DNA of 64,000 bases from Acidimicrobiia bacterium. GTDB taxonomy: Bacteria; Actinomycetota; Acidimicrobiia; Acidimicrobiales; JANYDT01. The stretch is from assembly GCA_025359845.1 (NCBI GenBank), contig JANYDT010000218.1, positions 10,671-74,670 of the forward strand, read 5' to 3'. The notes below the pieces were generated by a model. That model was given only the letters and a program-made list of their open reading frames with translations, made no database searches and had not been told where the DNA came from. A program made the translations under genes and the position numbers. Below, in pieces: positions 1-64,000 of this stretch. The number at the start of each line of letters is the position of its first letter. The stretch's first letter is position 1.

Positions 1-1
1 C

Positions 2-679
2 ATCGAGATGATCACGCTGCGGCGCCCGGTCCATCACGCCCAGGCCCATCACTTCGTGTACGCCGGTTGCGCGTCGTTTTACGATCCGCCGGCGATTCGG
101 CGCTCCGAGATGGGCGAGGTGGCCCTGCGGGTGGGACGGGCGTTGCGGGCCGAAGTCGGCTTCCGGGGCGCGTTCACCGTCGATGGGGTCATGACCGGTG
201 ATGGCTTCCGGCCCACCGAACTCAATCCTCGGCCCGGAGCCGGCCTCAACGTGTTGCGCGGGGCGCTCGGATCGTTCCCGTTGCTCCTCGCCCTCGACGC
301 CATCGTGGCCGGGCTCGACGTGGACTGGCGACCGCGGGAGCTCGAAGCCGAACTAGTGCGCGCCGCCGATGACGAACGGGGCGGAGGGACGTGGCGCATG
401 GTGTCAGCCGAGGTTGACGAGGCTGAGCGCCCCCTCCTGCTCAGCCCGTCGCCGCGGTGGGCCCTCGACGGCGAGCCTCATGATGTGACTGTCGAGATTG
501 GCTCCAGCGGCTCCGTCGCGTTCCTCCGGTCAATGGCGGTGCCCGGACGGGTGCCAGTCGGCGCCAGCTTTGCGCCGACTGCGGTGGCTATCTGGGAGTT
601 CCTCGATCGTGAGCTGCACTTGGGTTTTGGACCGGTTCTTGCCTGCCACCCGTCGGAGGATGCCGACGGGGAACGATGA
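2..679 (+). CDS. ATP-grasp-like protein, C-terminal fragment (gene continues upstream of window)
   Basis: Frame is open to position 2 (track ORF 8..679). Segment GFRGAFTVDGVMTGDGFRPTELNPRPGAG resembles the C-terminal half of ATP-grasp enzymes. Third positions are G/C-rich. Confidence 0.5.
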   Translation: MEMITLRRPVHHAQAHHFVYAGCASFYDPPAIRRSEMGEVALRVGRALRAEVGFRGAFTVDGVMTGDGFRPTELNPRPGAGLNVLRGALGSFPLLLALDAIVAGLDVDWRPRELEAELVRAADDERGGGTWRMVSAEVDEAERPLLLSPSPRWALDGEPHDVTVEIGSSGSVAFLRSMAVPGRVPVGASFAPTAVAIWEFLDRELHLGFGPVLACHPSEDADGER

Positions 680-685
680 TGGGGC

Positions 686-1228
686 ATGCCCGCGGCCGAA
701 CTTCACGATCTTCGTGATTCGCGCGCCGTGCTGTTGGCGTTGTACGACCGCGCCGTCGGCGAGGTCTATCGTTACCTTCGGGCGCGATGTCAAAGCGACA
801 CCGTCGCCGAAGATCTCACGTCGGAGACGTTCCTGGCCGCCGTCAGCGCGGTCGAACGCAACGCCGTCGCCGATCTCACCACGGCCTGGTTGATCGGCGT
901 CGCCCGCCACAAGCTCGTCGACCACTGGCGCCGTCAAGCCCGCGAAGAGCGCAAGCTTCACGCCATCGCCGGCGGGCTCGATGGGGAATCCGAGCCATCC
1001 TGGGACCCGTGGGACGCGACGCTGTAGGGCGGACGGGCGCAACAAACCCTGGCCTCGCTAGGTACCCATCATCGCCGCGCGTTGGTGTTGCGCTACGTCG
1101 ATGACCTGTCCGTCTCTGCCGTCGCGGTGGAGTTGGGCCGCACCCTGCACGCCACCGAAACGCTGCTTGTTCGGGCCCGCATCGCCTTCCGTCGAGCCTA
1201 TGAAACCGTGGAGAGTGACGATGTCTGA
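686..1228 (+). pseudogene. ECF-type RNA polymerase sigma-70 factor interrupted by one in-frame TAG (1025-1027) between region 2 and region 4
   Basis: 686..1027 encodes sigma region 2 (DLTSETFLAAV...AWLIGVARHKLVDHWRR). The same frame after the TAG reads GGRAQQTLASLGTHHRRALVLRYVDDLSVSAVAVELGRTLHATETLLVRARIAFRRAYETVESDDV-TGA (region 4 HTH). The stop at 1226-1228 overlaps ATG 1221 of the next gene. Confidence 0.75.
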
Positions 1229-2195
1229 GACCCACGACCCATTCGTCGTTCTGCGGGCGACCGCCGACGGACCTAACCCGTCAGCGCCCCGTCCATCGTT
1301 CGTCGCGGCCTTGCGGGCTCGACTCGAACTCGTCCTTACCCCCACCATAGAACTCCCGGAAAGGTCGGCCACCATGACCGATACCGCTGCATACACCACC
1401 CAGACCCCGCCCGTCGCCCTCAACGCCACCCAGACCCTGACTCCCTACCTCACCGTGCACAGCGGAGTGGAGGCCCTCGATTGGTACACGCGGGCCATGG
1501 GCGCGATCGAAGTCACTCGCTTCTCTGGCGACGACGGGCGGATCGGTCACGCCGAACTGCGCATCGGAACGGCAACGTTTTTCCTGTCCGACGAATACCC
1601 CGAGATCGGCGTCATCAGCCCCCGCACACTCGGCGGCACACCGTTTGCGCTCCACCTCGATGTGGTCGAAACCGACTACGCGTACCAACGCGCTGTCGAG
1701 GCCGGAGCCGAGGGCCTGTCGGCCCCCGAGGACAAGCCCCACGGCGCCCGTGGGGCGACGATCCGTGATCCATACGGACACCGTTGGATGCTGTCGCAAG
1801 CCATCGCCGACCCGACCCCCGAAGCCATCATGGCCGCCGACCCGTCCTTCACCGTCACCGGACGGGTGCCGTCCGAGCCCGGCTACATCACCATGCATAT
1901 GGCCGACCAGGTCAAGGCCGCGACCTTCTTCGGCGAGCTGTTCGGGTGGATGTTCGAGCCCGGCGGCCACATCAAGAACACCCGCTTCCCAATGGGCATG
2001 ACGTCAACTTCGACTGACAACCGCGACGTCAAGCTTTACTTCCGGGTCGACAACATCGATTCGTACGCAGCCCGAGTCGTCGAGTTGGGCGGTCAGGTTC
2101 TGGGCACAACCGAGTACGACTCTGGCGGTAACGCCGAGTGCGTCGACGATCAGGGTTTCCGGTTCGACTTGTACCGGCCGGCTCCGGGGTACTGA
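1221..2195 (+). CDS. VOC (glyoxalase/bleomycin-resistance/dioxygenase) family protein, two tandem VOC domains behind a ~70-aa N-terminal region
   Basis: In-frame ATG 1221 lies inside track ORF 1101..2195 and overlaps the sigma stop (ATGTCTGA). PhnB-like segments GRIGHAELRIGTATFFLSDE and HGARGATIRDPYGHRWML are present. Confidence 0.8.
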   Translation: MSETHDPFVVLRATADGPNPSAPRPSFVAALRARLELVLTPTIELPERSATMTDTAAYTTQTPPVALNATQTLTPYLTVHSGVEALDWYTRAMGAIEVTRFSGDDGRIGHAELRIGTATFFLSDEYPEIGVISPRTLGGTPFALHLDVVETDYAYQRAVEAGAEGLSAPEDKPHGARGATIRDPYGHRWMLSQAIADPTPEAIMAADPSFTVTGRVPSEPGYITMHMADQVKAATFFGELFGWMFEPGGHIKNTRFPMGMTSTSTDNRDVKLYFRVDNIDSYAARVVELGGQVLGTTEYDSGGNAECVDDQGFRFDLYRPAPGY

Positions 2196-2206
2196 GCCTT
2201 CCGGCC

Positions 2207-2349
2207 GGCAGGTCCGCGGACCTGACGGTAGGGCCGCGCCCCTAACGACAGGTCCGCGCCCAAACGGCAGGTCCGCGCCCAAAACTGCCACCCAAATCCG
2301 ATTTTTGGGTTTTGGGTGCCAGTTTTGGGCGCGAGGAGCCAGTTTTGGG
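2207..2349. repeat. Cluster of short direct repeats in a convergent intergenic region
   Basis: (G/A)CAGGTCCGCG occurs three times (about 2207, 2248, 2268), the last two extended to CAGGTCCGCGCCCAAA. GCCAGTTTTGGG occurs twice (2318, 2338). GGTCCGCGGACC at 2211-2222 is a perfect 12-bp palindrome. Confidence 0.8.
2274..2333. terminator. Long imperfect hairpin between convergent genes (candidate bidirectional terminator or structured element)
   Basis: CGCGCCCAAAACTG-C-CACCCAAA [14-nt loop TCCGATTTTTGGGT] TTTGGGTG-C-CAGTTTTGGGCGCG: 14 bp + C/C mismatch + 8 bp. T/A runs lie inside rather than after the stem. Confidence 0.45.
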
Positions 2350-2360
2350 AGCGGATGGCC

Positions 2361-4340
2361 TCACCTCCGAAGCGCCATCGCGGCGCGGCGGCCTTCCAGG
2401 ATGGCTTCGTGGATGGTGCGGGGCGCGACAGCGTCGCCGATTCTCAGCGCATCATCATCTCCGAGCGTTTGGTCGGGCACCCGATGGCCACAAGCGATCA
2501 TCGCAACGGCTTCGATTTCCGAAGTCATCCCACTGAACCGGTCCTCTACCTGAACGGCGGTGGCCGTCACACGACGGACAAGAGCCCGTTTCACCAACGT
2601 AATGCCGGCGCCGTGCAGACGATTCTGCGACGGGGCGAGATCACCAGTAATAGAGAGCTTCTCGCCGACAAGTAGATCAGGGGTGATGAAGGTGACGGCT
2701 CGACCGTCGGCCGCGAGTCGCTCGGCCACGCTGATGGCGATCGGGCCCGCGATTGGGTCCCACACCGCGACGGCGCCCTGAGGTAGCGAGAGCCCGCTCA
2801 GCACCGCCGCCGCGTGGTGCACGACGCCGTCGTCGTCGACCGAGAACGGCAGCGGACCGTCGGCCCCTCCCGTGGCCAACACCACAGTGGCCACCATGTC
2901 GACGGGCGTGGCGGTGTGGCTGAACGAGAACGTGACGCCGAGGCGCACACACTCGGCCTCCAGCCATTCCCCGATGGCCGAGAGTCGATTCCGCTGGGCC
3001 CCCTGAGCCGCCGCGATCGCCACCCCGCCGGCCCGCGGCGACCGCTCGATCACACGAACGTCATACCCCCGCAGGGCGGCGACCCGGGCGCATTCCATCC
3101 CCGCGACACCGGCCCCGACGATAGTGATCCGGCCACCGGCACGGGCCCGATCGACGGCACCGCCAAGATCGTCAGTCGTCCCAGTAACTCCCCGGCCCTC
3201 CGCCATCGACACATCGGCCTCGACCGGTTCGGCCGGGTCGTCAAGCTCGTGGCCCGTGCGAGGGTCGACCACGCACGTGACGATCGGACTGCGGTTGTCG
3301 CGCACCTTACAGGTCTGGTTGCACAAAATGCAGGGACGGACGCGTTCAGGTTGACCGGCGCGCACTTTGGCCACGAGGTCGGCGTCGGCCAGTTGGGCGC
3401 GAGTCATTTCGACCCCGTCGGCCGCTCCCGACTCGATCGCCCATTCGGCTTGCGAGGGTTCGACGATCGACCCTTGCGCGATCACTGGCAGGCCCGTGTG
3501 TCCGGCCACCTCGAGCGCGGTTCGTACTTGGCGGGCGAGATCGATTCCGAAACCGGGCGCAACGTGGCCGTCGGGCTGAGTGGCCCATGCTGTGTAGATC
3601 GACCCCCGCACGACCGTGAGCAGATCGACGAACGGCGCGAACTCCACGGCCAGCGCGGCGCCCGCTTCGGCGACGATACCGGCCCACGGCGCCATCTCAT
3701 CGACGCAGAGCCGCAGCGCCACGATGCACTCACCGGCCGCGCTTCGTACTTCGGTGAGCACCCGGCGGGCGAAGAGCGAACGATCGGTCCCGTACTCGTC
3801 GCCGCGCTGGTTGGTCAGGCCCGAAAGAAACTGCCGAATGAGCGAGAACTGGCCGGCGTTGACTTCCACCCCATCGAGCCCGGCGGCCACTGCCAGTCGC
3901 GTAGCCTCCCCGAAGCCGGCGACGACTTCATCAATGTCGCAGCCCTCCATAGCCTTGGGCACTTCCCGGGTGGCTACCTCTGGAACCGGCGAGGGGGCCC
4001 ACAGTTCGCGTTGGCTCCAATGGCTGGTTCCCTGTCCGCCGGAGTGGCCGATTGCGGCCAGGACCAGGGCGCCGTGGCGATTGCACGCGTCACCGATGGC
4101 TGGCCAGCCCGTCGCACACGACGACGCCAACAGCGAGCGCTCGTAGGGCCAGTCCGAAGGGTGAACCGAGGCCTCCTCGATCACTACGATCCCCGACCCG
4201 CCGGCGGCCCGCCGTTCGTAATACGCCGTATGGGCGGCGCTCGGGGTGCGGTGGCGACCCAGGTTGGTCTCGTGCGGACCGAACAGCACGCGCGACGGGG
4301 CCGTGGCGTGACGCACATCGAGAGGTGAGAGCAGCTTCAT
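2361..4340 (-). CDS. Old-Yellow-Enzyme-family NADH:flavin oxidoreductase fused to an FAD/NAD(P)-binding domain (2,4-dienoyl-CoA reductase-like)
   Basis: Track ORF 2361..4400, with start taken at the internal ATG (MKLLSPLD). OYE TIM-barrel region, Cys cluster CILCNQTCKV...C, then Rossmann motif IVGAGVAGMECA. Confidence 0.8.
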   Translation of the reverse strand: MKLLSPLDVRHATAPSRVLFGPHETNLGRHRTPSAAHTAYYERRAAGGSGIVVIEEASVHPSDWPYERSLLASSCATGWPAIGDACNRHGALVLAAIGHSGGQGTSHWSQRELWAPSPVPEVATREVPKAMEGCDIDEVVAGFGEATRLAVAAGLDGVEVNAGQFSLIRQFLSGLTNQRGDEYGTDRSLFARRVLTEVRSAAGECIVALRLCVDEMAPWAGIVAEAGAALAVEFAPFVDLLTVVRGSIYTAWATQPDGHVAPGFGIDLARQVRTALEVAGHTGLPVIAQGSIVEPSQAEWAIESGAADGVEMTRAQLADADLVAKVRAGQPERVRPCILCNQTCKVRDNRSPIVTCVVDPRTGHELDDPAEPVEADVSMAEGRGVTGTTDDLGGAVDRARAGGRITIVGAGVAGMECARVAALRGYDVRVIERSPRAGGVAIAAAQGAQRNRLSAIGEWLEAECVRLGVTFSFSHTATPVDMVATVVLATGGADGPLPFSVDDDGVVHHAAAVLSGLSLPQGAVAVWDPIAGPIAISVAERLAADGRAVTFITPDLLVGEKLSITGDLAPSQNRLHGAGITLVKRALVRRVTATAVQVEDRFSGMTSEIEAVAMIACGHRVPDQTLGDDDALRIGDAVAPRTIHEAILEGRRAAMALRR

Positions 4341-4430
4341 GGTCGGTCGCCATTCTGGCCGATGAAGCGGCGCAGTCCACGATCGACGGCGGCCGACCAC
4401 GACGGATACCTCGGGGTGACCGACCGAAGG

Positions 4431-5345
4431 TCAATTGACCCGTTCCACCCGCGCTTTGAAGCCGGCCAACAAACAGCCCAAGGTGCGATCGAATCGGTGG
4501 CGGTCGTGACTGGCCTCAGCGATGCGCGACCACACTTGCGACAGACCGACGTCGGCCACCAAGGCGGCCAGCGCCGGATAGCGACCTTGGGCCAGGAGGT
4601 CGCCCATATATCCGACCATGTCGTCGGGTTTGGCATCAAAGTGTTGAGATTCGTTTCGTTGGTGGAGGCAGAAGCCGAACACGGCCTCATCGACGGCCAT
4701 AATGACGTCGAGCTTCTCGTCGAACGTGGCCGCCATGGTCGAAAGCGCCTGCCAGGACTGATCGAAATGGCGCATCGCGTTCGGTCCAATACGGGCATCG
4801 TCGGTAATATCGAGCACCCACGGATGGCGCTCCAGCGCATCTTTGGTCCGGCTCGCTATCAACGTCATCGCGACCCGCCAATCCTCGGGAATGGAGACCT
4901 CCAAAGGTACCACCACCTCGCCGAAGAACGCATCGACGATGAGCGTCAGCAGCTCGTCCTTCGTGCGCACATAGTGGTAGAGCGTCATCGTGCCGGCGTC
5001 GAGATGAGCAGCGATGCGCCGCATCGACACCGCCGCGAAACCTTCCGCGTCGGCGATCTGCATGGCGGCTGCGGCGATGGCGTCTCGGGTGAATCGTGGT
5101 CGACGAGACACCGGCTCGGAACGGGTCCAGACATCGAGGGCCCCGAGCCGAGCGGCCAGACGATCGATGGTCTCGATGTGCTTGACCGTCTTCGCGGCGA
5201 CCTTTTCGGCGGTCTTGGCGACCACCTTCTCGGCCTGCTGGGTCAATTTGGCGTTGATCTTCTCCGTCGCCTTGTCGACAAGGAGCTGACGGGCCCGAGC
5301 CGAGGCCGGTGACGTCCGTCGCTTTTCCTGAAAATCGCTTGCCAC
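4431..5345 (-). CDS. TetR/AcrR family transcriptional regulator with Ala/Lys/Glu-rich N-terminal extension
   Basis: HTH segment FTRDAIAAAAMQIADAEGFAAVSMRRIAAHLDAGTMTLYHYVRTKDELL. Start is set at GTG 5345, because the longer track ORF (to 5537) would overlap the divergent ABC gene. Confidence 0.75.
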   Translation of the reverse strand: MASDFQEKRRTSPASARARQLLVDKATEKINAKLTQQAEKVVAKTAEKVAAKTVKHIETIDRLAARLGALDVWTRSEPVSRRPRFTRDAIAAAAMQIADAEGFAAVSMRRIAAHLDAGTMTLYHYVRTKDELLTLIVDAFFGEVVVPLEVSIPEDWRVAMTLIASRTKDALERHPWVLDITDDARIGPNAMRHFDQSWQALSTMAATFDEKLDVIMAVDEAVFGFCLHQRNESQHFDAKPDDMVGYMGDLLAQGRYPALAALVADVGLSQVWSRIAEASHDRHRFDRTLGCLLAGFKARVERVN

Positions 5346-5384
5346 GCCGTACAGTGTACTAGTAGGGTTAGCCGTACTATGTAC
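5346..5384. promoter_or_regulatory. Two copies of a 14-bp motif in the TetR/ABC divergent intergenic region (candidate TetR operators)
   Basis: GCCGTACAGTGTAC (5346-5359, core GTACA-G-TGTAC is a perfect palindrome) and GCCGTACTATGTAC (5371-5384, overlapping ATG 5379 of the ABC ATPase). 12 of 14 positions are identical, 25 bp apart. Confidence 0.4.
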
Positions 5385-6401
5385 GAACAAACAGTTCGGC
5401 CTCTCAAAGGGGCCGGCGACCCGCTCTCGGGGGGTGTCGTCGCCACCGGGCTCGGAAAGCGGTTCGGCGATCTCTGGGCGTTGCGCGGCCTCGACCTGAA
5501 TGTGGCTCCGGGCACAGTGCTGGGCCTCCTCGGCCACAACGGCGCCGGTAAGACCACTGCGATCCGTATCCTCACCACGCTGAGTCAGGCGACGGAAGGG
5601 TCAGCCACCGTCGCAGGGATAGACGTCGCCGCCCACCCCGGTCGGGTACGCGAGCGCATCGGCGTCGCGGCGCAACAGGCCACCGTCGATGGCCTGATGA
5701 CCGCTCGGCTGAACCTGCAGACGATCGGCTGTCTGCATGGCATGTCGAAAGCGGAAGCCCGGCGTCGGGGTGATGTCTTGCTGGAGCGTCTCGACCTGAG
5801 CGAGTTCGCGTCGAAATTGGTGCGGACCTACTCCGGCGGCATGCGCCGGCGCCTCGACGTGGCGGCCAGTCTCATGGGCCAACCCGAAGTCCTGTTTCTC
5901 GATGAACCGACGACCGGGCTCGATCCCCGCAGCCGAGGAGATCTGTGGGAGATGCTGCGCGAACTTGTGAGCGAGGGCACCACGATCATTTTGACCACCC
6001 AATACCTCGAAGAGGCCGACCGCATGGCGAACGACATCGTCGTGCTCGACCACGGCCGAACCGTCGCCCACGGCACTCCGGCCGAATTGAAGGCCCGCAT
6101 CGGCGATGATCGCCTCGATGTCAAAGTCGCCAACGCCAGCGAACTCCCCGGCGCCGCGAAAGCCATATCAGTCTTCGCCGAAGAGGAGCCGATGTATGAC
6201 ATGGACGGCCTCGTCGTCACCGCGCCCATCCGCCCAGGAGTCAGGGTCATCGATGTCGTGCGAGCGCTCGACGACGCCGGTATCGAGGCCATCGACATTG
6301 CTCGCCGGGAGGCCACTCTCGATGACGTCTTCATGAGTCTCACCAGCAACTCCCATCACCAGCGCGACGATAGTAAAGACGATCAGAGGGACCCGATATG
6401 A
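5379..6401 (+). CDS. ABC transporter ATP-binding protein, DrrA-like (ABC-2 efflux system)
   Basis: Walker A GHNGAGKTT, signature YSGGMRRRL, Walker B VLFLDEPTTGLD. Confidence 0.9.
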   Translation: MYEQTVRPLKGAGDPLSGGVVATGLGKRFGDLWALRGLDLNVAPGTVLGLLGHNGAGKTTAIRILTTLSQATEGSATVAGIDVAAHPGRVRERIGVAAQQATVDGLMTARLNLQTIGCLHGMSKAEARRRGDVLLERLDLSEFASKLVRTYSGGMRRRLDVAASLMGQPEVLFLDEPTTGLDPRSRGDLWEMLRELVSEGTTIILTTQYLEEADRMANDIVVLDHGRTVAHGTPAELKARIGDDRLDVKVANASELPGAAKAISVFAEEEPMYDMDGLVVTAPIRPGVRVIDVVRALDDAGIEAIDIARREATLDDVFMSLTSNSHHQRDDSKDDQRDPI

Positions 6402-7192
6402 GCAAAAGTGTTCTGACTGACTCGCTGATTTTGGCCCGCCGTAATCTCGAGCACATCCGACAGGTTCCCGAAAAGCTCACCAATGTCACGGTCCAGCCTT
6501 TGATGTTCGTACTGCTGTTCGCGTATGTGTTCGGGGGTGCCATCAACGTGGATAACGGCGGGTACAAGGAGTATTTGATCGGGGGCATCCTCATCCAAAC
6601 GCTGGCGTTCGCCATGATGGGTCCGGCGATGTCTATTGCCACCGACCTCAAGGAAGGAGTGATCGATCGGTTCCGGACGCTGCCATCGCGCCGCTCGGCA
6701 TACTTGTTCGGTCACTACTTGGCCGAAATGGCCGGCTCTCTGCTGACGATCGTCATCCTCCTCGGCACTGGCCTCATTGTCGGTTGGCGGACCCACGCCG
6801 GGTTCCTCCACGTGGCCGAAGGACTGGCACTGCTTTTGGTCTTTGCCACGGCCGTAATCTGGATCGGTCTTTGGTTGGGCATACTGGTCCGATCACCCGA
6901 CGCGGTGATGGGCATCGGGTTCGTCATCGTGTTCCCCATCACGTTCATCAGCAACGCGTTCGTGCCGATCCAGTCGATGCCGAGCGTGCTGCAGTGGGTC
7001 GCGTCGGCCAACCCCATAAGCGTGCTCATCGCCGCCGTCCGCACGCTCTTCGGAAACCCGGTCTCACCCGTGACGAAGCACATCTGGCCGATCGACCATC
7101 CCGTCCCGGCGGCCTGGATCTACAGCGTCCTCCTGGTCGCCTTGGGCTGGACCATCGCGTCGCGGCGGTACCGGGCCCGCACGATGGACTGA
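6398..7192 (+). CDS. ABC-2 type transporter permease, DrrB-like
   Basis: ATGA start/stop overlap with the ATPase gene. Multiple hydrophobic segments over 264 aa, typical ABC-2 permease layout. Confidence 0.8.
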   Translation: MSKSVLTDSLILARRNLEHIRQVPEKLTNVTVQPLMFVLLFAYVFGGAINVDNGGYKEYLIGGILIQTLAFAMMGPAMSIATDLKEGVIDRFRTLPSRRSAYLFGHYLAEMAGSLLTIVILLGTGLIVGWRTHAGFLHVAEGLALLLVFATAVIWIGLWLGILVRSPDAVMGIGFVIVFPITFISNAFVPIQSMPSVLQWVASANPISVLIAAVRTLFGNPVSPVTKHIWPIDHPVPAAWIYSVLLVALGWTIASRRYRARTMD

Positions 7193-7206
7193 GACGATCG
7201 CCTACT

Positions 7207-7821
7207 TCACCCGTCGCGTCCCAACAGCCACGCGAACGCGGCGGCGCGTTCGTGCACCACACCGGCCAGCAACCCAGCGGGCGGGGGGCTTACGGCACGA
7301 CTGAGCAGGTGCAGCCGGGCGGCGACGTCGGCCGCGTCGAGCAGCTCCTGCTCGGCGCGCAACTCCAACGAATCGGACGGCCCAAGCGCAAGAACCACTG
7401 CCGTGAGTTTGCCGGTGTCTACCACTCCATCGGGGAAGGCGAGATGGCGGACCGACCCCATCGCCCACAACAAGACATTGACGGCCTCGAAACGCCACGC
7501 CGCGTGCACGAGTTCGGGAGCGGAAGGCTCGGGGTCGAGGATGAAGTCGGTCTCCGCCACCGTCAGCGCATCCCACACCGAAAGGGCGTCGGCCATCGCG
7601 AACACCTCAGCCTGCGACAGACCTTGGCCCTTCAGCGCGCCCAACGAGAAAGCCAAGATCCGAGCCCGCACCGCCGACACCGACCGCCACACCACCGAAT
7701 CCGCGGTCACCACCGGAGCCTCTTCGGCGGTCAGCGGCACGCCCCACATTTGGCAATACGCGTCGGTCCGCCGGCGCCGTCGGGCGGCGTCGTCGTGCGG
7801 CCCAGGCAAAGGTTCGGTCAC
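7207..7821 (-). CDS. Hypothetical protein, DUF4272-like
   Basis: 204-aa ORF with genome-typical codon bias, 20 bp downstream of and co-oriented with mftC. Family assignment is from memory of DUF4272-type sequences (W..EA.NVLLWA.G) and is tentative. Confidence 0.45.
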   Translation of the reverse strand: MTEPLPGPHDDAARRRRRTDAYCQMWGVPLTAEEAPVVTADSVVWRSVSAVRARILAFSLGALKGQGLSQAEVFAMADALSVWDALTVAETDFILDPEPSAPELVHAAWRFEAVNVLLWAMGSVRHLAFPDGVVDTGKLTAVVLALGPSDSLELRAEQELLDAADVAARLHLLSRAVSPPPAGLLAGVVHERAAAFAWLLGRDG

Positions 7822-7841
7822 GCGCTCAGAGAACTGGCGCG

Positions 7842-8981
7842 TTACCGGCGGGAGAGCGCGACCGGTGTCGGCTTGGAGTGGCCAGGGCCCGGCGACGGTT
7901 TTGCGCCGACCAACGCAAGCGCCTCATCGGCGTTGCCCCAAACGCACTCCGGGTCGGGTCCATCGAGCGGAAGCCCGGTGAAGAATTTCGCCGCCATGCA
8001 ACCCCCCTGGCAGGAATCGAAGCTGCCGCACGAAGCGCACGCTCCGGCCGACTGCGGCTGGCGAAGCTCAAGAAACAGCTGGGACTCGCGCCACACGCTG
8101 GTGAAACCGCCCGCGTCGCGCACGCTGCCGGCCTTGAAGTCGTCGTGGAGCACGAACGGGCACGCGTAGACGTCGCCGACCGGATCGATCAGGCACACGA
8201 TTCTCCCAGCCCCACAAAGGTTGAGCCCGGGTAGGGCCTCCCCGAGGGCGGAGAGGTGAAAAAACGAGTCACCGGTCAGCACGTGGGGACGGGCGACCAA
8301 CCACCGATAGAGCTCGCGTTGCTGGCCGTTGGTGGGATGCAACCGGTCCCACGAATCGGCGCCGCGACCGGCCGGACGAAGGCGGGTGAGGCGCAACTCG
8401 GCGCCGTAGCCGAGAGCGAGCGCCTCGAAGTCATCGAGCTGATCGACGTTCTCACGGGTCACGACCACGGAGATCTTGAACTGGCCAAAGTTCGCCGCGG
8501 CCAAGTTGTCCATCGCCCGGCGAGCCGTGGCGAACGAGCCGACGCCGCGCACTGCGTCATTAGTGAAGGCGTTGGCCCCGTCGATCGAGATCTGCACGTC
8601 TATGTAGTTGCTGCCGGCCAGGCGCCTAGCCGCCACGGGATCGATCTGGGATCCGTTGGTCGAGAACTTCACGCCGACGCCCTGGGCCACCGAATGCTCG
8701 ACGATCTCGAAGAAGTCGGGCCGGATGGTGGGCTCGCCGCCGCCGATGTTCACGTAGAACACTTGGAGCCGGGCCAACTCGTCGATGAATGCCTTGCATT
8801 CGTCGCCGGTCAGTTCGCGCGGGTCACGACGGCCCGACGAGGACAAGCAGTGGATGCAGGCCAGGTTGCACGCGTAGGTCAGTTCCCACGTGAGGCATAT
8901 AGGGGCGTCGAGGCCCCCCTTGAGTTGTTCAACGAGCGGCGGCACAGATGATCTCCGATGCTTCGAGGTCGGCGAGTGCAC
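7842..8981 (-). CDS. mftC: Mycofactocin radical SAM maturase MftC
   Basis: LDAPICLTWELTYACNLACIHCLSSSG (CxxxCxxC), QVFYVNIGGGEPT, SPASM-type C-terminus CGAGR...CPF...CASCGSFDSCQGGCMAAKFFTGLPLDGPDPECV. Near-colinear with M. tuberculosis MftC as I remember it. Alternative GTG start at 8945. Confidence 0.9.
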   Translation of the reverse strand: MHSPTSKHRRSSVPPLVEQLKGGLDAPICLTWELTYACNLACIHCLSSSGRRDPRELTGDECKAFIDELARLQVFYVNIGGGEPTIRPDFFEIVEHSVAQGVGVKFSTNGSQIDPVAARRLAGSNYIDVQISIDGANAFTNDAVRGVGSFATARRAMDNLAAANFGQFKISVVVTRENVDQLDDFEALALGYGAELRLTRLRPAGRGADSWDRLHPTNGQQRELYRWLVARPHVLTGDSFFHLSALGEALPGLNLCGAGRIVCLIDPVGDVYACPFVLHDDFKAGSVRDAGGFTSVWRESQLFLELRQPQSAGACASCGSFDSCQGGCMAAKFFTGLPLDGPDPECVWGNADEALALVGAKPSPGPGHSKPTPVALSRR

Positions 8982-9195
8982 GCTCGTAACTGGCGTGCTT
9001 GGAGGGAGGGATGGCCGCGGCCTTGAAGGCCTCGGCGAGGGAGCCGTGGTCGGCCAGCGAACGCACGAGGGCGACCATCGTCGGCGTCTTCAGGAACACG
9101 AGTTTGCGATTACCATAGTGGTACGCCAGCGCGCCGAAGGGCTCCGGTCGCAAGGCCACTTGAGGGTGCAGCCGATAAGCCGCGTGCGAGTCCAC
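8929..9195 (-). CDS. mftB: Mycofactocin biosynthesis chaperone MftB (PqqD-like RRE protein)
   Basis: YRLHPQVALRPEPFGALAYHYGNRKLVFLK is the MftB hallmark. GTG start; 3' end overlaps the mftC start. Confidence 0.85.
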   Translation of the reverse strand: MDSHAAYRLHPQVALRPEPFGALAYHYGNRKLVFLKTPTMVALVRSLADHGSLAEAFKAAAIPPSKHASYERALADLEASEIICAAAR

Positions 9196-9210
9196 CCCAG
9201 GAGATTACGC

Positions 9211-9264
9211 CTATCCGCACGCCGAGTCCGCCTTCGGCCGAAGTGAGATGACCTCCAGACTCAC
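9211..9264 (-). other. Mini-ORF in the position normally occupied by mftA (candidate degenerate precursor-peptide relic)
   Basis: GTG-SLEVISLRPKADSACG-TAG ends 15 nt upstream of the mftB start. The frame is open back to 9297 (LRIFYDRRSSV...). It shares E-V/I-S and C-G with the MftA core EEISIDGMCGVY but lacks the terminal Val-Tyr. Confidence 0.2.
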
Positions 9265-9327
9265 CGACGACCGGCGGTCGTAGAAAATCCGCAGGGGTTA
9301 CGCAGGGTCGCACGGTACGGTGGACCC

Positions 9328-11145
9328 ATGGGCGACTCGCACTGGGGCTTGTTCGCGGGCCTCCTGCGGCCACACCGCCGGGCCCTCGCCCTCTACGGCG
9401 TCACCCTCTCGGTCGCCACATCGCTGCCGCTGGTCGGTCCGCTCCTCCTCGGGCGCTTCGTCGACGCGTCACGGCGGCGGGCCCCCTATGGCGAGCTGCT
9501 GGCCCTCGCTGGCGGCTACATCAGTGTCGGCATCGTCGCCTCAATCGTGAGTGCCATCATGACGTGGCGATCAACGGTGCTGGCGTGGCGGGTGACCGAC
9601 GGACTCCGTCACGAGCTCGTCGAAAATGCCCTCCACGCCGACCTGGCCTTCCACCGTGATCATCCGACCGGCGAACTCGTGAGTCGAATCGACGCCGACG
9701 TGACGGCCATGACCAACTTTCTCGGCCAATTCGTGGCCAGAGTGCTTGGCATTGGGTGCATCGCCGTGTTCGCCGTCGTGATTCTCGCTTTCGTCGAGCC
9801 GCTCCTGGCCGTGCCCCTGAGCCTCGTGCTCGGTCTCGCCCTGCACACCGCGTGGCGTCATCGAAACGATGCGCTGGCCGAGGCCACCGAAGAACGCACG
9901 GCCGAGAGCAACGTCATGGCCTTCGTCGAAGAGCGCTTGGCTGCGACCGGCGAAATATCGGCCTTGGGCGGTGGCCACGACTCCCTACGGGCAATGGTGC
10001 GCCTGTCGGAGCGACTGGTACGCGCCGTGCGAGCGCGGGCCGACAGCCAGATGCGAGCGCAGACGGCCATCAAGTTGTCGGTGGTCGGCGGCGAGCTGGC
10101 GATGATCGCGACAGGCGCGGCCGCCTTCGCGTCGGGACGGATCGGAATCGGCGCGGTGTTCGTCGGCTACCGGTTTGCCAGCGCCGTGCGCGAACCCGTT
10201 GACACGCTCTCGTGGCGCCTTCAAGACCTCCAGGGAGCCTCTGGATCGGCCCGTCGAGTCCTCGATCTGTTGGTCGAGCAACGCCGTAACCGTCGTCCGG
10301 GCCAACACCATTTACCGACCGGTCCGCTGGAGATCGAACTGGTCGACGTCACCCTGCGCTACGACGACGGCGCCCTCGCCGCCGGACCAGCCTCGTCAAC
10401 CGGAGCTGACGACCGTGACGACGCTGCGCTGCGTGATGTCAGCCTCCGCATTCCGGCCCGGCGCTGCCTCGGCGTGGTTGGTCGAACCGGTTCGGGCAAG
10501 ACCTCACTGGCCCGCCTGATCCTCGCTCTCATCACGCCGACTGAAGGCAAGGTGGCCGTGGGCGGTATCTCGCTGGCCGACGTCGAAGAGGCCGACCTCC
10601 GCCGCCGGATCGCCGCGATCCCCCAGGACGTGCGAGTGTTTCCCGGCACAATTCGCGACAACGTGACCCTCTTCGCTTCGGCTTCTGATGCACTCGACGA
10701 CACGGCCGTGCGCAATGCTCTCACGCAAGTGGGTCTGGGGCCATGGCTGGACGGGCAGAAGCAGGGCCTCGACCAGCCCCTGAACGCGACCGGCGACCGC
10801 GCCCATCCCGAAGGCGCGGGATTATCGGCCGGCGAGGCCCAACTCCTGGCCCTGGCCCGATGCCTCCTGCGCGCCCCCGACGTGGTGGTGCTCGATGAAG
10901 CAACCTCACGTATCGATCCGATGACGCAGGAGCGGATCGCCGCCGCAACCGCGGCGCTGGTGCGCAATCGCACCGCCGTGATCATTGCCCATCGACTCGA
11001 GACCCTGGCCATCTGTGACGACATAGCCGTCTTCGAGGCCGGACGCCTCGTCGAATTCGGTCCGCGCCAACAGTTGGAGGCCGATCCCACATCAAGGTAC
11101 GCGACGTTGCGGCGCGGCCCCGCCCACGCGGAGGAACTGACCTGA
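9328..11145 (+). CDS. ABC exporter, fused permease/ATPase half-transporter (subunit 1 of a heterodimer)
   Basis: N-terminal six-helix TMD region, Walker A GRTGSGKTS, signature LSAGEAQLLALARC, Walker B VVVLDEATSRID. Confidence 0.85.
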   Translation: MGDSHWGLFAGLLRPHRRALALYGVTLSVATSLPLVGPLLLGRFVDASRRRAPYGELLALAGGYISVGIVASIVSAIMTWRSTVLAWRVTDGLRHELVENALHADLAFHRDHPTGELVSRIDADVTAMTNFLGQFVARVLGIGCIAVFAVVILAFVEPLLAVPLSLVLGLALHTAWRHRNDALAEATEERTAESNVMAFVEERLAATGEISALGGGHDSLRAMVRLSERLVRAVRARADSQMRAQTAIKLSVVGGELAMIATGAAAFASGRIGIGAVFVGYRFASAVREPVDTLSWRLQDLQGASGSARRVLDLLVEQRRNRRPGQHHLPTGPLEIELVDVTLRYDDGALAAGPASSTGADDRDDAALRDVSLRIPARRCLGVVGRTGSGKTSLARLILALITPTEGKVAVGGISLADVEEADLRRRIAAIPQDVRVFPGTIRDNVTLFASASDALDDTAVRNALTQVGLGPWLDGQKQGLDQPLNATGDRAHPEGAGLSAGEAQLLALARCLLRAPDVVVLDEATSRIDPMTQERIAAATAALVRNRTAVIIAHRLETLAICDDIAVFEAGRLVEFGPRQQLEADPTSRYATLRRGPAHAEELT

Positions 11146-12809
11146 TGAGAGCGCTGCGCCGGGCTGTTCATCTCGTGTCGTTTCGGCCCCGTCAGTTCTG
11201 GGTCGGCAGCCTCGCGTGGATCACGTACTTCTTGTATCCCATCATCCCCGGCGTCGTGCTCGCCCGGGCCTTCACCGCGATCGAGCACCGAGGATCAGCC
11301 GTACTGATTGGAGCGCTCCTGGTAGGCCTGTTCGCCGCCGAACTATGCGTCCGCATGTTGTTGCGCTTCGGCCACCGTACGTACATGGAGGGCTTCGAGG
11401 CCGCCAACGCTCTGACGCGGGTCAATGCCATGGACGCCCAGCTGCAGAGCGGAGGTCTAGACGTCGGACCGAGGGTGCTCACCGCCGGCGACGCCATGAC
11501 ACGGCTGCGCGACGATCCGAAAGACCTCGTGATGTTCGTCGACAACTGGGTCGATGTGATCGGCTCCACGGTCTTTGCCGCGATCGCGGCCGTCGTGCTC
11601 GCCAGGACACAGCCGTGGGCGACAGCCGTCGCGATGACGCCGCTGCTGATCGTGGTCGTGGCCAACCGCTCGGTCGGCAACCTCATTCGCCGCTATCGAC
11701 GCGCCTCTCGTGACGCAACCTCTGAAGTCTCGACGTTCCTGAACGCGACGCTCGGGGCCGCCCTGACCATCAAGCTGGCCGGCGCCCAGAGCGGCGTAGT
11801 GGCCCGGCTCGACCAGATGAACCGACACCGGGCCCACGCCATGGTGCTCGATCAAGTGTGGTCCGAAGGCATGCAAACCGTCAACGCTGCGACGAGCAAT
11901 ATTTGCGTCGGCCTCGCGCTGGTCGTGGCCGCTCGTAGCCGTATTTCGACGGCCGAGATTTCGCTGTTCGCCTCATACGCCCTGAATCTCGTTTGGTTCC
12001 CGGTGCGGATCGGCCAGGTCATGGTCGGGCGCCGTCGCTTCGAGGTGTCGGCGACGCGGATGGAGACGATGTTGCCACCAACGACAGCGACGCACGATTA
12101 CCTGACTCAGCACCGCGCCATGCCGGTCGCACACGGGCCCGAGTTGGAGGCGGCGCCCCCGGTCGATCGCGTTCCCCTGGAGAAACTTGATGTGCGCTCG
12201 CTGAGTGTGGCCGCACGCGGCCTCGACGACGTGAGTTTCGCAATCGAACGGGGATCCCTCACGGTGGTGACCGGACCGGTCGGCTGCGGCAAGTCGTCGT
12301 TGATGCGGGCCATCCTCGGCCTGATCGCCGCCGACTCGGGCGAAGTCTGCTGGAACGACACGCCGGTCGCGGATCGGGCCGCCTTTTTCGTGCCTCCCAA
12401 CAGCGCGTACGTGGCTCAAGTGCCCTCTCTGTTCGCCACCACCATCGCCGGGAACGTGTTGTTGGGAACGGGCCTTGGTACCGGACCAGGCACCCAGGCG
12501 GCAATCTGGGAAGCATTACGACTGGCCGCCTTCGATACCGACGTCGCCAGCTTTCCCGACGGAATCGATACGGTGATCGGCGCCCGCGGTATGCGGCTCT
12601 CAGGCGGCCAGGCGCAGCGCCTCGCCGCGGCGCGGGCGTTCATCCATCACCCGGAACTGCTCGTCATCGACGACTTGTCGAGTGCCCTCGATTCGGCGAC
12701 CGAACAGCGACTGTGGGACGAAGTGCGCGGCGCCGGCTTCACGGTGCTGGCCGTATCGAACCGGCCCGCGGCCATTGCCCGGGCCGATCAAGTTGTCAAT
12801 TTGGGCTGA
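11145..12809 (+). CDS. ABC exporter, fused permease/ATPase half-transporter (subunit 2)
   Basis: Start overlaps the upstream stop (TGATG). Walker A GPVGCGKSS, signature LSGGQAQRLAAARA, Walker B LLVIDDLSSALD. Confidence 0.85.
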   Translation: MRALRRAVHLVSFRPRQFWVGSLAWITYFLYPIIPGVVLARAFTAIEHRGSAVLIGALLVGLFAAELCVRMLLRFGHRTYMEGFEAANALTRVNAMDAQLQSGGLDVGPRVLTAGDAMTRLRDDPKDLVMFVDNWVDVIGSTVFAAIAAVVLARTQPWATAVAMTPLLIVVVANRSVGNLIRRYRRASRDATSEVSTFLNATLGAALTIKLAGAQSGVVARLDQMNRHRAHAMVLDQVWSEGMQTVNAATSNICVGLALVVAARSRISTAEISLFASYALNLVWFPVRIGQVMVGRRRFEVSATRMETMLPPTTATHDYLTQHRAMPVAHGPELEAAPPVDRVPLEKLDVRSLSVAARGLDDVSFAIERGSLTVVTGPVGCGKSSLMRAILGLIAADSGEVCWNDTPVADRAAFFVPPNSAYVAQVPSLFATTIAGNVLLGTGLGTGPGTQAAIWEALRLAAFDTDVASFPDGIDTVIGARGMRLSGGQAQRLAAARAFIHHPELLVIDDLSSALDSATEQRLWDEVRGAGFTVLAVSNRPAAIARADQVVNLG

Positions 12810-12843
12810 CCCCGGGTCTGTCAACGAGCCGGGCCCTGGAGGA

Positions 12844-14316
12844 TCAGCCCCGTTCAGCGACCAGCCCGGAGCGGCGTACCTTGCCGGCGTCGTCACGCAC
12901 GGGCGTGTCGACATACTCGAACGTCCGAGGGATCTTGTAACGGACCAACCGTTCGGCCAGAAACGCCCGCATCTCGGTATCTGGATCATCCAATCCGTGA
13001 TCGGGCGTCAGTTGGATGACCCCGTGCACCCGCTTGCCCAAATCTTCGTCGGGCAATCCGATCACCGCGCACGACACGACAGTGTGATGCTCGAGCAGCG
13101 CGCTCTCGGTTTCGGCCGGATAGATGTTGGCCCCGCCCGACAGGATCATGTCGGCTTTGCGGTCGCCGAGAAACAGGTAGCCCTCAGCGTCGAACCAACC
13201 CATGTCGCCGAGGCTCTCCCACCCATCGTCGATCCGGTGCGGTTCCGCGCCGCGGTAGTGATACGTCGGCTTTCCTTTGGCCCGAAGGAAGATCTCACCG
13301 ATCTGACCGGGAGGGAGGTCTTCGTGGGTCTCGGGGTCGAGCACTCGCATCTCGCCGTCGGTCACGCGACCGACGGTGCCGGGATGGGCCGACCACTCGT
13401 CGCCCCGCACGACGGTGACCGCCTGCGCTTCGGTGCCGGCGTACAGCTCGTAGATTTTTTCGCCGCCCAGCCAGTCGATCCAAGCCTGCTTGAGCCAGAC
13501 CGGGCAGGGGGCGGCCATGTGCCAGATCACTTCTAGGCTCGAGAGGTCGTACTGAGTTCGCACCGCTACGGGCAGACGCCAGATTCGGCTCATCATCGTC
13601 GGGACGAGCAGCAGCAGATCGGGCCGATACGTGTCGACGGCCCGCAACGTTTCTTCGGCGTCGAACTTCGACATGAGCACGACGTGCCCGCCCCCGAACA
13701 ATGAGAGCGACGACACTTGGAAAGGCGCGCTGTGATACAACGGGCCGGGCGCGCATGAGACCCCGTTCGGCTTGATCCGATAGAACTTCATGCCCGGCCC
13801 ATCCTCATGGAACGTTCCCGGGGCGCCGGAAAGGATCAGCTTGGGCCGGCCGGTCGATCCGCCGCTCGTGGGCGCCTTCCAGGACGGGCTTATGATGTCG
13901 GGCAGCGGATCGTCGCTCAACCCTGCGTCGGGTTCCCATCCCTCGCGCACCACGCGACGAGTCGGATGAGCGGACGGCTCCGCACCGACCACAAGCGCCG
14001 AATCAGCCAACTCGACGATCGCCTGACGCTCCCGGTCGGGCAGGCGGTAGCTCACCGGCTGGGGAATGGCGCCGAGCTTCCACGCCGCCACCGCCGCTTC
14101 GAGAAAGGCCACCGAATTGGGCAGGGCGATCGTGACGAGGCTGCCCTGCGTAACTCCCATTGCCGCGAACGCCCGAGCCATCCGATTCGTGCGGAGGTCG
14201 AGTTCGAGACGGGAGACTGTCTCGTCGCCACAAGTTATGGCGGGACGGTCGGGGTCACGGCGCGCCGCATCGGAAATCAGCCAGCTGATGGATCGATAAG
14301 CCACGAGCGTCACCAT
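12844..14316 (-). CDS. AMP-dependent acyl-CoA synthetase/ligase
   Basis: AMP-binding motif PTSGGSTGRPK. Start is taken at ATG 14316 (MVTLVAYRS) inside track ORF 12844..14490, which avoids overlap with the upstream gene. Confidence 0.8.
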   Translation of the reverse strand: MVTLVAYRSISWLISDAARRDPDRPAITCGDETVSRLELDLRTNRMARAFAAMGVTQGSLVTIALPNSVAFLEAAVAAWKLGAIPQPVSYRLPDRERQAIVELADSALVVGAEPSAHPTRRVVREGWEPDAGLSDDPLPDIISPSWKAPTSGGSTGRPKLILSGAPGTFHEDGPGMKFYRIKPNGVSCAPGPLYHSAPFQVSSLSLFGGGHVVLMSKFDAEETLRAVDTYRPDLLLLVPTMMSRIWRLPVAVRTQYDLSSLEVIWHMAAPCPVWLKQAWIDWLGGEKIYELYAGTEAQAVTVVRGDEWSAHPGTVGRVTDGEMRVLDPETHEDLPPGQIGEIFLRAKGKPTYHYRGAEPHRIDDGWESLGDMGWFDAEGYLFLGDRKADMILSGGANIYPAETESALLEHHTVVSCAVIGLPDEDLGKRVHGVIQLTPDHGLDDPDTEMRAFLAERLVRYKIPRTFEYVDTPVRDDAGKVRRSGLVAERG

Positions 14317-14402
14317 ACGCAATGGGTCCGAACGCGGCCCTATCGGCTGGCCTCCCTCGCGCTTACCGGCCCACAACCTCGCCCAACGAGCCCGGGCCGG
14401 CC

Positions 14403-15347
14403 CTACGACACCGGCGGCCAAGACGTGACGAGCGGCCACAGGGCCGATCCGCCGGCCGCCACCAACGACTGTCCGAAGAAAGCCGCCCATTCCGACTCGG
14501 TACCGTGCTCATCACGCCAGGCCCACAAGCGGCGGGTGGTGAGCTGGAGGCGGTGCTCATCGGTGAAGCCGATCGCACCGTGGATCTGATGGGCGAGACG
14601 GTTGATGATGCCGACCGCTCGGCCGGCGACAGCCTTGGCCGCGCCGATCGCTTGGAGCTGCTGGGTTTCGGACACACCCGCGGCGACCAGCTCGAGCGCG
14701 GTGTCGGCCGCCGCCTCGGTGGCGCACGCTTCCCCGGCCATCTCTGCCAGGTAGTGCTGAATGACTTGTTGCTTGCCGATCGGCTTGCCGAACTGAGACC
14801 GCTCCGAGGCGTACTGCAGCGTGAGGTCGACGGCCCGCTGCAGGCCGCCGGCCATCAGCAAGGCACGGTTGAGAGCCATGGCCCCTCGGTCCGTCTCGGA
14901 GACGGCGAACGAGCCGACGCCCCACGGTTCGCCGGCATAGTTGGTGCCTGTGTCAGCAAAGGTTGACGAGACCCACGCCGAGCCCGACAGCACGTGGCCC
15001 GCCACCGGACCCCACGTGACGCGCGGCCCCGCGGCAACGGCCAACGGCCCGGCCGGCACATCCAACCCCCGCAACGCCGCCAGCGATGCGGCCACCAACG
15101 AATCGCCCAGGGGCACCGGCGCGGCATGGTAGCCGGCGGCCTTCACGATGGCGGCCACGTCGAACAGGGTGCCGCCCGACCCGCCGGCCGACTCGGGCAC
15201 GCCCACCAGGGTAAGTCCGGCGTCTTCCAGCTTGGCCCACAGGGCGACGTCCATCCCACCCTCCGCGGCCACCACGACCTCGGGGGCGCAGTGATCGCCC
15301 AGCAAGGCGTTGATCGTTTCTACAAGGAGCGGATCGACGTTCGACAT
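14403..15347 (-). CDS. Acyl-CoA dehydrogenase-like protein (short, candidate non-catalytic partner subunit)
   Basis: ACAD C-terminal helical domain (YASERSQFGKPIGKQQVIQHYLAEMA). ATG 15347 lies 1 nt after the stop of the upstream ACAD (TGAcATG). Confidence 0.65.
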   Translation of the reverse strand: MSNVDPLLVETINALLGDHCAPEVVVAAEGGMDVALWAKLEDAGLTLVGVPESAGGSGGTLFDVAAIVKAAGYHAAPVPLGDSLVAASLAALRGLDVPAGPLAVAAGPRVTWGPVAGHVLSGSAWVSSTFADTGTNYAGEPWGVGSFAVSETDRGAMALNRALLMAGGLQRAVDLTLQYASERSQFGKPIGKQQVIQHYLAEMAGEACATEAAADTALELVAAGVSETQQLQAIGAAKAVAGRAVGIINRLAHQIHGAIGFTDEHRLQLTTRRLWAWRDEHGTESEWAAFFGQSLVAAGGSALWPLVTSWPPVS

Positions 15348-15348
15348 G

Positions 15349-16497
15349 TCAGCGGACCCCAAGCTCTCGGGCGACGATTCCTCGCAAGATTTCATTCGTA
15401 CCGCCTCGGAGCGTGAATCCGGGGGCCGACAAGATCGAGTCGCTTACCAGCTGGTCGAAGGCCGGACTTTTGCCCGGCGGCACCAGTTGGCGGGCCACCT
15501 CTCCGATCTCTCGCTCCAGCTGGGTGCCCATATCTTTCACGAGGGCCGCTTCGGTGATCGGCGCCTTGCCCTGATCGAGCATCACGGCCACCGAAATGCA
15601 CATCTTGCGCAACGCCGTGAGTCGGGCCACCAGCGTGCCCAGCGCGGCCGCCGCTTCGTTCGACGCATTGGGCCCGATCGCGTCAACCAATGCTGACAAC
15701 AGCGGGTACGTCGAAAGGTAACGCTCGGGGCCCGAGCGTTCGAAGGCCAATTCGCCGATCACCTGATTCCAGCCATTGCCTTCCTCGCCGAGCAGCATGT
15801 AGTCGGGCACGAACGCGTCGGTCATGACGACCTCGTTGAAGTGGTGATGACCGGTCAACAACCGGATCGGACGGATCTCGCACCCTGGCACGCGGAGGTC
15901 CATGACGAACTGGCTCATACCGATGTGTCGATTGCCGCCGCCCTCCGACAGCGGCGTGGTGCGAACCAGCACAATGAAGTAGTGATTCTTGTGAGCCTGG
16001 CTCGTCCACACTTTGGTGCCGTTGAGCAGCCAGCCACCGTCGACCTTGGTTGCCGTTGATCGAATGTTGGCGAGGTCCGATCCGGCGTCGGGTTCGCTCA
16101 TGCCGATCGAGAAGTAGATCTCTCCGGCCGCCATGCCCGGCACTGTCTCTTCCTTCATTCTGTCGTTGCCGTGCTTCAGGATGGACGGACCGGACTGGCG
16201 GTCACTCACCCAGTGCGCCGCGATCGGCGCGCCGAGGGCCAGTAGTTCCTCGGAAACGACGAACCTGTCGAGTGCGGTGCGCTCGTGTCCGCCGTACTTC
16301 TTAGGCCACGACAGCCCAAGGAAGCCATTGGCGCCCAGTTTCTTCGAGAACTCGGGCGAATGCTGGCCGAGCCAGGTATCACAGCGGGGCGTGAAGGTGC
16401 CGGCCGCGATTTCATCGGCCAGAAACGATCGGATACGCAGCCGTAGTTCCTCAGTCGAGGCCGGGAGCGAAGCGGACGGATAAGACAGGCGAGCCAT
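15349..16497 (-). CDS. Acyl-CoA dehydrogenase
   Basis: Full three-domain ACAD: IGMSEPDAGSDLANIRSTATKVDGGWLLNGTKVWTS, C-terminal GGTNEILRGIVAR. Confidence 0.85.
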   Translation of the reverse strand: MARLSYPSASLPASTEELRLRIRSFLADEIAAGTFTPRCDTWLGQHSPEFSKKLGANGFLGLSWPKKYGGHERTALDRFVVSEELLALGAPIAAHWVSDRQSGPSILKHGNDRMKEETVPGMAAGEIYFSIGMSEPDAGSDLANIRSTATKVDGGWLLNGTKVWTSQAHKNHYFIVLVRTTPLSEGGGNRHIGMSQFVMDLRVPGCEIRPIRLLTGHHHFNEVVMTDAFVPDYMLLGEEGNGWNQVIGELAFERSGPERYLSTYPLLSALVDAIGPNASNEAAAALGTLVARLTALRKMCISVAVMLDQGKAPITEAALVKDMGTQLEREIGEVARQLVPPGKSPAFDQLVSDSILSAPGFTLRGGTNEILRGIVARELGVR

Positions 16498-16614
16498 AGC
16501 GGCGGGCAGTCTGGCACGGCTATCGTGGCAACGACACCTCGAGCCGGCGCACCCGTCCCCGCCGGCGCGTCAGGGTCGGCGCGTCGGGGCGCTCCCGGAT
16601 GCCACGCTGAGGCA

Positions 16615-17547
16615 ATGGACTCCGTGCCCTCGTCGATCATCCGTCCCACCATCAGCGAGGCGTATCGCCGCATCGGCGGACACGTTCGGCACACGCCCAT
16701 CCTCGCCCTCGACCCGAACACCACGCTCAAGTTGGAGTTCATGCAGCACTCGGGCAGCTTCAAAGCCCGCGGCGCCTTCAACCGGATGCTGGCCGAGCAT
16801 CCGCCCAAAGCCGGGGTCGTCACCGCCAGCGGCGGCAACCATGGCGCGGCCGTTGCGTTCGCGGCCCGACAACTCGGTGTGAAGGCCACCGTGTTCGTGC
16901 CGACCGTGACGCCGCAAGGCAAACGCGACAGGATCGCGTCGTACGGAGCGACCGTCGAGGTAGGGGGTGACGTCTACGACGACGCCCAGCGCGCCTGCGA
17001 CGAACGGGCCGGCGAGACAGGCGCGATGCTCATCCATCCTTTCGACCATGGCGCGGTGGTGGCTGGCGCCGGCACTGTCGCGCTCGAGCTGGAGGCGCAA
17101 GACCCAGGTCTCGACACGGTGCTGGTGGCCGTAGGCGGCGGCGGACTGGTCGGCGGAACGGCGGCCTGGTACGCAAGCCGCCCAATGGTGCGGGTTATCG
17201 GTGTGGAGCCATTGGGCATGGCCACGCTTCACGCCGCGCTGGCCGTGGGCGAACCGGTGCAGGTCGAGGTGAACGGGCTGGCCGCCGACTCCCTCGGGGC
17301 CCGCCGCATAGGAACGATCGGCCTCGAGCTGTGCCTACGAAAGGGCGTGCAGTCGGTCCTGGTCGATGACCACGCGATCGTGGCCGCCCAGCGCCGGCTC
17401 TGGTCGGAACTGCGAATCGTGGCCGAACCCGGCGGCGCCACCGCGTTGGCCGCCTTGTGGAGCGGTGCCTACGTGCCCGAAGACGACGAACGAGTCGGCG
17501 TGATCGTGTGCGGCGCCAACTGCGATCCAGCCACCGTAACCGGCTGA
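16615..17547 (+). CDS. PLP-dependent threonine/serine dehydratase family enzyme
   Basis: PLP-lysine motif HSGSFKARGAFN and glycine loop SGGNHGAAVA. Start is at ATG 16615 inside track ORF 16525..17547. Confidence 0.75.
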   Translation: MDSVPSSIIRPTISEAYRRIGGHVRHTPILALDPNTTLKLEFMQHSGSFKARGAFNRMLAEHPPKAGVVTASGGNHGAAVAFAARQLGVKATVFVPTVTPQGKRDRIASYGATVEVGGDVYDDAQRACDERAGETGAMLIHPFDHGAVVAGAGTVALELEAQDPGLDTVLVAVGGGGLVGGTAAWYASRPMVRVIGVEPLGMATLHAALAVGEPVQVEVNGLAADSLGARRIGTIGLELCLRKGVQSVLVDDHAIVAAQRRLWSELRIVAEPGGATALAALWSGAYVPEDDERVGVIVCGANCDPATVTG

Positions 17548-17567
17548 CGCGCCGCGTGACTCCTCGG

Positions 17568-17621
17568 TCCACCGGCTCCCCTCACCGGTTCACGCACACC
17601 GGCTCCACGCTCACGGCTCGG
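17568..17621. repeat. Four imperfect ~14-bp direct repeats CACCGG(C/T)TC between convergent genes
   Basis: tcCACCGGCTCC / ctCACCGGTTCA / caCACCGGCTCC / ctCACGGCTCGG read directly from the sequence. Confidence 0.3.
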
Positions 17622-17626
17622 GAGGT

Positions 17627-17986
17627 TCACGACAACAGCTGTCGGACCCGATCCTTGGGTCGTCCGATGATCGCCTTGTCGCCTTTCACCACGACCGGGC
17701 GCTGGAGCAGCGCTGGTCGTTGCAGCAGCAACTCCACCACCGCCTCAGGCGTCTGATAATCCTCTTCTTTCAGCCCCAGTTTGGCGAACTGCGAATCCTT
17801 GCGGACGAGGTCGGCGGCCGGGTCTTCGAGCTTTGCCACGATCGACTCGAGGGCGGCGCGATCGGGGCGGGTGGCTTTCTTCATGTACTCGACGATGTCG
17901 AACTCGACACCCAGCTCTTGCGCAATGGCAACAGCGTTTTGCGAAGAGTTTCAGTGAGGGTTGTGGAAAATGGTGACTTCGGCCAT
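17627..17986 (-). CDS. ArsC/Spx/YffB-family protein with in-frame UGA (17951-17953) at the catalytic Cys position; candidate selenoprotein or nonsense pseudogene
   Basis: Track ORFs 17951..18253 (ends MAEVTIFHNPH-TGA) and 17627..17884 share one frame. The joined 119-codon product aligns along its whole length with E. coli ArsC (IYHNPACGTSRN; LLRKN..LGL; INRPIVV; CRPSE). Confidence 0.7.
17915..17948 (-). promoter_or_regulatory. Stem-loop starting 2 nt after the UGA (SECIS-like position)
   Basis: mRNA CUCUUCGCAA [13-nt loop AACGCUGUUGCCA] UUGCG(C)AAGAG: 10 bp with one bulged C. The loop contains G and U residues. Confidence 0.35.
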
Positions 17987-18071
17987 GCCTGCGACCTTAC
18001 CGCCGGCGGAGTCCCGACACGAAGTACGCGGCCATGGGTCGTTCGACTCATTTCCGTCGGAGGAGCGAAAG

Positions 18072-18293
18072 GTGGGCGCCGCATGTGTCGATGCAAACGT
18101 TGTGTCCGCCATGTCGTCTTCCGTTCGCTCGGCCGATCCACGCATCGCCGAGGCCCTTCGCCTACCCGTGATGGAGCGCCACACCATCCTGAACGACCTC
18201 CGTCTGCGCCGCCGCAGCCGAAAGGTCGGAACAGCGGTGCATGACCGCTTCAAGATCTCGCTGCCGTGGGACGATCACGTCGGCCTCGCCTGA
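18072..18293 (+). CDS. Hypothetical small protein (73 aa)
   Basis: GTG 18072 is preceded by GGAGGAG with a 6-nt spacer. Third positions are mostly G/C. No family recognised. Confidence 0.3.
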   Translation: MGAACVDANVVSAMSSSVRSADPRIAEALRLPVMERHTILNDLRLRRRSRKVGTAVHDRFKISLPWDDHVGLA

Positions 18294-18323
18294 GGCTCCC
18301 ACTACCCCGTACGCTTCCAGCCC

Positions 18324-19118
18324 ATGAGCATGGGCCCAATTTGCGATGACCTTCTAGCCGAAACGGCCGATCTGACCCGAGCATTGGCTCGGCTGAGCGA
18401 TGACGAGTGGCGCATGGCAACTCCCGCCGAAGGATGGTCGATCCGAGACACGATCGCCCATCTCGCGTTTTTTGATGGGACGGCCACGCTCGCCGCGACC
18501 GACGCAGACGCGTTCGCGGTTTCGACCAAGGCCATTTTCGATCGGCCCGACCCGATGGCCGCGGCGACCGATACCGCCGGGGCCCGAAATGGCGCGGCGA
18601 TGCTGGCCTGGTTCGATGGGGAACGGTCATCGATGGTCGAGGTTTTCCGAACGCTCGATCCGAAAACCCGCATCCCGTGGTACGGCCCGGCCATGGCCGC
18701 CACCAGCTTCGCCACTGCCCGACTGATGGAGACGTGGGCGCACGGCCAGGACGTGTTCGACGCGCTCGGGGTGACTTGCGCGGCCTCTGACCGGTTGCGC
18801 CACGTCGCCCACATCGGCGTGCGCGCCCGTCCCTTCAGCTACGCCACCAACAAGAAGGCGATGCCCGCCGGCAACGTACGGGTCGAACTTCAGTCCCCCA
18901 GTGGCGGCGAGCCGTGGGTCTGGAATGACGAGGAGCACGAGCACGTCGTGAGTGGATCGGCTCTCGACTTCTGCCTCGTCGTCACGCAGCGCCGCCACAT
19001 CGCCGACACCGACCTCGCCGTGCACGGCGCTCGAGCCGAAGACTGGATTCCGATCGCCCAAGCCTTTGCCGGCGGTCCCGGCGGCGGCCGCCGGCCCGGT
19101 CAATTCCCGCGGCGGTAG
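18324..19118 (+). CDS. DinB/maleylpyruvate-isomerase-like metal-binding protein (TIGR03084-type, mycothiol-dependent family)
   Basis: N-terminal DinB-like helix bundle (WSIRDTIAHLAFFD, RLMETWAHGQDV). Confidence 0.6.
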   Translation: MSMGPICDDLLAETADLTRALARLSDDEWRMATPAEGWSIRDTIAHLAFFDGTATLAATDADAFAVSTKAIFDRPDPMAAATDTAGARNGAAMLAWFDGERSSMVEVFRTLDPKTRIPWYGPAMAATSFATARLMETWAHGQDVFDALGVTCAASDRLRHVAHIGVRARPFSYATNKKAMPAGNVRVELQSPSGGEPWVWNDEEHEHVVSGSALDFCLVVTQRRHIADTDLAVHGARAEDWIPIAQAFAGGPGGGRRPGQFPRR

Positions 19119-19139
19119 CGCCTCGCAAAGACTCCGGCC

Positions 19140-20750
19140 TTAGTTGACGGCTTTGTCTTTGCCCTGCCAATAGGGCGCGCGAAGATCGCGCTTGAGAATC
19201 TTGCCGGCGCCCGACTTGGGGAGGGCCTCGCTGCGAACGTTGACCGACCTCGGGACCTTGTAGCCGGCGATTTGCTCCCGACAGGTTGCCACGATCTCAT
19301 CGGCGGTCACGGTGGCGCCGGCTTTGGTCACCACTACGGCGTGGACCATTTCGCCGAAGGTTTCGTGAGGAATTCCGAAGACCGCGACTTCGAGCACGGC
19401 CGGATTACGGAAAATGGCATTCTCGACTTCGGTCGTATAGATATTTTCACCCCCAGAAATGATCATGTCCTTGGCCCGATCGACGATGAAGAGATAGCCG
19501 TCATCATCAGCCCAGGCCACGTCACCACTCGCATACCAACCGTTGCCCACGAGGGCTTTGGATGTCTCTTCCGGACGATTCCAGTAGCCCATCATGATGT
19601 TCGGGCCTCGCACATGGACCTCGCCGGGCTCACCGGTATTGCAACGAGTGCCGTCGGGCCTACGGACCTCGACCTCAACTCCCGGGACGGGTTGTCCGCA
19701 GCTGGCCAGCCGAGCGCGATACGGCTCCTCGCCCGCTGCGCCCCGTCTATTGTCGTCAGCTTGCGTTGACGTGACGATCGGCGCCGCCTCGGTCATTCCG
19801 TACAGCTGGACGAAGGAGCATGGCAGCACCTCACATGCCTTCAGAAGCACCTCGATGGGCATCGGCGAGGCCCCGAACATGAGGAGTCGCCACGCCGAGA
19901 AGTCACGCTCCTTGACCGAAGGATGGTTCACCAACATGTTGATCATGGTCGGAACTATTAGCGAAACCGTGACCCGCTCGGCCTCAACCGTCCGGGCAAA
20001 CAGGTCGGGCTCGAATCCAGCAATGCAGATGTGGGCGCCTCCCACAAACGTGAAAGCGAACGTACTCGACGCGTCAGCTGCGTGAAACATGGGGGCGGCG
20101 TGAATGAAACGATCCTGCGGGCGAATCGGGTTCGACATCAACATATGCTTGGCGTTGGCCAGCAGGTTGCCGTGGCTCTGCATGACGCCCTTGGGCAGGC
20201 CGGTCGTGCCGCCGGTGTACGAGATCGCAGCCAGCGTGTCGAAGGTGATTGCGGCCAGATCGGGATGGGTCGGATCGAGGGGTGTCGCTGCGCACAGGTC
20301 GTCCCAGTGAACCCAGCCTTCGGGCGCGAGCCCGTCCCCGGCGAATACCAGAACCTCGATACACCCGCAGCGACGCTTCAGCTCACGGGCCACTTCAAGG
20401 TACGCGCTATCGGCCACAAGAGCGCGTACGGCGCAGTCGTTGACGATGAATTCCAGCTCGGCTACCGCCAAGCGGTAGTTCAAGTCGTTGAGCACCATTC
20501 CGGCCGCCGGTATGCCCACCCAGCATTCGAGGTGGCGGTAGGTATTCTGAGCGATAGTGGCTACGACATCGCCGTTGCGCAGGCCGATATCGCGCAGTCC
20601 CGTCGTCAGACCGTGAATGCGGCGGCCCCACTGGGCGTAGGTGAGCCGGACCGCGCCGTCAACGACGGCTTCACCGGTAGGGTTCGTGGCCAGCGCGCGA
20701 GTTAGCGGCCACGCCAGTGTGCCTTGGGTGGTTGTGCCTTGGGTGGTCAC
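19140..20750 (-). CDS. AMP-dependent acyl-CoA synthetase (FadD-like)
   Basis: AMP-binding motif YTGGTTGLPKGV and C-terminal GWYASGD...GRAKDMIISGGENIY. GTG start. Confidence 0.85.
   Translation of the reverse strand: MTTQGTTTQGTLAWPLTRALATNPTGEAVVDGAVRLTYAQWGRRIHGLTTGLRDIGLRNGDVVATIAQNTYRHLECWVGIPAAGMVLNDLNYRLAVAELEFIVNDCAVRALVADSAYLEVARELKRRCGCIEVLVFAGDGLAPEGWVHWDDLCAATPLDPTHPDLAAITFDTLAAISYTGGTTGLPKGVMQSHGNLLANAKHMLMSNPIRPQDRFIHAAPMFHAADASSTFAFTFVGGAHICIAGFEPDLFARTVEAERVTVSLIVPTMINMLVNHPSVKERDFSAWRLLMFGASPMPIEVLLKACEVLPCSFVQLYGMTEAAPIVTSTQADDNRRGAAGEEPYRARLASCGQPVPGVEVEVRRPDGTRCNTGEPGEVHVRGPNIMMGYWNRPEETSKALVGNGWYASGDVAWADDDGYLFIVDRAKDMIISGGENIYTTEVENAIFRNPAVLEVAVFGIPHETFGEMVHAVVVTKAGATVTADEIVATCREQIAGYKVPRSVNVRSEALPKSGAGKILKRDLRAPYWQGKDKAVN
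20718..20747 (-). repeat. Perfect 15-bp tandem duplication directly after the start codon of the acyl-CoA synthetase
   Basis: tgtgccttgggtggt x2 on the plus strand, encoding M-TTQGT-TTQGT-LAW. Confidence 0.8.
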
Positions 20751-20785
20751 GAACGCCCGCCGAACCGAATCGGAGGACGCTGCGA

Positions 20786-20839
20786 CCCGCCAGAAGGATG
20801 CCAGCAGCCACTTCGGCGGGAACCCGGTCCGAAGCCGGG
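20786..20839 (-). other. Two adjacent GC-rich hairpins 50-100 nt downstream of mftA
   Basis: Minus-strand RNA CCCGG-CUUCGGA-CCGGG (20823-20839), then CCCGCCGAAG-[14 nt]-CUUC(U)GGCGGG (20786-20820). No U tract follows. Confidence 0.35.
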
Positions 20840-20886
20840 CACAGGGGGGCGAAGCGAGAATGGCATATGGGGGGTGCGTTTATCGA

Positions 20887-21006
20887 CTAGTAAACGCCAC
20901 ACATGCCATCGATAGAAATTTCTTCGATCAGCAATTCATCGTCGACCAGTTCGTCGTCGAGCGAGTCTTCGATTTCGACGTTGGGGTTAGCAGTGAGGGT
21001 TGACAC
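20887..21006 (-). CDS. mftA: Mycofactocin precursor peptide MftA
   Basis: GTG-STLTANPNVEIEDSLDDELVDDELLIEEISIDGMCGVY-TAG has the invariant C-terminal IDGMCGVY. GGAGGA lies 8 nt upstream of the GTG. This is the 3' part of track ORF 20887..21072. Confidence 0.9.
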   Translation of the reverse strand: MSTLTANPNVEIEDSLDDELVDDELLIEEISIDGMCGVY

Positions 21007-21017
21007 GGAACGGTTCC
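21007..21017. promoter_or_regulatory. Palindrome GGAACGGTTCC filling the 15-bp gap between the mftA and mftF start codons
   Basis: Read directly from the sequence. It overlaps the mftA Shine-Dalgarno (GGAGGAA on the minus strand). Confidence 0.3.
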
Positions 21018-21021
21018 TCCG

Positions 21022-22497
21022 ATGACGGTGACGGGCGGGCAGTCCCCGCAGCATATCGAGTTGCCAGGGCACACTCGGCTTCGCCTCGATCCGAGCGCCG
21101 AACGCCTTGCCGGACGCGACTGTCGGACGGTGATCATGGGCGGTTCGCCGCTACGGCTGATGCGTCTCGATCAACGCGGCATCAAGGTATTCGACCAGCT
21201 CGGGTCGGGGATTCGCCTCGATTCGGTCACCAGTGCGTCGCGACGGGCTATCGCCAACCTGGCCCGACGGTTGCTCGATGGGGGCCTGGCCCACCCGGAT
21301 TGGTCGAGCGAACCCGACGCCGTTTCGCCCACTCCTTCCGGACGGTTTACGGCGGCCGATGTGACCGTGGTGGTGCCGGTGAAGGACCGCCCGGAGCAAT
21401 TGGCCCGCCTCCTGGCTTCGGTCGGGCCGGGGCCGGTAATCGTGGTCGACGACGGATCGGCGGTGCCAGTCGGCCACCTTCCGGCCAACGTCGAGGTGGT
21501 CCGCCACAACCAATCCCGCGGGCCAGGAGCAGCCCGCAACACCGGCTTCGCGCATGCGACCACGGCCCTCGTTGCGTTCGCCGACTCCGATGTCGTGCTG
21601 CCCGGCGGTTGGCTCGACGCCCTGCTCCCCCATTTCGACGACCCGGCGGTCGGGCTCGTTGCGCCTCGCATCGCGCCTCTGGTGTCCGATGGCTCGGTGC
21701 TGACCCGCTACGAAGCGGCCCGATCGTCGCTCGATCTCGGGCCCCTGCCGGCCAGGGTCGCGCCGCGCACGCGGGTTGGCTACGTTCCGGCCGCAGTCCT
21801 GCTCGTGCGCCGCGAGGCCTTCGATGGGTTTCTCGAAGCCATGCCGGTGGGCGAAGACGTCGACGCCGTCTGGCGGCTCATCGCCCGGCACTGGACCGCC
21901 CGCTACGAACCGGCCAGCACCGTTCAACACGACCACCGGACCCGCTTCGTCGACTTTCTCCGTCGCCGTGCTGAGTATGGATCCAGCGCCGCTCCCCTCG
22001 CCTTGCGACACCGTCACGATGTGACCCCGCTCGCCGTCTCGGGGTGGAGCGCCTTCGCCTGGGGGTTGCTCGCGACCCAAACGCCATTGGGTATTGCCGG
22101 CGCGCCTCTCGTGGCCGGAGTCACCACAGCAATGCTGCCGGGCAAACTCAAATCGCTCGCCGAACCCAACCATGTCGCGGTCCGGCTCGGCCTCCGCGGC
22201 CATCTCGGCGCCGGCCGCCAGATCGCGTCGGCGATCATGCGGGCGTATCTCCCAATGGCCGTGCCGCTCGCCGTCGGATCGCGAAGGGCTCGCAGGGCGC
22301 TGCTCGCGGCCGCCGTCGTGCCGGCCTTGCTCGAATGGCACGAGCGGCGCCCCCCTATCGACGCGCCGCGGTGGGTGTTGTTGCGCTGCGCCGACGACGC
22401 GGCCTATTGCGTCGGAGTATGGATAGGCGCGATCGAACACCGCACCATCGCGCCGCTGGTTCCTGACTTCACCAGTTGGCCCCGCACTAGAAAGTGA
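21022..22497 (+). CDS. mftF: Mycofactocin-system glycosyltransferase MftF (GT2 family)
   Basis: GGSPLRLMRL N-terminal region, VTVVVPVKD...VIVVDDGS...RGPGAARNTG...FADSDV...GEDVDAVWRL...QHDHR, C-terminal membrane-like half. Colinear with M. tuberculosis MftF as I remember it. Confidence 0.85.
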   Translation: MTVTGGQSPQHIELPGHTRLRLDPSAERLAGRDCRTVIMGGSPLRLMRLDQRGIKVFDQLGSGIRLDSVTSASRRAIANLARRLLDGGLAHPDWSSEPDAVSPTPSGRFTAADVTVVVPVKDRPEQLARLLASVGPGPVIVVDDGSAVPVGHLPANVEVVRHNQSRGPGAARNTGFAHATTALVAFADSDVVLPGGWLDALLPHFDDPAVGLVAPRIAPLVSDGSVLTRYEAARSSLDLGPLPARVAPRTRVGYVPAAVLLVRREAFDGFLEAMPVGEDVDAVWRLIARHWTARYEPASTVQHDHRTRFVDFLRRRAEYGSSAAPLALRHRHDVTPLAVSGWSAFAWGLLATQTPLGIAGAPLVAGVTTAMLPGKLKSLAEPNHVAVRLGLRGHLGAGRQIASAIMRAYLPMAVPLAVGSRRARRALLAAAVVPALLEWHERRPPIDAPRWVLLRCADDAAYCVGVWIGAIEHRTIAPLVPDFTSWPRTRK

Positions 22498-22530
22498 GGC
22501 GGCGCACTAGAAAGTGAGGCGGAGTGAGGC
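22484..22530. repeat. 20-bp tandem duplication spanning the mftF stop codon
   Basis: GCACTAGAAAGTGAGGCGGC / GCACTAGAAAGTGAGGCGGA / GTGAGGC. The first unit carries the TGA at 22495-22497. Confidence 0.8.
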
Positions 22531-22544
22531 TCTACGCTGGCGCC

Positions 22545-23591
22545 ATGGCCTTGGAGTTCGTGCGCGAGTTGGAGTTCGAATACGGGCGGGTCGACCGCGT
22601 GGCGCCGCGCATCCGACGGGTGATCGCCAACAACCCTGGTCCCTTCACCTATCTCGGCACGGGCACATACATCGTCGGGACGGGCGAGGTGGCGGTCATT
22701 GATCCGGGGCCTGACGATCCTGTCCACTTGGCCGCCCTTGAGGCCGCGCTCATGGGCGAGACGGTCACGCACATCTTCGTGACCCACACCCACCGCGACC
22801 ATTCGCCCGGTGCCCTTCCCCTCCAGGAGCGGACGAAGGCGCCAACGTACGCATTCGGCCCCCATCCGCACAGTGACGAACCGCCGGAGCCAGTCACCGC
22901 GGAGGAGGCCCAGGCGGCAGAGAAGGCGGCGGCGCAGAAGGCCGCAACGGAGAAGGCCGCTACGGACCAGACTGAGGCCGGAGACGGCGACCCGACCAGC
23001 CACTCTGCGCCCAACCCCCAGAGACTCGAAGACAGCTACGACGCGGCCTTTTCGCCCGACATCCACCTTCGCGACGGCGACGTGGTCAACGGCACCGACT
23101 GGTCGATCGAAGCGGTATACACGCCCGGGCATATTGCCAACCACCTCTGTTTCGCCCTTCGCGAGGAGCGGGCCCTGTTCAGCGGTGACCACGTCATGGG
23201 CTGGTCGACCTCGGTGATCTCCCCACCGGCCGGCGATATGACCGCCTACCTGGCGAGTCTGGCCAAACTGCTCGACCGGCCCGAAATCACATACTGGCCA
23301 ACGCACGGCCCGGCCCTAACCGAACCGCTCCCTCATGTACGCGGTCTCATCGGGCACCGCCAGGATCGCGAGGCCGGGGTCCTCCAACGCGTCGGCGCGG
23401 GAGACCGGTCAGTAGGCGAACTCGTCACGTCGCTCTACGTGGGGCTCGACCCTCGCCTCGTGAAGGCCGCCGGCCGTAGCGTGCTGGCGCACCTGCGCAA
23501 GCTCGTGGCCGAGGGTCGAGTGGACTGGGAGCCTGATCCAGCCTACGACACGGGCGTGCCCAATACGACGTCTATATACTATATCGGTTGA
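22545..23591 (+). CDS. MBL-fold metallo-hydrolase with an internal Ala/Lys/Glu-rich insertion
   Basis: HxHxDH motif FVTHTHRDHSPG and downstream YTPGHIANH. Insertion EEAQAAEKAAAQKAATEKAATDQTEAGDG. ATG 22545 lies inside track ORF 22524..23591. Confidence 0.8.
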   Translation: MALEFVRELEFEYGRVDRVAPRIRRVIANNPGPFTYLGTGTYIVGTGEVAVIDPGPDDPVHLAALEAALMGETVTHIFVTHTHRDHSPGALPLQERTKAPTYAFGPHPHSDEPPEPVTAEEAQAAEKAAAQKAATEKAATDQTEAGDGDPTSHSAPNPQRLEDSYDAAFSPDIHLRDGDVVNGTDWSIEAVYTPGHIANHLCFALREERALFSGDHVMGWSTSVISPPAGDMTAYLASLAKLLDRPEITYWPTHGPALTEPLPHVRGLIGHRQDREAGVLQRVGAGDRSVGELVTSLYVGLDPRLVKAAGRSVLAHLRKLVAEGRVDWEPDPAYDTGVPNTTSIYYIG

Positions 23592-23666
23592 GGATTACGG
23601 CTGGTCAGAGCATCTATTGGTGATGTGCGACCCACGCCGCAGCGCGAGCTCGGGTAGCGTCGCGAC

Positions 23667-24680
23667 GTGGAGTTCGACGACAAAGCCAATCTAGACACCA
23701 GCCAGGTCGACGACATCCGCGGCCAGGGCGCCGGTGGAGGCGGCGACGGCGACGGAGGGGGTGGAGGCGGAATGTTCGGTGGAGGCGCGGGTGGAGGAAG
23801 GTTCCCTATACCGGGCCGAATGGCCGCAGGAGGGGGCGGGGCCATGCTGCTCATCCTCGGCCTCATTCTCAAGGCGTGGCTCGGTGGCGGAGGGGGCGGT
23901 GCGTTCAACCTTCCGGGTGCCCGGAGCCAGTCCGTCCAGGTGCAACCGCAGAACCCCGACGCCGTGCAACTGGGCCGGGGGGCAACGTCGGGTGTCACCC
24001 AGAACTGCAAGACCGGCGCGGATGCCAATCGGCGCCAGGATTGTCGCATCGTAGGCATCGCCAACTCGGTGCAGGCCTATTGGGCCGATGATCTACCCCG
24101 TCGCGGCAAAGAATACGTCAAAGCCAAGACGGTGCTCTTCAGCGGCAGGGTCACGACCGGGTGTGGTGGCGCCACCGCCGCGGCGGGACCATTCTATTGC
24201 CCGGCTGATCAGCGTGTGTACCTCGACCTCGATTTCTTCAAGGTATTCGAATCGCAGTTCGGTGGTACCGACACGCCCTTCACTGAGGCCTACGTGATCG
24301 CACACGAATACGGCCACCACGTCCAGAACCTGCTCGGCATCTCTGCGAAAGTGGAGAAGTCCGGCGACCGTCAAGGCGCCACGTCATCCTCCGTCCGACT
24401 CGAACTCCAGGCTGACTGCTTCGCCGGAGTGTGGGCCAAAAACGCAACGTCAGGACCGAGTCCGCTCATCGTCAACCTGACCGAGAAAGACATCACCGAA
24501 GGACTCGACGCCGCCGCCAAAGTCGGCGACGATTACATTCAGAAGAACCTCGGCGGCGGTCGCGTGAACCCCGACGCCTGGACCCACGGATCGTCGGAAG
24601 AACGCCAACGGTGGTTCCGCAACGGTTACAAGACAGGAGAACTGACCGACTGCGACACCTTCAACACCGATACGCTCTAA
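23667..24680 (+). CDS. YpfJ-type neutral zinc metallopeptidase with Gly-rich N-terminal region and one TM segment
   Basis: HEYGHHVQ zinc motif, GPFYCPADQRVYLDL, RLELQADCFAGVW. Confidence 0.8.
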   Translation: MEFDDKANLDTSQVDDIRGQGAGGGGDGDGGGGGGMFGGGAGGGRFPIPGRMAAGGGGAMLLILGLILKAWLGGGGGGAFNLPGARSQSVQVQPQNPDAVQLGRGATSGVTQNCKTGADANRRQDCRIVGIANSVQAYWADDLPRRGKEYVKAKTVLFSGRVTTGCGGATAAAGPFYCPADQRVYLDLDFFKVFESQFGGTDTPFTEAYVIAHEYGHHVQNLLGISAKVEKSGDRQGATSSSVRLELQADCFAGVWAKNATSGPSPLIVNLTEKDITEGLDAAAKVGDDYIQKNLGGGRVNPDAWTHGSSEERQRWFRNGYKTGELTDCDTFNTDTL

Positions 24681-24684
24681 TTTC

Positions 24685-25353
24685 TCAGCGTGGCGAGTTT
24701 CTAAGCGTGGCGAGCGCCACGTCGGGCACGTTGGTAATGATCGCATCCACGCCCATGGCCGCGAGTTCGCGCATGCGGGCGGGCTCATCGACAGTCCACA
24801 CGTTCACTTGAAGGCCCAACCGGTGCGCCTCGTCAACCAACGTTGACGTGACTTCTGATTCGTTGGGGTGCACCGCGCAATGGCCGGCGGCAACCATTTC
24901 GAGCAACGACAGACGCGGTGTCTTCACGTAGAGGTAACCCGTTCGAAGCGACGGATCGGCCCTGCGGACGGTTGCGATCGTGGCGGCGTTGAACGAGCTG
25001 ACGAGCATAAGGTGACCGTCGCCGCGCTTTGCCAGCAGCGCGGCCACTTCGATCGCGATCGAATCGGACGGATCGAAATCGGGGTCCCGCGGGCTGTTCT
25101 TGATCTCGATGTTCACCTCCATGTCGAGCGCGCCGCACAGGTCAAGCGCTTGAAGGAGAGTCGGCGCTCCAGGCGGACGGACGTCGAAAGGATTGTGATG
25201 AATCACCAGTTCGCCGTCGGAGGCTCGCCGTACATCGAGTTCGACCATCGCCGCCCCCATTCGTGCGGCCAGAGCGAACGCTTCCAGGGTGTTTTCGGAC
25301 GCGGCCTTCGACGCTCCCCGATGAGCGACGACCATCGGTCGAACGTGCGGCAT
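24685..25353 (-). CDS. Glycerophosphodiester phosphodiesterase family protein
   Basis: VVAHRGASKAASENTLEAF...VELDVR. Start is taken at ATG 25353 inside track ORF 24685..25650. Confidence 0.8.
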   Translation of the reverse strand: MPHVRPMVVAHRGASKAASENTLEAFALAARMGAAMVELDVRRASDGELVIHHNPFDVRPPGAPTLLQALDLCGALDMEVNIEIKNSPRDPDFDPSDSIAIEVAALLAKRGDGHLMLVSSFNAATIATVRRADPSLRTGYLYVKTPRLSLLEMVAAGHCAVHPNESEVTSTLVDEAHRLGLQVNVWTVDEPARMRELAAMGVDAIITNVPDVALATLRNSPR

Positions 25354-25384
25354 AGCTTGAGCATCGCACGAGTGCGAGCCGTTC

Positions 25385-25418
25385 GCGTCGGGCCACCTGC
25401 GTCGGGCCACTAGCGTCG
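25385..25418. repeat. 14-bp-period direct repeat GCGTCGGGCCAC x2 plus GCGTCG in a divergent promoter region
   Basis: GCGTCGGGCCAC ct GCGTCGGGCCAC ta GCGTCG, ending 4 nt before ATG 25423. Confidence 0.7.
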
Positions 25419-25422
25419 AAGC

Positions 25423-25728
25423 ATGTCCCTCGTGATCCTCGCCGATGTCCGCATCAAGTCCGACGCCCACGACGCGGTTCGCGCCGCGGGCGTGAAGATG
25501 TGCGCGGCGACGATGCTCGAACCCGGATGCCATCGATACAACTTCGCCTTCGACATGGCCGAACCCGACCTCGTGCGCATCTCTGAAGAATGGGAAAGCG
25601 ACGCTGCGCTGGCCGAGCACTTCGCCAGCCCGCACATGGCCGAGTTTCAATCGGCTCTAAAGAATCTGGCCGTTGCGGGCGGCGGAGGTTCGAAGTACGA
25701 GTTCACCAGCAAAGGACCGGTCCGGTAG
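25423..25728 (+). CDS. Antibiotic-biosynthesis-monooxygenase (ABM) domain protein
   Basis: About 100 aa with the typical ferredoxin-like ABM pattern (EPGCHRYNF...ISEEWESDAALAEHFASPHM). Confidence 0.7.
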   Translation: MSLVILADVRIKSDAHDAVRAAGVKMCAATMLEPGCHRYNFAFDMAEPDLVRISEEWESDAALAEHFASPHMAEFQSALKNLAVAGGGGSKYEFTSKGPVR

Positions 25729-25772
25729 CGCAGTGTTGCGCGACCTCCACCCTTGGTCGTCGAGTCACCGCA

Positions 25773-26498
25773 TTAGCCGACGCCGCAAACCCGCACGATG
25801 GCGGCGATGAGCCCATCGAGAGTCGACGGATCGGCCGTCGCCGCGATTCGGTAACCGCGCTCGGTCGCCGCAGCCGCTGTAGCCGGCCCCATGCACACCA
25901 CCGTCAACGGCACCGCGCCGGTCCAGGCGCGCACGGCCGACGGCGACAGGAACGTGATGGCATCGACTTTGTCCATTACCCGTCGGTCGAGCGCCGACAG
26001 CCGTCCGAGCGGATCGGCGATAGCTTCAGTCCGGTAGGCCTCGACCGCATCGACGGTCCAGTCCTTCGCCACGAGGCCCTCGACCAACGCCGCCCGTCCT
26101 TCGGCCGCCCGAGGCAACAGGACCCGGCCCGGACCGACTGGAAACGCTTCGACGAGCCCGTCGGCGTCGGTTCGGATGGGCACGAGGTCAACACGCGGCA
26201 GCGTCGCCGCGGTGCCCGGTCCTACCGCGGCGATCTTCACGCCTGTCAGCCTCGGTTGACAAGCCAAGAACCGGGCGGCGGCGACCCGTGACGCCAATAC
26301 CACCCAGTCGTAAGTTTCGAGCCGACCCACCGCAGCGCGCAGCGCGGCCCCGCCATCGGTCGGATCGACAGTCTCGATCATCGGCACCCCCAGCACCGTC
26401 GCCCCGAGGGCCTCGAGCCGTTCGACCAACGGGCCGGCCCGGTCGGCGGCCCGGGTCACGGCAATCGTCCTCCCCCACAAGGGGCCCTCAACGGGCAA
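25773..26498 (-). CDS. hemD: Uroporphyrinogen-III synthase
   Basis: GRTIAVTRAADRAGPLVERLEALGATV. Lies downstream of hemC. Start is uncertain (TTG 26498, GTG 26513 or ATG 26546). Confidence 0.7.
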   Translation of the reverse strand: MPVEGPLWGRTIAVTRAADRAGPLVERLEALGATVLGVPMIETVDPTDGGAALRAAVGRLETYDWVVLASRVAAARFLACQPRLTGVKIAAVGPGTAATLPRVDLVPIRTDADGLVEAFPVGPGRVLLPRAAEGRAALVEGLVAKDWTVDAVEAYRTEAIADPLGRLSALDRRVMDKVDAITFLSPSAVRAWTGAVPLTVVCMGPATAAAATERGYRIAATADPSTLDGLIAAIVRVCGVG

Positions 26499-27381
26499 GG
26501 AGCACCCGCCCACCGCGGTCGAGCAAGGATTCGGCCAGCGCGGCACCGTCGATGCCGACCCCCCGCACGACCGTCGAGCCGTCGAGTGCCGCGATCAATC
26601 CTTCGATATGCACCTCGCCCGTTTCGACCATTACCGCAAGCGCACCGACCGGAAGGTCACAACCCGACCCGAGCCGCTCCAGAAATGTCCGTTCGGCGGT
26701 CACACACGCCCGGACTCGGGCATCATCAATGAGAGTCAGCAGCTCGACAGTGGCGCGGTCATCGGTCCGGCATTCCACCGCCAGGGCGCCCTGGCCGACC
26801 TGGGGCAGCATCACCGCCGGGTCAAGTCGCTCGGCGAAGTGCCCCTCGAGGCCCAGGTGTGTGAGCCCGGCCACGCCGGCCACGATGGCGTCGAATCCGG
26901 CTGCCTTCTCGACACGGGTGTGCATGTTGCCCCGCAGTTCGAAGAATTGCAGGTCAGGCCGCAGGGCCGCGAGTTGCGCCCGCCGCCGAACCGATCCGGT
27001 CGCCACCCTGGCCCCGGACCTCAGGTCGACGAGACGCGAACCTACGAGCCCGTCGCGCGGGTCGGCCCGCAGCGGAAAGGCGGCGATGACCAGCCCGGGC
27101 GTGGGGCGCGAGGGCAGATCCTTGGCCGAATGGACGGCAAAATCAGCGTCGCCACGTAACACCGCCTCCTGCACTTCCTTCACGAATACGCCCTGTCCGC
27201 CGATGCGATGCAGCGGCGTGTTCGCCGTCTGGGTACGGTCGCCGAGCGTGTCAACCAATACTGACGTAATCGCGGGACCGGATGGCAGGGCGCCGACGAG
27301 CGCAGCTACCAACGCCGTCTGCAACTGGGCCAACGGGCTGGAACGAGTCGCCGCTCGCAACGGCCGCAGCTGGGTGGTCAC
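26488..27381 (-). CDS. hemC: Hydroxymethylbilane synthase (porphobilinogen deaminase)
   Basis: LRAATRSSPLAQLQT, RGNMHTRVEK, and 4-nt overlap with hemA. Confidence 0.85.
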   Translation of the reverse strand: MTTQLRPLRAATRSSPLAQLQTALVAALVGALPSGPAITSVLVDTLGDRTQTANTPLHRIGGQGVFVKEVQEAVLRGDADFAVHSAKDLPSRPTPGLVIAAFPLRADPRDGLVGSRLVDLRSGARVATGSVRRRAQLAALRPDLQFFELRGNMHTRVEKAAGFDAIVAGVAGLTHLGLEGHFAERLDPAVMLPQVGQGALAVECRTDDRATVELLTLIDDARVRACVTAERTFLERLGSGCDLPVGALAVMVETGEVHIEGLIAALDGSTVVRGVGIDGAALAESLLDRGGRVLLAR

Positions 27382-28622
27382 AGATCGAACAGGGTGCGCA
27401 GGGCATCGGCCATGCGTTGACCCCTAATGGTGCCCGCCGCCTCTTTCAACCGGACCGTCGGCTCATGAGCGATCTTGCCCACCAACTGACGGGTAAGGGC
27501 CGCTACCGCCTCGCGCTGTTCATCGGTCAGTCCTGACAGACGAGAGTCATAGCGAGCCAGCTCGGCCGACCGGATCAACTCCAGCTGCGCCCGCAACGCC
27601 GTCACGACCGGAGCGACTTGGCGGGCGGAGGCGCCGGCCGCGAACCGATCGAGTTCGTCGCGAACTATAGCTTCAACTGACGTTATTTCGGCCCGACGCG
27701 ACGACAATCCGGCTTCCACAAACGTCCGGATCGCGTCGAGGTCGAGCAACGTGAGCCCATCGAGCGAAGCGGCGGCCGGGTCGACATCGCGGGGCATGGC
27801 CGCATCGACGACGAGCAGCGGGGCCTGGCGCAGAGCCATCACCGCGGCGAGGTCGTCGACGCCCAACACGATCTCGGCCGAGGAGGTAGCCGTCAACAAC
27901 ACGTCGACTCGGGCCAGCGCGCTCGGCAGTTCGTGGAGCGGGACCGTGGTGGCCTGAATTCTCGCCGCCAAGGCGGCGGCCTTCTGGCGAGTCCGGTTGG
28001 CCACCAGCACCTCACCGACACCGGCGTGTTGAAGCGCCGTGGTCATGCTCACGCCGATCTCGCCGGTCCCGAGCACCAACACCGACCGTCCGACCAGCGA
28101 CCCGAGTTGCGCCTCGGCCAACTGGACGGCGGCATGGCTCACCGAGGCCGTGCCCCGCGCGATCGCCGTCTCGGTCCGGGCCCGTTTGCCAACCTCGAGG
28201 GCGTGGCGGAACAGCGCATCAAGGCGGGGACCGGGCGCGGCGCGCATCATCGCCTCGCGGACTTGGCCCAAGATCTCAGACTCGCCGACGACCGCGGATT
28301 CGAGGCCGGCAGTCACGCGGAACAGGTGATGGACGGCCTCATCGTCGATCCGGGTGACCAACGTCTCGACGAAGCGATACATAGGCAGGCCCGAAAGCGA
28401 CGAGAAGAAGCGGTGAATATCGTCGACCGCGGGGTGGAAACCCTCACAGACGGCATAGACCTCGGTTCGGTTGCATGTCGAGATCAAGACCACCTCAGAG
28501 AGATGATCGGAACTCCCTAGCTCGTGCAGGGCCTTGTCGAGGCCGGCGGCGGGAACTGTCATGCGCTCCAAGAGTGACAGCGGGGCGCTGCGATGGTCGA
28601 CTCCAACGGCCACGATCGACAT
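27378..28622 (-). CDS. hemA: Glutamyl-tRNA reductase
   Basis: VGVDHRSAPLSLLERM, active-site STCNRTEVYA, NAD-binding LVLGTGEIG. Confidence 0.9.
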   Translation of the reverse strand: MSIVAVGVDHRSAPLSLLERMTVPAAGLDKALHELGSSDHLSEVVLISTCNRTEVYAVCEGFHPAVDDIHRFFSSLSGLPMYRFVETLVTRIDDEAVHHLFRVTAGLESAVVGESEILGQVREAMMRAAPGPRLDALFRHALEVGKRARTETAIARGTASVSHAAVQLAEAQLGSLVGRSVLVLGTGEIGVSMTTALQHAGVGEVLVANRTRQKAAALAARIQATTVPLHELPSALARVDVLLTATSSAEIVLGVDDLAAVMALRQAPLLVVDAAMPRDVDPAAASLDGLTLLDLDAIRTFVEAGLSSRRAEITSVEAIVRDELDRFAAGASARQVAPVVTALRAQLELIRSAELARYDSRLSGLTDEQREAVAALTRQLVGKIAHEPTVRLKEAAGTIRGQRMADALRTLFDL

Positions 28623-28669
28623 GGGTCAGCGCCCTCTCGAACAGCTCGACACGCAATTAGCGTACCTGC

Positions 28670-29437
28670 TCACGCCAACCCCCTGCACTTCGTCGCGGGG
28701 CGAACAGAACCGGTGGTCGCGGCGCCCCTGCGGGGCCTGACGCTCGCTGACAATGCGCCCAAGCCGATCGACAGTTCATCCGGGTACTCGGCGTCGGGCC
28801 CGGTCGGGTCGCGGTGGTGATGATGAAAGCTCAAGATCTGCAGTTCGAGGGCGAGGTCGACCCGCCTGACGGCCACGTGATCGGGTACCACCAACAGGGT
28901 CGGCGAGAAGTTCAACAAGCTGGATACTCCGGCCGCCACCAGCTGGTCGGCCACGGCTTGGGCTGCGGGCGCGGGCGTGGCGATGATGCCGATCGCCACG
29001 GCCCGCGCCTTCACGATCTCGGCCAGTTCGCTCGTCGGTCGCACCACCAATTCGCCGACTTTCTGCCCTCGTTTGGACGGATCAGAATCGAGCAGGGCGG
29101 CCACCTCGAACCCGCGCGTACTGAAACCACCGTAGCCGGCCAACGCCCGTCCGAGATTGCCGATCCCAACAATGACCACCGGCCAGTTCTGAGTTAGCCC
29201 GAGTTCCCGGCTGATCTGGTGGAGCAGATTGTCGACGTCGTAGCCCACGCCACGGGTACCGTAGGTGCCCAGATAGCTCAAGTCTTTGCGAACTTTGGCG
29301 GCGTTGACACCGGCCAACTCCGCCAATTCTTCCGATGAGACGGTGACCGAATGGGTCTTGGCCAGGTCAACGAGACCGCGGTGGTAAAGGGGCAGCCGGG
29401 CGATCGTAACCTCGGGGATCCGCCTGGGGGTGCGCAT
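28670..29437 (-). CDS. rex: Redox-sensing transcriptional repressor Rex (with ~45-aa C-terminal tail)
   Basis: IPEVTIARLPLYHRGL, SYLGTYGTRGVGYDV, Rossmann VVIVGIGNLGRALA. ATG 29437 lies inside track ORF 28670..29476. Confidence 0.85.
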   Translation of the reverse strand: MRTPRRIPEVTIARLPLYHRGLVDLAKTHSVTVSSEELAELAGVNAAKVRKDLSYLGTYGTRGVGYDVDNLLHQISRELGLTQNWPVVIVGIGNLGRALAGYGGFSTRGFEVAALLDSDPSKRGQKVGELVVRPTSELAEIVKARAVAIGIIATPAPAAQAVADQLVAAGVSSLLNFSPTLLVVPDHVAVRRVDLALELQILSFHHHHRDPTGPDAEYPDELSIGLGALSASVRPRRGAATTGSVRPATKCRGLA

Positions 29438-29458
29438 CGCTCCTGATCCTACACCCGC

Positions 29459-29476
29459 TTGTGAATCCGGGCACAA
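29459..29476. promoter_or_regulatory. Rex operator (ROP)-like inverted repeat upstream of rex
   Basis: TTGTGAATCCGGGCACAA against the remembered consensus TTGTGAAnnnnTTCACAA (2 mismatches in the right half). It lies 21 bp upstream of the rex ATG. Confidence 0.6.
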
Positions 29477-29565
29477 AGTTCGCCGGCCTCCGGTATCGTC
29501 ACCCTTGTGGACGACTGCGATGGCTTGAAGACCATGGCCTCAACCGGCGCGTCCCGCGCCACGAC

Positions 29566-30249
29566 GTGACCACGGCTTTGGCGGTGGCCGCCTTCCTCTT
29601 CTCGGTGGCGTTCGGGGCCTGCACCCTCGAACGCTGGTTACTTCGCCGGTCCCGCCAACTCTTGGCCTGGACCGTGGCGTTGGGCATGTTCGCGGTCGGG
29701 GCCGCGGCCCTGGCCTGGGGCTCGGCCCGAGGCTGGAGCGCCTCATCGTTTCGCCTTTTCTTTGCGTTCGGGGCGGTCTTGAACGTACCTTTCCTGGCGC
29801 TCGGACAACTTTATGTTCAGATCCGCCGACGGGTAATCGACCGCATCGCCGTGGCTGTCGGCCTGCTCGGCGCCTTCGCTCTAGGCGTCGTCATCTCCTC
29901 ACCGCTCCGGGCGCCGGTTCCCACCGATGACCTGCCCCAAGGGTCGCAGGTGTTCGGCCCGGCACCTCGTGTACTGGCTGCGGTGGCCAGCGGCGTGGGC
30001 GCCTCGGTCGTGTTCATCGGGGCGGCGATCGGTGTTTGGCAGCTCCGGCGGCGACAGCCGAAACGCGCCGGCGGGCTCGCCCTCATTGCCTTGGGCACGC
30101 TCACGTTGTCGGCCAGCGGATTGCTCAATTCGGCTTTTGGGGCCATGCGGGCCTTCAGTATCACCCTTACCATCGGCATCGCCATCTTGTTCGTGGGGTT
30201 TCTCGTCACGACAACCGGCACCACCAGTGGACCTACGAAGGGGACATGA
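29566..30249 (+). CDS. Integral membrane protein, function unknown
   Basis: Six or more hydrophobic segments. Start is placed at the in-frame GTG 29566 of track ORF 29461..30249 and is uncertain. Confidence 0.5.
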   Translation: MTTALAVAAFLFSVAFGACTLERWLLRRSRQLLAWTVALGMFAVGAAALAWGSARGWSASSFRLFFAFGAVLNVPFLALGQLYVQIRRRVIDRIAVAVGLLGAFALGVVISSPLRAPVPTDDLPQGSQVFGPAPRVLAAVASGVGASVVFIGAAIGVWQLRRRQPKRAGGLALIALGTLTLSASGLLNSAFGAMRAFSITLTIGIAILFVGFLVTTTGTTSGPTKGT

Positions 30250-30322
30250 CCGCCGGCCCGACAGTCGCGTGAGGACGAACCGCGACGGATACGCTACGCG
30301 CCACAACCAAGGGGGATTGAAC

Positions 30323-32698
30323 GTGTTGCTGTCGCCATATCGGGTACTTGACCTGTGCGATGAACGGGGTCAACTGGCCGGACAGATGCTCGCCCAATTG
30401 GGGGCGGAGGTCATCGCCATAGAAGCGCCGGGGGGATCCAGGTCACGCCGTTTGGCGCCATTCGCCGGAGACCAATCCGGCCACGAGACCAGCCTGTGGC
30501 ATCGCAGCTTCAACCGAGGAAAGCGGTCAGTCGTTCTCGATCTGGCGGCATCGGAAGTTGATCGGGAGCATTTCCGCGGTTTGGTGCGGGGCGCCGATGT
30601 GGTTATCGAGTCGGGCCGCCCGGGCGACTTGGCCGCCATTGGATGGAGCTACGCCGATCTTTCGGCGCTGAACCCGGCGCTCGTGATGGCTTCGGTCACG
30701 GCGTTCGGCCAAGACGGGCCCAAAGCTCTCTGGGCCGCCACCGACCTCACCGTCTGGGCATCGGCCGGTCCTATGGCGATCACGGGCGATGCCGATCGGG
30801 CGCCCGTCCAGGTCGGTGTGCCCCAAGCATTCGCCCATGGCGCCGCCGAACTCGCGGGAGCCGTCCTGATCGCGTTGCACGAACGGTCGTGGTCGGGTCT
30901 CGGTCAGTACATTGATGTGTCGGCGCAGCAATGCGCGACGGCGGCCACCCAGTCCACCATCCTCTCGGCCCCGAACAACGCCACCCAAATGGAGCGAATG
31001 TCCGGGGGACTGCGGTTGGGTCCGATGTTGATTCGCATTGTGTGGCCGTGCCAGGACGGTTACGTGTCGGTGTCTTTGCTCTTCGGCTCCGGAATCGGTC
31101 CGTTCACCGTCAAGTTCATGCGCTGGGTGTGGGAAGAGGGGTTTTGCGATGAAGCGACCCGCGATAAGGATTGGATCGGGTACTACGGCCTGATCGCAAC
31201 GGGTCGTGAACCCATCTCGGAGTACGAACGGGTCAAGGAGATCGTCGGACGGTTCTGCGCCAGCAAGACCAAGGCCGAACTCATGGCGACGGCCCAGAAG
31301 CGCGGGCTACTCATCGTCGGCGTGACGATGATCGACGACGTCGTACATCTCGAACATTTGCAGGCTCGCGGCTACTGGGATCACATCGACGGGGTGACGT
31401 ACCCAGGGCCCTTCGGCAAGTGCAGCGCCACTCCCCTCCTCAGGCTCGCCTCCGCCCCGAAGTTGGGACACGACACCGCCGCGGTGTTGGCCGAACCCCC
31501 CCGAACGCGAGGCGAGCCCAGCGGAGCCCAGCCGGCCGGCGATGGGGCGCGACCGGCCCTCGCCGGTTTGAAGGTCCTCGACCTCATGTGGGTCATGGCC
31601 GGACCGGCCGTGAGTCGGACACTGGCCGACTACGGCGCCACCGTGGTGCGAGTCGAGTCGTCCAAACACGTCGAAGTAGCCCGCACACTGCAGCCTTTCA
31701 AGGATGACGTGACCGGCGCCGAACAATCCATGCTGTTTGCCAACCTCAACGCCGGAAAGCTCGGAATAGCCGTCGACGTGCGCACCGAAGAAGGCAAGGC
31801 GGTGATCCTCGACCTGGTTCGGTGGGCCGATGTCGTGCTCGAGTCGTTCTCCCCCAAAGCCATGCGCGGCTTCGGACTCGGATACGACGTGCTGAAGGCC
31901 ATCAACCCGAAGATCGTCATGATGTCGAGCTGTCTTTTCGGCCAGACCGGCCCGCTTTCATCGTTCGCCGGTTTTGGCACGATGGCCGCCGCAGTGAGCG
32001 GGTTTCTGGGCATTACCGGCTGGCCCGACCGCGATCCGTGCGGGCCTTACGGCGCCTACACCGACTACATCGCCCCCCGCTTCGCGCTGTGTTTGCTGCT
32101 CGCCGCGGTGGATCATCAACGCCGGACCGGCGAAGGTCAGTACATCGACTTCGCGCAGGCCGAAGGGGCCCTTCATACGCTGGCGCCGGCCATCCTCGAG
32201 TACAACCTCAACGGCCGGGTGTGGCCGCGACCGGGTAACAGCGATCGAAATCTGCATCCCCACGGCGTGTTCCGGTCCTTGGGCAACGACCGATGGATCG
32301 CCGTCGCCTGCGAGAACGACGAGCAACGAGCCCGCCTGAAAGCGCTCGTGGGCGAACTCGATGAACCGTCGATCACCGCCTGGACGAGCCGGCGCGATCC
32401 GAGCGAGGCCACCGAAACGCTTCAAGCCATCGGCGTCGCCGCCCATCCCGTCCAGAACTCCGCCGAGTGTGCCGTCGATCCGCAACTGGCGGCCCGCGGG
32501 CACTTCATGACCCTTCCCAATTCAGCGCTCGGCACGGCCACGATCGAAGGGCCGCGGGCCCATTTCTCGCGCACCCCGGCGGTTGTGACCAACGCTGGGC
32601 CGTCGCTCGGCGAGCACACCTACCAAGTGCTCACCGAAATTCTCGGCTACGACGCGGATCGCTTCGCCGAGCTACTCGTGGCCGGCGCCCTCGAGTAA
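30323..32698 (+). CDS. Tandem-fused family III CoA-transferase (two CaiB/BaiF domains in one ~790-aa chain)
   Basis: The N-terminal signature YRVLDLCDERGQLAGQMLAQLGAEVIAIE is repeated as LKVLDLMWVMAGPAVSRTLADYGATVVRVE from about nt 31560. GTG 30323 is preceded by AAGGGGGA. Confidence 0.8.
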   Translation: MLLSPYRVLDLCDERGQLAGQMLAQLGAEVIAIEAPGGSRSRRLAPFAGDQSGHETSLWHRSFNRGKRSVVLDLAASEVDREHFRGLVRGADVVIESGRPGDLAAIGWSYADLSALNPALVMASVTAFGQDGPKALWAATDLTVWASAGPMAITGDADRAPVQVGVPQAFAHGAAELAGAVLIALHERSWSGLGQYIDVSAQQCATAATQSTILSAPNNATQMERMSGGLRLGPMLIRIVWPCQDGYVSVSLLFGSGIGPFTVKFMRWVWEEGFCDEATRDKDWIGYYGLIATGREPISEYERVKEIVGRFCASKTKAELMATAQKRGLLIVGVTMIDDVVHLEHLQARGYWDHIDGVTYPGPFGKCSATPLLRLASAPKLGHDTAAVLAEPPRTRGEPSGAQPAGDGARPALAGLKVLDLMWVMAGPAVSRTLADYGATVVRVESSKHVEVARTLQPFKDDVTGAEQSMLFANLNAGKLGIAVDVRTEEGKAVILDLVRWADVVLESFSPKAMRGFGLGYDVLKAINPKIVMMSSCLFGQTGPLSSFAGFGTMAAAVSGFLGITGWPDRDPCGPYGAYTDYIAPRFALCLLLAAVDHQRRTGEGQYIDFAQAEGALHTLAPAILEYNLNGRVWPRPGNSDRNLHPHGVFRSLGNDRWIAVACENDEQRARLKALVGELDEPSITAWTSRRDPSEATETLQAIGVAAHPVQNSAECAVDPQLAARGHFMTLPNSALGTATIEGPRAHFSRTPAVVTNAGPSLGEHTYQVLTEILGYDADRFAELLVAGALE

Positions 32699-32701
32699 TA
32701 G

Positions 32702-34210
32702 TCAGATGCCGCCTATCTTCAGTTCGCGGCGCAAGATCTTGCCCGCGACGCCGTGGGGCAGGTCGCGAACGAAGAGCACTTTCGACGGGCATTTATACCG
32801 GGCCAGATAGGTGCCGCAGTAGGCAATCACTTCATCCTCTTCAAGGGCTCGGTCGGGCTTCGCGACCACGAATGCCTTCACCGATTCGCCGGTGTGGGGA
32901 TGGGGCACGCCAACGACGGCGACTTCGGCCACTCCGGGATGACCAGCGAGCACCTCCTCGACCTCGCCGGGATACACATTGAAACCCGACACGATGATGA
33001 GATCTTTGACCCTGTCGACAATCGTCAACTCGCCGTCGTCGTCGATGACCGCGATGTCTCCGGTCCGAAGCCACCCCTCAGGAGTCAAAGCCCTGGCCGT
33101 GGCCTCGGCGTCGTTCCAGTAACCCGGAAACACGTTCGGGCCGCGCACCCAGATCTCGCCGGCGTCTCCAGCCACCGTGTCATCACCGTTCTCGTCGACG
33201 ATGCGCACCTCCACCCCCGGTATTGGGCGACCGACAGTACCGGGCACGGGATTCGGTTGCGCGGCCGCGGTCACGATCGGCGCCGCCTCGGTGAGGCCGT
33301 AGCCCTCGCCTATGGCGACACCGAAGCGCTTCTGGAAGGCCGCGGCCACGTTCGGGTCGAGGCGAGCGGCACCGCTGGCCGCAGCCCGAACCGTCGCAAA
33401 GTCGGCCCGGGTTGCCTCCCCGTCGTCGAGGCGGACCCACGCGTCAAACATCAACGGCACGCCTACTATCAAGGTGACGCCGCGGTCGCGAACCGTGGCC
33501 ACCGAACTCGCCGGATCGAAACGTTGAACGAGGACGGTCAGAGCGCCCGCCGCCAACGCCCGTCCAAGCACCCCATTGAGCCCGTACACATGAAAGAGCG
33601 GCAATGCGCCGAGCACCACATCAGACCCCACAACATCGTTGCCCGACGACGCCTGCGCCTGGGCGATGTTGCTGAGCAGGTTGCCATGGGTGAGCACGGC
33701 CGCCTTGGGCGCCCCCGCCGTTCCGCTGGTGAACAACAAAACCGCGGGGGCATAAGGGGGTCGATCGACGATCGGCGCCGGTTCACTAACGAGGAGGTCT
33801 TCGAACGAGAGGGCGTCGGCCAGATCGACGCCATTAGGCACGAGCACGGTCGCAATGCCGACACAGGACCTGTCGACCTTAGCGAATGCATCGGCCGCCG
33901 TCGGCCCGACAACGACCACCTTAGGGCGCACCGAAGCCAACTCTGCGCTCAGCTCGGCGGTAGGGCTCTGAGGATTGAGCGGTACAGCGATCGCCCCGCT
34001 ACCCAGCACGGCCAGGTAGGCGGCCACAAAATACCAGTTCGAGGCCAGCATCAGCCCGACTCGGTCGTCGGGCTCGACCCCCAAAGCGGCCAAGCCCCCG
34101 CGCAGGGCAGCCACTTGGGCTCGTAGCGCGCCGTACGTTGTGACCTCGTTGGCGCTCAGGATGGCCGGGGCGGCGTCGGGATGAGAGGCAATCAAAGATG
34201 CCAGGTTCAT
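32702..34210 (-). CDS. AMP-dependent acyl-CoA synthetase/ligase
   Basis: AMP-binding motif FTSGTAGAPKAAV and GWLRTGD...VDRVKDLIIVSGFNVYP. ATG 34210 (the track ORF begins at TTG 34216). Confidence 0.85.
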   Translation of the reverse strand: MNLASLIASHPDAAPAILSANEVTTYGALRAQVAALRGGLAALGVEPDDRVGLMLASNWYFVAAYLAVLGSGAIAVPLNPQSPTAELSAELASVRPKVVVVGPTAADAFAKVDRSCVGIATVLVPNGVDLADALSFEDLLVSEPAPIVDRPPYAPAVLLFTSGTAGAPKAAVLTHGNLLSNIAQAQASSGNDVVGSDVVLGALPLFHVYGLNGVLGRALAAGALTVLVQRFDPASSVATVRDRGVTLIVGVPLMFDAWVRLDDGEATRADFATVRAAASGAARLDPNVAAAFQKRFGVAIGEGYGLTEAAPIVTAAAQPNPVPGTVGRPIPGVEVRIVDENGDDTVAGDAGEIWVRGPNVFPGYWNDAEATARALTPEGWLRTGDIAVIDDDGELTIVDRVKDLIIVSGFNVYPGEVEEVLAGHPGVAEVAVVGVPHPHTGESVKAFVVAKPDRALEEDEVIAYCGTYLARYKCPSKVLFVRDLPHGVAGKILRRELKIGGI

Positions 34211-34219
34211 ACGCAACCC

Positions 34220-34309
34220 CTATCTGAACTGGAATGCGAACTGGTAAACGGCGGCGGCCATAATGAGAAGCAACAAGAAGACGAGGACGAGCGTCGTGGC
34301 GGGCCGCAT
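34220..34309 (-). CDS. Candidate 29-aa hydrophobic micro-protein
   Basis: ATG-RPATTLVLVFLLLLIMAAAVYQFAFQFR-TAG ends 9 nt before the acyl-CoA ligase ATG. G/C third positions favour this frame over the overlapping track ORF frame. Confidence 0.25.
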   Translation of the reverse strand: MRPATTLVLVFLLLLIMAAAVYQFAFQFR

Positions 34310-34330
34310 GACTCAATAATGCCCCGCCGC

Positions 34331-35146
34331 TCAGACGGCGACCGACAGCGTGACCGACATGCCCGCGGAAAGCCCGAGTTCGACGGCGGCAGAATGCCTA
34401 TCGAGGCAAATCGATAAAAGGCCATAGCTATCGACGATGAGACCGACTTGTCCGGTCTTGACATCGGCGTAGGTGTTCGCGCGGTGACCGGTACGGGTCG
34501 TCTTCAAGAGCCCTCCCCAACGCAACGAGAGCACATCGCCGAAACCCTCGATCTCCGACGGGTCGACGTTGAGTTGCGCGTTACCGAAGCGATCGACCCA
34601 CAACACCTCGCCAATGAGAATCTCGTGGTCTTCGCCCGAGGTCCGCGTGAGCGGCAACACGCTGGGCAACAACGTGACCGGGTCGATCACCGGCCCGAAC
34701 TCCTCCATGGGCGTCCCCGAACTCAAGCGCGCGGCCACAGGAGCGAAGATGTCGCGCCCGGCAAAAGTAGGGCCAGGCGCAATCAGATGAAAGGCCGGGT
34801 TCGTAAGTTCGACGGCCCCGATAGCACCCCCCAACATGGCCACGGCCGGCGCCATCAAACCGTTGTCGGGTCCGACGAAGACCAGCGCTCCTGCGCTCAC
34901 GGCCACCGCTCGACGGGCCGTCCCGACGCCTGGATCGACGATCGCCAACACCACCCCGTCGGCCATGTATTGAACGGCCCGAACCAAGGTTAGCGAGCCG
35001 GCCCGGATGTCATGAGGCTCGATGTCGTGGCTGATATCGATCACCCGACTGTCGGGCGCCAGCTGCGCGATGACCGACTTGCAGACGCCGACAAACTCAT
35101 CGACGAGCCCATAGTCGGTCAAAAACGAGATAACGGGGGCGCTCAT
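34331..35146 (-). CDS. SAM hydroxide adenosyltransferase family protein (DUF62; chlorinase/fluorinase-like fold)
   Basis: ISFLTDYGLVDEFVGVCK, AIVDPGVGT, GPDNGL, TFAGRDIFAP. Confidence 0.75.
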   Translation of the reverse strand: MSAPVISFLTDYGLVDEFVGVCKSVIAQLAPDSRVIDISHDIEPHDIRAGSLTLVRAVQYMADGVVLAIVDPGVGTARRAVAVSAGALVFVGPDNGLMAPAVAMLGGAIGAVELTNPAFHLIAPGPTFAGRDIFAPVAARLSSGTPMEEFGPVIDPVTLLPSVLPLTRTSGEDHEILIGEVLWVDRFGNAQLNVDPSEIEGFGDVLSLRWGGLLKTTRTGHRANTYADVKTGQVGLIVDSYGLLSICLDRHSAAVELGLSAGMSVTLSVAV

Positions 35147-35179
35147 GGCGTCATCGCTTCGGTTCGGTGCTTGCGGATG

Positions 35180-35989
35180 TCAGCCGCCTAGTTCGCGAGA
35201 GCGTTCGGTGGCGGCGACTACCGCGTCGAGAAACGCGGCCCGCACGCCGCGTTGCTCGAGGACGCGCAGCCCGGCCGCAGTCGTGCCGCCGGGCGAGGTG
35301 ACGTTTGCCCTGAGAACGCCAGGGTCGTCACCGGACTCGCTGAGCAACCGAGCCGCGCCGAGGAGGGTCTGAATGGCCAGAGCCGAGGCGGTGTCGCGGG
35401 GCAGGCCTACGAGCACGCCCGCCTCGACGAGCGCTTCGGCGACCAGGAACACATACGCCGGACCCGAACCAGAAAGACCGGTGACTGCGTCGAGAGCGGC
35501 TTCGCCAACTGTGCGAACGATGCCCACGGCCGAGAGCAGCTCTGAGGCCCAGCCCAGATCATCGGGCCGGGCGGTGGTGCCCGGGGCGATCGCCGCCGCT
35601 CCGGCCCCAACCAAGGCCGGGGTATTGGGCATGGCCCGCACCACCCGCACGTCGGGCCCGAGCCACCGCTCGAGATTGGCGATCGTGACCCCGGCGGCGA
35701 TCGACAAGGCCCGCCCGCCGGCCAGCGCCGGCGCCGCCGCCCGACAGGCGCCCTCCACGTGTTGCGGTTTGACGGCGATTATCGCCCCTTCGGCTCGGAG
35801 CCCTGGCGTGATTTCGCCCTCCACTCGTAGCCCTTTGAACCGGTGGGCGAGTTCGGATTGTCGGAGGGCTACCGGTTCGACAACCACGACTTCATCGAGC
35901 CGACACCAACTCGCGGCGACGAGTCCGTGGAGTAACGCCTCGCCCATCTTGCCGCCCCCGACGACGAGCAACTTGACCTGAGCATCCAT
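35180..35989 (-). CDS. proC: Pyrroline-5-carboxylate reductase
   Basis: LLVVGGGKMGEALL, RAMPNTPALVGAG, VTSPGGTTAAGL. Confidence 0.9.
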   Translation of the reverse strand: MDAQVKLLVVGGGKMGEALLHGLVAASWCRLDEVVVVEPVALRQSELAHRFKGLRVEGEITPGLRAEGAIIAVKPQHVEGACRAAAPALAGGRALSIAAGVTIANLERWLGPDVRVVRAMPNTPALVGAGAAAIAPGTTARPDDLGWASELLSAVGIVRTVGEAALDAVTGLSGSGPAYVFLVAEALVEAGVLVGLPRDTASALAIQTLLGAARLLSESGDDPGVLRANVTSPGGTTAAGLRVLEQRGVRAAFLDAVVAATERSRELGG

Positions 35990-36187
35990 CGTGGGCGCAG
36001 GTTACTGTGGACAAGGGACGAGGCGCGGCAGAAGGCCTCGGCGGGCCGGCTCGCACTTCCCCGAACGAACCGACACGGCACCGTGGCCTTCTGTCTTATG
36101 AGAACGCTACACGCCGCGAGAGGCACCGCGCAAGGCCGATCTTTGATGATTTCCAACTAGTCGACGCTCGCAGAAGTGAGCGCCGGC

Positions 36188-36658
36188 TCACCGCCGGTAG
36201 CGGCTGGCGAAACCGATGCTCATGGCGGTGGAGAAACACTCTTCGGAATAGGCGTAGGCCGACCCCAACAACCGATCGAGTTCAGCCCTGGCCTCGGTTT
36301 CAGAACCCCCGAGCGCCGAGAGCGGGAGCTGCGCGATCAAGTAGACGGCGTCTTCGTCTCCGATCGCAAATTTCATGCCAAAGAGGCGCTGATTAGCCCG
36401 CAAGAGGTACTCGAAACAGGCCGCGACCTGCTCTTCGGGAGCAGGCATGAAGTATGTCTCCGCGTACAGGGTCATCTCGCGCAGGGTCAGCCATACGGTA
36501 ATGATCTGCTTTTCATCGCCTCGCATGCGGACATACCAGCGCTGCGGCTCAATGTCGCGATCGATGGCCAAGATGGTGGTGTTGTCACGCTGCTCATCGC
36601 TCAGCCACGCATCGATAAGCATTGCGAACGACAGCGAATCGAGCGGTACCGTGCTCAC
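36188..36658 (-). CDS. YbjN-domain protein
   Basis: GTG 36658 lies inside track ORF 36188..36880. Conserved partner downstream of mshA in actinobacteria (as I remember, the Rv0487-type gene). Confidence 0.6.
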   Translation of the reverse strand: MSTVPLDSLSFAMLIDAWLSDEQRDNTTILAIDRDIEPQRWYVRMRGDEKQIITVWLTLREMTLYAETYFMPAPEEQVAACFEYLLRANQRLFGMKFAIGDEDAVYLIAQLPLSALGGSETEARAELDRLLGSAYAYSEECFSTAMSIGFASRYRR

Positions 36659-36686
36659 TGGGCGATTGACAGTGTTGGCGCCGACG

Positions 36687-37916
36687 CTAAACGCACGCCA
36701 GGACCGATTCGCGGGCGCGAAGGTCACCGAACAGTCGCCGCAGACGACCGGCCGTGACCGACCACGCATAACGCCTCGAGCGCAGTGCGGCGGCTTCACC
36801 CAATAAAACGGCCTCGGACGGATGGGCCAGCAGCCGGCAAAGGTGGTCGGCCCAGATGTCGGGGTCCCGACCATCGACAAGCACGCCGGTGATGTTGTCG
36901 TCGATGATGGTTTGCAGCCCCCCGACTCGGGACGCGATCACGGCCGTGCCACACGCAGCCGCCTCGAGGGCGACCAGACCGAACGACTCCGATCGCGACG
37001 GCACCAACACGACATCGGCGGCCCGGTAATAGGTCGACAGGAGATGATGAGGTTGCGGATCGACGAACTGCACGCGTCGGCTCAACCCCCTGGCGCGGAC
37101 TAGGTCGTGAACCCGATCCACCTCCTCGATGCCATGGCGTCCACTCGGACCGCCAACTATTACCAGTCGGGCCGTAGGATGGTCGGCTCGGGCGAATGCT
37201 TCCACGGCCAAATCCGCGCCTTTCAGCGGCTGGATACGGCCCACGAAGAGAACCGTCGGCACATCGGGAAACCCCACCGCACTCCGAGCCCCGGCCGACG
37301 ACCCCGGCGAAAAATAGGCCCGGTCCACGCCCAGCGGCACTTCTTCGATGCGGGCGCGATCGGCGTCGTACAGCGTCACGAGCTGGTCGGCCTCGATCGA
37401 ACAGGAGGCGAGCACCGCGTCGCTGCAGCCGATGATCGACTCCTCCGCTCCCGCTCGGGCCTCCGGTTCGGGGTCGTTGCTCGCCGTCTTGACTCTCGCC
37501 AGGGTATGGAAGGTCGTCACCAACGGAACGTCGAACTCGTGCTTAAGGAGGTGTCCCACCGCTCCCGAGAGCCAGTAATTGGCATGAATGATGTCGGGCT
37601 TCTGCGCTATGAACCGTTCTCGAACGGCGGCGGTGAAGGTCGGGAGTAATCCGGGAAGGTCTTCTTTGGCCACGGCCGCCAACGGGCCCGCAGGCACGTT
37701 ATGCACGCGAAAGCCCGGTTCCACCGACACCGTAGCCGGCTGGGTCGGATCAGTGGCACGGGTGTAAACGTCGCACTCGACTCCGGCCCGGGCCAACGCC
37801 GTTGACAATTCCTTTACATAGACGTTCATTCCACCGCCATCGCCCGTGCCCGGTTGGGCCAACGGTGACGTGTGCAGGCAAACGACGGCGACAGACGGAG
37901 GCTGACTCATGACCAA
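36687..37916 (-). CDS. mshA: D-inositol-3-phosphate glycosyltransferase (mycothiol biosynthesis)
   Basis: VAVVCLHTSPLAQPGTGDGGGMNVYV and GT4 C-terminal E..FGLV.LEA..CGTAV. Confidence 0.85.
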   Translation of the reverse strand: MVMSQPPSVAVVCLHTSPLAQPGTGDGGGMNVYVKELSTALARAGVECDVYTRATDPTQPATVSVEPGFRVHNVPAGPLAAVAKEDLPGLLPTFTAAVRERFIAQKPDIIHANYWLSGAVGHLLKHEFDVPLVTTFHTLARVKTASNDPEPEARAGAEESIIGCSDAVLASCSIEADQLVTLYDADRARIEEVPLGVDRAYFSPGSSAGARSAVGFPDVPTVLFVGRIQPLKGADLAVEAFARADHPTARLVIVGGPSGRHGIEEVDRVHDLVRARGLSRRVQFVDPQPHHLLSTYYRAADVVLVPSRSESFGLVALEAAACGTAVIASRVGGLQTIIDDNITGVLVDGRDPDIWADHLCRLLAHPSEAVLLGEAAALRSRRYAWSVTAGRLRRLFGDLRARESVLACV

Positions 37917-37997
37917 AGATTTCTAACGTCGAGCGGAGGCAAATTCTTCCGCGCCGAAGACCTGAGACCGTGGGGCGCCGAGCCCGGGTCGGGCAAA

Positions 37998-38537
37998 TCA
38001 ACCACCAAGCAATCCTTCGACTTTAGCCTCGCCCGACTTATACCGCTTGACCAGCTCGGCCTGCAGGGCATCGATCACATCGTGCAGCCTTCGCCGCTCC
38101 GTCGAGACCGCCCGCTCCAGAGCGTTGAGAGCGTCAGTGAGGGCGTACAGCGTATCGTCAGCGAGTTCGGGCACGCTGGCCAGGTCAACTCCGCCGCACA
38201 CCGAATTAACACGGTCGGTAGCCCACTCCTCCTGCTCTTCCGGCGGCGCCGAAGCATCAATCAGACGACCGGTCGCAGTACGGCTCACGCCATCGGCCAG
38301 TGCTTGCGGAAGCTGCTCGACGATGGCGCTTACATCAGTTCGTTCGTCGGAGACACGAGCGCGAATCTCGAGGCCGATCACATCGAGGCGGCCCTGCACC
38401 AGCCGCCGCAAGTACGAGGAGGCGTCTTCGAGGCGCTGGGCCTCGTTTCGTTTCTGGCGGAGCGCCTCCAGCGCCAGCGCGTCGAGTTCGGCGAGATAGC
38501 CGACATGCAACACGCGCTCTAGGGTCCGGTTCGACAT
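37998..38537 (-). CDS. RsiG-like coiled-coil protein (candidate c-di-GMP-binding anti-sigma factor)
   Basis: E37DASSYLRRLVQGRLD52 matches E-x3-S-x2-R-x3-Q-x3-D exactly. E141RAVSTERRRLHDVID156 matches it except for His in place of Gln. Confidence 0.6.
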   Translation of the reverse strand: MSNRTLERVLHVGYLAELDALALEALRQKRNEAQRLEDASSYLRRLVQGRLDVIGLEIRARVSDERTDVSAIVEQLPQALADGVSRTATGRLIDASAPPEEQEEWATDRVNSVCGGVDLASVPELADDTLYALTDALNALERAVSTERRRLHDVIDALQAELVKRYKSGEAKVEGLLGG

Positions 38538-38550
38538 ATAACCGGAAAGG

Positions 38551-38787
38551 TTACCCGCCCGACACGGGCGGGAGCACGGCGACCTCGTCCGCGGCCCCGA
38601 CCGATTGTTCGGGCTCGGCCGGTTCGCCGTTCACCCAAACCCGGCAATGCGGCAGAATCTCAGCGAAAGCGACTCCGAATCGAGCCGAGGCTGCGGCTAG
38701 AACTGTCGCGACAGTGGGCTCGTCAAACTCCGCGTGCCCGGTATCGGCCGCTACCCGAGCCGACGCGAACAAACGGAGCTTGGCCAC
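38551..38787 (-). CDS. MoaD/ThiS-family sulfur-carrier protein
   Basis: About 78 aa from GTG 38787, with a C-terminal VLPPVSGG diglycine. Confidence 0.6.
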   Translation of the reverse strand: MAKLRLFASARVAADTGHAEFDEPTVATVLAAASARFGVAFAEILPHCRVWVNGEPAEPEQSVGAADEVAVLPPVSGG

Positions 38788-38814
38788 CCCGTCAGTCTGC
38801 TTCACTTGGCCGCC

Positions 38815-39459
38815 ATGCACGTTCTCGTCGTCCGCCACGCCGTCACTGCGTGGAATGCGGCCGGACGCTGGCAGGGGTGGGAAGACGTGCCCCTATCAAT
38901 CGAAGGTGAAGCGCAGGCCGATCGGGCTGGGACGATCCTTCGTGACATCGACCCGCGTTTCGATCGGGTCGTGGCCAGCGATCTGCTCAGGGCCCGCCAA
39001 ACCGCCGAACGATTAGTCGCGGCAATGGGTCAATCGGCGATCACGATCACGCCTCTCGCCATCGAGGTCGTAGAGGGTTTGCGGGAGCGAGATATTGGGG
39101 CCTGGTCGGGCAAGCTCACCGCCGAGATCGAGGCGCAGTGGCCTGGCTGGCTCGACGCGTGGCGCCGGGGCGAGCTTGATCGACCCCCCGAAGGCGAATA
39201 TGAACCCGAGTTCCGGGCCCGCATCTCGACGGCCCTTGAGGCGATTACCTCAACCAGACAACGGACGCTGGTCGTGACTCATGGGGGCGTGATCCGAACC
39301 CTCGAAGTGCACTACGGGACGAATCCCGCTCCCGTCGCCAACGTAAGCGGGCGCTGGTTCGGATTGGCCAATGGACGGGTCACGCCGGGTGATCGGGTCG
39401 ACCTCGGCTCAGCCCCTTCGGCCTCGTCTTTCCCCGACCCAGTCCCGGTCGTCCTCTAA
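38815..39459 (+). CDS. Histidine phosphatase (phosphoglycerate mutase) family protein
   Basis: VVRHAVTAWNAAGRWQGWEDVPL and THGGVIR. ATG 38815 lies inside track ORF 38734..39459. Confidence 0.8.
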   Translation: MHVLVVRHAVTAWNAAGRWQGWEDVPLSIEGEAQADRAGTILRDIDPRFDRVVASDLLRARQTAERLVAAMGQSAITITPLAIEVVEGLRERDIGAWSGKLTAEIEAQWPGWLDAWRRGELDRPPEGEYEPEFRARISTALEAITSTRQRTLVVTHGGVIRTLEVHYGTNPAPVANVSGRWFGLANGRVTPGDRVDLGSAPSASSFPDPVPVVL

Positions 39460-39479
39460 ATCGTACAGGCGGAGTGGTC

Positions 39480-40058
39480 ATGACGTTCGACGAAGTTCGC
39501 ATCCTGCGGTCGAAGAACCGCCGCAAGACAGTCTCGTCGCGTCTCATCGATGGTGTTCTCGAAGTCTCCATTCCCGCCTGGATGTCGAAGGCGGAAGAGG
39601 CTAGGTGGGTCGACGAGATGCGCAAACGATTCGAAAGGAAGTCAGCGTCATCGGAAGTCGACTTGAACGAACGGGCGGCACGACTGGCCCGGCGTTACGG
39701 CTTGCCGACGCCCTCATCGGTGCGCTGGGTGTCCAATCAGCAGACCCGATGGGGATCCTGCTCGACCCAGGAGCGATCGATCCGAATCTCCGACCGGCTC
39801 GGCAAGGTGCCGCTATGGGTGCTCGATTCGGTGCTCATTCACGAACTGGCACATCTCGTACACGCGGACCACTCCCCCAAGTTCTGGGCGGTCGTCGAGC
39901 GCTATCCCAAGCTGGCCCGAGCCGACGGTTTTCTGGAAGGGATGGCCTACGCCTCAGGCCAACCGACCTGGCTCGACAATTCTCACGACAGCGCCGCGGG
40001 GCCCGAAGACGATCTAGTCGACGCGCCGCCCGAACTTGGGCAACAGCCGCTCTGGTAG
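39480..40058 (+). CDS. YgjP/M48-like metal-dependent hydrolase (DUF45)
   Basis: RWGSCS...IRISDRL...VLIHELAHLVHADHSPKFW. ATG 39480 lies 5 nt after GGAG. Confidence 0.75.
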   Translation: MTFDEVRILRSKNRRKTVSSRLIDGVLEVSIPAWMSKAEEARWVDEMRKRFERKSASSEVDLNERAARLARRYGLPTPSSVRWVSNQQTRWGSCSTQERSIRISDRLGKVPLWVLDSVLIHELAHLVHADHSPKFWAVVERYPKLARADGFLEGMAYASGQPTWLDNSHDSAAGPEDDLVDAPPELGQQPLW

Positions 40059-40117
40059 CGACTTCGACTGACCGCGACTAAAACTACCGATCCGCGACAG
40101 CGAAATTGATTACCGGA

Positions 40118-40267
40118 TCATGGGGTTGAGTCCGATGGAAGTTCGGCGCCCAAGGCTCGCTGAATCAGCACCGCGGCCCGGGAAAGATCCCGAACGTCGA
40201 GCGCCTGCAGCGCGTCTTCGACGGTGACAAGGTCGGCCTCGGCGCGTTCGAGGTGGGCCAGATCCAT
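40118..40267 (-). CDS. Candidate 49-aa protein
   Basis: ATG-DLAHLERAEADLVTVEDALQALDVRDLSRAAVLIQRALGAELPSDSTP fills an otherwise empty gap. Third positions are moderately G/C-rich. It is the 3' tail of the spurious track ORF 40118..40912. Confidence 0.25.
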   Translation of the reverse strand: MDLAHLERAEADLVTVEDALQALDVRDLSRAAVLIQRALGAELPSDSTP

Positions 40268-40334
40268 GGCCACGCACGCTACCGGCGCCGCCGCCACCGT
40301 CGAAAACGATGACGAGCCGTGCCAAGATAGAGGA

Positions 40335-41534
40335 ATGATCCGGAGAATTCGGCTGCTCCACGCTGTCGTCGCGCTGGGCATCGCAGCCCTGGCCGCGGCC
40401 ACGACGTTTGTGCCTCCTCTCGCGCCGGCCGCGACGGCTGAGCCATGCTTCTTGGGCCTAGATTGCCCGACCACGACGACGACCACGACCGCCCCTACGA
40501 CGACGACCACCATATCGGCGACGACGACTACGGCCGCAACCACCACTGTCGCAACTACTACGACCCTGCCTCCGACCACCACGATCCTCGCCCCAACCAC
40601 GACGTTGGCGACCACGGACGCGGCCACTACCACGGTGCTCGCCGGTCCCGTGGTGACCGCGCCCCCCGCCAATACGTCGGTTTCGGCTTCGACGATCCCG
40701 GGTTCCGGTACCACGACGACCACGATTGTTTCGGGCCCATCCACCACTACTGCTGGTACGACTACTACTACCACTACGGTGGCCAAGGGCCCGACGACCA
40801 CCGCGATTCCTCCGTCCGGCAAATTCATGAACGTGGTCGTCGAAGCGCGAGGCGACAAGCCGGGCCCGGCGGCCGGATTCGGAGTCGTGTTTGGCTGCAA
40901 CGGTACGGGCAATGTCGACGCCGCCCTGCTCTACCCGGCCGGTGCTGGCGCACAGGTCGTCCCGGTGCGCACGGAAACCGATCGGTGCGGCATCGTGGTC
41001 AGTCCGCGATGGAAGTCCGGCGAAACTGCCGGCGGCTTCTGGACGGCCAGCGTTTACGGTCCGGTGACCAACGCCGCGACCGATATCTTGCCCCTTGCCC
41101 CGCTGCCGCAGCGCGACCGCACCGGGACGTTCGGTTTCCCATTCGGCAATACCGTTGCGGTCACCTACTGGGCCGGGACTCCGGCGCTGAAAATTCGAGT
41201 CCGCGCCAAGGGGGGTACCACCGCTCCGTTCCCGCGTGTCGGCGTCGCTTGTGATGGCGTCCGATCGACGTACGCGCCGGGGGCCGGCGGGGTCGTGCTC
41301 GGACCGGTACAGGTGGCGACACCCTGGGATCGCTCCATCGACATCGGCGCAATCGCATGGGAGATGGGGTGTCGCCCCGGAACTGTGCTCCGATTGACCG
41401 CCGCCCCGCCCAAAGACCAGCCCCTGAAACTGAGTTTCGCGACCAACGCCAAGGCGGTGGGCCTGCCTGATCGCTCAGGAGTGCTCGTCACCCTCACTAC
41501 CTCCCAGCAGCTCGACGTCGTCTGGAAACGCTGA
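40335..41534 (+). CDS. Secreted protein with ~130-aa poly-Thr linker and a C-terminal domain of unknown function
   Basis: Signal peptide MIRRIRLLHAVVALGIAALAAA, then CFLGLDC, then T-rich tract, then a ~230-aa globular region. ATG 40335 lies inside track ORF 40224..41534. Confidence 0.7.
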   Translation: MIRRIRLLHAVVALGIAALAAATTFVPPLAPAATAEPCFLGLDCPTTTTTTTAPTTTTTISATTTTAATTTVATTTTLPPTTTILAPTTTLATTDAATTTVLAGPVVTAPPANTSVSASTIPGSGTTTTTIVSGPSTTTAGTTTTTTTVAKGPTTTAIPPSGKFMNVVVEARGDKPGPAAGFGVVFGCNGTGNVDAALLYPAGAGAQVVPVRTETDRCGIVVSPRWKSGETAGGFWTASVYGPVTNAATDILPLAPLPQRDRTGTFGFPFGNTVAVTYWAGTPALKIRVRAKGGTTAPFPRVGVACDGVRSTYAPGAGGVVLGPVQVATPWDRSIDIGAIAWEMGCRPGTVLRLTAAPPKDQPLKLSFATNAKAVGLPDRSGVLVTLTTSQQLDVVWKR

Positions 41535-41563
41535 CCTTCGCAGCCGTAACGCGCCGGTCAGTG

Positions 41564-41592
41564 GTTAGGTCCGACGAACCGCGGACCCTAAC
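41564..41592. terminator. Hairpin between convergent genes
   Basis: GTTAGGTCCG-[ACGAACCG]-CGGA(C)CCTAAC: 10 bp with one bulge. It overlaps the stop codon of the DUF1003 gene and is flanked by GGTCAGTGG on both sides. Confidence 0.4.
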
Positions 41593-42142
41593 GAGGGTCA
41601 GTGGATGGACCGGGATGGGCCTCACGGCGTAATTCAATGACACGGGCGATCGCCCGATCAACGGCGCGGTCCAGCGATCGATCCACCGCCTCCTTCAATT
41701 CCTCCGTGGTCACGGCGTCGGCCAGAGTAAGTCGGATCGACGCCAATTCGCGGGCGATGAACTCGGTATCGGCCTGCGTTCGAGCCGACACCGCCCGGTC
41801 GCTCTCGATCACTTGGCGGTCGCGTTCCTCTTGGCGGTTCTGCGCCAGCAAAATGAGGGGAGCGGCGTAGGCGGCCTGGGTGGAAAACGCCAGATTCAGC
41901 AAGATGAACGGGTACTTATCCCAGCGTAGAAACGCAAAGGCCACGTTGAGCGAGATCCATATGACCACCAGGATCGTTTGCACCACCAAGAACCGTGCGG
42001 TGCCGATGAACCTCGCGATCGTCTCGGAGAACTGGCCGAACGCATCGGGGTCGTAGTGAATGCCTAAGCGGAAACGGCTCCGTCGGCGCGGCGATGAAAG
42101 GTCGACTCGCCGAACTGAGCGAGAGGCAGGCGTCTTGGCCAT
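41588..42142 (-). CDS. DUF1003 membrane protein
   Basis: GTARFLVVQTILVVIWISLN...YPFILLNLAFSTQAAYAAPLILLAQNRQ. Confidence 0.75.
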   Translation of the reverse strand: MAKTPASRSVRRVDLSSPRRRSRFRLGIHYDPDAFGQFSETIARFIGTARFLVVQTILVVIWISLNVAFAFLRWDKYPFILLNLAFSTQAAYAAPLILLAQNRQEERDRQVIESDRAVSARTQADTEFIARELASIRLTLADAVTTEELKEAVDRSLDRAVDRAIARVIELRREAHPGPSTDPR

Positions 42143-42149
42143 GGGTCGC

Positions 42150-43433
42150 TCACCTCACCGGCTCCAGATGCTTACGGGCCGACCACAACGCGGAAATGGG
42201 CGTTCCACCGGTGCGGGAGCCCGAACGACGCCACCCGTCGGGCAGCAGGTGGTCGAGCACGTCGTCGACGCTGACCGCCCCCAACAAGCGGCCGGCGGCG
42301 TCGAGCACGGGGACGGCGACAACATCGTGAGCGGCCAGCCGTCGAGCGATCTCGGCGATCGGAAGGTCATCGGAGACCGGCTCGGGCACTTCGTCGAGGC
42401 ATTTTCCGAGCGGGGTCATGGGCGGTTCGCGAAGGAGCCGCTGGAAGCCTACCGGGCCCAGGTACCGACCCGTCGGGGTCTCGAGCGGCGCCTCGCAAAC
42501 AAATACGTGAGCCGCTTCGGCCGCTGGGAGGTCGGGATCACGAAGCCGCGCCAGCGCCTCGGCCACCGTGGCCTGCCCGGAGAGGATAAGCGGTTCGGGG
42601 TTCATGAGACCGCCCGCGGAATGCGGCGAGTACTGCAACAGGCGCCGCAACGACTGCGAATCCTCTGGGTCCATCTCGTTGAGTACGTTTTCGCGATCGC
42701 GAACTGGCAGTTCGGCCAACAAGTCGGCAGCATCGTCCTGATCCATTTCTTCGAGCACATCGGCGGCCCGCTCAGCCCCCTCCTCCTCGATGATGTGCCC
42801 AATAATCGTGACGCCTTCGTTTTCGGGTAATTCGACGAGCAGGTCGGCCAAGTCTTCATCTTCCATGGCGGTGGCCAGCGCGACCCTCTCGCGTTCGGGC
42901 ATGGCCGCCATCTGGTCGGCGGCGTCGGCAGGATGCATATCGCGCAGTTCGGCCAGATGCTGTTCGGCCGGACCGGCCAAAAACAGTTGTAGCAGCACAT
43001 CCCAGCCGGCGATGCGAGATGATCGCCGACGCCGCAAGAACCCCGTCCCTGCCATCGAAACGCCACTCACCTCCCAGCTGCGCAGCTGGCCTGGGGTAGC
43101 CCGGAGGGCGACATCGTTGATCACCTCACGGCCCAGCGTGCGCTCGAACAGCTCTTTCTTGACGAGCAGCTCGCCGTTGCGCTGGCGAAACTTGCGAAGA
43201 TCGACAGTGCCCGTCAGCAGCCGGGCCCCCGAGGCGTCGAGTTCGCTCACCCGATTGGCGTTCACGAAAATTTGGCGTCGCTGTACTTCGGCCACGAAAC
43301 CTAGGACGGGCGGAGCCGAATCGGCACCAGGGTAGCCAATCACCACATCGACGACGCGACCCACAGGCGAGCCGTCGCGGGCCAGCAACATGAGCCCCGT
43401 CACGCGGGACACGAACACGGGGGCGTTCGACAT
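42150..43433 (-). CDS. Soluble MgtE-N-domain / CBS-pair protein with PRC-barrel-like N-terminus
   Basis: Acidic MgtE_N repeats (DLADLLVELPENE, DDAADLLAELPVRDRENVLNEM) followed by CBS pairs. No transmembrane domain. ATG 43433. Confidence 0.7.
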   Translation of the reverse strand: MSNAPVFVSRVTGLMLLARDGSPVGRVVDVVIGYPGADSAPPVLGFVAEVQRRQIFVNANRVSELDASGARLLTGTVDLRKFRQRNGELLVKKELFERTLGREVINDVALRATPGQLRSWEVSGVSMAGTGFLRRRRSSRIAGWDVLLQLFLAGPAEQHLAELRDMHPADAADQMAAMPERERVALATAMEDEDLADLLVELPENEGVTIIGHIIEEEGAERAADVLEEMDQDDAADLLAELPVRDRENVLNEMDPEDSQSLRRLLQYSPHSAGGLMNPEPLILSGQATVAEALARLRDPDLPAAEAAHVFVCEAPLETPTGRYLGPVGFQRLLREPPMTPLGKCLDEVPEPVSDDLPIAEIARRLAAHDVVAVPVLDAAGRLLGAVSVDDVLDHLLPDGWRRSGSRTGGTPISALWSARKHLEPVR

Positions 43434-43587
43434 TGACCCGAACTTACCCCCTTCCACGAGGCTGCCGTCACTGTTTTGCCCAGGCTGGTCGGTTCATCGC
43501 CTATTGTTGACCGAATCGGTCGGCTTTCAATTCGGGCTTGTCCTCCGCCGTCCTCACCGTCCTGCCAATCACGAAGGGAGCCGAGCC

Positions 43588-44523
43588 ATGAGCCCAGGCC
43601 CGACAACCGCGACGCCGTCGCCTCACTCGCTCAGCAACTTGCGCGAACTCGAAGCCGAATCAATCCACATCATGCGCGAAGTGGCAGCCGAGTTCGAGTG
43701 CCCTGGCCTGCTGTTCTCGGGCGGTAAAGACTCGATCGTCATGTTGCGCTTGGCCGAGAAAGCGTTTTGGCCGGCCAAAGTGCCGTTTCCCGTGGTGCAC
43801 GTCGACACCGGACATAACTTCGACGAAGTCATCGCGTATCGCGACAAGCGAGTCGCTGAACTTGGCGTACGCCTCATCGTCGGCTCGGTACAGGCCGACA
43901 TCGACGCCGGCCGGGCGATCGAGGAGACCGGCCCGCGAGCGTCGCGCAATCGCCTGCAGACTGTCACATTGTTGCGCACCATTGAGGAGCAGCGCTTCGA
44001 TGCCGCGTTCGGAGGAGCCCGGCGCGACGAAGACAAGGCTCGGGCCAAGGAACGGGTCTTTTCATTTCGGGATGAATTCGGTCAGTGGGACCCGAAGAAT
44101 CAGCGTCCCGAGTTGTGGGCGCTGTTCAACGGTAAGATCCGTCGCGGCGAGCACATTCGCGTGTTCCCGATCTCCAATTGGACCGAACTTGATATCTGGC
44201 AGTACGTCGACGAGGAGAAGATCGAACTCCCGTCGATTTACTTTGCCCACCGTCGTCGGGTTTTCTTGCGCGACAACATGTGGCTGGCCGACACGCCGTT
44301 CGTGACTCCACAGGCCAATGAACCGATTATCGAGAAGCTGGTCCGGTTCCGAACCGTCGGCGACGCTTCATGCACGGGAGCAGTCGAGTCGGCCGCCGAC
44401 ACCGTCGAGAAAGTCATAGCCGAGGTGGCGGCCACCCGGATCACGGAACGAGGCGCGACGCGGGCCGACGATAAAATCAGTGAAGCGGGTATGGAAGACC
44501 GCAAGAAAGAAGGGTATTTCTAA
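43588..44523 (+). CDS. cysD: Sulfate adenylyltransferase subunit 2
   Basis: LLFSGGKDSIVMLRLA, HVDTGHNF, ELWALFNG. ATG 43588 is preceded by GAAGGGAG. Confidence 0.9.
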   Translation: MSPGPTTATPSPHSLSNLRELEAESIHIMREVAAEFECPGLLFSGGKDSIVMLRLAEKAFWPAKVPFPVVHVDTGHNFDEVIAYRDKRVAELGVRLIVGSVQADIDAGRAIEETGPRASRNRLQTVTLLRTIEEQRFDAAFGGARRDEDKARAKERVFSFRDEFGQWDPKNQRPELWALFNGKIRRGEHIRVFPISNWTELDIWQYVDEEKIELPSIYFAHRRRVFLRDNMWLADTPFVTPQANEPIIEKLVRFRTVGDASCTGAVESAADTVEKVIAEVAATRITERGATRADDKISEAGMEDRKKEGYF

Positions 44524-45797
44524 TGGCGATGGCTTTGCACAATCGAGAGATTCTTAGACTCGCCACGGCCGGATCGGTCGATGATGGCAAGTCGACTCTG
44601 ATCGGGCGGCTCCTCTACGACACCAAGTCCATTTTCGAAGATCAATTAGAAGCGGTCGAGCGAACATCGATTCAGATGGGATCGCAATATGTCAATTTGG
44701 CGCTCCTGACCGATGGACTCCGAGCCGAACGCGAGCAAGGCATCACCATCGATGTGGCCTATCGATATTTTGCTACGCCCAGGCGAAAGTTCATCATCGC
44801 CGACACTCCCGGCCATATTCAGTACACCCGCAACATGGTGACGGGCGCGTCGACGGCCGACCTTGCCCTTATTCTCATTGATGCCCGCAACGGCGTCGTC
44901 GAGCAGTCGCGGCGCCATGCCTTCATTTCTTCGCTCCTTCGCATCCCCCATCTCGTCGTATGCGTCAACAAGATGGACCTCGTCGGGTACGAGGAAGAGG
45001 CATACGAACTGGTCTGTGCCGAGTTCACCGAGTTCGCCCGCAAACTTGATGTGGGCGATGTTACTTTCATACCGATCTCCGCGCTGCACGGCGACAACGT
45101 CGTCGACCGCTCAGCGAGTATGGCCTGGTACCAAGGCACTTCGTTACTGCACCATCTTGAGCACGTTCATATTGCTTCCGACCGCAACCTTATCGACGCC
45201 CGGTTTCCGGTCCAGTACGTGATCCGTCCCTACAACGACGAGCACCATGACTATCGAGGTTTGGCCGGAACCGTCGCAGGAGGCATTTTCAAACCGGGTG
45301 ACGAGGTCATGGTATTGCCTTCGGGTTTGACGAGCCGAGTGGCCGCCATCGAAACGTTTGACGGATCGCTCGACGAAGCGTGCGCGCCGATGTCGGTAAC
45401 CATCCGATTGGCCGATGACCTCGATGTCTCGCGCGGCGACATGCTCTGTCGGCCCAACAACCAGCCGATGGTGGGTCAAGACATCGAAGCCATGGTCTGC
45501 TGGATGGGCGATCGCACACGCCTCACCGCCGGCGCCAAGCTGACCATCAAACACACCACCCGTACGGCTCGCGCCTTGGTGAAGGAACTGCGGTATCGAC
45601 TCGACATTAACTCGTTGCATCGCCAGGAGGGCGTCGAGTCACTCGGGCTGAACGACATCGGACGGGTTTCGTTGCGCACCACGCAACCGCTGTTCTTCGA
45701 CGAGTACCGGCGCAACCGCGCCACCGGAAGCTTCATTCTCATCGATGAATCATCGATGGCTACGGTCGGTGCCGGCATGATCATCGGTCCGGAATGA
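44523..45797 (+). CDS. cysN: Sulfate adenylyltransferase subunit 1 (GTPase)
   Basis: GSVDDGKSTLIGRLL, DTPGH, NKMDL. Confidence 0.9.
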   Translation: MAMALHNREILRLATAGSVDDGKSTLIGRLLYDTKSIFEDQLEAVERTSIQMGSQYVNLALLTDGLRAEREQGITIDVAYRYFATPRRKFIIADTPGHIQYTRNMVTGASTADLALILIDARNGVVEQSRRHAFISSLLRIPHLVVCVNKMDLVGYEEEAYELVCAEFTEFARKLDVGDVTFIPISALHGDNVVDRSASMAWYQGTSLLHHLEHVHIASDRNLIDARFPVQYVIRPYNDEHHDYRGLAGTVAGGIFKPGDEVMVLPSGLTSRVAAIETFDGSLDEACAPMSVTIRLADDLDVSRGDMLCRPNNQPMVGQDIEAMVCWMGDRTRLTAGAKLTIKHTTRTARALVKELRYRLDINSLHRQEGVESLGLNDIGRVSLRTTQPLFFDEYRRNRATGSFILIDESSMATVGAGMIIGPE

Positions 45798-46465
45798 CCG
45801 CGGAATCGTCTCCGTCTGGCTCTGGGCCGGGGCCGTCATCGTCTTCGGGCTCGGCCGCCGCCGATGGGCTCATCCCGCAGAACGTCGTGTGGCACTCTCC
45901 GATTGTCTCTCGCGAGGAGCGGTGGCGAGCCCTAGGTATACGAGGGGCGACGGTTTGGTTCACCGGCTTGTCGGGCTCGGGCAAGTCGACGATCGCGGCC
46001 GAAGTCGAACAGCTCCTCATTGCTCAACGCCAACCCACCTACCTGCTCGACGGCGACAATCTTCGCCACGGTCTCAACGGCGATTTGGGCTTCTCCACCA
46101 CCGATCGTGATGAGAATGTGCGTCGGGTCGCCGAGGTGGCCCGCCTGTTCGCCGACGCCGGTGTTGTCGCCCTCGTTCCCCTGATTTCGCCCTATCGACG
46201 CGGCCGCGACGGAGCGCGCGCACTCCACTCTGCGGCGGATTTGCCATTCTTCGAGGTATTTGTCGACACGCCGTTAGAAGAGTGTGAACGGCGAGACCCG
46301 AAGGGCCTCTACGCCAAAGTTAGGGCCGGCGAACTACGCAATTTTACGGGGATCGACGACCCGTATGAGGCACCTGAGTCTCCGGATTTGGTGCTTCGCC
46401 CCGGCGATGGATCAGCCCCCGAATTGGCAGCACGAGTGCTGGCGTTGCTCCCGCCGATGGGGTGA
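45794..46465 (+). CDS. cysC: Adenylyl-sulfate kinase (separate gene, Ser/Gly/Pro-rich N-terminal extension)
   Basis: VWFTGLSGSGKSTIA and LDGDNLRHGLN. ATGA overlap with cysN. Confidence 0.9.
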   Translation: MTAESSPSGSGPGPSSSSGSAAADGLIPQNVVWHSPIVSREERWRALGIRGATVWFTGLSGSGKSTIAAEVEQLLIAQRQPTYLLDGDNLRHGLNGDLGFSTTDRDENVRRVAEVARLFADAGVVALVPLISPYRRGRDGARALHSAADLPFFEVFVDTPLEECERRDPKGLYAKVRAGELRNFTGIDDPYEAPESPDLVLRPGDGSAPELAARVLALLPPMG

Positions 46466-46563
46466 CCAGGTCAAGTTGACACGGCCGGGTACGTTCTTCG
46501 AATCGAGCGAAAATTCGTCGTCCGCGATCAAATCGACGATGCGACGCCCGAGTTGTTGCGGCG

Positions 46564-46944
46564 CTACTTCGGGAGGTCGTCCGGAGTGAATGCGCCGGGC
46601 AACAGCTCGGCCATTGAGCGGGGCGGGGAGCCATCGACAAGCAGCTGCGGGCCGCCATGTTCGTGGAGCAATTGCCGGCACCGCCCGCATGGCGTGAGCG
46701 GCGACCCTGCCCCGTCCACGCACGACACCGCCACCAGGCGGCCCCCGCCACTGGCGTGGAGGGCGCTGATCATGGAGCACTCGGCGCACAACGTCAGCCC
46801 GTATGACGCGTTTTCGACGTTGCACCCAGCCACGATTCGGCCGTCTTCGGTCAGCCCGGCGGCGCCGACATGCAGTTTGGAGTACGGCGCATAGGCCCGC
46901 TGCGCGACCTGGGTCGCCGCTTGGCGAAGTGACCGCCAATCCAC
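46564..46944 (-). CDS. cdd: Cytidine deaminase
   Basis: Zinc motifs CAECSMI and PCGRCRQ. GTG 46944 gives a typical ~126-aa product. The track ORF extends to ATG 47157 through a Pro-rich segment. Confidence 0.8.
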   Translation of the reverse strand: MDWRSLRQAATQVAQRAYAPYSKLHVGAAGLTEDGRIVAGCNVENASYGLTLCAECSMISALHASGGGRLVAVSCVDGAGSPLTPCGRCRQLLHEHGGPQLLVDGSPPRSMAELLPGAFTPDDLPK

Positions 46945-47208
46945 GACACTGGGGTCGAGACGAGGCCGTGGAGCGCCGGCCGAAGATGGACCGGATGTAG
47001 GAGCGGCGGGCGGATCGCTCCGAGCCGGTAGATCGGTCTCGGCGTGGGGTGGCGTCGATGAGCGTTGGTCTTCGCGCTTCGGCAACGGGGGCATCGAGAG
47101 GTCTGACACAACAATGAAACTATCCGCGGTGCCGATCTTCGGCCGAGCCTTCGCCAATGCCTGTCTCCGGCTGACAAATAGGGTTGTCGGAGGGCCTAGC
47201 GTAGAGAA

Positions 47209-48861
47209 ATGCGCGCTGGGCCGAACCTCTCATCTTGGCCACGCGGCGGCGCGCCGCGCCAGTACAGGTGGCTGGGTCTTGGACTGGCCGTAATTGTCAC
47301 GGTCGGCGCAACGACATTGGCTGGGGCCTCAACCAAAATACCGTCAAGGCGACCTGCACACGCCGCACGCCTCGGCCGGAACCGTCGTCCTGGGCGCGTT
47401 TTAACGAAGCCGTCGACGATCGTGATCATGGTGCCCGAGGCCGCGCCGATCGCAGCCAGCGTAATTGCGCCCAGCTCAACGCCGGCACCAGTCCTGTCCA
47501 TCCCAACGACCCCGGCATCGGCCCCACCCACGACCGCCGCCCCCGATCCAGCCACAATCGCCGCGCCGCCAACCACGATCGCCGCACCTGCGCCAACCAC
47601 GACTGCGCCAGCGGTAAATCCGACGACCGCGCCCGCGGTGAGCGCGCCTACTGAGCCCTCGGTAAACGCGCCGCCCGCCAATGCGCCAACCACAACAATC
47701 GGGATCAGCCCGAGCGCCTACCTCGAAGCCGCGTTGGACCGCATTCAGCGGGCCAGCTTCAAGGTGCAGCGCAACCTCGTCGACATCGAACTCATCAAGG
47801 CCAACGCCCGCCAGCGGGCCACGAACGCGGCCAACCTCGTCGACACCTATCCGGCCATCCGAGAAGCCCTTCTCGGCCTGGGCGACGGTCACAGCAGCTT
47901 CGCCGACCCCGATGCGGCCAAGCGGCTCACGCAGGGTACAAGCACCGGATTCGGATTTGATCGCTTCCGGGGCGGCGTTGTGTTCCCGTATCCGGGCTCC
48001 CCTTCGTTTCTCGCGGGCATGCGCGATCTCGATCGCATCGTGGCCGTGAACGGCCGACCGGCCGAGGGGCCGACCGTCGCCGAATCCGCGCTCGACACTC
48101 TGCGTATCAGCGTTGTTCACCGGGGCGAAGGCGCACCTGTCGAGTTGAATATGACCCGAGGGGTGTACGACAGCGCCCGGTTGCCCCAGTTCACATCGAT
48201 CGGCCACATCGCCTATCTCGAGCTGCCCGGCACCCGCGGCACCGGCGCCAAAACGCAGGCTTTCATTCAAGCGGGCGTCGTCGCAACGCAGAGCGCTAAT
48301 CAGGTCGACAGCTGCGGCTGGGTGCTCGATGTGCGCCGCAACTCGGGCGGCTTTCCGTACCCCATGTTCGCCGCGATCGCCCCGCTGGTGGGCGAGGGCC
48401 TGTTCTTGAGTCAGGCTCGCACCGACCGGACCGATCCATGGGTATTGCTCGGGGGACGGGTCTACGTGAGCGGCGTAGCCGTCACCGATACCGGCAACGC
48501 CACCCCCCTTCGCCAGCCCGCCCCTCCTATTGCGGTGCTCACCAGCACGTCGACCGCCAGCGCCGGAGAGGCGGCCGTGCTGGCCATGATCGGACGACCC
48601 GACACCCGCATCTTCGGTGAACCAACAGTGGGAGTCACGTCCACGAACGTGGCCTACACCTTGGGCGACGGGTCACTCATGCAGGTGACCACCAGCTACG
48701 ACGTCGACCGCGCCGGCGTATTGCACGACGGCCGCATCGCTCCCGATCAAGCCCTCACCACCGATTGGTCCACCCTCGGTACCGATACCGACCCCACCCT
48801 CAATGCCGCGATCGCATGGCTCAACGAGCAACCCGCGTGCCGTACGGTGAGCGCGCCATGA
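47209..48861 (+). CDS. S41-family peptidase with N-terminal anchor and Pro/Thr/Ala-rich linker
   Basis: VLDVRRNSGGF and STSTASAGEAAVLAM (Ser nucleophile context). Membrane anchor WLGLGLAVIVTVGATTLAGA. Confidence 0.6.
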   Translation: MRAGPNLSSWPRGGAPRQYRWLGLGLAVIVTVGATTLAGASTKIPSRRPAHAARLGRNRRPGRVLTKPSTIVIMVPEAAPIAASVIAPSSTPAPVLSIPTTPASAPPTTAAPDPATIAAPPTTIAAPAPTTTAPAVNPTTAPAVSAPTEPSVNAPPANAPTTTIGISPSAYLEAALDRIQRASFKVQRNLVDIELIKANARQRATNAANLVDTYPAIREALLGLGDGHSSFADPDAAKRLTQGTSTGFGFDRFRGGVVFPYPGSPSFLAGMRDLDRIVAVNGRPAEGPTVAESALDTLRISVVHRGEGAPVELNMTRGVYDSARLPQFTSIGHIAYLELPGTRGTGAKTQAFIQAGVVATQSANQVDSCGWVLDVRRNSGGFPYPMFAAIAPLVGEGLFLSQARTDRTDPWVLLGGRVYVSGVAVTDTGNATPLRQPAPPIAVLTSTSTASAGEAAVLAMIGRPDTRIFGEPTVGVTSTNVAYTLGDGSLMQVTTSYDVDRAGVLHDGRIAPDQALTTDWSTLGTDTDPTLNAAIAWLNEQPACRTVSAP

Positions 48862-48916
48862 TCCCGGATAATCGCCGGCCCAGGAGCGAGCCAAATCGCG
48901 GGCACCGGAGCCAGCA

Positions 48917-49645
48917 ATGAGTCGGGCCATCGATTTACAGCGCCGCAAGCAAGCAGTACCCGACGACTTCGACCTCGTGGCCCGGTCATATGACCGGTTG
49001 GTGCGCCGCAATCCTGGTTACATCGAACACCTCCGGTTGTCGGCCGACCGCCTCGCCATTGCCGACCGAGGTAGAGGCGCGCGCCTGCTGGACTTGTGTT
49101 GCGGGACGGGGCTGTCGACCGAGGCCTTGGTCCGGGCGTATCCGGAAGCCGAAATCGTTGGGCTCGATGCGTCGTCGGGCATGCTCGCGCTCGCCCGTTC
49201 CAAACCGGCGTTGAGCCAGGCCACCTTCGTGCTCGGCGACGCCTCCGACCCGGCGGCAGCCGACATTGGCGGGCCCTTCGACGGCGTCCTCATGGCGTAC
49301 GGCATTCGCAATCTTCCCGAGCCCGATGTGGCCCTGGGCCGGATCTCCAACCTACTCAAGCCCGGCGCGCCGATCTGTTTCCACGAATATTCCGTCAAAG
49401 GCAACCCTCGAGCGGTCGCCATTTGGACGGGCGTGGCGTGGGCCGTCATCATTCCGAACGGGCTGGTAACAGCCCGCCATACCCGCATTTTTCGCTATCT
49501 GTGGCGAAGTGTCCTCGACTTCGACAGCCCTTCACAATTTGACGCTCGACTTCGACGGGCCGGATTCGTCGACCGGTACACGCTGCCGGTGCCGGGTTGG
49601 CAACGGGGCATCGTGCATTCGTTTCTGGCTCGGCGTCCTCGGTGA
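48917..49645 (+). CDS. Class I SAM-dependent methyltransferase
   Basis: Motif I LLDLCCGTGLS and post-I IVGLDAS. Confidence 0.75.
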   Translation: MSRAIDLQRRKQAVPDDFDLVARSYDRLVRRNPGYIEHLRLSADRLAIADRGRGARLLDLCCGTGLSTEALVRAYPEAEIVGLDASSGMLALARSKPALSQATFVLGDASDPAAADIGGPFDGVLMAYGIRNLPEPDVALGRISNLLKPGAPICFHEYSVKGNPRAVAIWTGVAWAVIIPNGLVTARHTRIFRYLWRSVLDFDSPSQFDARLRRAGFVDRYTLPVPGWQRGIVHSFLARRPR

Positions 49646-49664
49646 GCGGCCCACCGGATCCTGC

Positions 49665-51176
49665 GTGAACGGCCCGCCCGGGGCTCGCGACCGCCATGCG
49701 CGATCCATCCCCCAGGCCACAAAAGGGGCACCCTCCCTCCTTCTTCCGGGCAGCCGTAGCGCGGTTGTCATTGGCGCAGGACTGGCCGGTGTGGCCGCCG
49801 CCGTGGTGCTGGCCGAGCGCGGCGTCAAGGTCGAGATGCACGAAGCCGGGCCGGTTCTGGGGGGACGGGTCTCGTCGTGGCCTGACCTCGTGGGCGGCCA
49901 CGACGTTTCGATGGAACGCGGTTTTCATGCCTTCTTTCGCCAGTACTACAACGTGCGCGCTCTACTGCGTCGCGTTGATCCGGCGTTGCGAAGCCTTCGC
50001 GCCATCGACGACTATCCGCTGTTGGGGCTCGACGGGGCGAGCGAGTCCTTCGCCGGTTTGCCGCGGCGACCCCCACTCAACTTGGCTGCGCTGATCAAAC
50101 GCACGCCAACGTTGGGCCTCCGAGATCTGCGGGCGATGGACGGAAAGGTCGCAGCTGAGATGCTGGCCTTCGACGGAGATGTCACCTACGAGCGCTACGA
50201 CGCAATGAGTGCAGCGGAGTTTCTCGACGATGTGGGTTTTCCCACCGACGCACGGCGCATGCTGTTCGAAGTCTTCGCCCACAGTTTCTTCAATCCGGAA
50301 CAGTCAATGAGTGCGGCCGAAATGCTCATGATGTTTCATCTGTACTTTCTCGGCACGTCCGAAGGTCTGCTCTTCGACGTGCTCGACGAAACCTTTGACG
50401 ACGCCCTATGGCGCCCGCTACGTCGGTATCTCGAGAACCGAGGCGTGGTCATTCATACCGGTTCGGCCATCGTGACATGGACCGACCCCGAACGAATCGA
50501 CGGGTTGGTGTTGGCCCTTCCCGTTCGTCCGCTGCAGAAAGTTGTCGCGGCCAACCCCTGGCTCGGTACTGCGTCTTGGCGTGACGACGTCTCGGCGCTT
50601 CAACCGGCCCCTCCGTTCGCGGTGTGGAGGTTGTGGCTCGACCGACCCGTCCGGGCGGAACGAGCGCCGTTCGCCGGCACCGCCGGCATCGGGGTGATCG
50701 ACAACATCAGCGTGGTTGATCGGTATCAAGGCGAGGCCCACCGCTGGGCCCTCCGCACCGGCGGCGCGGTGATTGAGCTGCACGCGTACGCGCTGGCCCC
50801 CGAGTACGCCAATGACGACGCCCGCACGAAACAGGAACTTCTCGGCTCCCTTCATTTGCTCTACCCCGAGACTCGCACCGCTCGCATTCTCGACGACCGC
50901 TACTTAGTGCGCGATGACTGCCCTGGGTTCGCTCCGGGTTCTTGGGCGAGGCGCCCCGGAGTTCTGGTACCGATGCCGAAGGAGTCGTTGCTCCCGACCG
51001 TGGCGCTGGCCGGCGACGTCGTCAAGCTGCCCTTTCCCACCGCCCTCATGGAGCGCGCCGTTGCGAGTGGGTTCATGGCCGCCAACCACCTTCTCGGTCA
51101 ATGGGGTGTGCAGCCGGAGCGGGTGTGGTCGATCCGCCCGACTGGGCTCCTGGCCCGATTCCAGCATCGCTCATAA
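49665..51176 (+). CDS. FAD-dependent oxidoreductase (amine-oxidase/phytoene-desaturase-like fold)
   Basis: Dinucleotide motif AVVIGAGLAGVAAAVVLAERG...E...LGGR. Start placed at GTG 49665 inside track ORF 49509..51176. Confidence 0.7.
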   Translation: MNGPPGARDRHARSIPQATKGAPSLLLPGSRSAVVIGAGLAGVAAAVVLAERGVKVEMHEAGPVLGGRVSSWPDLVGGHDVSMERGFHAFFRQYYNVRALLRRVDPALRSLRAIDDYPLLGLDGASESFAGLPRRPPLNLAALIKRTPTLGLRDLRAMDGKVAAEMLAFDGDVTYERYDAMSAAEFLDDVGFPTDARRMLFEVFAHSFFNPEQSMSAAEMLMMFHLYFLGTSEGLLFDVLDETFDDALWRPLRRYLENRGVVIHTGSAIVTWTDPERIDGLVLALPVRPLQKVVAANPWLGTASWRDDVSALQPAPPFAVWRLWLDRPVRAERAPFAGTAGIGVIDNISVVDRYQGEAHRWALRTGGAVIELHAYALAPEYANDDARTKQELLGSLHLLYPETRTARILDDRYLVRDDCPGFAPGSWARRPGVLVPMPKESLLPTVALAGDVVKLPFPTALMERAVASGFMAANHLLGQWGVQPERVWSIRPTGLLARFQHRS

Positions 51177-51190
51177 CCGCGGGCCGCGCC

Positions 51191-51255
51191 GACGCATGAT
51201 TACGCGCCGCGACGCATGTTTACTCGACGCATGTTTACTCGCCGCGACGCATTAC
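51191..51255. repeat. Four imperfect tandem copies of GACGCATG(A/T)TTAC spanning the stop codon of the Rieske gene
   Basis: GACGCATGATTAC (51191), GACGCATGTTTAC (51211 and 51226), GACGCATTAC (51246). On the minus strand each copy repeats the terminal ATGCGTCG...TAA of the gene. Confidence 0.7.
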
Positions 51256-52179
51256 GAAGCGCCGTTCGGCGTATCGGGCGTCGTCAGTCCACAACCGGGA
51301 CGCCAACAGTCTCATGATGGGACGGATCGCTGGCGCGACGCGCCGGGCGTAGGCGAAACCGGCGCGATCCGACGTGGCGAGGGTCGCTTCGATGATCGCG
51401 GTTTGCGGACCTCCCGCCTGGTCGGCACGAATTAGGGGAGTCGCATGCGTCTCGACGACCGAGCCCGTCCCTTCGCCGTCGGTGATGGTCATTACGATCG
51501 TGCGCGGATCGGGGCAGTGGAATCGAGCTTTCACCGGTACCCCAAACCGGCCCGCAAACCGATACGTCACGTCAACGTCGAGGGCTTCGTCAGACTCGTG
51601 GGTGACCTCCAACTTCGAGAATGCGTAAGGGTGCAGATGAACTCCGTGCCACGGATCGAGTCGGTTGGCGATGATGTCTTCGGGTTCGCAGTTGGCCTGA
51701 CGCGTGATAACTGCGTCGATCGCGCGTAATGGTCGCGGGGCGAGGATCGGAGCTTCGGTCACTGTCGATGCGTCATCGTCGAGACGAGCCCAGACGAGCA
51801 CGCCATCGTCGTGCACCGCACGGGGTTTCCAGCCACCATGGCCTGCCGGTCCGAGCGCGAGACCGTGCCATGGACAAATGAGCAAGTCTCCGTCGACCCG
51901 CCCACACGAGAGATCAGCGCCGAGGTGCGGACACGCAGCCGGCGCCACGAACAGGCCTTCACCGCCCGAGGCGTTCCACGCCACCAACTCGTGGCCGTTG
52001 ATCATGAGACGTTTCGGTTTGGACAGGGCTCGCATGGCGCGAGTGGAGCCCACGACGAACCAACCACCGCTGGGCAACCTTTGTGACCGCGCGAGCGCAG
52101 CCTCGATCCGGGCCGGCTGAGCGAGCATCCAGTCACGGCGGCCCGGTGAGGTACGTCGTTCGGGCATGCCCCCCAGCAT
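51235..52179 (-). CDS. Rieske [2Fe-2S] domain protein with DUF5914-like C-terminal domain
   Basis: Rieske motifs CPHLGADL and CPWHG. Alternative ATG at 52167. Confidence 0.75.
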   Translation of the reverse strand: MLGGMPERRTSPGRRDWMLAQPARIEAALARSQRLPSGGWFVVGSTRAMRALSKPKRLMINGHELVAWNASGGEGLFVAPAACPHLGADLSCGRVDGDLLICPWHGLALGPAGHGGWKPRAVHDDGVLVWARLDDDASTVTEAPILAPRPLRAIDAVITRQANCEPEDIIANRLDPWHGVHLHPYAFSKLEVTHESDEALDVDVTYRFAGRFGVPVKARFHCPDPRTIVMTITDGEGTGSVVETHATPLIRADQAGGPQTAIIEATLATSDRAGFAYARRVAPAIRPIMRLLASRLWTDDARYAERRFVMRRGE

Positions 52180-52195
52180 GACCGAACCGCGCTAG

Positions 52196-52831
52196 TTACT
52201 TGTTGGGTTGGGGGACCACCCGAAGGTACGGCTTGACCGTTTTCCAGCCGTTCGGAAACAACGTCTTGGCTTCGTCATCGGTGACGGCCCCGCCGATAAT
52301 GACGTCATCGCCATCTTTCCAGTCTACGGGCGTGGCCACTTTGAACTTGGCCGTCAGCTGAAGGGAGTCGATAACACGGAGGATCTCGTCAAAGTTGCGC
52401 CCGGTCGAAGCCGGATACGTGATCATGAGCTTGACCTTCTTGTCGGGCCCGATCACGAACACCGAACGCACCGTCATGGTGTCGTTGGCGTTGGGATGGA
52501 TCATGTCGTAGAGATCACTGACCTTGCGGTCGGCGTCGCCAATCATCGGAAAGTTGACCGCTTCGCCCTGCGTCTCCTCGATGTCTTTTTCCCACTGGAC
52601 ATGGCTGGTCACCGGATCGACCGACAGGCCGATCACCTTGACGTTGCGCTTGTCGAATTGCGCCTTCAGCTTGGCTACCCGGCCCAGTTCGGTAGTGCAT
52701 ACCGGCGTGAAGTCTTTTGGATGGCTGAACAAGACACCCCAACTGTCGCCGAGCCAGCTGTGAAAGTTGATCGACCCGTCCGTGGTGTCGGCGGTGAAAT
52801 CGGGGGCGGTGTCGCCGAGGCGCAGTCCCAT
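52196..52831 (-). CDS. 1-Cys peroxiredoxin (Prx6 type)
   Basis: LGDTAPDF...WGVLFSHPKDFTPVCTTELG. Confidence 0.9.
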   Translation of the reverse strand: MGLRLGDTAPDFTADTTDGSINFHSWLGDSWGVLFSHPKDFTPVCTTELGRVAKLKAQFDKRNVKVIGLSVDPVTSHVQWEKDIEETQGEAVNFPMIGDADRKVSDLYDMIHPNANDTMTVRSVFVIGPDKKVKLMITYPASTGRNFDEILRVIDSLQLTAKFKVATPVDWKDGDDVIIGGAVTDDEAKTLFPNGWKTVKPYLRVVPQPNK

Positions 52832-52881
52832 TGTGATGACCTCCTGGTCAATGGCAGAACGAATCGACGCAGTGTATCTGA

Positions 52882-52906
52882 ATTCCCGATCAAATCAGTC
52901 GGGAAT
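52882..52906 (-). terminator. Hairpin downstream of the S8 peptidase gene
   Basis: ATTCCCGA-[9 nt]-TCGGGAAT: 8-bp stem, followed on the minus strand by an A/U-richer stretch but no clear U tract. Confidence 0.35.
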
Positions 52907-52926
52907 CAGCACTACCCCTTTCCGAA

Positions 52927-54684
52927 CTAGTGGAACCCCCCGAACCCCCCGAACCCTCCGAAACCACTTCCACAGAAGATGGAGAACTGACAGGGAAGGG
53001 TGCTCGTCGTAACGCTCGGCTGGGTGGTGGGGTTGCCCGGTTGGGTCGTGGGGTTGGCCGGCTGGGTGGTGGAAGTGCTCGAACTCGACGTGGTCGGAGC
53101 CGTGGTGCCTCCGTCCGAACCGCCACAGAAGAACCGGAAGCGACACTGACGAGTTGTCGTGGTCGTCGTAGAACTCGTCGTGGTGGCGCGGGTAGTCGTC
53201 GACGAACTGGTGGATGACGACGACGAGCTCGATGACGTGCTCGACGTGGTCGAGGTGGTGCCGCCGGTACCGCCGCTGGGAGCGATCGCGGCAACGGCGC
53301 CGGGAAGGTAGAGGCGAGGGAAGGACTGGCCGATTCGGGCATCGGACAACGACACACCCGATGAGGTGAGTGCGGTGCGAATTTCTGCGGGGGTTGCGGT
53401 GAGTCGGGCCCCGGCCAACACGGCAACGGCTCCGGCCACGTGGGGGGAAGCCATCGAGGTGCCAGACATAGTCACGCCCCCCGCGGTGATCTCATAGCCC
53501 GGCGCGAGGATCGAAAGGATCGGCGCGGCCGACGATACGCAGGCGATCTTGTCTGGCTGCACCGGTAGGCCATCGCGACACACTTCGGGCGAACCCCAAC
53601 TAATGGCCCCGAATCCGCTTACTGTCGTCCCGTAGGTCATGCCGACCGACAACACACCAGCGATACACGCCGGACCTCCTATGCCCGTGACCCCGCCAGA
53701 GCGATAACCTTCGTTTCCGGCCGAAGCCACCGGTTGGATTCCGTTGGCGAGCAGGGTGGCGACGCCCGAATCGTCTGCGCAATTGCTATTGAAGTTCCCG
53801 CCGCCGAAGCTCATGTTGAGAGCCTTGATATTGAAGCCGGCGTTCTTGCGACCTACTACCCAGCTGACCGCGGCGAGCACATCGTTTGTGTAGATGAACC
53901 CGTCAGCGCGCTCGACGTCAGACACGAAGAGCTTCGTGTCGGGGGCCACGCCCAACACGATTGCGGAAACGTTGGTGCCGTGATTCTGTCCGGGCGGGTT
54001 GTCACGAACCCCGTCGTCAGGAGCCGAATCGATCGAGGCGACGACTTTGCAAGTGGGCGTGCCTGGAGCGGTACACGACCCGAACACCGGTTGCGTGTAG
54101 TCAACGCCGGTATCTAATACGGCTACGTACGTTCCCGCACCCCGATATGGAGGGTTGCCGTTGGCTACCTGCGGCTGCCCGATGTAGGACAGCGAATCGC
54201 TCAAGTACGCCTTCATTCGACGTACCGGGGTCACGCTGGTTACGTTGCTTTGGCCGACCAACGCTCGCAACGCCCTCTCGTCGGCGACGCGCACCACCGC
54301 GCTGTTCACGTTTTCGAAGTCGTTCACGACGGTAACCCCGGAGCCGGCCGTTTCCGCGAAGGTCGATCGTTTCAGATCGCCGAATGCCCTCGGCAAGGCG
54401 CGAGCGGCCCCGGCCGGCAGCTCCTCGCCCTCGACGGGCGCCGATTGGCTCACCTCGAGGGCGTGCTGCGCGGCGATCGGCACCGAGAACGAAACTATCG
54501 CTTCGAGAGGTCCGTTTCTCACCGTGTTCACAATCGTTTGGTCGATCACCCCGCTCGCAAGGCTGGCGTCCAAGGCATCGGCGCCCTGAGCGCCTGCCGT
54601 GTCGACGAGCCCGATCAGGGCAACGGCACAGAGTGCGGAGGCGGCGACGACTGAGCCGACGACAAAGGAAAAGCGGCGCGTCAT
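52927..54684 (-). CDS. Secreted S8 (subtilisin-like) serine peptidase with Ser/Thr-rich linker and unusual Cys-loop/Gly-Phe C-terminal tail
   Basis: Signal peptide. Catalytic contexts VAVLDTGVD, HGTNVSAI, GTSMASPHVAG. The tail is described in the findings. Confidence 0.85.
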   Translation of the reverse strand: MTRRFSFVVGSVVAASALCAVALIGLVDTAGAQGADALDASLASGVIDQTIVNTVRNGPLEAIVSFSVPIAAQHALEVSQSAPVEGEELPAGAARALPRAFGDLKRSTFAETAGSGVTVVNDFENVNSAVVRVADERALRALVGQSNVTSVTPVRRMKAYLSDSLSYIGQPQVANGNPPYRGAGTYVAVLDTGVDYTQPVFGSCTAPGTPTCKVVASIDSAPDDGVRDNPPGQNHGTNVSAIVLGVAPDTKLFVSDVERADGFIYTNDVLAAVSWVVGRKNAGFNIKALNMSFGGGNFNSNCADDSGVATLLANGIQPVASAGNEGYRSGGVTGIGGPACIAGVLSVGMTYGTTVSGFGAISWGSPEVCRDGLPVQPDKIACVSSAAPILSILAPGYEITAGGVTMSGTSMASPHVAGAVAVLAGARLTATPAEIRTALTSSGVSLSDARIGQSFPRLYLPGAVAAIAPSGGTGGTTSTTSSTSSSSSSSSTSSSTTTRATTTSSTTTTTTRQCRFRFFCGGSDGGTTAPTTSSSSTSTTQPANPTTQPGNPTTQPSVTTSTLPCQFSIFCGSGFGGFGGFGGFH

Positions 54685-54776
54685 TGCGCCAGCTTACGAG
54701 AAATCGAAGGCCGGTGGCGTACCACCGGCTTGCGCGTACGCTTATTCGGGGTGCCGGGTAAGGTACCGTCGCCGGC

Positions 54777-55721
54777 GTGGAGGTCACCCGAGCGAACGCG
54801 ACGGGGATTGAAGTGGCCACTCGAGCGCTACGTAACGGAGGCCTCGTGGCGATGCCCACGGAAACGGTGTACGGCCTCGGGGCGGCGGCGCGCGACGAGT
54901 CGGCTGTGGCCCGCATCTTTTCCGTCAAGGGACGCCCCCCCAACCACCCGCTCATCGTGCACATCAGTGATTCCGGCGCTCTCGACGATTGGGGGCGTGA
55001 GCTTTCCGATTCGGCCCGAGAACTGGCGGCCGCCTTCTGGCCCGGTCCACTTACCATGCTGGTCTGGCGGCACCCATCCGTCCTTGACGCCGTCACCGGC
55101 GGACGCGACAGCGTTGGGTTGCGAATGCCCGACCACCCGGTCGCGCTGGAGATCTTGCATGTGTTCGGCGACGGGGTGGCCGCACCCTCAGCAAATCGAT
55201 TCGGTGCCGTCAGTCCCACTCGAGCCGAACACGTTGTCGCCGACATCGGAGCGTGGTTAGACCCGTCGCGAGATGTCATCATCGACGGCGGCGCCTGCGC
55301 GGTCGGCCTCGAGTCGACGATCGTCGACCTAACGACCGACCGGCCCACGATTTTGCGGCCAGGGGCGGTCACGGCCGAGTCGATCGAGGCGGTCGTGGGG
55401 CCCGTTCAACGCACCGACAAGGGTCCGAGCCGCGCCCCTGGCATGCTGGCCGCCCACTACGCACCGGCGTGCGAAGTGATCGTCGCGACCGACGCAGCCC
55501 ACGCCGAACACCTCCTCTTCGAACGCCGATCGGCGTTGCAACGGGCCGAAGTCTTGTCGGTCGAAGACCTCGATACGTTCGCCCGCGATTTGTACGCCCG
55601 CCTTCGCGGCGCCGATGAGCGCGGGCTCGATACGCTCATCGTGATCGTCCCCCCCTCCGAAGGAATCGGCGTCGCAATCATCGACCGGCTCCTGCGAGCG
55701 GCAACCGGCTCGGCCCGTTGA
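54777..55721 (+). CDS. L-threonylcarbamoyladenylate synthase (Sua5/YwlC/TsaC family)
   Basis: VAMPTETVYGLGA, SVKGRPPNHPLIVH, SANRFG, and a C-terminal Sua5 domain. Confidence 0.85.
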   Translation: MEVTRANATGIEVATRALRNGGLVAMPTETVYGLGAAARDESAVARIFSVKGRPPNHPLIVHISDSGALDDWGRELSDSARELAAAFWPGPLTMLVWRHPSVLDAVTGGRDSVGLRMPDHPVALEILHVFGDGVAAPSANRFGAVSPTRAEHVVADIGAWLDPSRDVIIDGGACAVGLESTIVDLTTDRPTILRPGAVTAESIEAVVGPVQRTDKGPSRAPGMLAAHYAPACEVIVATDAAHAEHLLFERRSALQRAEVLSVEDLDTFARDLYARLRGADERGLDTLIVIVPPSEGIGVAIIDRLLRAATGSAR

Positions 55722-55788
55722 TGCCACTTTTGGGGCGTCGGCCACCGAGGTTTCCAGGCCTGCCCGTGACCCCGACATTGGCGATTTG

Positions 55789-56958
55789 ATGGTTCGTTCT
55801 GCGGTCATCGTCGACGCCGTCCGCACGCCATTGGGCCAACGCCACGGAAAGCTCCAGGGTTGGCACCCAGTCGAATTGGCGGCGTTCACGTTGCGGTCGC
55901 TGGTGCAGCGCAATCAACTCGATCCCGCGTTGATCGACGACGTGATCATGGGCTGCGTGATGCAGGTCGGCGAACAGGCGCTCAATATCGGCCGCAATGC
56001 CGTGCTCGGCGCAGGGTTCCCCGAAAGCGTCCCGTCCACCACTGTCGACCGCCAATGCGGATCGAGCCAACAGGCGATTCATTTCGCGGCGCAGGGCGTG
56101 ATGGCCGGTGCCTACGACATCGTGATCGCGGCCGGGGTCGAAAGCATGAGCCGAGTCCCGATCGGGGCCTCGGTGGCTAGTGGCCCTGGTACGCCGTTCA
56201 GCCCGTCGCTCATCGACCGCTTCGGGCCTATGGGCGGCCTGCAACCGCAGGGCATCGGGGCCGAGCTGATCGCAGCGCGGTGGGAGATTTCCCGCGAGGA
56301 CTGCGACCTTTACTCGGTGTCGTCGCATCACCGCGCCGCGCAAGCGGCGTCCGAAGGTCGGTTCGATCGCGAAATCGTCGCCGTCGAAGTCAAGACCGGC
56401 AGAGGCACCGAGCGGTTCCGCGCCGACGAAGGGGTCCGGGCCGACGCATCGGCGGCATCGCTGCGCCGACTCCGGCCCGCGTTTCGCCCCGACGGAAGAA
56501 TCACCTCCGCCAACACCGGTCGCATCGCCGACGGCGCCGCGGCCGTATTGATAATGAGCGAGGCGAAGGCCAACGAGTTCGGGCTTCGCCCCATCGCCCG
56601 CTTCCACACCTTCGCGGTAGCGGGCGTCGATCCAGTCACGATGTTGACGGGCCCAATAGCGGCGACGGAGAAGGCTTTGGCCAAGTCGGGCCTCGACATC
56701 GCTGACTTCGACGTGATTGAGGTGAATGAATCGTTCGCGGCGGTCGTTTTGGCGTGGGAAAAGGAACTTCACCCCGACATGATCCGCGTCAACATCAACG
56801 GCGGCGCGATTGCTATTGGTCATCCGCTGGGCTGCTCAGGGGCCCGCCTTTTGGCCACCCTCGTCTGGGAGTTGGATCGCCGCGGCGGTCGCTACGGCCT
56901 GCAAACCATGAGCGAGGGCGGCGGCATGGCCAACGCACTGATCGTCGAACGGCTTTAG
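55789..56958 (+). CDS. Acetyl-CoA C-acyltransferase (thiolase)
   Basis: VDRQCGSSQQA (active Cys), NINGGAIAIGHPLGCSGAR. Confidence 0.9.
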   Translation: MVRSAVIVDAVRTPLGQRHGKLQGWHPVELAAFTLRSLVQRNQLDPALIDDVIMGCVMQVGEQALNIGRNAVLGAGFPESVPSTTVDRQCGSSQQAIHFAAQGVMAGAYDIVIAAGVESMSRVPIGASVASGPGTPFSPSLIDRFGPMGGLQPQGIGAELIAARWEISREDCDLYSVSSHHRAAQAASEGRFDREIVAVEVKTGRGTERFRADEGVRADASAASLRRLRPAFRPDGRITSANTGRIADGAAAVLIMSEAKANEFGLRPIARFHTFAVAGVDPVTMLTGPIAATEKALAKSGLDIADFDVIEVNESFAAVVLAWEKELHPDMIRVNINGGAIAIGHPLGCSGARLLATLVWELDRRGGRYGLQTMSEGGGMANALIVERL

Positions 56959-57003
56959 TGTCCTGTGGACACTAGGTGGCTGAGTCGGCGTACGCTTTAG
57001 GGC

Positions 57004-57258
57004 GTGTTGCTGATCTTCAAGCTCGCCGTCGCGGCGGTGGCGGCTTACGCAATGCTCAAATTCGGATTCGGAATGCTTCAGGGTCTCGCCCGACCCATCC
57101 CCGAACCGCCCCCCGCCGGCGAACTGCGAAGAGTCAACTTGCGCTACCGATGCCCCAGTTGCGGGACGGAACTGCGCATGACTCGGGCCGTCGACCAAGA
57201 CCCCGAACCGCCCCGGCACTGCATGGACGCGATGGACCTCGTCCGCACCGAGGACTGA
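57004..57258 (+). CDS. Small membrane-anchored protein with Cys-x2-Cys zinc-ribbon-like motif
   Basis: N-terminal TM helix LLIFKLAVAAVAAYAML, then YRCPSCGTELRM...HC. GTG start. Confidence 0.4.
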   Translation: MLLIFKLAVAAVAAYAMLKFGFGMLQGLARPIPEPPPAGELRRVNLRYRCPSCGTELRMTRAVDQDPEPPRHCMDAMDLVRTED

Positions 57259-57313
57259 GCAACCCGACACCCAACTCGGCGCAGATTTCTCAATATCGTC
57301 GACCCCGCGCTTT

Positions 57314-59887
57314 TCAGGCGGCGGCCATGACCCGCGGCCCGGCCGGCCTGATCTTGGTCGACACGCACGAGTGCGTCGGTGCGCCAGCCAACGGCCCCCT
57401 GAAGGCCTGGGCGTTCGGGTGATGGCGGGCGATCGCCTCAGGTCGCCGGCTGAGCCAACCCTCGAGATCTTCGGCCGGGCCTGGGCGCCCGATGTAGTAC
57501 CCCTGAGCCATCGAGCAGCCAACTTCGAGGAGGTACTCGTAAACTTCAGGGGTCTCGACCCCTTCGGCGACCACATCGAAGTGCAAGGAACTGGCCAGCC
57601 CGAGCACCGTACGCACGATGGTCTGGCCCTCGGTATTGGTGTCGAGTTCACGGAGAAAGCGACGGTCGATTTTGACCTCATGGACCGGAAGTTGTTGCAG
57701 GTAAGCCAATGACGACTGACCGGTACCGAAATCGTCGATCGCCAGCCGCACGCCTAACTGGGCGAGCGCGTGGAGGTTGGTCACGCACACCTCGATCTCG
57801 TTCATGACGCTGCTCTCGGTGATTTCGAGGGTGATGCGCTGCGGGTCGACCCTCGCTTCGTGCAACATGGCCGAGATTTTGGCGCTGAGATCGACGTCAA
57901 GCAGATTGCGCACCGACAAGTTGATGGCCACGTCGATATCAATCCCGGCATCGGCCCACGTCCGCTGCTGCTTGATGCCCTCGCGCAGAACGAACATCGT
58001 AATGTCGGCGATGGCACCCGTCTCCTCGGCCATGGGGATGAATTCGTCAGGACGGATAGGTCCGTAAATGGGGCTGGTCCAGCGGATCAGGGCCTCGACG
58101 CCGGCCAACGAGCCATCTTCGAGATCGACTTTCGGCTGGAAGTGCAGCTCCATCTCGCCCTGCTCGATGGCGTTGCGAATCTTCGACATGAGGTTGAGTC
58201 GTCGGGTGGCCACCATGTCAAGTTCGCGACGGAATCGCTCTACGACGGTCTTCTTGCTCTTGGCCGCGTACATGGCGAGGTCGGCGTACTGGAGCAGAAG
58301 GGGCGCCTCGATACCGTCTTGAGGAAACACCGCTATGCCCAAGCTCGTGTCAACCTGGAGTTGGGTTTCGCCCACGGTGATGGGTTCGCGCAGCTCACGG
58401 GCGATGTCACGGCCCACGTCGAGGCCTTCGTTGGCGTCGCCCAAGCGGGGCAGCAAAATGGCGAACTCGTCGCCGCCGAGGCGGGCCACCACCGCATTCT
58501 GCGGCACTATTAGCAGGAGACGATCGGCGATCTGGCGAAGTAGGTCGTCGCCGACGGCGTGTCCGAGCGTGTCGTTCACATCCTTGAACGCGTCCAGATC
58601 GAGCAGGATCACCGCGCCGGTGTCGCCGACCGCCTGGGCGTTCTCGATGGCCAGCGCCGAGCGAGTCTGGAATTGGCGACGGTTGGGAAGACCGGTCAGC
58701 GCGTCGTGGAGCATGTCGTGTTCGCGTTGACGCAACTGGGCCCGAAGTCTGTCCACGAGTCGGCCGTTATCGAGCCAGATGGCGGTCTGGCTGGCCATGG
58801 CCTCGAACACGGCCTTGTCGTCGTCGTCAAAGGTTTTTCCGTTGGGTCGGTGGATCTCGATGGCCATGACGCCGAACACGTCTTGATCAATGCGCATCGG
58901 CACGGCCAACTGGCCGTCGTGGTAATCGACATGCACAGAACCGGTCCGAATGGCGTCAAGAAGGAACGGGCGGACCTCGGCCGTACCGCTTTCCCGGCGG
59001 ATCAACCCGGAGGAATTCGAGGTGAGCACCACGTACCGATCGTCGCTCTCCGAGGCCAGGACGAGTTCGGCCTCCGTGGCGTCGAGCACTTGACGAGCTT
59101 GGTTGGTGATGAACTCGATGCCCTCGTCGCTGGGCGCGGTGGCGGCCACCAACTTGGCGAATTCGTAAGACTGCGAAACCCGTTGGTAGCCGTTGCGGAG
59201 CTGCCCGTAGTTGTTGAACCCCCACAACATCCCGCCCAGCAACACCATGAGCGGCACGAGGTCGACCGGGTTCTGCCGAAACAACAACACCCCAACGAAG
59301 CTCACCGAGCCCACGAGGACCGACTGAACGACGTTGACCATGCTGGTCTGGATAGTGGACTTCCAAGACCACGTCCGGCCGAGCGAAGCGAAGAGGATGC
59401 CGAACACGAGTGCGCAGGCCGCACCCGAGACGAGCAGCCCGAGGAGTACGGCCGGATACCAAATTGCCGATGTTGTGGGCGAAATACCGATCACAAGTCG
59501 GAAAGCCACCAGGAAAGTTCCGAGTACTAGGAGGTCCTTCCCCAAATTGAAGATGGACTTGTGCCACGGGTTGCGGAAGCGCAAGGCCGTCGCGAGTCGA
59601 GCCACGCAAACCACTACCACTTGGCTGATGGGGGGCAAGAAGAACGCCCCTGCTACGAGGCCGAGTTCGGCGGGATGGCAGATCTGAAACGCGTCTCGCC
59701 AGTACAAGCGGATTCCCCGCAAGGTCGAGCCGACCGCAATCGCCCCCACGATCGCAAAGGCCAGTCCTTTCGGCGAATCCGACAGGATACTTGACCGTCG
59801 AGCGAAAGGGGCAAGGAGACAAATACCTAAGGCACCGACGACAAGGCCGTTCCGCACGGCGACCGAGGTTTCCTTCGTGGCGCTCAT
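57314..59887 (-). CDS. Membrane-bound GAF-GGDEF-EAL protein (diguanylate cyclase/phosphodiesterase)
   Basis: About 260-aa multi-TM N-terminus, a GAF-like region, RLGGDEFAILL, and EAL motif GVEALIRW...DDFGTGQSSL. Confidence 0.9.
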   Translation of the reverse strand: MSATKETSVAVRNGLVVGALGICLLAPFARRSSILSDSPKGLAFAIVGAIAVGSTLRGIRLYWRDAFQICHPAELGLVAGAFFLPPISQVVVVCVARLATALRFRNPWHKSIFNLGKDLLVLGTFLVAFRLVIGISPTTSAIWYPAVLLGLLVSGAACALVFGILFASLGRTWSWKSTIQTSMVNVVQSVLVGSVSFVGVLLFRQNPVDLVPLMVLLGGMLWGFNNYGQLRNGYQRVSQSYEFAKLVAATAPSDEGIEFITNQARQVLDATEAELVLASESDDRYVVLTSNSSGLIRRESGTAEVRPFLLDAIRTGSVHVDYHDGQLAVPMRIDQDVFGVMAIEIHRPNGKTFDDDDKAVFEAMASQTAIWLDNGRLVDRLRAQLRQREHDMLHDALTGLPNRRQFQTRSALAIENAQAVGDTGAVILLDLDAFKDVNDTLGHAVGDDLLRQIADRLLLIVPQNAVVARLGGDEFAILLPRLGDANEGLDVGRDIARELREPITVGETQLQVDTSLGIAVFPQDGIEAPLLLQYADLAMYAAKSKKTVVERFRRELDMVATRRLNLMSKIRNAIEQGEMELHFQPKVDLEDGSLAGVEALIRWTSPIYGPIRPDEFIPMAEETGAIADITMFVLREGIKQQRTWADAGIDIDVAINLSVRNLLDVDLSAKISAMLHEARVDPQRITLEITESSVMNEIEVCVTNLHALAQLGVRLAIDDFGTGQSSLAYLQQLPVHEVKIDRRFLRELDTNTEGQTIVRTVLGLASSLHFDVVAEGVETPEVYEYLLEVGCSMAQGYYIGRPGPAEDLEGWLSRRPEAIARHHPNAQAFRGPLAGAPTHSCVSTKIRPAGPRVMAAA

Positions 59888-60256
59888 GCTCGTGCCCTAG
59901 AGGTTGCAAAGCCCGAGGTTGCGGTTTTGGAGTACTTACGGCGCCGACCAGGGACAAAGAGTATACTGAGTATCGACTCAACTCTGAACGCCGTGTCAGC
60001 GACGTTGCAGAAAGCGGTCATCTGCCCGAACTCGGACACGACTAGAAAAGAGGGATATGCGATGCGAGCCACGGATTGGGGTTGATCATGACGTTTGCAC
60101 GGCGATGGACATTGAAAACACATGCATACGACTCATCGACGAGCAGATGTCCGTCCTTTAGCACGTAAGCGCCAAGTCGTTTCGAGAAGTGAGCGCCGCA
60201 AGGCGCTCGTTTCGCAAAATACAGCCTTTTACTTGTACTCAGTGGCATGAGATGTC

Positions 60257-60892
60257 ATGATGACTCGTATGGGATGGACGCTACCGATGTCGGTACTGCT
60301 GGGGCTAGGGGTGGGCGCCTGCGGCGGCAAAACTATTCATCGCGTGGTCACGTCAACCGTGCCCGTCGCCGTCGTCGAGACCACCACAACGATGAAGGTG
60401 GTCTCCTCGCCCCCCACTTCAGCGACTTCACCGACGTCGATCGCGGCACCCACGACCACCTGGCAACCGCTCACCCTCACCCAAGCCGAAGCCATCGCCG
60501 TCGAAGTAGACCACCACGGCGGCGAGGCCTACCGCATCCTTGGCCGGGCTGGAACGGTAACGCCCGAAGGCCTTTCCGAACTCGAACTAGCCTACGGACG
60601 GCGCCAATTGGATCTTGAGCGCCGCCTATTCGAATCGTCCGCCAGCGGCCCTTTCAAGAATGTCGCGGACGTTCACCAAAACGTACGTTCGCTCTTTGAA
60701 CAGTCCCCGAACTGCTTGTCGGTAGTGGTCGACGACGTCCCGGGCGACACACGCACTAAACCCGGTCTCCAGCTATTCGAATTGACGGATCGCTGGCGCT
60801 TGGCCCTCAATGTCCCCGCGACAAAAGTTAAAATCGGCCAGAAGGGAATCGAATGCGCACTTTTGTCCGTGCCAGCGCCGCCGCTGTCCTGA
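60257..60892 (+). CDS. Putative lipoprotein, function unknown
   Basis: Lipobox LLGLGVGAC, followed by a Thr/Ser/Pro-rich linker. More A/T-ending codons than neighbouring genes. Confidence 0.6.
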   Translation: MMTRMGWTLPMSVLLGLGVGACGGKTIHRVVTSTVPVAVVETTTTMKVVSSPPTSATSPTSIAAPTTTWQPLTLTQAEAIAVEVDHHGGEAYRILGRAGTVTPEGLSELELAYGRRQLDLERRLFESSASGPFKNVADVHQNVRSLFEQSPNCLSVVVDDVPGDTRTKPGLQLFELTDRWRLALNVPATKVKIGQKGIECALLSVPAPPLS

Positions 60893-61575
60893 TCGTTTGT
60901 CTCACCCCGTTGACGTCAATCGCATCGGACGTATCGAGCAACTGGAACGAAGGAGCGGTCAAAATTCATCTCCCTGGGCCCACCAGCCACCCTGTAGTGA
61001 ATCCTGGGCACCAGATGACACAGGAAGAGTATTTCGCCTGGTTCCGGGCGAAATACCCAGGGATTCACTACCAAGCCCTCTGCCACGGCGTCCCCTCCAT
61101 ACCCGGCGACCCCTGCCCGGCCGCCCCGCCGCCCGTCTTAGGGCAAAACCCCATCCAAATCCCCGGAGACAACCTCCTCCTCGAAGGCGACCTCCCCCTC
61201 GCCCAACCCAACATCGCACCCGGACGAGCCATCACCGGCCTACGCTCCTACCTCGTCATCAGCGGCGACACCCAATTCGGCGCCAGCCGATCCGACGGCA
61301 TCGGATACGTCTACTACGACTGCAACCGACAAAACACTGTCCACGTCGATTGGGGCGACCACACCGACGAACACTTCGACAACCCCGGCGCCCCCTACCC
61401 CAACGGCACCGTCACCCACGTCTACCAAACCATCGGCGATTACGACGTCACCGTCACCACAAACTGGAACTGCGACTACACCCAAAACGGTGTCCCATTC
61501 CAAAAACAACTCAACAAAACCGCCGTCCTACCCAAATTCCCCGTACTCCAAGTCCAAGCCATCGTCGACGGCTAA
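60853..61575 (+). CDS. Secreted protein with PKD-like C-terminal domain
   Basis: Signal peptide MRTFVRASAAAVLIVCLTPLTSIA. VDWGDHTDE...GTVTHVYQTIGDYDVTVTTNW resembles the PKD pattern WDFGDG...H.Y...G.Y.VTLTV. AAGGGA lies 5 nt before the ATG. The gene overlaps its upstream neighbour by 40 nt. Confidence 0.6.
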   Translation: MRTFVRASAAAVLIVCLTPLTSIASDVSSNWNEGAVKIHLPGPTSHPVVNPGHQMTQEEYFAWFRAKYPGIHYQALCHGVPSIPGDPCPAAPPPVLGQNPIQIPGDNLLLEGDLPLAQPNIAPGRAITGLRSYLVISGDTQFGASRSDGIGYVYYDCNRQNTVHVDWGDHTDEHFDNPGAPYPNGTVTHVYQTIGDYDVTVTTNWNCDYTQNGVPFQKQLNKTAVLPKFPVLQVQAIVDG

Positions 61576-61594
61576 GCCACCAAAGACATTCGGC

Positions 61595-62602
61595 TCAACG
61601 ACTGGCTGTGAGGGCTGCCCCGGCGATCCGTACCGTCTCGCCCGGCTCGATATAGGCCGCGGCGCCCCGCAGCAGCGGCTCGTCGCCCACGAACACATCA
61701 TCGGCGATCGACAATACGAGCGCCGGACCAGTGACCGAGGGCGCCGCACCGACAGTCAGCGCGAACCCATCGGTCGATCGATGGATGGCGCCGGCCCGAC
61801 GGAGGTCGGATTTCGCGTCCGGCTCAAGCACCTCCATCAGTCCCGCCACATCGACGTACTTTGGAGTGAGTCCACCGCGTAGAACATTGTCGGACGGGCC
61901 CATGACTTCGGCCGCGACGCCACCCAGATACGCATGCAGCAACCCCGGTCGCAGCACGAGCGCCTCCCCCGGCGCCAACACAAAGTGTTGGAGCATGACG
62001 GCCACGACGACGCCGGCGTCGGATGGATAGCGCTTTGCCACCGGGTCCAACCACTTCGGACCGCCGGCGGCAACCATCGTCACCAAATCGGCCTGCTCCG
62101 GTTTCGGCAACGTAAGCAGCTGACCGACCACCTGTTGGATCGATTGCGTCTGCACCGCATGCGCCCATGCGGCCAGACCAAACGCTTCGAAATCAGAAGC
62201 GATATCGGAAACCGATCGAAACCCGCACAACGCCTCGAATTCGGTAAGCGCGCAGACCAACTCGGGTTTTCCGTCAGGGTCGCGGTAAGTCCGCTCGGGC
62301 GCGTCGAGTCCGATGCCCAGCGAGTTCTCTCGGGCGTATCCTGCTCGGGCTTGCGCGTCGGACGGATGGGTCTGGATCGAAAGCGGCGATCCGACCGCCA
62401 AGACCTTCAACAAAAAGGGGATGTCGGGAGCCACGTCGTGCAACGTTCCCGGCCCCGGATCGAGCCATGACGGCAGAGCCGGATGGGCGCCCACCCAGAC
62501 CTCGGCGCACGGCTCGTCGGTGGCCTCAAACCCCAACAACGACGGCAAATCGGTGGCGGTGCCCCAGGCGTAATGGGCGATTCGAGGACGAAGAAGCCGC
62601 AT
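61595..62602 (-). CDS. manA: Mannose-6-phosphate isomerase, class I
   Basis: YAWGTATDLPSLLG...AEVWVGAHP...SIQTHP. Confidence 0.75.
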   Translation of the reverse strand: MRLLRPRIAHYAWGTATDLPSLLGFEATDEPCAEVWVGAHPALPSWLDPGPGTLHDVAPDIPFLLKVLAVGSPLSIQTHPSDAQARAGYARENSLGIGLDAPERTYRDPDGKPELVCALTEFEALCGFRSVSDIASDFEAFGLAAWAHAVQTQSIQQVVGQLLTLPKPEQADLVTMVAAGGPKWLDPVAKRYPSDAGVVVAVMLQHFVLAPGEALVLRPGLLHAYLGGVAAEVMGPSDNVLRGGLTPKYVDVAGLMEVLEPDAKSDLRRAGAIHRSTDGFALTVGAAPSVTGPALVLSIADDVFVGDEPLLRGAAAYIEPGETVRIAGAALTASR

Positions 62603-62672
62603 CAGCGGTGCCGCTCGGTCGAAGGGTGGTTGCTGGTCACCCCTTCATCATGGCCTCCGTTAGCGTCGGGGC

Positions 62673-63515
62673 ATGCGAACCCTCATGACCGGACTGGCTT
62701 TTCCCGAAGGACCGCGCTGGCACGAAGACCGATTCTGGTTCAGCGACATGCACGCCGATGAGGTCATCTCGATTGATCCGACCGGCGGTGACCGTCGGGT
62801 CGAAGCCGTCGTCGACCATCAGCCCAGCGGACTCGGTTGGCTGCCCGACGGCCGCCTCCTGATCGTGTCGATGACCGATCGGCGGGTGTTGCGCCGCGAG
62901 GCCGATGGCCGGCTCGTAGAACACGCCAATCTTTGGGCCCTCGCTCCGTTTCACTGCAATGACGCCGTCGTCGACGCCCACGGCCGCATGTACGTCGGCA
63001 ATTTCGGATTCGACCTCCACGGAAACAACCCGTTGGCCACCACCACCAACCTCATCGTCGTGGAACCCGACGGCAAGGCGCGGGTGGCCGCCGAAGATCT
63101 GGCGTTTCCCAACGGCACCGTTATCAGCCCTGACGGCACCACGCTGATCGTGGGCGAAAGCGGAGCCGGACGACTCACCGCGTTCGCCGTCGACGCCAAC
63201 GGTGACCTCTCGCATCGTCGGGTGTGGGCCCAGCTGCCAGAAGGATGCGTGCCCGACGGTATCTGCCTCGACGCCTCAGGGGCGATTTGGTCGGCTTGCC
63301 CCCGGTGCAACCGGGTCTTGCGGGTCGCCGAGGGTGGCACGGTATTGGATGACCGACAGGTGGCCGAGGGCGACCAGGCCTACGCCTGCATGCTTGGCGG
63401 AACGACCCTGTACGTTTGTGCGGCGTCGTCGTCACGTCGCGAAGAGTGTAGAGATACCCGCTCAGGCTCGATCGTGGTCTTCGACGTCGCGGTGGCCGGA
63501 GCGGGCCGACCCTAG
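62673..63515 (+). CDS. SMP-30/gluconolactonase/LRE-family beta-propeller protein
   Basis: LAFPEGPRWHEDRFWFSD, FPNGTVISPDG, PDGICLD. Confidence 0.75.
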   Translation: MRTLMTGLAFPEGPRWHEDRFWFSDMHADEVISIDPTGGDRRVEAVVDHQPSGLGWLPDGRLLIVSMTDRRVLRREADGRLVEHANLWALAPFHCNDAVVDAHGRMYVGNFGFDLHGNNPLATTTNLIVVEPDGKARVAAEDLAFPNGTVISPDGTTLIVGESGAGRLTAFAVDANGDLSHRRVWAQLPEGCVPDGICLDASGAIWSACPRCNRVLRVAEGGTVLDDRQVAEGDQAYACMLGGTTLYVCAASSSRREECRDTRSGSIVVFDVAVAGAGRP

Positions 63516-63614
63516 GCCTAAGTAACCCTGGGTAGGTCGGCGCGGTAATGCCGGCCGGGAGGGAGCTGCCGGTCCGGCTTGGTGGGTTATCGGTCCGACG
63601 CGCCATGATGGCGT

Positions 63615-64000
63615 ATGGCCGTAGAACGATTCCCAGTGGAAGCCACACACATCATGATGTTTGCAAGGTCGGTGGCCGACCCCAACCCCATCTATTCCGA
63701 TGCCGAATATGCGGCGACGACCGAGGTCGGGCGCATCATCGCCCCTCCGACCTTCGCCCAAGCTTCGGCCCAATTCGACCCCGACTACGTGCTGCGCCCC
63801 AAATCCGGGGAGGTGTGGTTCGGTTCAGGCAAAGAGCCGACCGGCATCAAGCGGGACGCGAGTGGGGGCAGTGGCGGCGGTGGCAACGGTGGCGGACTGC
63901 ACGCCGAGCAACACTTCGAGTATCACCGCCACCTCACGCCCGGCGATGTGCTGACCGCCACCAACCTTCCAGGCAAAGCCTGGGAGAAGGAAGGCAAGCG
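63615..64000 (+). CDS. MaoC-like/FAS1-like dehydratase N-terminal domain protein (3' end outside window)
   Basis: Not in the ORF track because it runs off the window. ATG 63615, MAVERFPVEATHIMMFARSVADPNPIYSD...HAEQHFEYHRHLTPGDVL. Confidence 0.6.
   Translation, partial: MAVERFPVEATHIMMFARSVADPNPIYSDAEYAATTEVGRIIAPPTFAQASAQFDPDYVLRPKSGEVWFGSGKEPTGIKRDASGGSGGGGNGGGLHAEQHFEYHRHLTPGDVLTATNLPGKAWEKEGK

Follow-up and report, generated by a model that had tools for sequence, protein, structure and literature searches.

In 2005, Zhang, Fomenko and Gladyshev described from the Sargasso Sea an "Arsenate reductase" selenoprotein family with a UxxS motif, represented by 14 sequences (PMC1088965). In the GOS data, Zhang and Gladyshev found in 2008 77 Sec sequences of this type against 784 Cys homologues (PMC2398784), and the ArsC UxxS family is covered also in PMC13188914. 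In the bSECIS model of that last study, the bacterial SECIS has an apical loop of 3–9 nt with a G within the first two loop positions, an upper stem of 4–16 bp, a distance of 16–37 nt from the UGA, and an MFE of -7.5 or lower (PMC13188914). The conserved G of the SECIS loop typically sits ~19–20 nt after the UGA (PMC4605307). The first-pass annotation of the DNA analyzed here had referred to earlier reports of ArsC-like selenoproteins, and rightly so (PMC1088965, PMC2398784). The gene discussed below is a further member of this already known UxxS ArsC family.

The gene occurs on the minus strand of a 64-kb stretch of DNA (the window, meaning the whole stretch analyzed). Its features are the following:

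17627..17986, minus strand: ArsC-family coding sequence, 119 sense codons including one UGA (predicted Sec) plus the terminal TGA, delimited by translation, PF03960 and the R773 ArsC alignment

17995-17999, minus strand: putative Shine-Dalgarno-like motif TAAGG of the ArsC-family gene

17984..17986, minus strand: ATG start codon of the ArsC-family gene, read from the sequence

17951..17953, minus strand: in-frame TGA, codon 12, candidate Sec codon and first position of U-N-S-S (UxxS), equivalent to Cys12 of R773 ArsC

17882..17884, minus strand: internal ATG (Met35), the start chosen by public gene callers, leading to an 85-aa product

17801..17803, minus strand: Arg62 codon, equivalent to Arg60 of R773 ArsC (alignment lvRkd / llRkn), invariant in homologue alignment A1

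17699..17701, minus strand: Arg96 codon, equivalent to Arg94 of R773 ArsC (alignment lqRPvvv / inRPivv), invariant in homologue alignment A1

17660..17662, minus strand: Arg109 codon, equivalent to Arg107 of R773 ArsC (alignment igRP / lcRP), invariant in homologue alignment A1

17627-17629, minus strand: terminal TGA stop of the ArsC-family gene

The translation of 17986..17627 reads MAEVTIFHNPH, the internal stop, NSSQNAVAIAQELG...RQLLS and the terminal stop, and the sole internal TGA is that at 17951-17953. The ORFs 17951..18253 and 17627..17884 (both minus strand) are in the same frame, as first proposed and now borne out by an ORF check. Joined, they give the proposed 119-codon ArsC-family protein without further stops (a single internal TGA in the translation and a PF03960 match), and the full-length alignment with R773 ArsC, with the UGA on Cys12, holds against the structures 1jzw and 1i9d. 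The N-terminus upstream of the UGA agrees with the N-termini of Cys-form homologues. In all public gene calls for the lineage (cluster P0029, seven members), the protein appears as an 85-residue fragment without this catalytic N-terminus.

Read with Cys in place of U, the protein has a match to Pfam ArsC (PF03960) over residues 7–116 at 57.5 bits (cutoff 24). The TIGR00014 score, 94.4 bits under the same reading, is below the equivalog cutoff of 106.05, and TIGR00014 is still the best-scoring NCBIfam family. The scores for the Spx/MgsR families lie below their cutoffs (TIGR01617, 47.8 vs. 75.05 bits; NF002459, 35 vs. 123), and there is no second Cys at +3 and hence no CxxC of the Spx type. NF041106 is absent among the NCBIfam matches of the protein at E ≤ 0.01. 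The Cys12 and Arg60/Arg94/Arg107 triad of R773 ArsC is present as U12 and R62/R96/R109; the motif U12-N-S-S15, together with the PF03960 match, fits the definition of the UxxS "Arsenate reductase (ArsC) 1" selenoprotein family. An association with arsR, arsB, acr3 or arsA was looked for and no ars genes were observed in the 64-kb window, where the neighbors are PALP, DinB/MDMPI, acyl-CoA dehydrogenases, AMP-binding enzymes, ABC transporters, and mycofactocin genes. Because the TIGR00014 score is below its cutoff and an ars operon context is absent, the function of an arsenate reductase is not established.

At the UGA column, the 22 full-length database homologues aligned all have Cys (22/22). 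For the TGA forms, a TGA-specific degenerate DNA pattern (~39 bits) was scanned over species-representative contigs (one genome per species). It matches in at least 120 species, and all 120 matches listed are ArsC homologues with TGA at the Cys12 column, most of them in Acidimicrobiia. In each of these 120 genes, the start is found ~11 codons upstream of the TGA, and nearly all reach a real stop ~106 codons past it, the exceptions being one with a frameshift (L069), one in which the stop is lost (L107), and five cut by contig ends (L012, L015, L056, L057, and L080). Many of these genes, like the window gene, terminate in TGA, so that UGA is still a stop in their genomes. Homologues have either Cys or TGA at this column, the comparison called for by the first-pass annotation, and the Sec/Cys signature claimed there at a redox-active Cys is supported by the 22 Cys homologues and by the TGA in otherwise intact genes of at least 120 species. 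The window shares no gene order with the 120 listed Sec-form loci; it is CysN homologues that point to Acidimicrobiia as its source. These loci also have no conserved ars neighbors; what recurs is an ABC transporter and a small protein without annotation, in a neighbor clustering made noisy by the spurious antisense ORFs that high-GC DNA gives rise to.

Outside the lineage of the window, the nearest relative is L045 (73.5% identity), which has the Sec form. In a neighbor-joining tree, three Sec lines (the window clade, L112, and L045) are basal branches, and 68 Cys forms make up the crown. Sec and Cys have been interchanged repeatedly, with about 25 changes on what is a rough tree.

Within the lineage of the window, 17 contigs with 13 haplotypes were compared; the samples and the assemblers differ among them (ENA, Logan, NCBI). 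TGA is present in 17/17. The TGA at 17951-17953 is clearly due neither to chance nor to sequencing error, since those 17 independent metagenome contigs and at least 120 other species carry it. No indels or extra stops occur in the 17 contigs, and codons 1–34 show four synonymous vs. one non-synonymous changes. In two contigs (L131 and L132), the sequence upstream of about -27 is unrelated, with the ATG and codons 1–11 still intact. The pN/pS ratio is 0.13 for the ArsC-family gene, with 0.18 for DinB and 0.13 for PALP on the same contigs; being equal to that of neighboring genes, it indicates that the gene is not a pseudogene.

In the 116 other Sec forms, two classes of hairpins are observed just past the UGA. 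Class A has the stem CAAUGC/GCAUUG and the loop CGUG[AC]; class B has the stem CCUUGGC/GCCGAGG and the loop GGUC. Both classes agree with the bSECIS model on every criterion (PMC13188914). In the Sec forms, the codon choice within the hairpin differs from that outside it: Asn17 is AAT in 64/65, whereas Asn9 is AAC in 67/70, and Ile21 is ATT in 69/70, whereas Ile6 is ATC in 60/69. Rare codons are fixed also at Ala20 (GCG, 47/47) and Val21 (GTC, 46/46). These choices are lacking in 90 Cys-form genes that share the peptide context (ATT at Ile21 in 2/30, AAT at Asn17 in 4/20). The class B stem is 95% paired, with compensatory changes at three pairs, and none of 500 shuffles matches the observed score. 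Class A shows weak covariation because its stem scarcely varies; the support for class A is rare-codon conservation and not compensatory change. As a test of Sec vs. Cys forms, the raw MFE of the 45-nt stretch following the codon was rejected: it fails to separate the two (-14.4 for Sec vs. -15.2 for Cys, p = 0.24) because of the higher GC content of the Cys forms. The informative measures are the choice of codons and the pairing at specific positions.

After the UGA of the window gene, the following structures can form:

17915..17948, minus strand: hairpin "fold 1", candidate SECIS, CUCUUCGCAA/UUGCG(C)AAGAG, the MFE structure

17928..17935, minus strand: apical GC/GC mini-stem and UGUU tetraloop of fold 1, nt 19–26 counted from the U of the UGA

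17914..17935, minus strand: alternative "fold 2", loop CAUUGC, with pairs 19-40, 20-39, 21-38, 23-36, 24-35, 25-34, and 26-33

17894..17911, minus strand: second hairpin, 7-bp stem and AGUU loop, 46 nt after the UGA

Fold 1 consists of a 5+5 bp stem (one bulged C), a 3x2 internal loop, the 2-bp GC/GC mini-stem, and the UGUU loop. Over the 45 nt that follow the UGA, the MFE is -12.6 kcal/mol; over 71 nt, which take in the second hairpin, it is -22.1. Compared with dinucleotide shuffles, fold 1 is weakly better than chance (z = -1.9), and when the peptide is re-coded synonymously, 10.6% of the resulting sequences are equally or more stable (p = 0.106, not significant). It agrees with the bSECIS model in the loop (UGUU), the position of the G, the spacing (17 nt), and the energy (-12.6), and its loop G22-U23 is located 19–20 nt after the UGA. 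On the other hand, its apical stem has 2 bp where the rule is 4–16 bp, a misfit unless the internal loop is tolerated. In 6/17 lineage contigs, a G12-to-C variant breaks one pair of fold 1 and the MFE shifts to another fold. Fold 2 is the MFE structure in these haplotypes (-13.6 kcal/mol) and suboptimal in the window (-9.7); it fits all four lineage haplotypes, and there is no G in its first two loop positions. The second hairpin has a SECIS-like loop with a spacing beyond the bSECIS range of 16–37 nt; similar GUCGA..UCGAC repeats, found in many homologues, follow from the V-[DE]-x-D peptide.

Placed in the class A register, the window hairpin breaks pairs 15-31, 18-28, and 20-26, alone among 68 sequences. 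In the class B register, 5/7 pairs are formed and a C takes the place of the conserved loop G. The hairpin at 17915-17948, proposed at first as the SECIS, stands in its sequence and coordinates and as the MFE fold, and is a weaker candidate for that role than the proposal implied: it is not the conserved element of the family, and its fit to the bSECIS model is partial. Codons 13–26 of the window gene have a GC3 of 0.50, vs. 0.80 for its other codons (p = 0.013), and contain an excess of rare codons (p = 0.03).

The genes selA, selB, selC, and selD were searched for in the 64-kb window and none was found there, nor did ARAGORN detect a tRNA-Sec in the window or one linked to the gene at the 120 listed Sec-form loci. 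A tblastn search with an E. coli SelD probe gave no SelD in the window or at the Sec loci. The scan of the window with Rfam at the gathering threshold gave no match, which is uninformative on SECIS since the bacterial SECIS has no Rfam model. Elsewhere in the window, the class A and B core motifs give motif-like matches only, none with a properly placed in-frame TGA. High-GC3 ORFs abut across TGA at 679/680 and at 35180; these were rejected as candidates, being adjacent genes and not selenoproteins. Among Acidimicrobiia, selA/B/C/D have been reported for Actinomarina (bioRxiv 10.64898/2026.04.03.716425).

Taken together, the gene at 17986..17627 (minus strand) very probably encodes a 119-residue ArsC-family thiol oxidoreductase with a UGA-encoded Sec12 as nucleophile, Sec insertion being deduced from comparative data. 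Following established bacterial Sec decoding, SelB-GTP with Sec-tRNASec would bind an mRNA hairpin in the next ~40 nt while the ribosome stands at the UGA. Sec would be delivered by SelB in competition with RF2, and translation would run on to the TGA at 17627-17629. The product would probably resemble the Grx-coupled ArsC, with Sec12 attacking a substrate held by Arg62/Arg96/Arg109, and a small thiol together with a redoxin may resolve the adduct between Sec12 and the substrate. In an actinobacterium, the reductant would more likely be of the mycothiol/mycoredoxin type than GSH/Grx. Since there are no ars genes nearby, arsenate is not established as the substrate.

The departure of the window hairpin from both family classes can be read in other ways. 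According to one, which we consider unlikely, the lineage has a third, non-canonical recoding element, having lost both SECIS designs while the UGA remains under normal purifying selection. The designs lost would then be the 6-bp CAAUGC stem of class A and the GGUC loop of class B with its conserved G. Under the same tentative reading, SelB might accept a much looser hairpin, or a different determinant of Sec insertion might operate; the looser hairpin may be the 2-bp apical stem above the internal loop or the hexaloop without the loop G.

It is improbable that the gene is a decaying selenoprotein gene, in which an inherited Sec form has had its SECIS degenerate, or its genome has lost the Sec machinery, and the UGA mostly terminates. 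Such decay would agree with a hairpin that departs from both SECIS classes and has no loop G in the class B register, with the lineage polymorphism that breaks fold 1, with a hairpin stability that is not significant given the peptide, and with the absence of sel genes from the 64-kb window. However, pN/pS over the 13 haplotypes is that of functional neighbors, and the excess of synonymous changes falls in codons 1–34, which would be useless after a stop at codon 12. Neither indels nor extra stops have accumulated in the 17 contigs, and the start with its 11 codons survives replacement of the flank.

Read-through independent of Sec, in which a near-cognate tRNA (Trp or Cys) or another recoding signal yields a selenium-free full-length protein, is quite improbable. 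A gene under selection in a lineage without a canonical SECIS would suit it, but it has no positive support and Trp at the position of the nucleophile would be inactive. With a family-wide UGA followed by hairpins of the SECIS type, in a class with known Sec machinery, Sec is the economical reading.

The first-pass annotation had named as its alternative a recent nonsense pseudogene, with TGC or TGT changed into TGA in the lineage and the gene dead. TGA is indeed one substitution away from TGC/TGT, and in the tree, the window clade adjoins a sizeable cluster of Cys forms. This alternative is now disfavored by the TGA kept in 17/17 contigs and by purifying selection equal to that of the neighbors, codons 1–34 included, and we regard it as very improbable: the closest relatives and basal branches (L045 and L112) are Sec forms, the TGA is present at the same column in intact genes of at least 120 other species, and the codons that directly follow the UGA are, like those of Sec forms, unusual for the genome. 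An assembly or sequencing artefact hiding a true TGC or TGT has nothing beyond general possibility in its favor and is hardly credible with TGA in 17 contigs of such diverse samples and assemblers.

The reading of the gene as a Sec-containing ArsC-family protein leaves the current understanding of selenoproteins unchanged. Since the family has been known since 2005, the main value lies in mending an annotation that shortens the protein: in practice, the 85-aa call becomes a predicted 119-residue selenoprotein. The UxxS ArsC selenoprotein also extends beyond marine metagenomes, being common in Acidimicrobiia and related Actinomycetota, with at least 120 species, and the family constitutes a convenient natural system for Sec/Cys exchange and for the limits that SECIS imposes on coding sequence.

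Among known systems, NF041106 ("Arsenate reductase-like protein" or "Arsenate reductase 2", cd03032) is likewise a selenoprotein of the ArsC/Spx superfamily with Sec at the N-terminal redox position, but its motif is UxxC and that of the window protein is UxxS. With SECIS elements of the E. coli fdhF type and with bSECIS, the window gene shares a hairpin directly after the UGA and, in fold 1, a loop G-U at nt 22–23; unlike in these, the upper stem of fold 1 has 2 bp above an internal loop, and the alternative folds have no early loop G. The likeness to R773 ArsC, the glutaredoxin-coupled arsenate reductase of an E. coli plasmid (PDB 1i9d, 1jzw), comprises the full-length alignment, the length class, the HNPxC/U motif, and the equivalents of Arg60/Arg94/Arg107, while the differences are Sec for Cys12, the TIGR00014 score below the cutoff, and the lack of an ars operon. 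The published UxxS family (pfam03960/COG1393/TIGR00014) comes from marine metagenomes, whereas the window gene comes from a probable Acidimicrobiia MAG and is likened to it by family definition. The window hairpin is unlike both classes of the 116 other Sec forms, which are the set of the present scan. Shared with the UxxS family are the same Pfam domain, Sec in place of the N-terminal catalytic Cys, the U-N-S-S motif, a stem–loop directly after the UGA, and widespread Cys-form homologues.

The ArsC-family gene of the window is interrupted by a single in-frame TGA:

17986..17627, minus strand: ArsC-family gene, 119 codons plus stop; in translation, the only interruption is the TGA at 17951-17953

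The two ORFs joined in the first-pass annotation (17951..18253 and 17627..17884, both minus strand) are in the frame of this gene, and translation of 17986-17627 yields, as proposed, a 119-codon ORF without further internal stops. Residues 1 to 117 align with the R773 ArsC structures 1jzw and 1i9d, in agreement with the whole-length likeness claimed earlier, and the UGA falls on Cys12, where it had been placed. In that alignment, Arg62, Arg96 and Arg109 correspond to the Arg60/94/107 triad of R773 ArsC, and the catalytic architecture of a Grx-coupled ArsC is complete. When Cys is put at the TGA, the protein hits Pfam ArsC PF03960 at 57.5 bits (cutoff 24); among NCBIfam models it scores best against TIGR00014 arsC, where its 94.4 bits fall short of the equivalog cutoff of 106.05. 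The motif at the Sec position is UxxS. In the NCBIfam comparison, the protein is not a member of the UxxC “arsenate reductase-like” family NF041106, and membership of Spx is rejected. Judging by its nucleophile and arginine triad, the protein would work as an ArsC-type reductase, with arsenate a candidate, not an established, physiological substrate.

Since gene callers break at TGA, DNA rather than protein was searched for homologues with TGA at the Cys12 column (Sec forms, as opposed to Cys forms with a Cys codon). The degenerate pattern [IV]-x-H-N-P-x-TGA-x-x-[ST]-x-x-[AT]-x-x-x-A-x-x-L-G (about 39 bits; about two chance matches expected by our own estimate) gave at least 120 matches in a collection with one genome per species. 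The 120 matches listed all translate as ArsC homologues, starting about 11 codons ahead of the TGA and, in all but a few, reaching the true stop about 106 codons past it (one is frameshifted, one has lost its stop and five are cut by contig ends). Among the matches listed, most are from Acidimicrobiia (Acidimicrobiales, Ilumatobacteraceae, Microthrixaceae), with a minority from Thermoleophilia, Verrucomicrobiota and Myxococcota. Many Sec-form genes, the window's included, end in TGA, so that UGA remains a stop in those genomes. The alignment of orthologues, suggested in the first-pass annotation as a check, has TGA at this column in at least 120 other species and Cys in other homologues. Beyond the window lineage (the window and 16 contigs with the same gene, 13 haplotypes), the closest relative among the matches listed is a Sec form, L045, at 73.5% identity; for the best Cys form, identity to the window protein is about 68-70%. 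In a rough neighbor-joining tree, the Sec forms of the window clade and of the loci L112 and L045 lie basal to a crown of 68 Cys forms, and the whole tree needs about 25 Sec/Cys changes. On metagenome contig Ga0299914_10000723 (L212:172-1233, minus strand), the active site of a SelD homologue is interrupted by an in-frame TGA (YSHGAG*ACK), which makes it a SelD with Sec. A Cys-form ArsC lies about 4.5 kb away on this contig, so the organism is Sec-competent but has Cys in its ArsC.

Nucleotides 1-40 after the TGA of the Sec-form loci of other species (L009-L128) follow two sharply distinct, almost invariant designs, each with its own peptide (NAV[SR]IA in class A, NALAVA in class B). The 116 distinct Sec-form sequences listed divide as follows, counting from the U of the UGA:

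Class A, 67 sequences: stem CAAUGC/GCAUUG, loop CGUG[AC], G22-U23
Class B, 49 sequences: stem CCUUGGC/GCCGAGG, loop GGUC, G28-U29

Both classes conform to the bSECIS model (MFE <= -7.5, stem 4-16 bp, loop 3-9 nt with a G among its first two nucleotides, distance to the UGA 16-37 nt; PMC13188914) and agree with the general description of bacterial SECIS elements (stem 6-8 bp, loop G about 20 nt past the UGA; PMC4605307). Synonymous choices are fixed in the stems, and some of the codons chosen are rare in these GC-rich genomes. As a control, the same pattern with TGY was run on metagenome contigs; the 90 distinct Cys-form genes obtained are without these hairpin codon choices.

Codon choices in the hairpin
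Asn17, Sec forms listed: AAT 64/65 (comparison Asn9: AAC 67/70)
Ile21, Sec forms listed: ATT 69/70 (comparison Ile6: ATC 60/69)
Ala20, Sec forms listed: GCG 47/47
Val21, Sec forms listed: GTC 46/46
Ile21 ATT: Cys forms 2/30, Sec forms 64/67
Asn17 AAT: Cys forms 4/20, Sec forms 81/103
Val19 GTG: Cys forms 12/41, Sec forms 62/64

Sec and Cys forms are not told apart by raw folding energy, because the Cys forms are GC-richer, and this measure was not used as evidence. In class B, 95% of the stem is paired (observed score reached by 0/500 shuffles), and three pairs show compensatory changes, some of them synonymous double changes (TTG/GCC to TTA/GCT). In class A, the stem hardly varies and is supported by conservation, not covariation. 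These data are evidence that the ArsC selenoprotein occurs widely among Acidimicrobiia and has two sharply conserved SECIS designs.

The candidate SECIS of the window lineage departs from both. In the class A register, the window alone among 68 sequences breaks pairs 15-31, 18-28 and 20-26; the class B register gives it 5/7 pairs, with C27 at the site of the conserved loop G (the loop site is GAUU in its relative L045). Hairpins after the UGA in the window:

17915-17948, minus strand: fold 1; 5+5 bp stem, bulged C, internal loop, 2-bp apical stem, UGUU loop
17894-17911, minus strand: second hairpin; perfect 7 bp, AGUU loop, 46 nt past the UGA, beyond the range of the bSECIS model

Fold 1, the hairpin drawn in the first-pass annotation, is indeed the minimum-free-energy fold. 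As a SECIS it stands in part: loop, spacing (17 nt) and energy (-12.6 kcal/mol) agree with the bSECIS model, but the 2-bp apical stem does not, the fold belongs to neither conserved class, and a G12-to-C polymorphism in 6/17 contigs of the lineage disrupts it and favours fold 2 (loop CAUUGC, without the loop G). Two further polymorphisms in the lineage keep the pairing via G-U. When synonymous re-codings are drawn for this peptide with the codon usage of the genome, 10.6% of them equal the native sequence in folding. In codons 13-26, GC3 is 0.50 versus 0.80 in the remaining gene (p=0.013) and rare codons are over-used (p=0.03), the same signature as in the family; an RNA-level constraint after the UGA is likely in this lineage. 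GUCGA...UCGAC repeats resembling the second hairpin recur in many homologues, probably as a consequence of the V-[DE]-x-D peptide and codon bias.

The 64-kb window has no tRNA gene or Rfam match, and no sel genes among its scanned proteins. The GTP_EFTU protein at 44523-45797, the sole EF-Tu-like GTPase in the window, is rejected as SelB: it is CysN, adjoining CysD. At 43390-45797 (plus strand), CysD (PAPS_reduct domain) and CysN (GTP_EFTU and eEF1A-C domains) are a sulfate adenylyltransferase pair. The best named CysN homologues (78-82% identity) are from Acidimicrobiia or Acidimicrobiales MAGs, and Acidimicrobiia hold most Sec-form ArsC genes among the matches listed. All 84 complete Actinomarina genomes are reported to have selA, selB, selC and selD (preprint, bioRxiv 10.64898/2026.04.03.716425). 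We infer Sec machinery in the genome of the window.

The DNA of the 16 other contigs of the lineage, all bearing truncated calls and from various samples and assemblers, was compared with the window. As there, an ATG is followed by the identical 11 codons and the TGA in all 16. Among the 13 haplotypes, variation is purely synonymous at about 19 codons and alters the amino acid at 10. Codons 1-34 hold four synonymous changes and one non-synonymous change, although termination at codon 12 would leave them untranslated or of no use. In two of the contigs (L131, L132), the flank upstream of about -27 is unrelated, with the start codon and N-terminal codons unaltered. Counted alike, pN/pS is 0.13 in the ArsC gene, 0.18 in the adjacent DinB/MDMPI gene and 0.13 in the PALP gene. 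Some uncertainty attaches to the selenoprotein reading because the hairpin is atypical in this lineage and the Sec machinery is one that we only infer; the chief rival, a Sec gene in decay, would have to accommodate the purifying selection in the lineage and seems quite improbable. A dead gene with a stop older than the strain divergence is excluded by the pN/pS and the conserved start and codons 1-34; nor is the nonsense pseudogene, the alternative first offered, borne out, with a pN/pS like that of the neighbours and the N-terminal codons kept. Sequencing error is excluded by the TGA in 17/17 contigs from different samples and assemblers. The selenoprotein reading is upheld by the TGA in at least 120 species, the conserved family hairpins and the purifying selection; very probably, the gene does encode a selenoprotein.

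The Sec codon has led to systematic mis-annotation of ArsC in this lineage, in the form of truncated calls. The public calls (17627-17884, minus strand; P0029/P0121-P0126) all start at the internal Met35 and give 85 aa without the catalytic N-terminus; the protein database version of the window protein is this 85-residue truncation (cluster call P0029 and six cluster mates). The corrected gene model is a useful output of the analysis.

The ArsC gene stands alone, with a PALP enzyme, a DinB/MDMPI protein, acyl-CoA dehydrogenases, AMP-binding enzymes, ABC transporters and mycofactocin genes as neighbours. Around the 120 loci listed, no recurrent ars genes were found near Sec-form ArsC. An opposite-strand ORF (17985-18293, plus strand; no Pfam match) begins at the palindromic CATG that contains the ArsC start codon and lies immediately upstream of the DinB/MDMPI gene; gene calls on related contigs give it 102-107 aa. 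Only its C-terminal 60 or so residues (from MSSSVRSADPRIAEALRLPVMERH..., about 18111-18293) are conserved among haplotypes; its N-terminal third varies, so the real gene is probably a short form without ArsC overlap. Mycofactocin parts lie at 7842-8981 (minus), about 20887-21003 (minus) and 21022-22497 (plus), with ABC transporter, acyl-CoA dehydrogenase and AMP-binding genes interspersed: an MftC-like radical-SAM/SPASM protein, an MftA-like small ORF ending ...IDGMCGVY (its L001 homologue is tagged PF23709) and a GT2 glycosyltransferase; an MftB chaperone is tagged on the related contig L007. High-GC3 ORFs also meet in-frame across a TGA at 677-682 (plus) and 35177-35182 (minus); by translation these are separate adjacent genes, not selenoproteins (an ORF then a sigma-factor-like ORF, and a ProC-like ORF then another, labelled from their translations). 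A large GAF-GGDEF-EAL protein of cyclic-di-GMP turnover (57314-59887, minus) is ordinary and unrelated to the ArsC finding.

In 2005, a UxxS “arsenate reductase” selenoprotein family was described in Sargasso Sea data (14 sequences; PMC1088965), and in 2008 it was seen again in GOS data as “ArsC 1” (pfam03960; 77 Sec versus 784 Cys homologues; PMC2398784), so that the earlier statement that ArsC-like selenoproteins had been reported was correct. Reviews of 2022 and 2026 place the family under COG1393, TIGR00014. The window gene satisfies the definition of the UxxS ArsC selenoprotein family and adds to this already described family.
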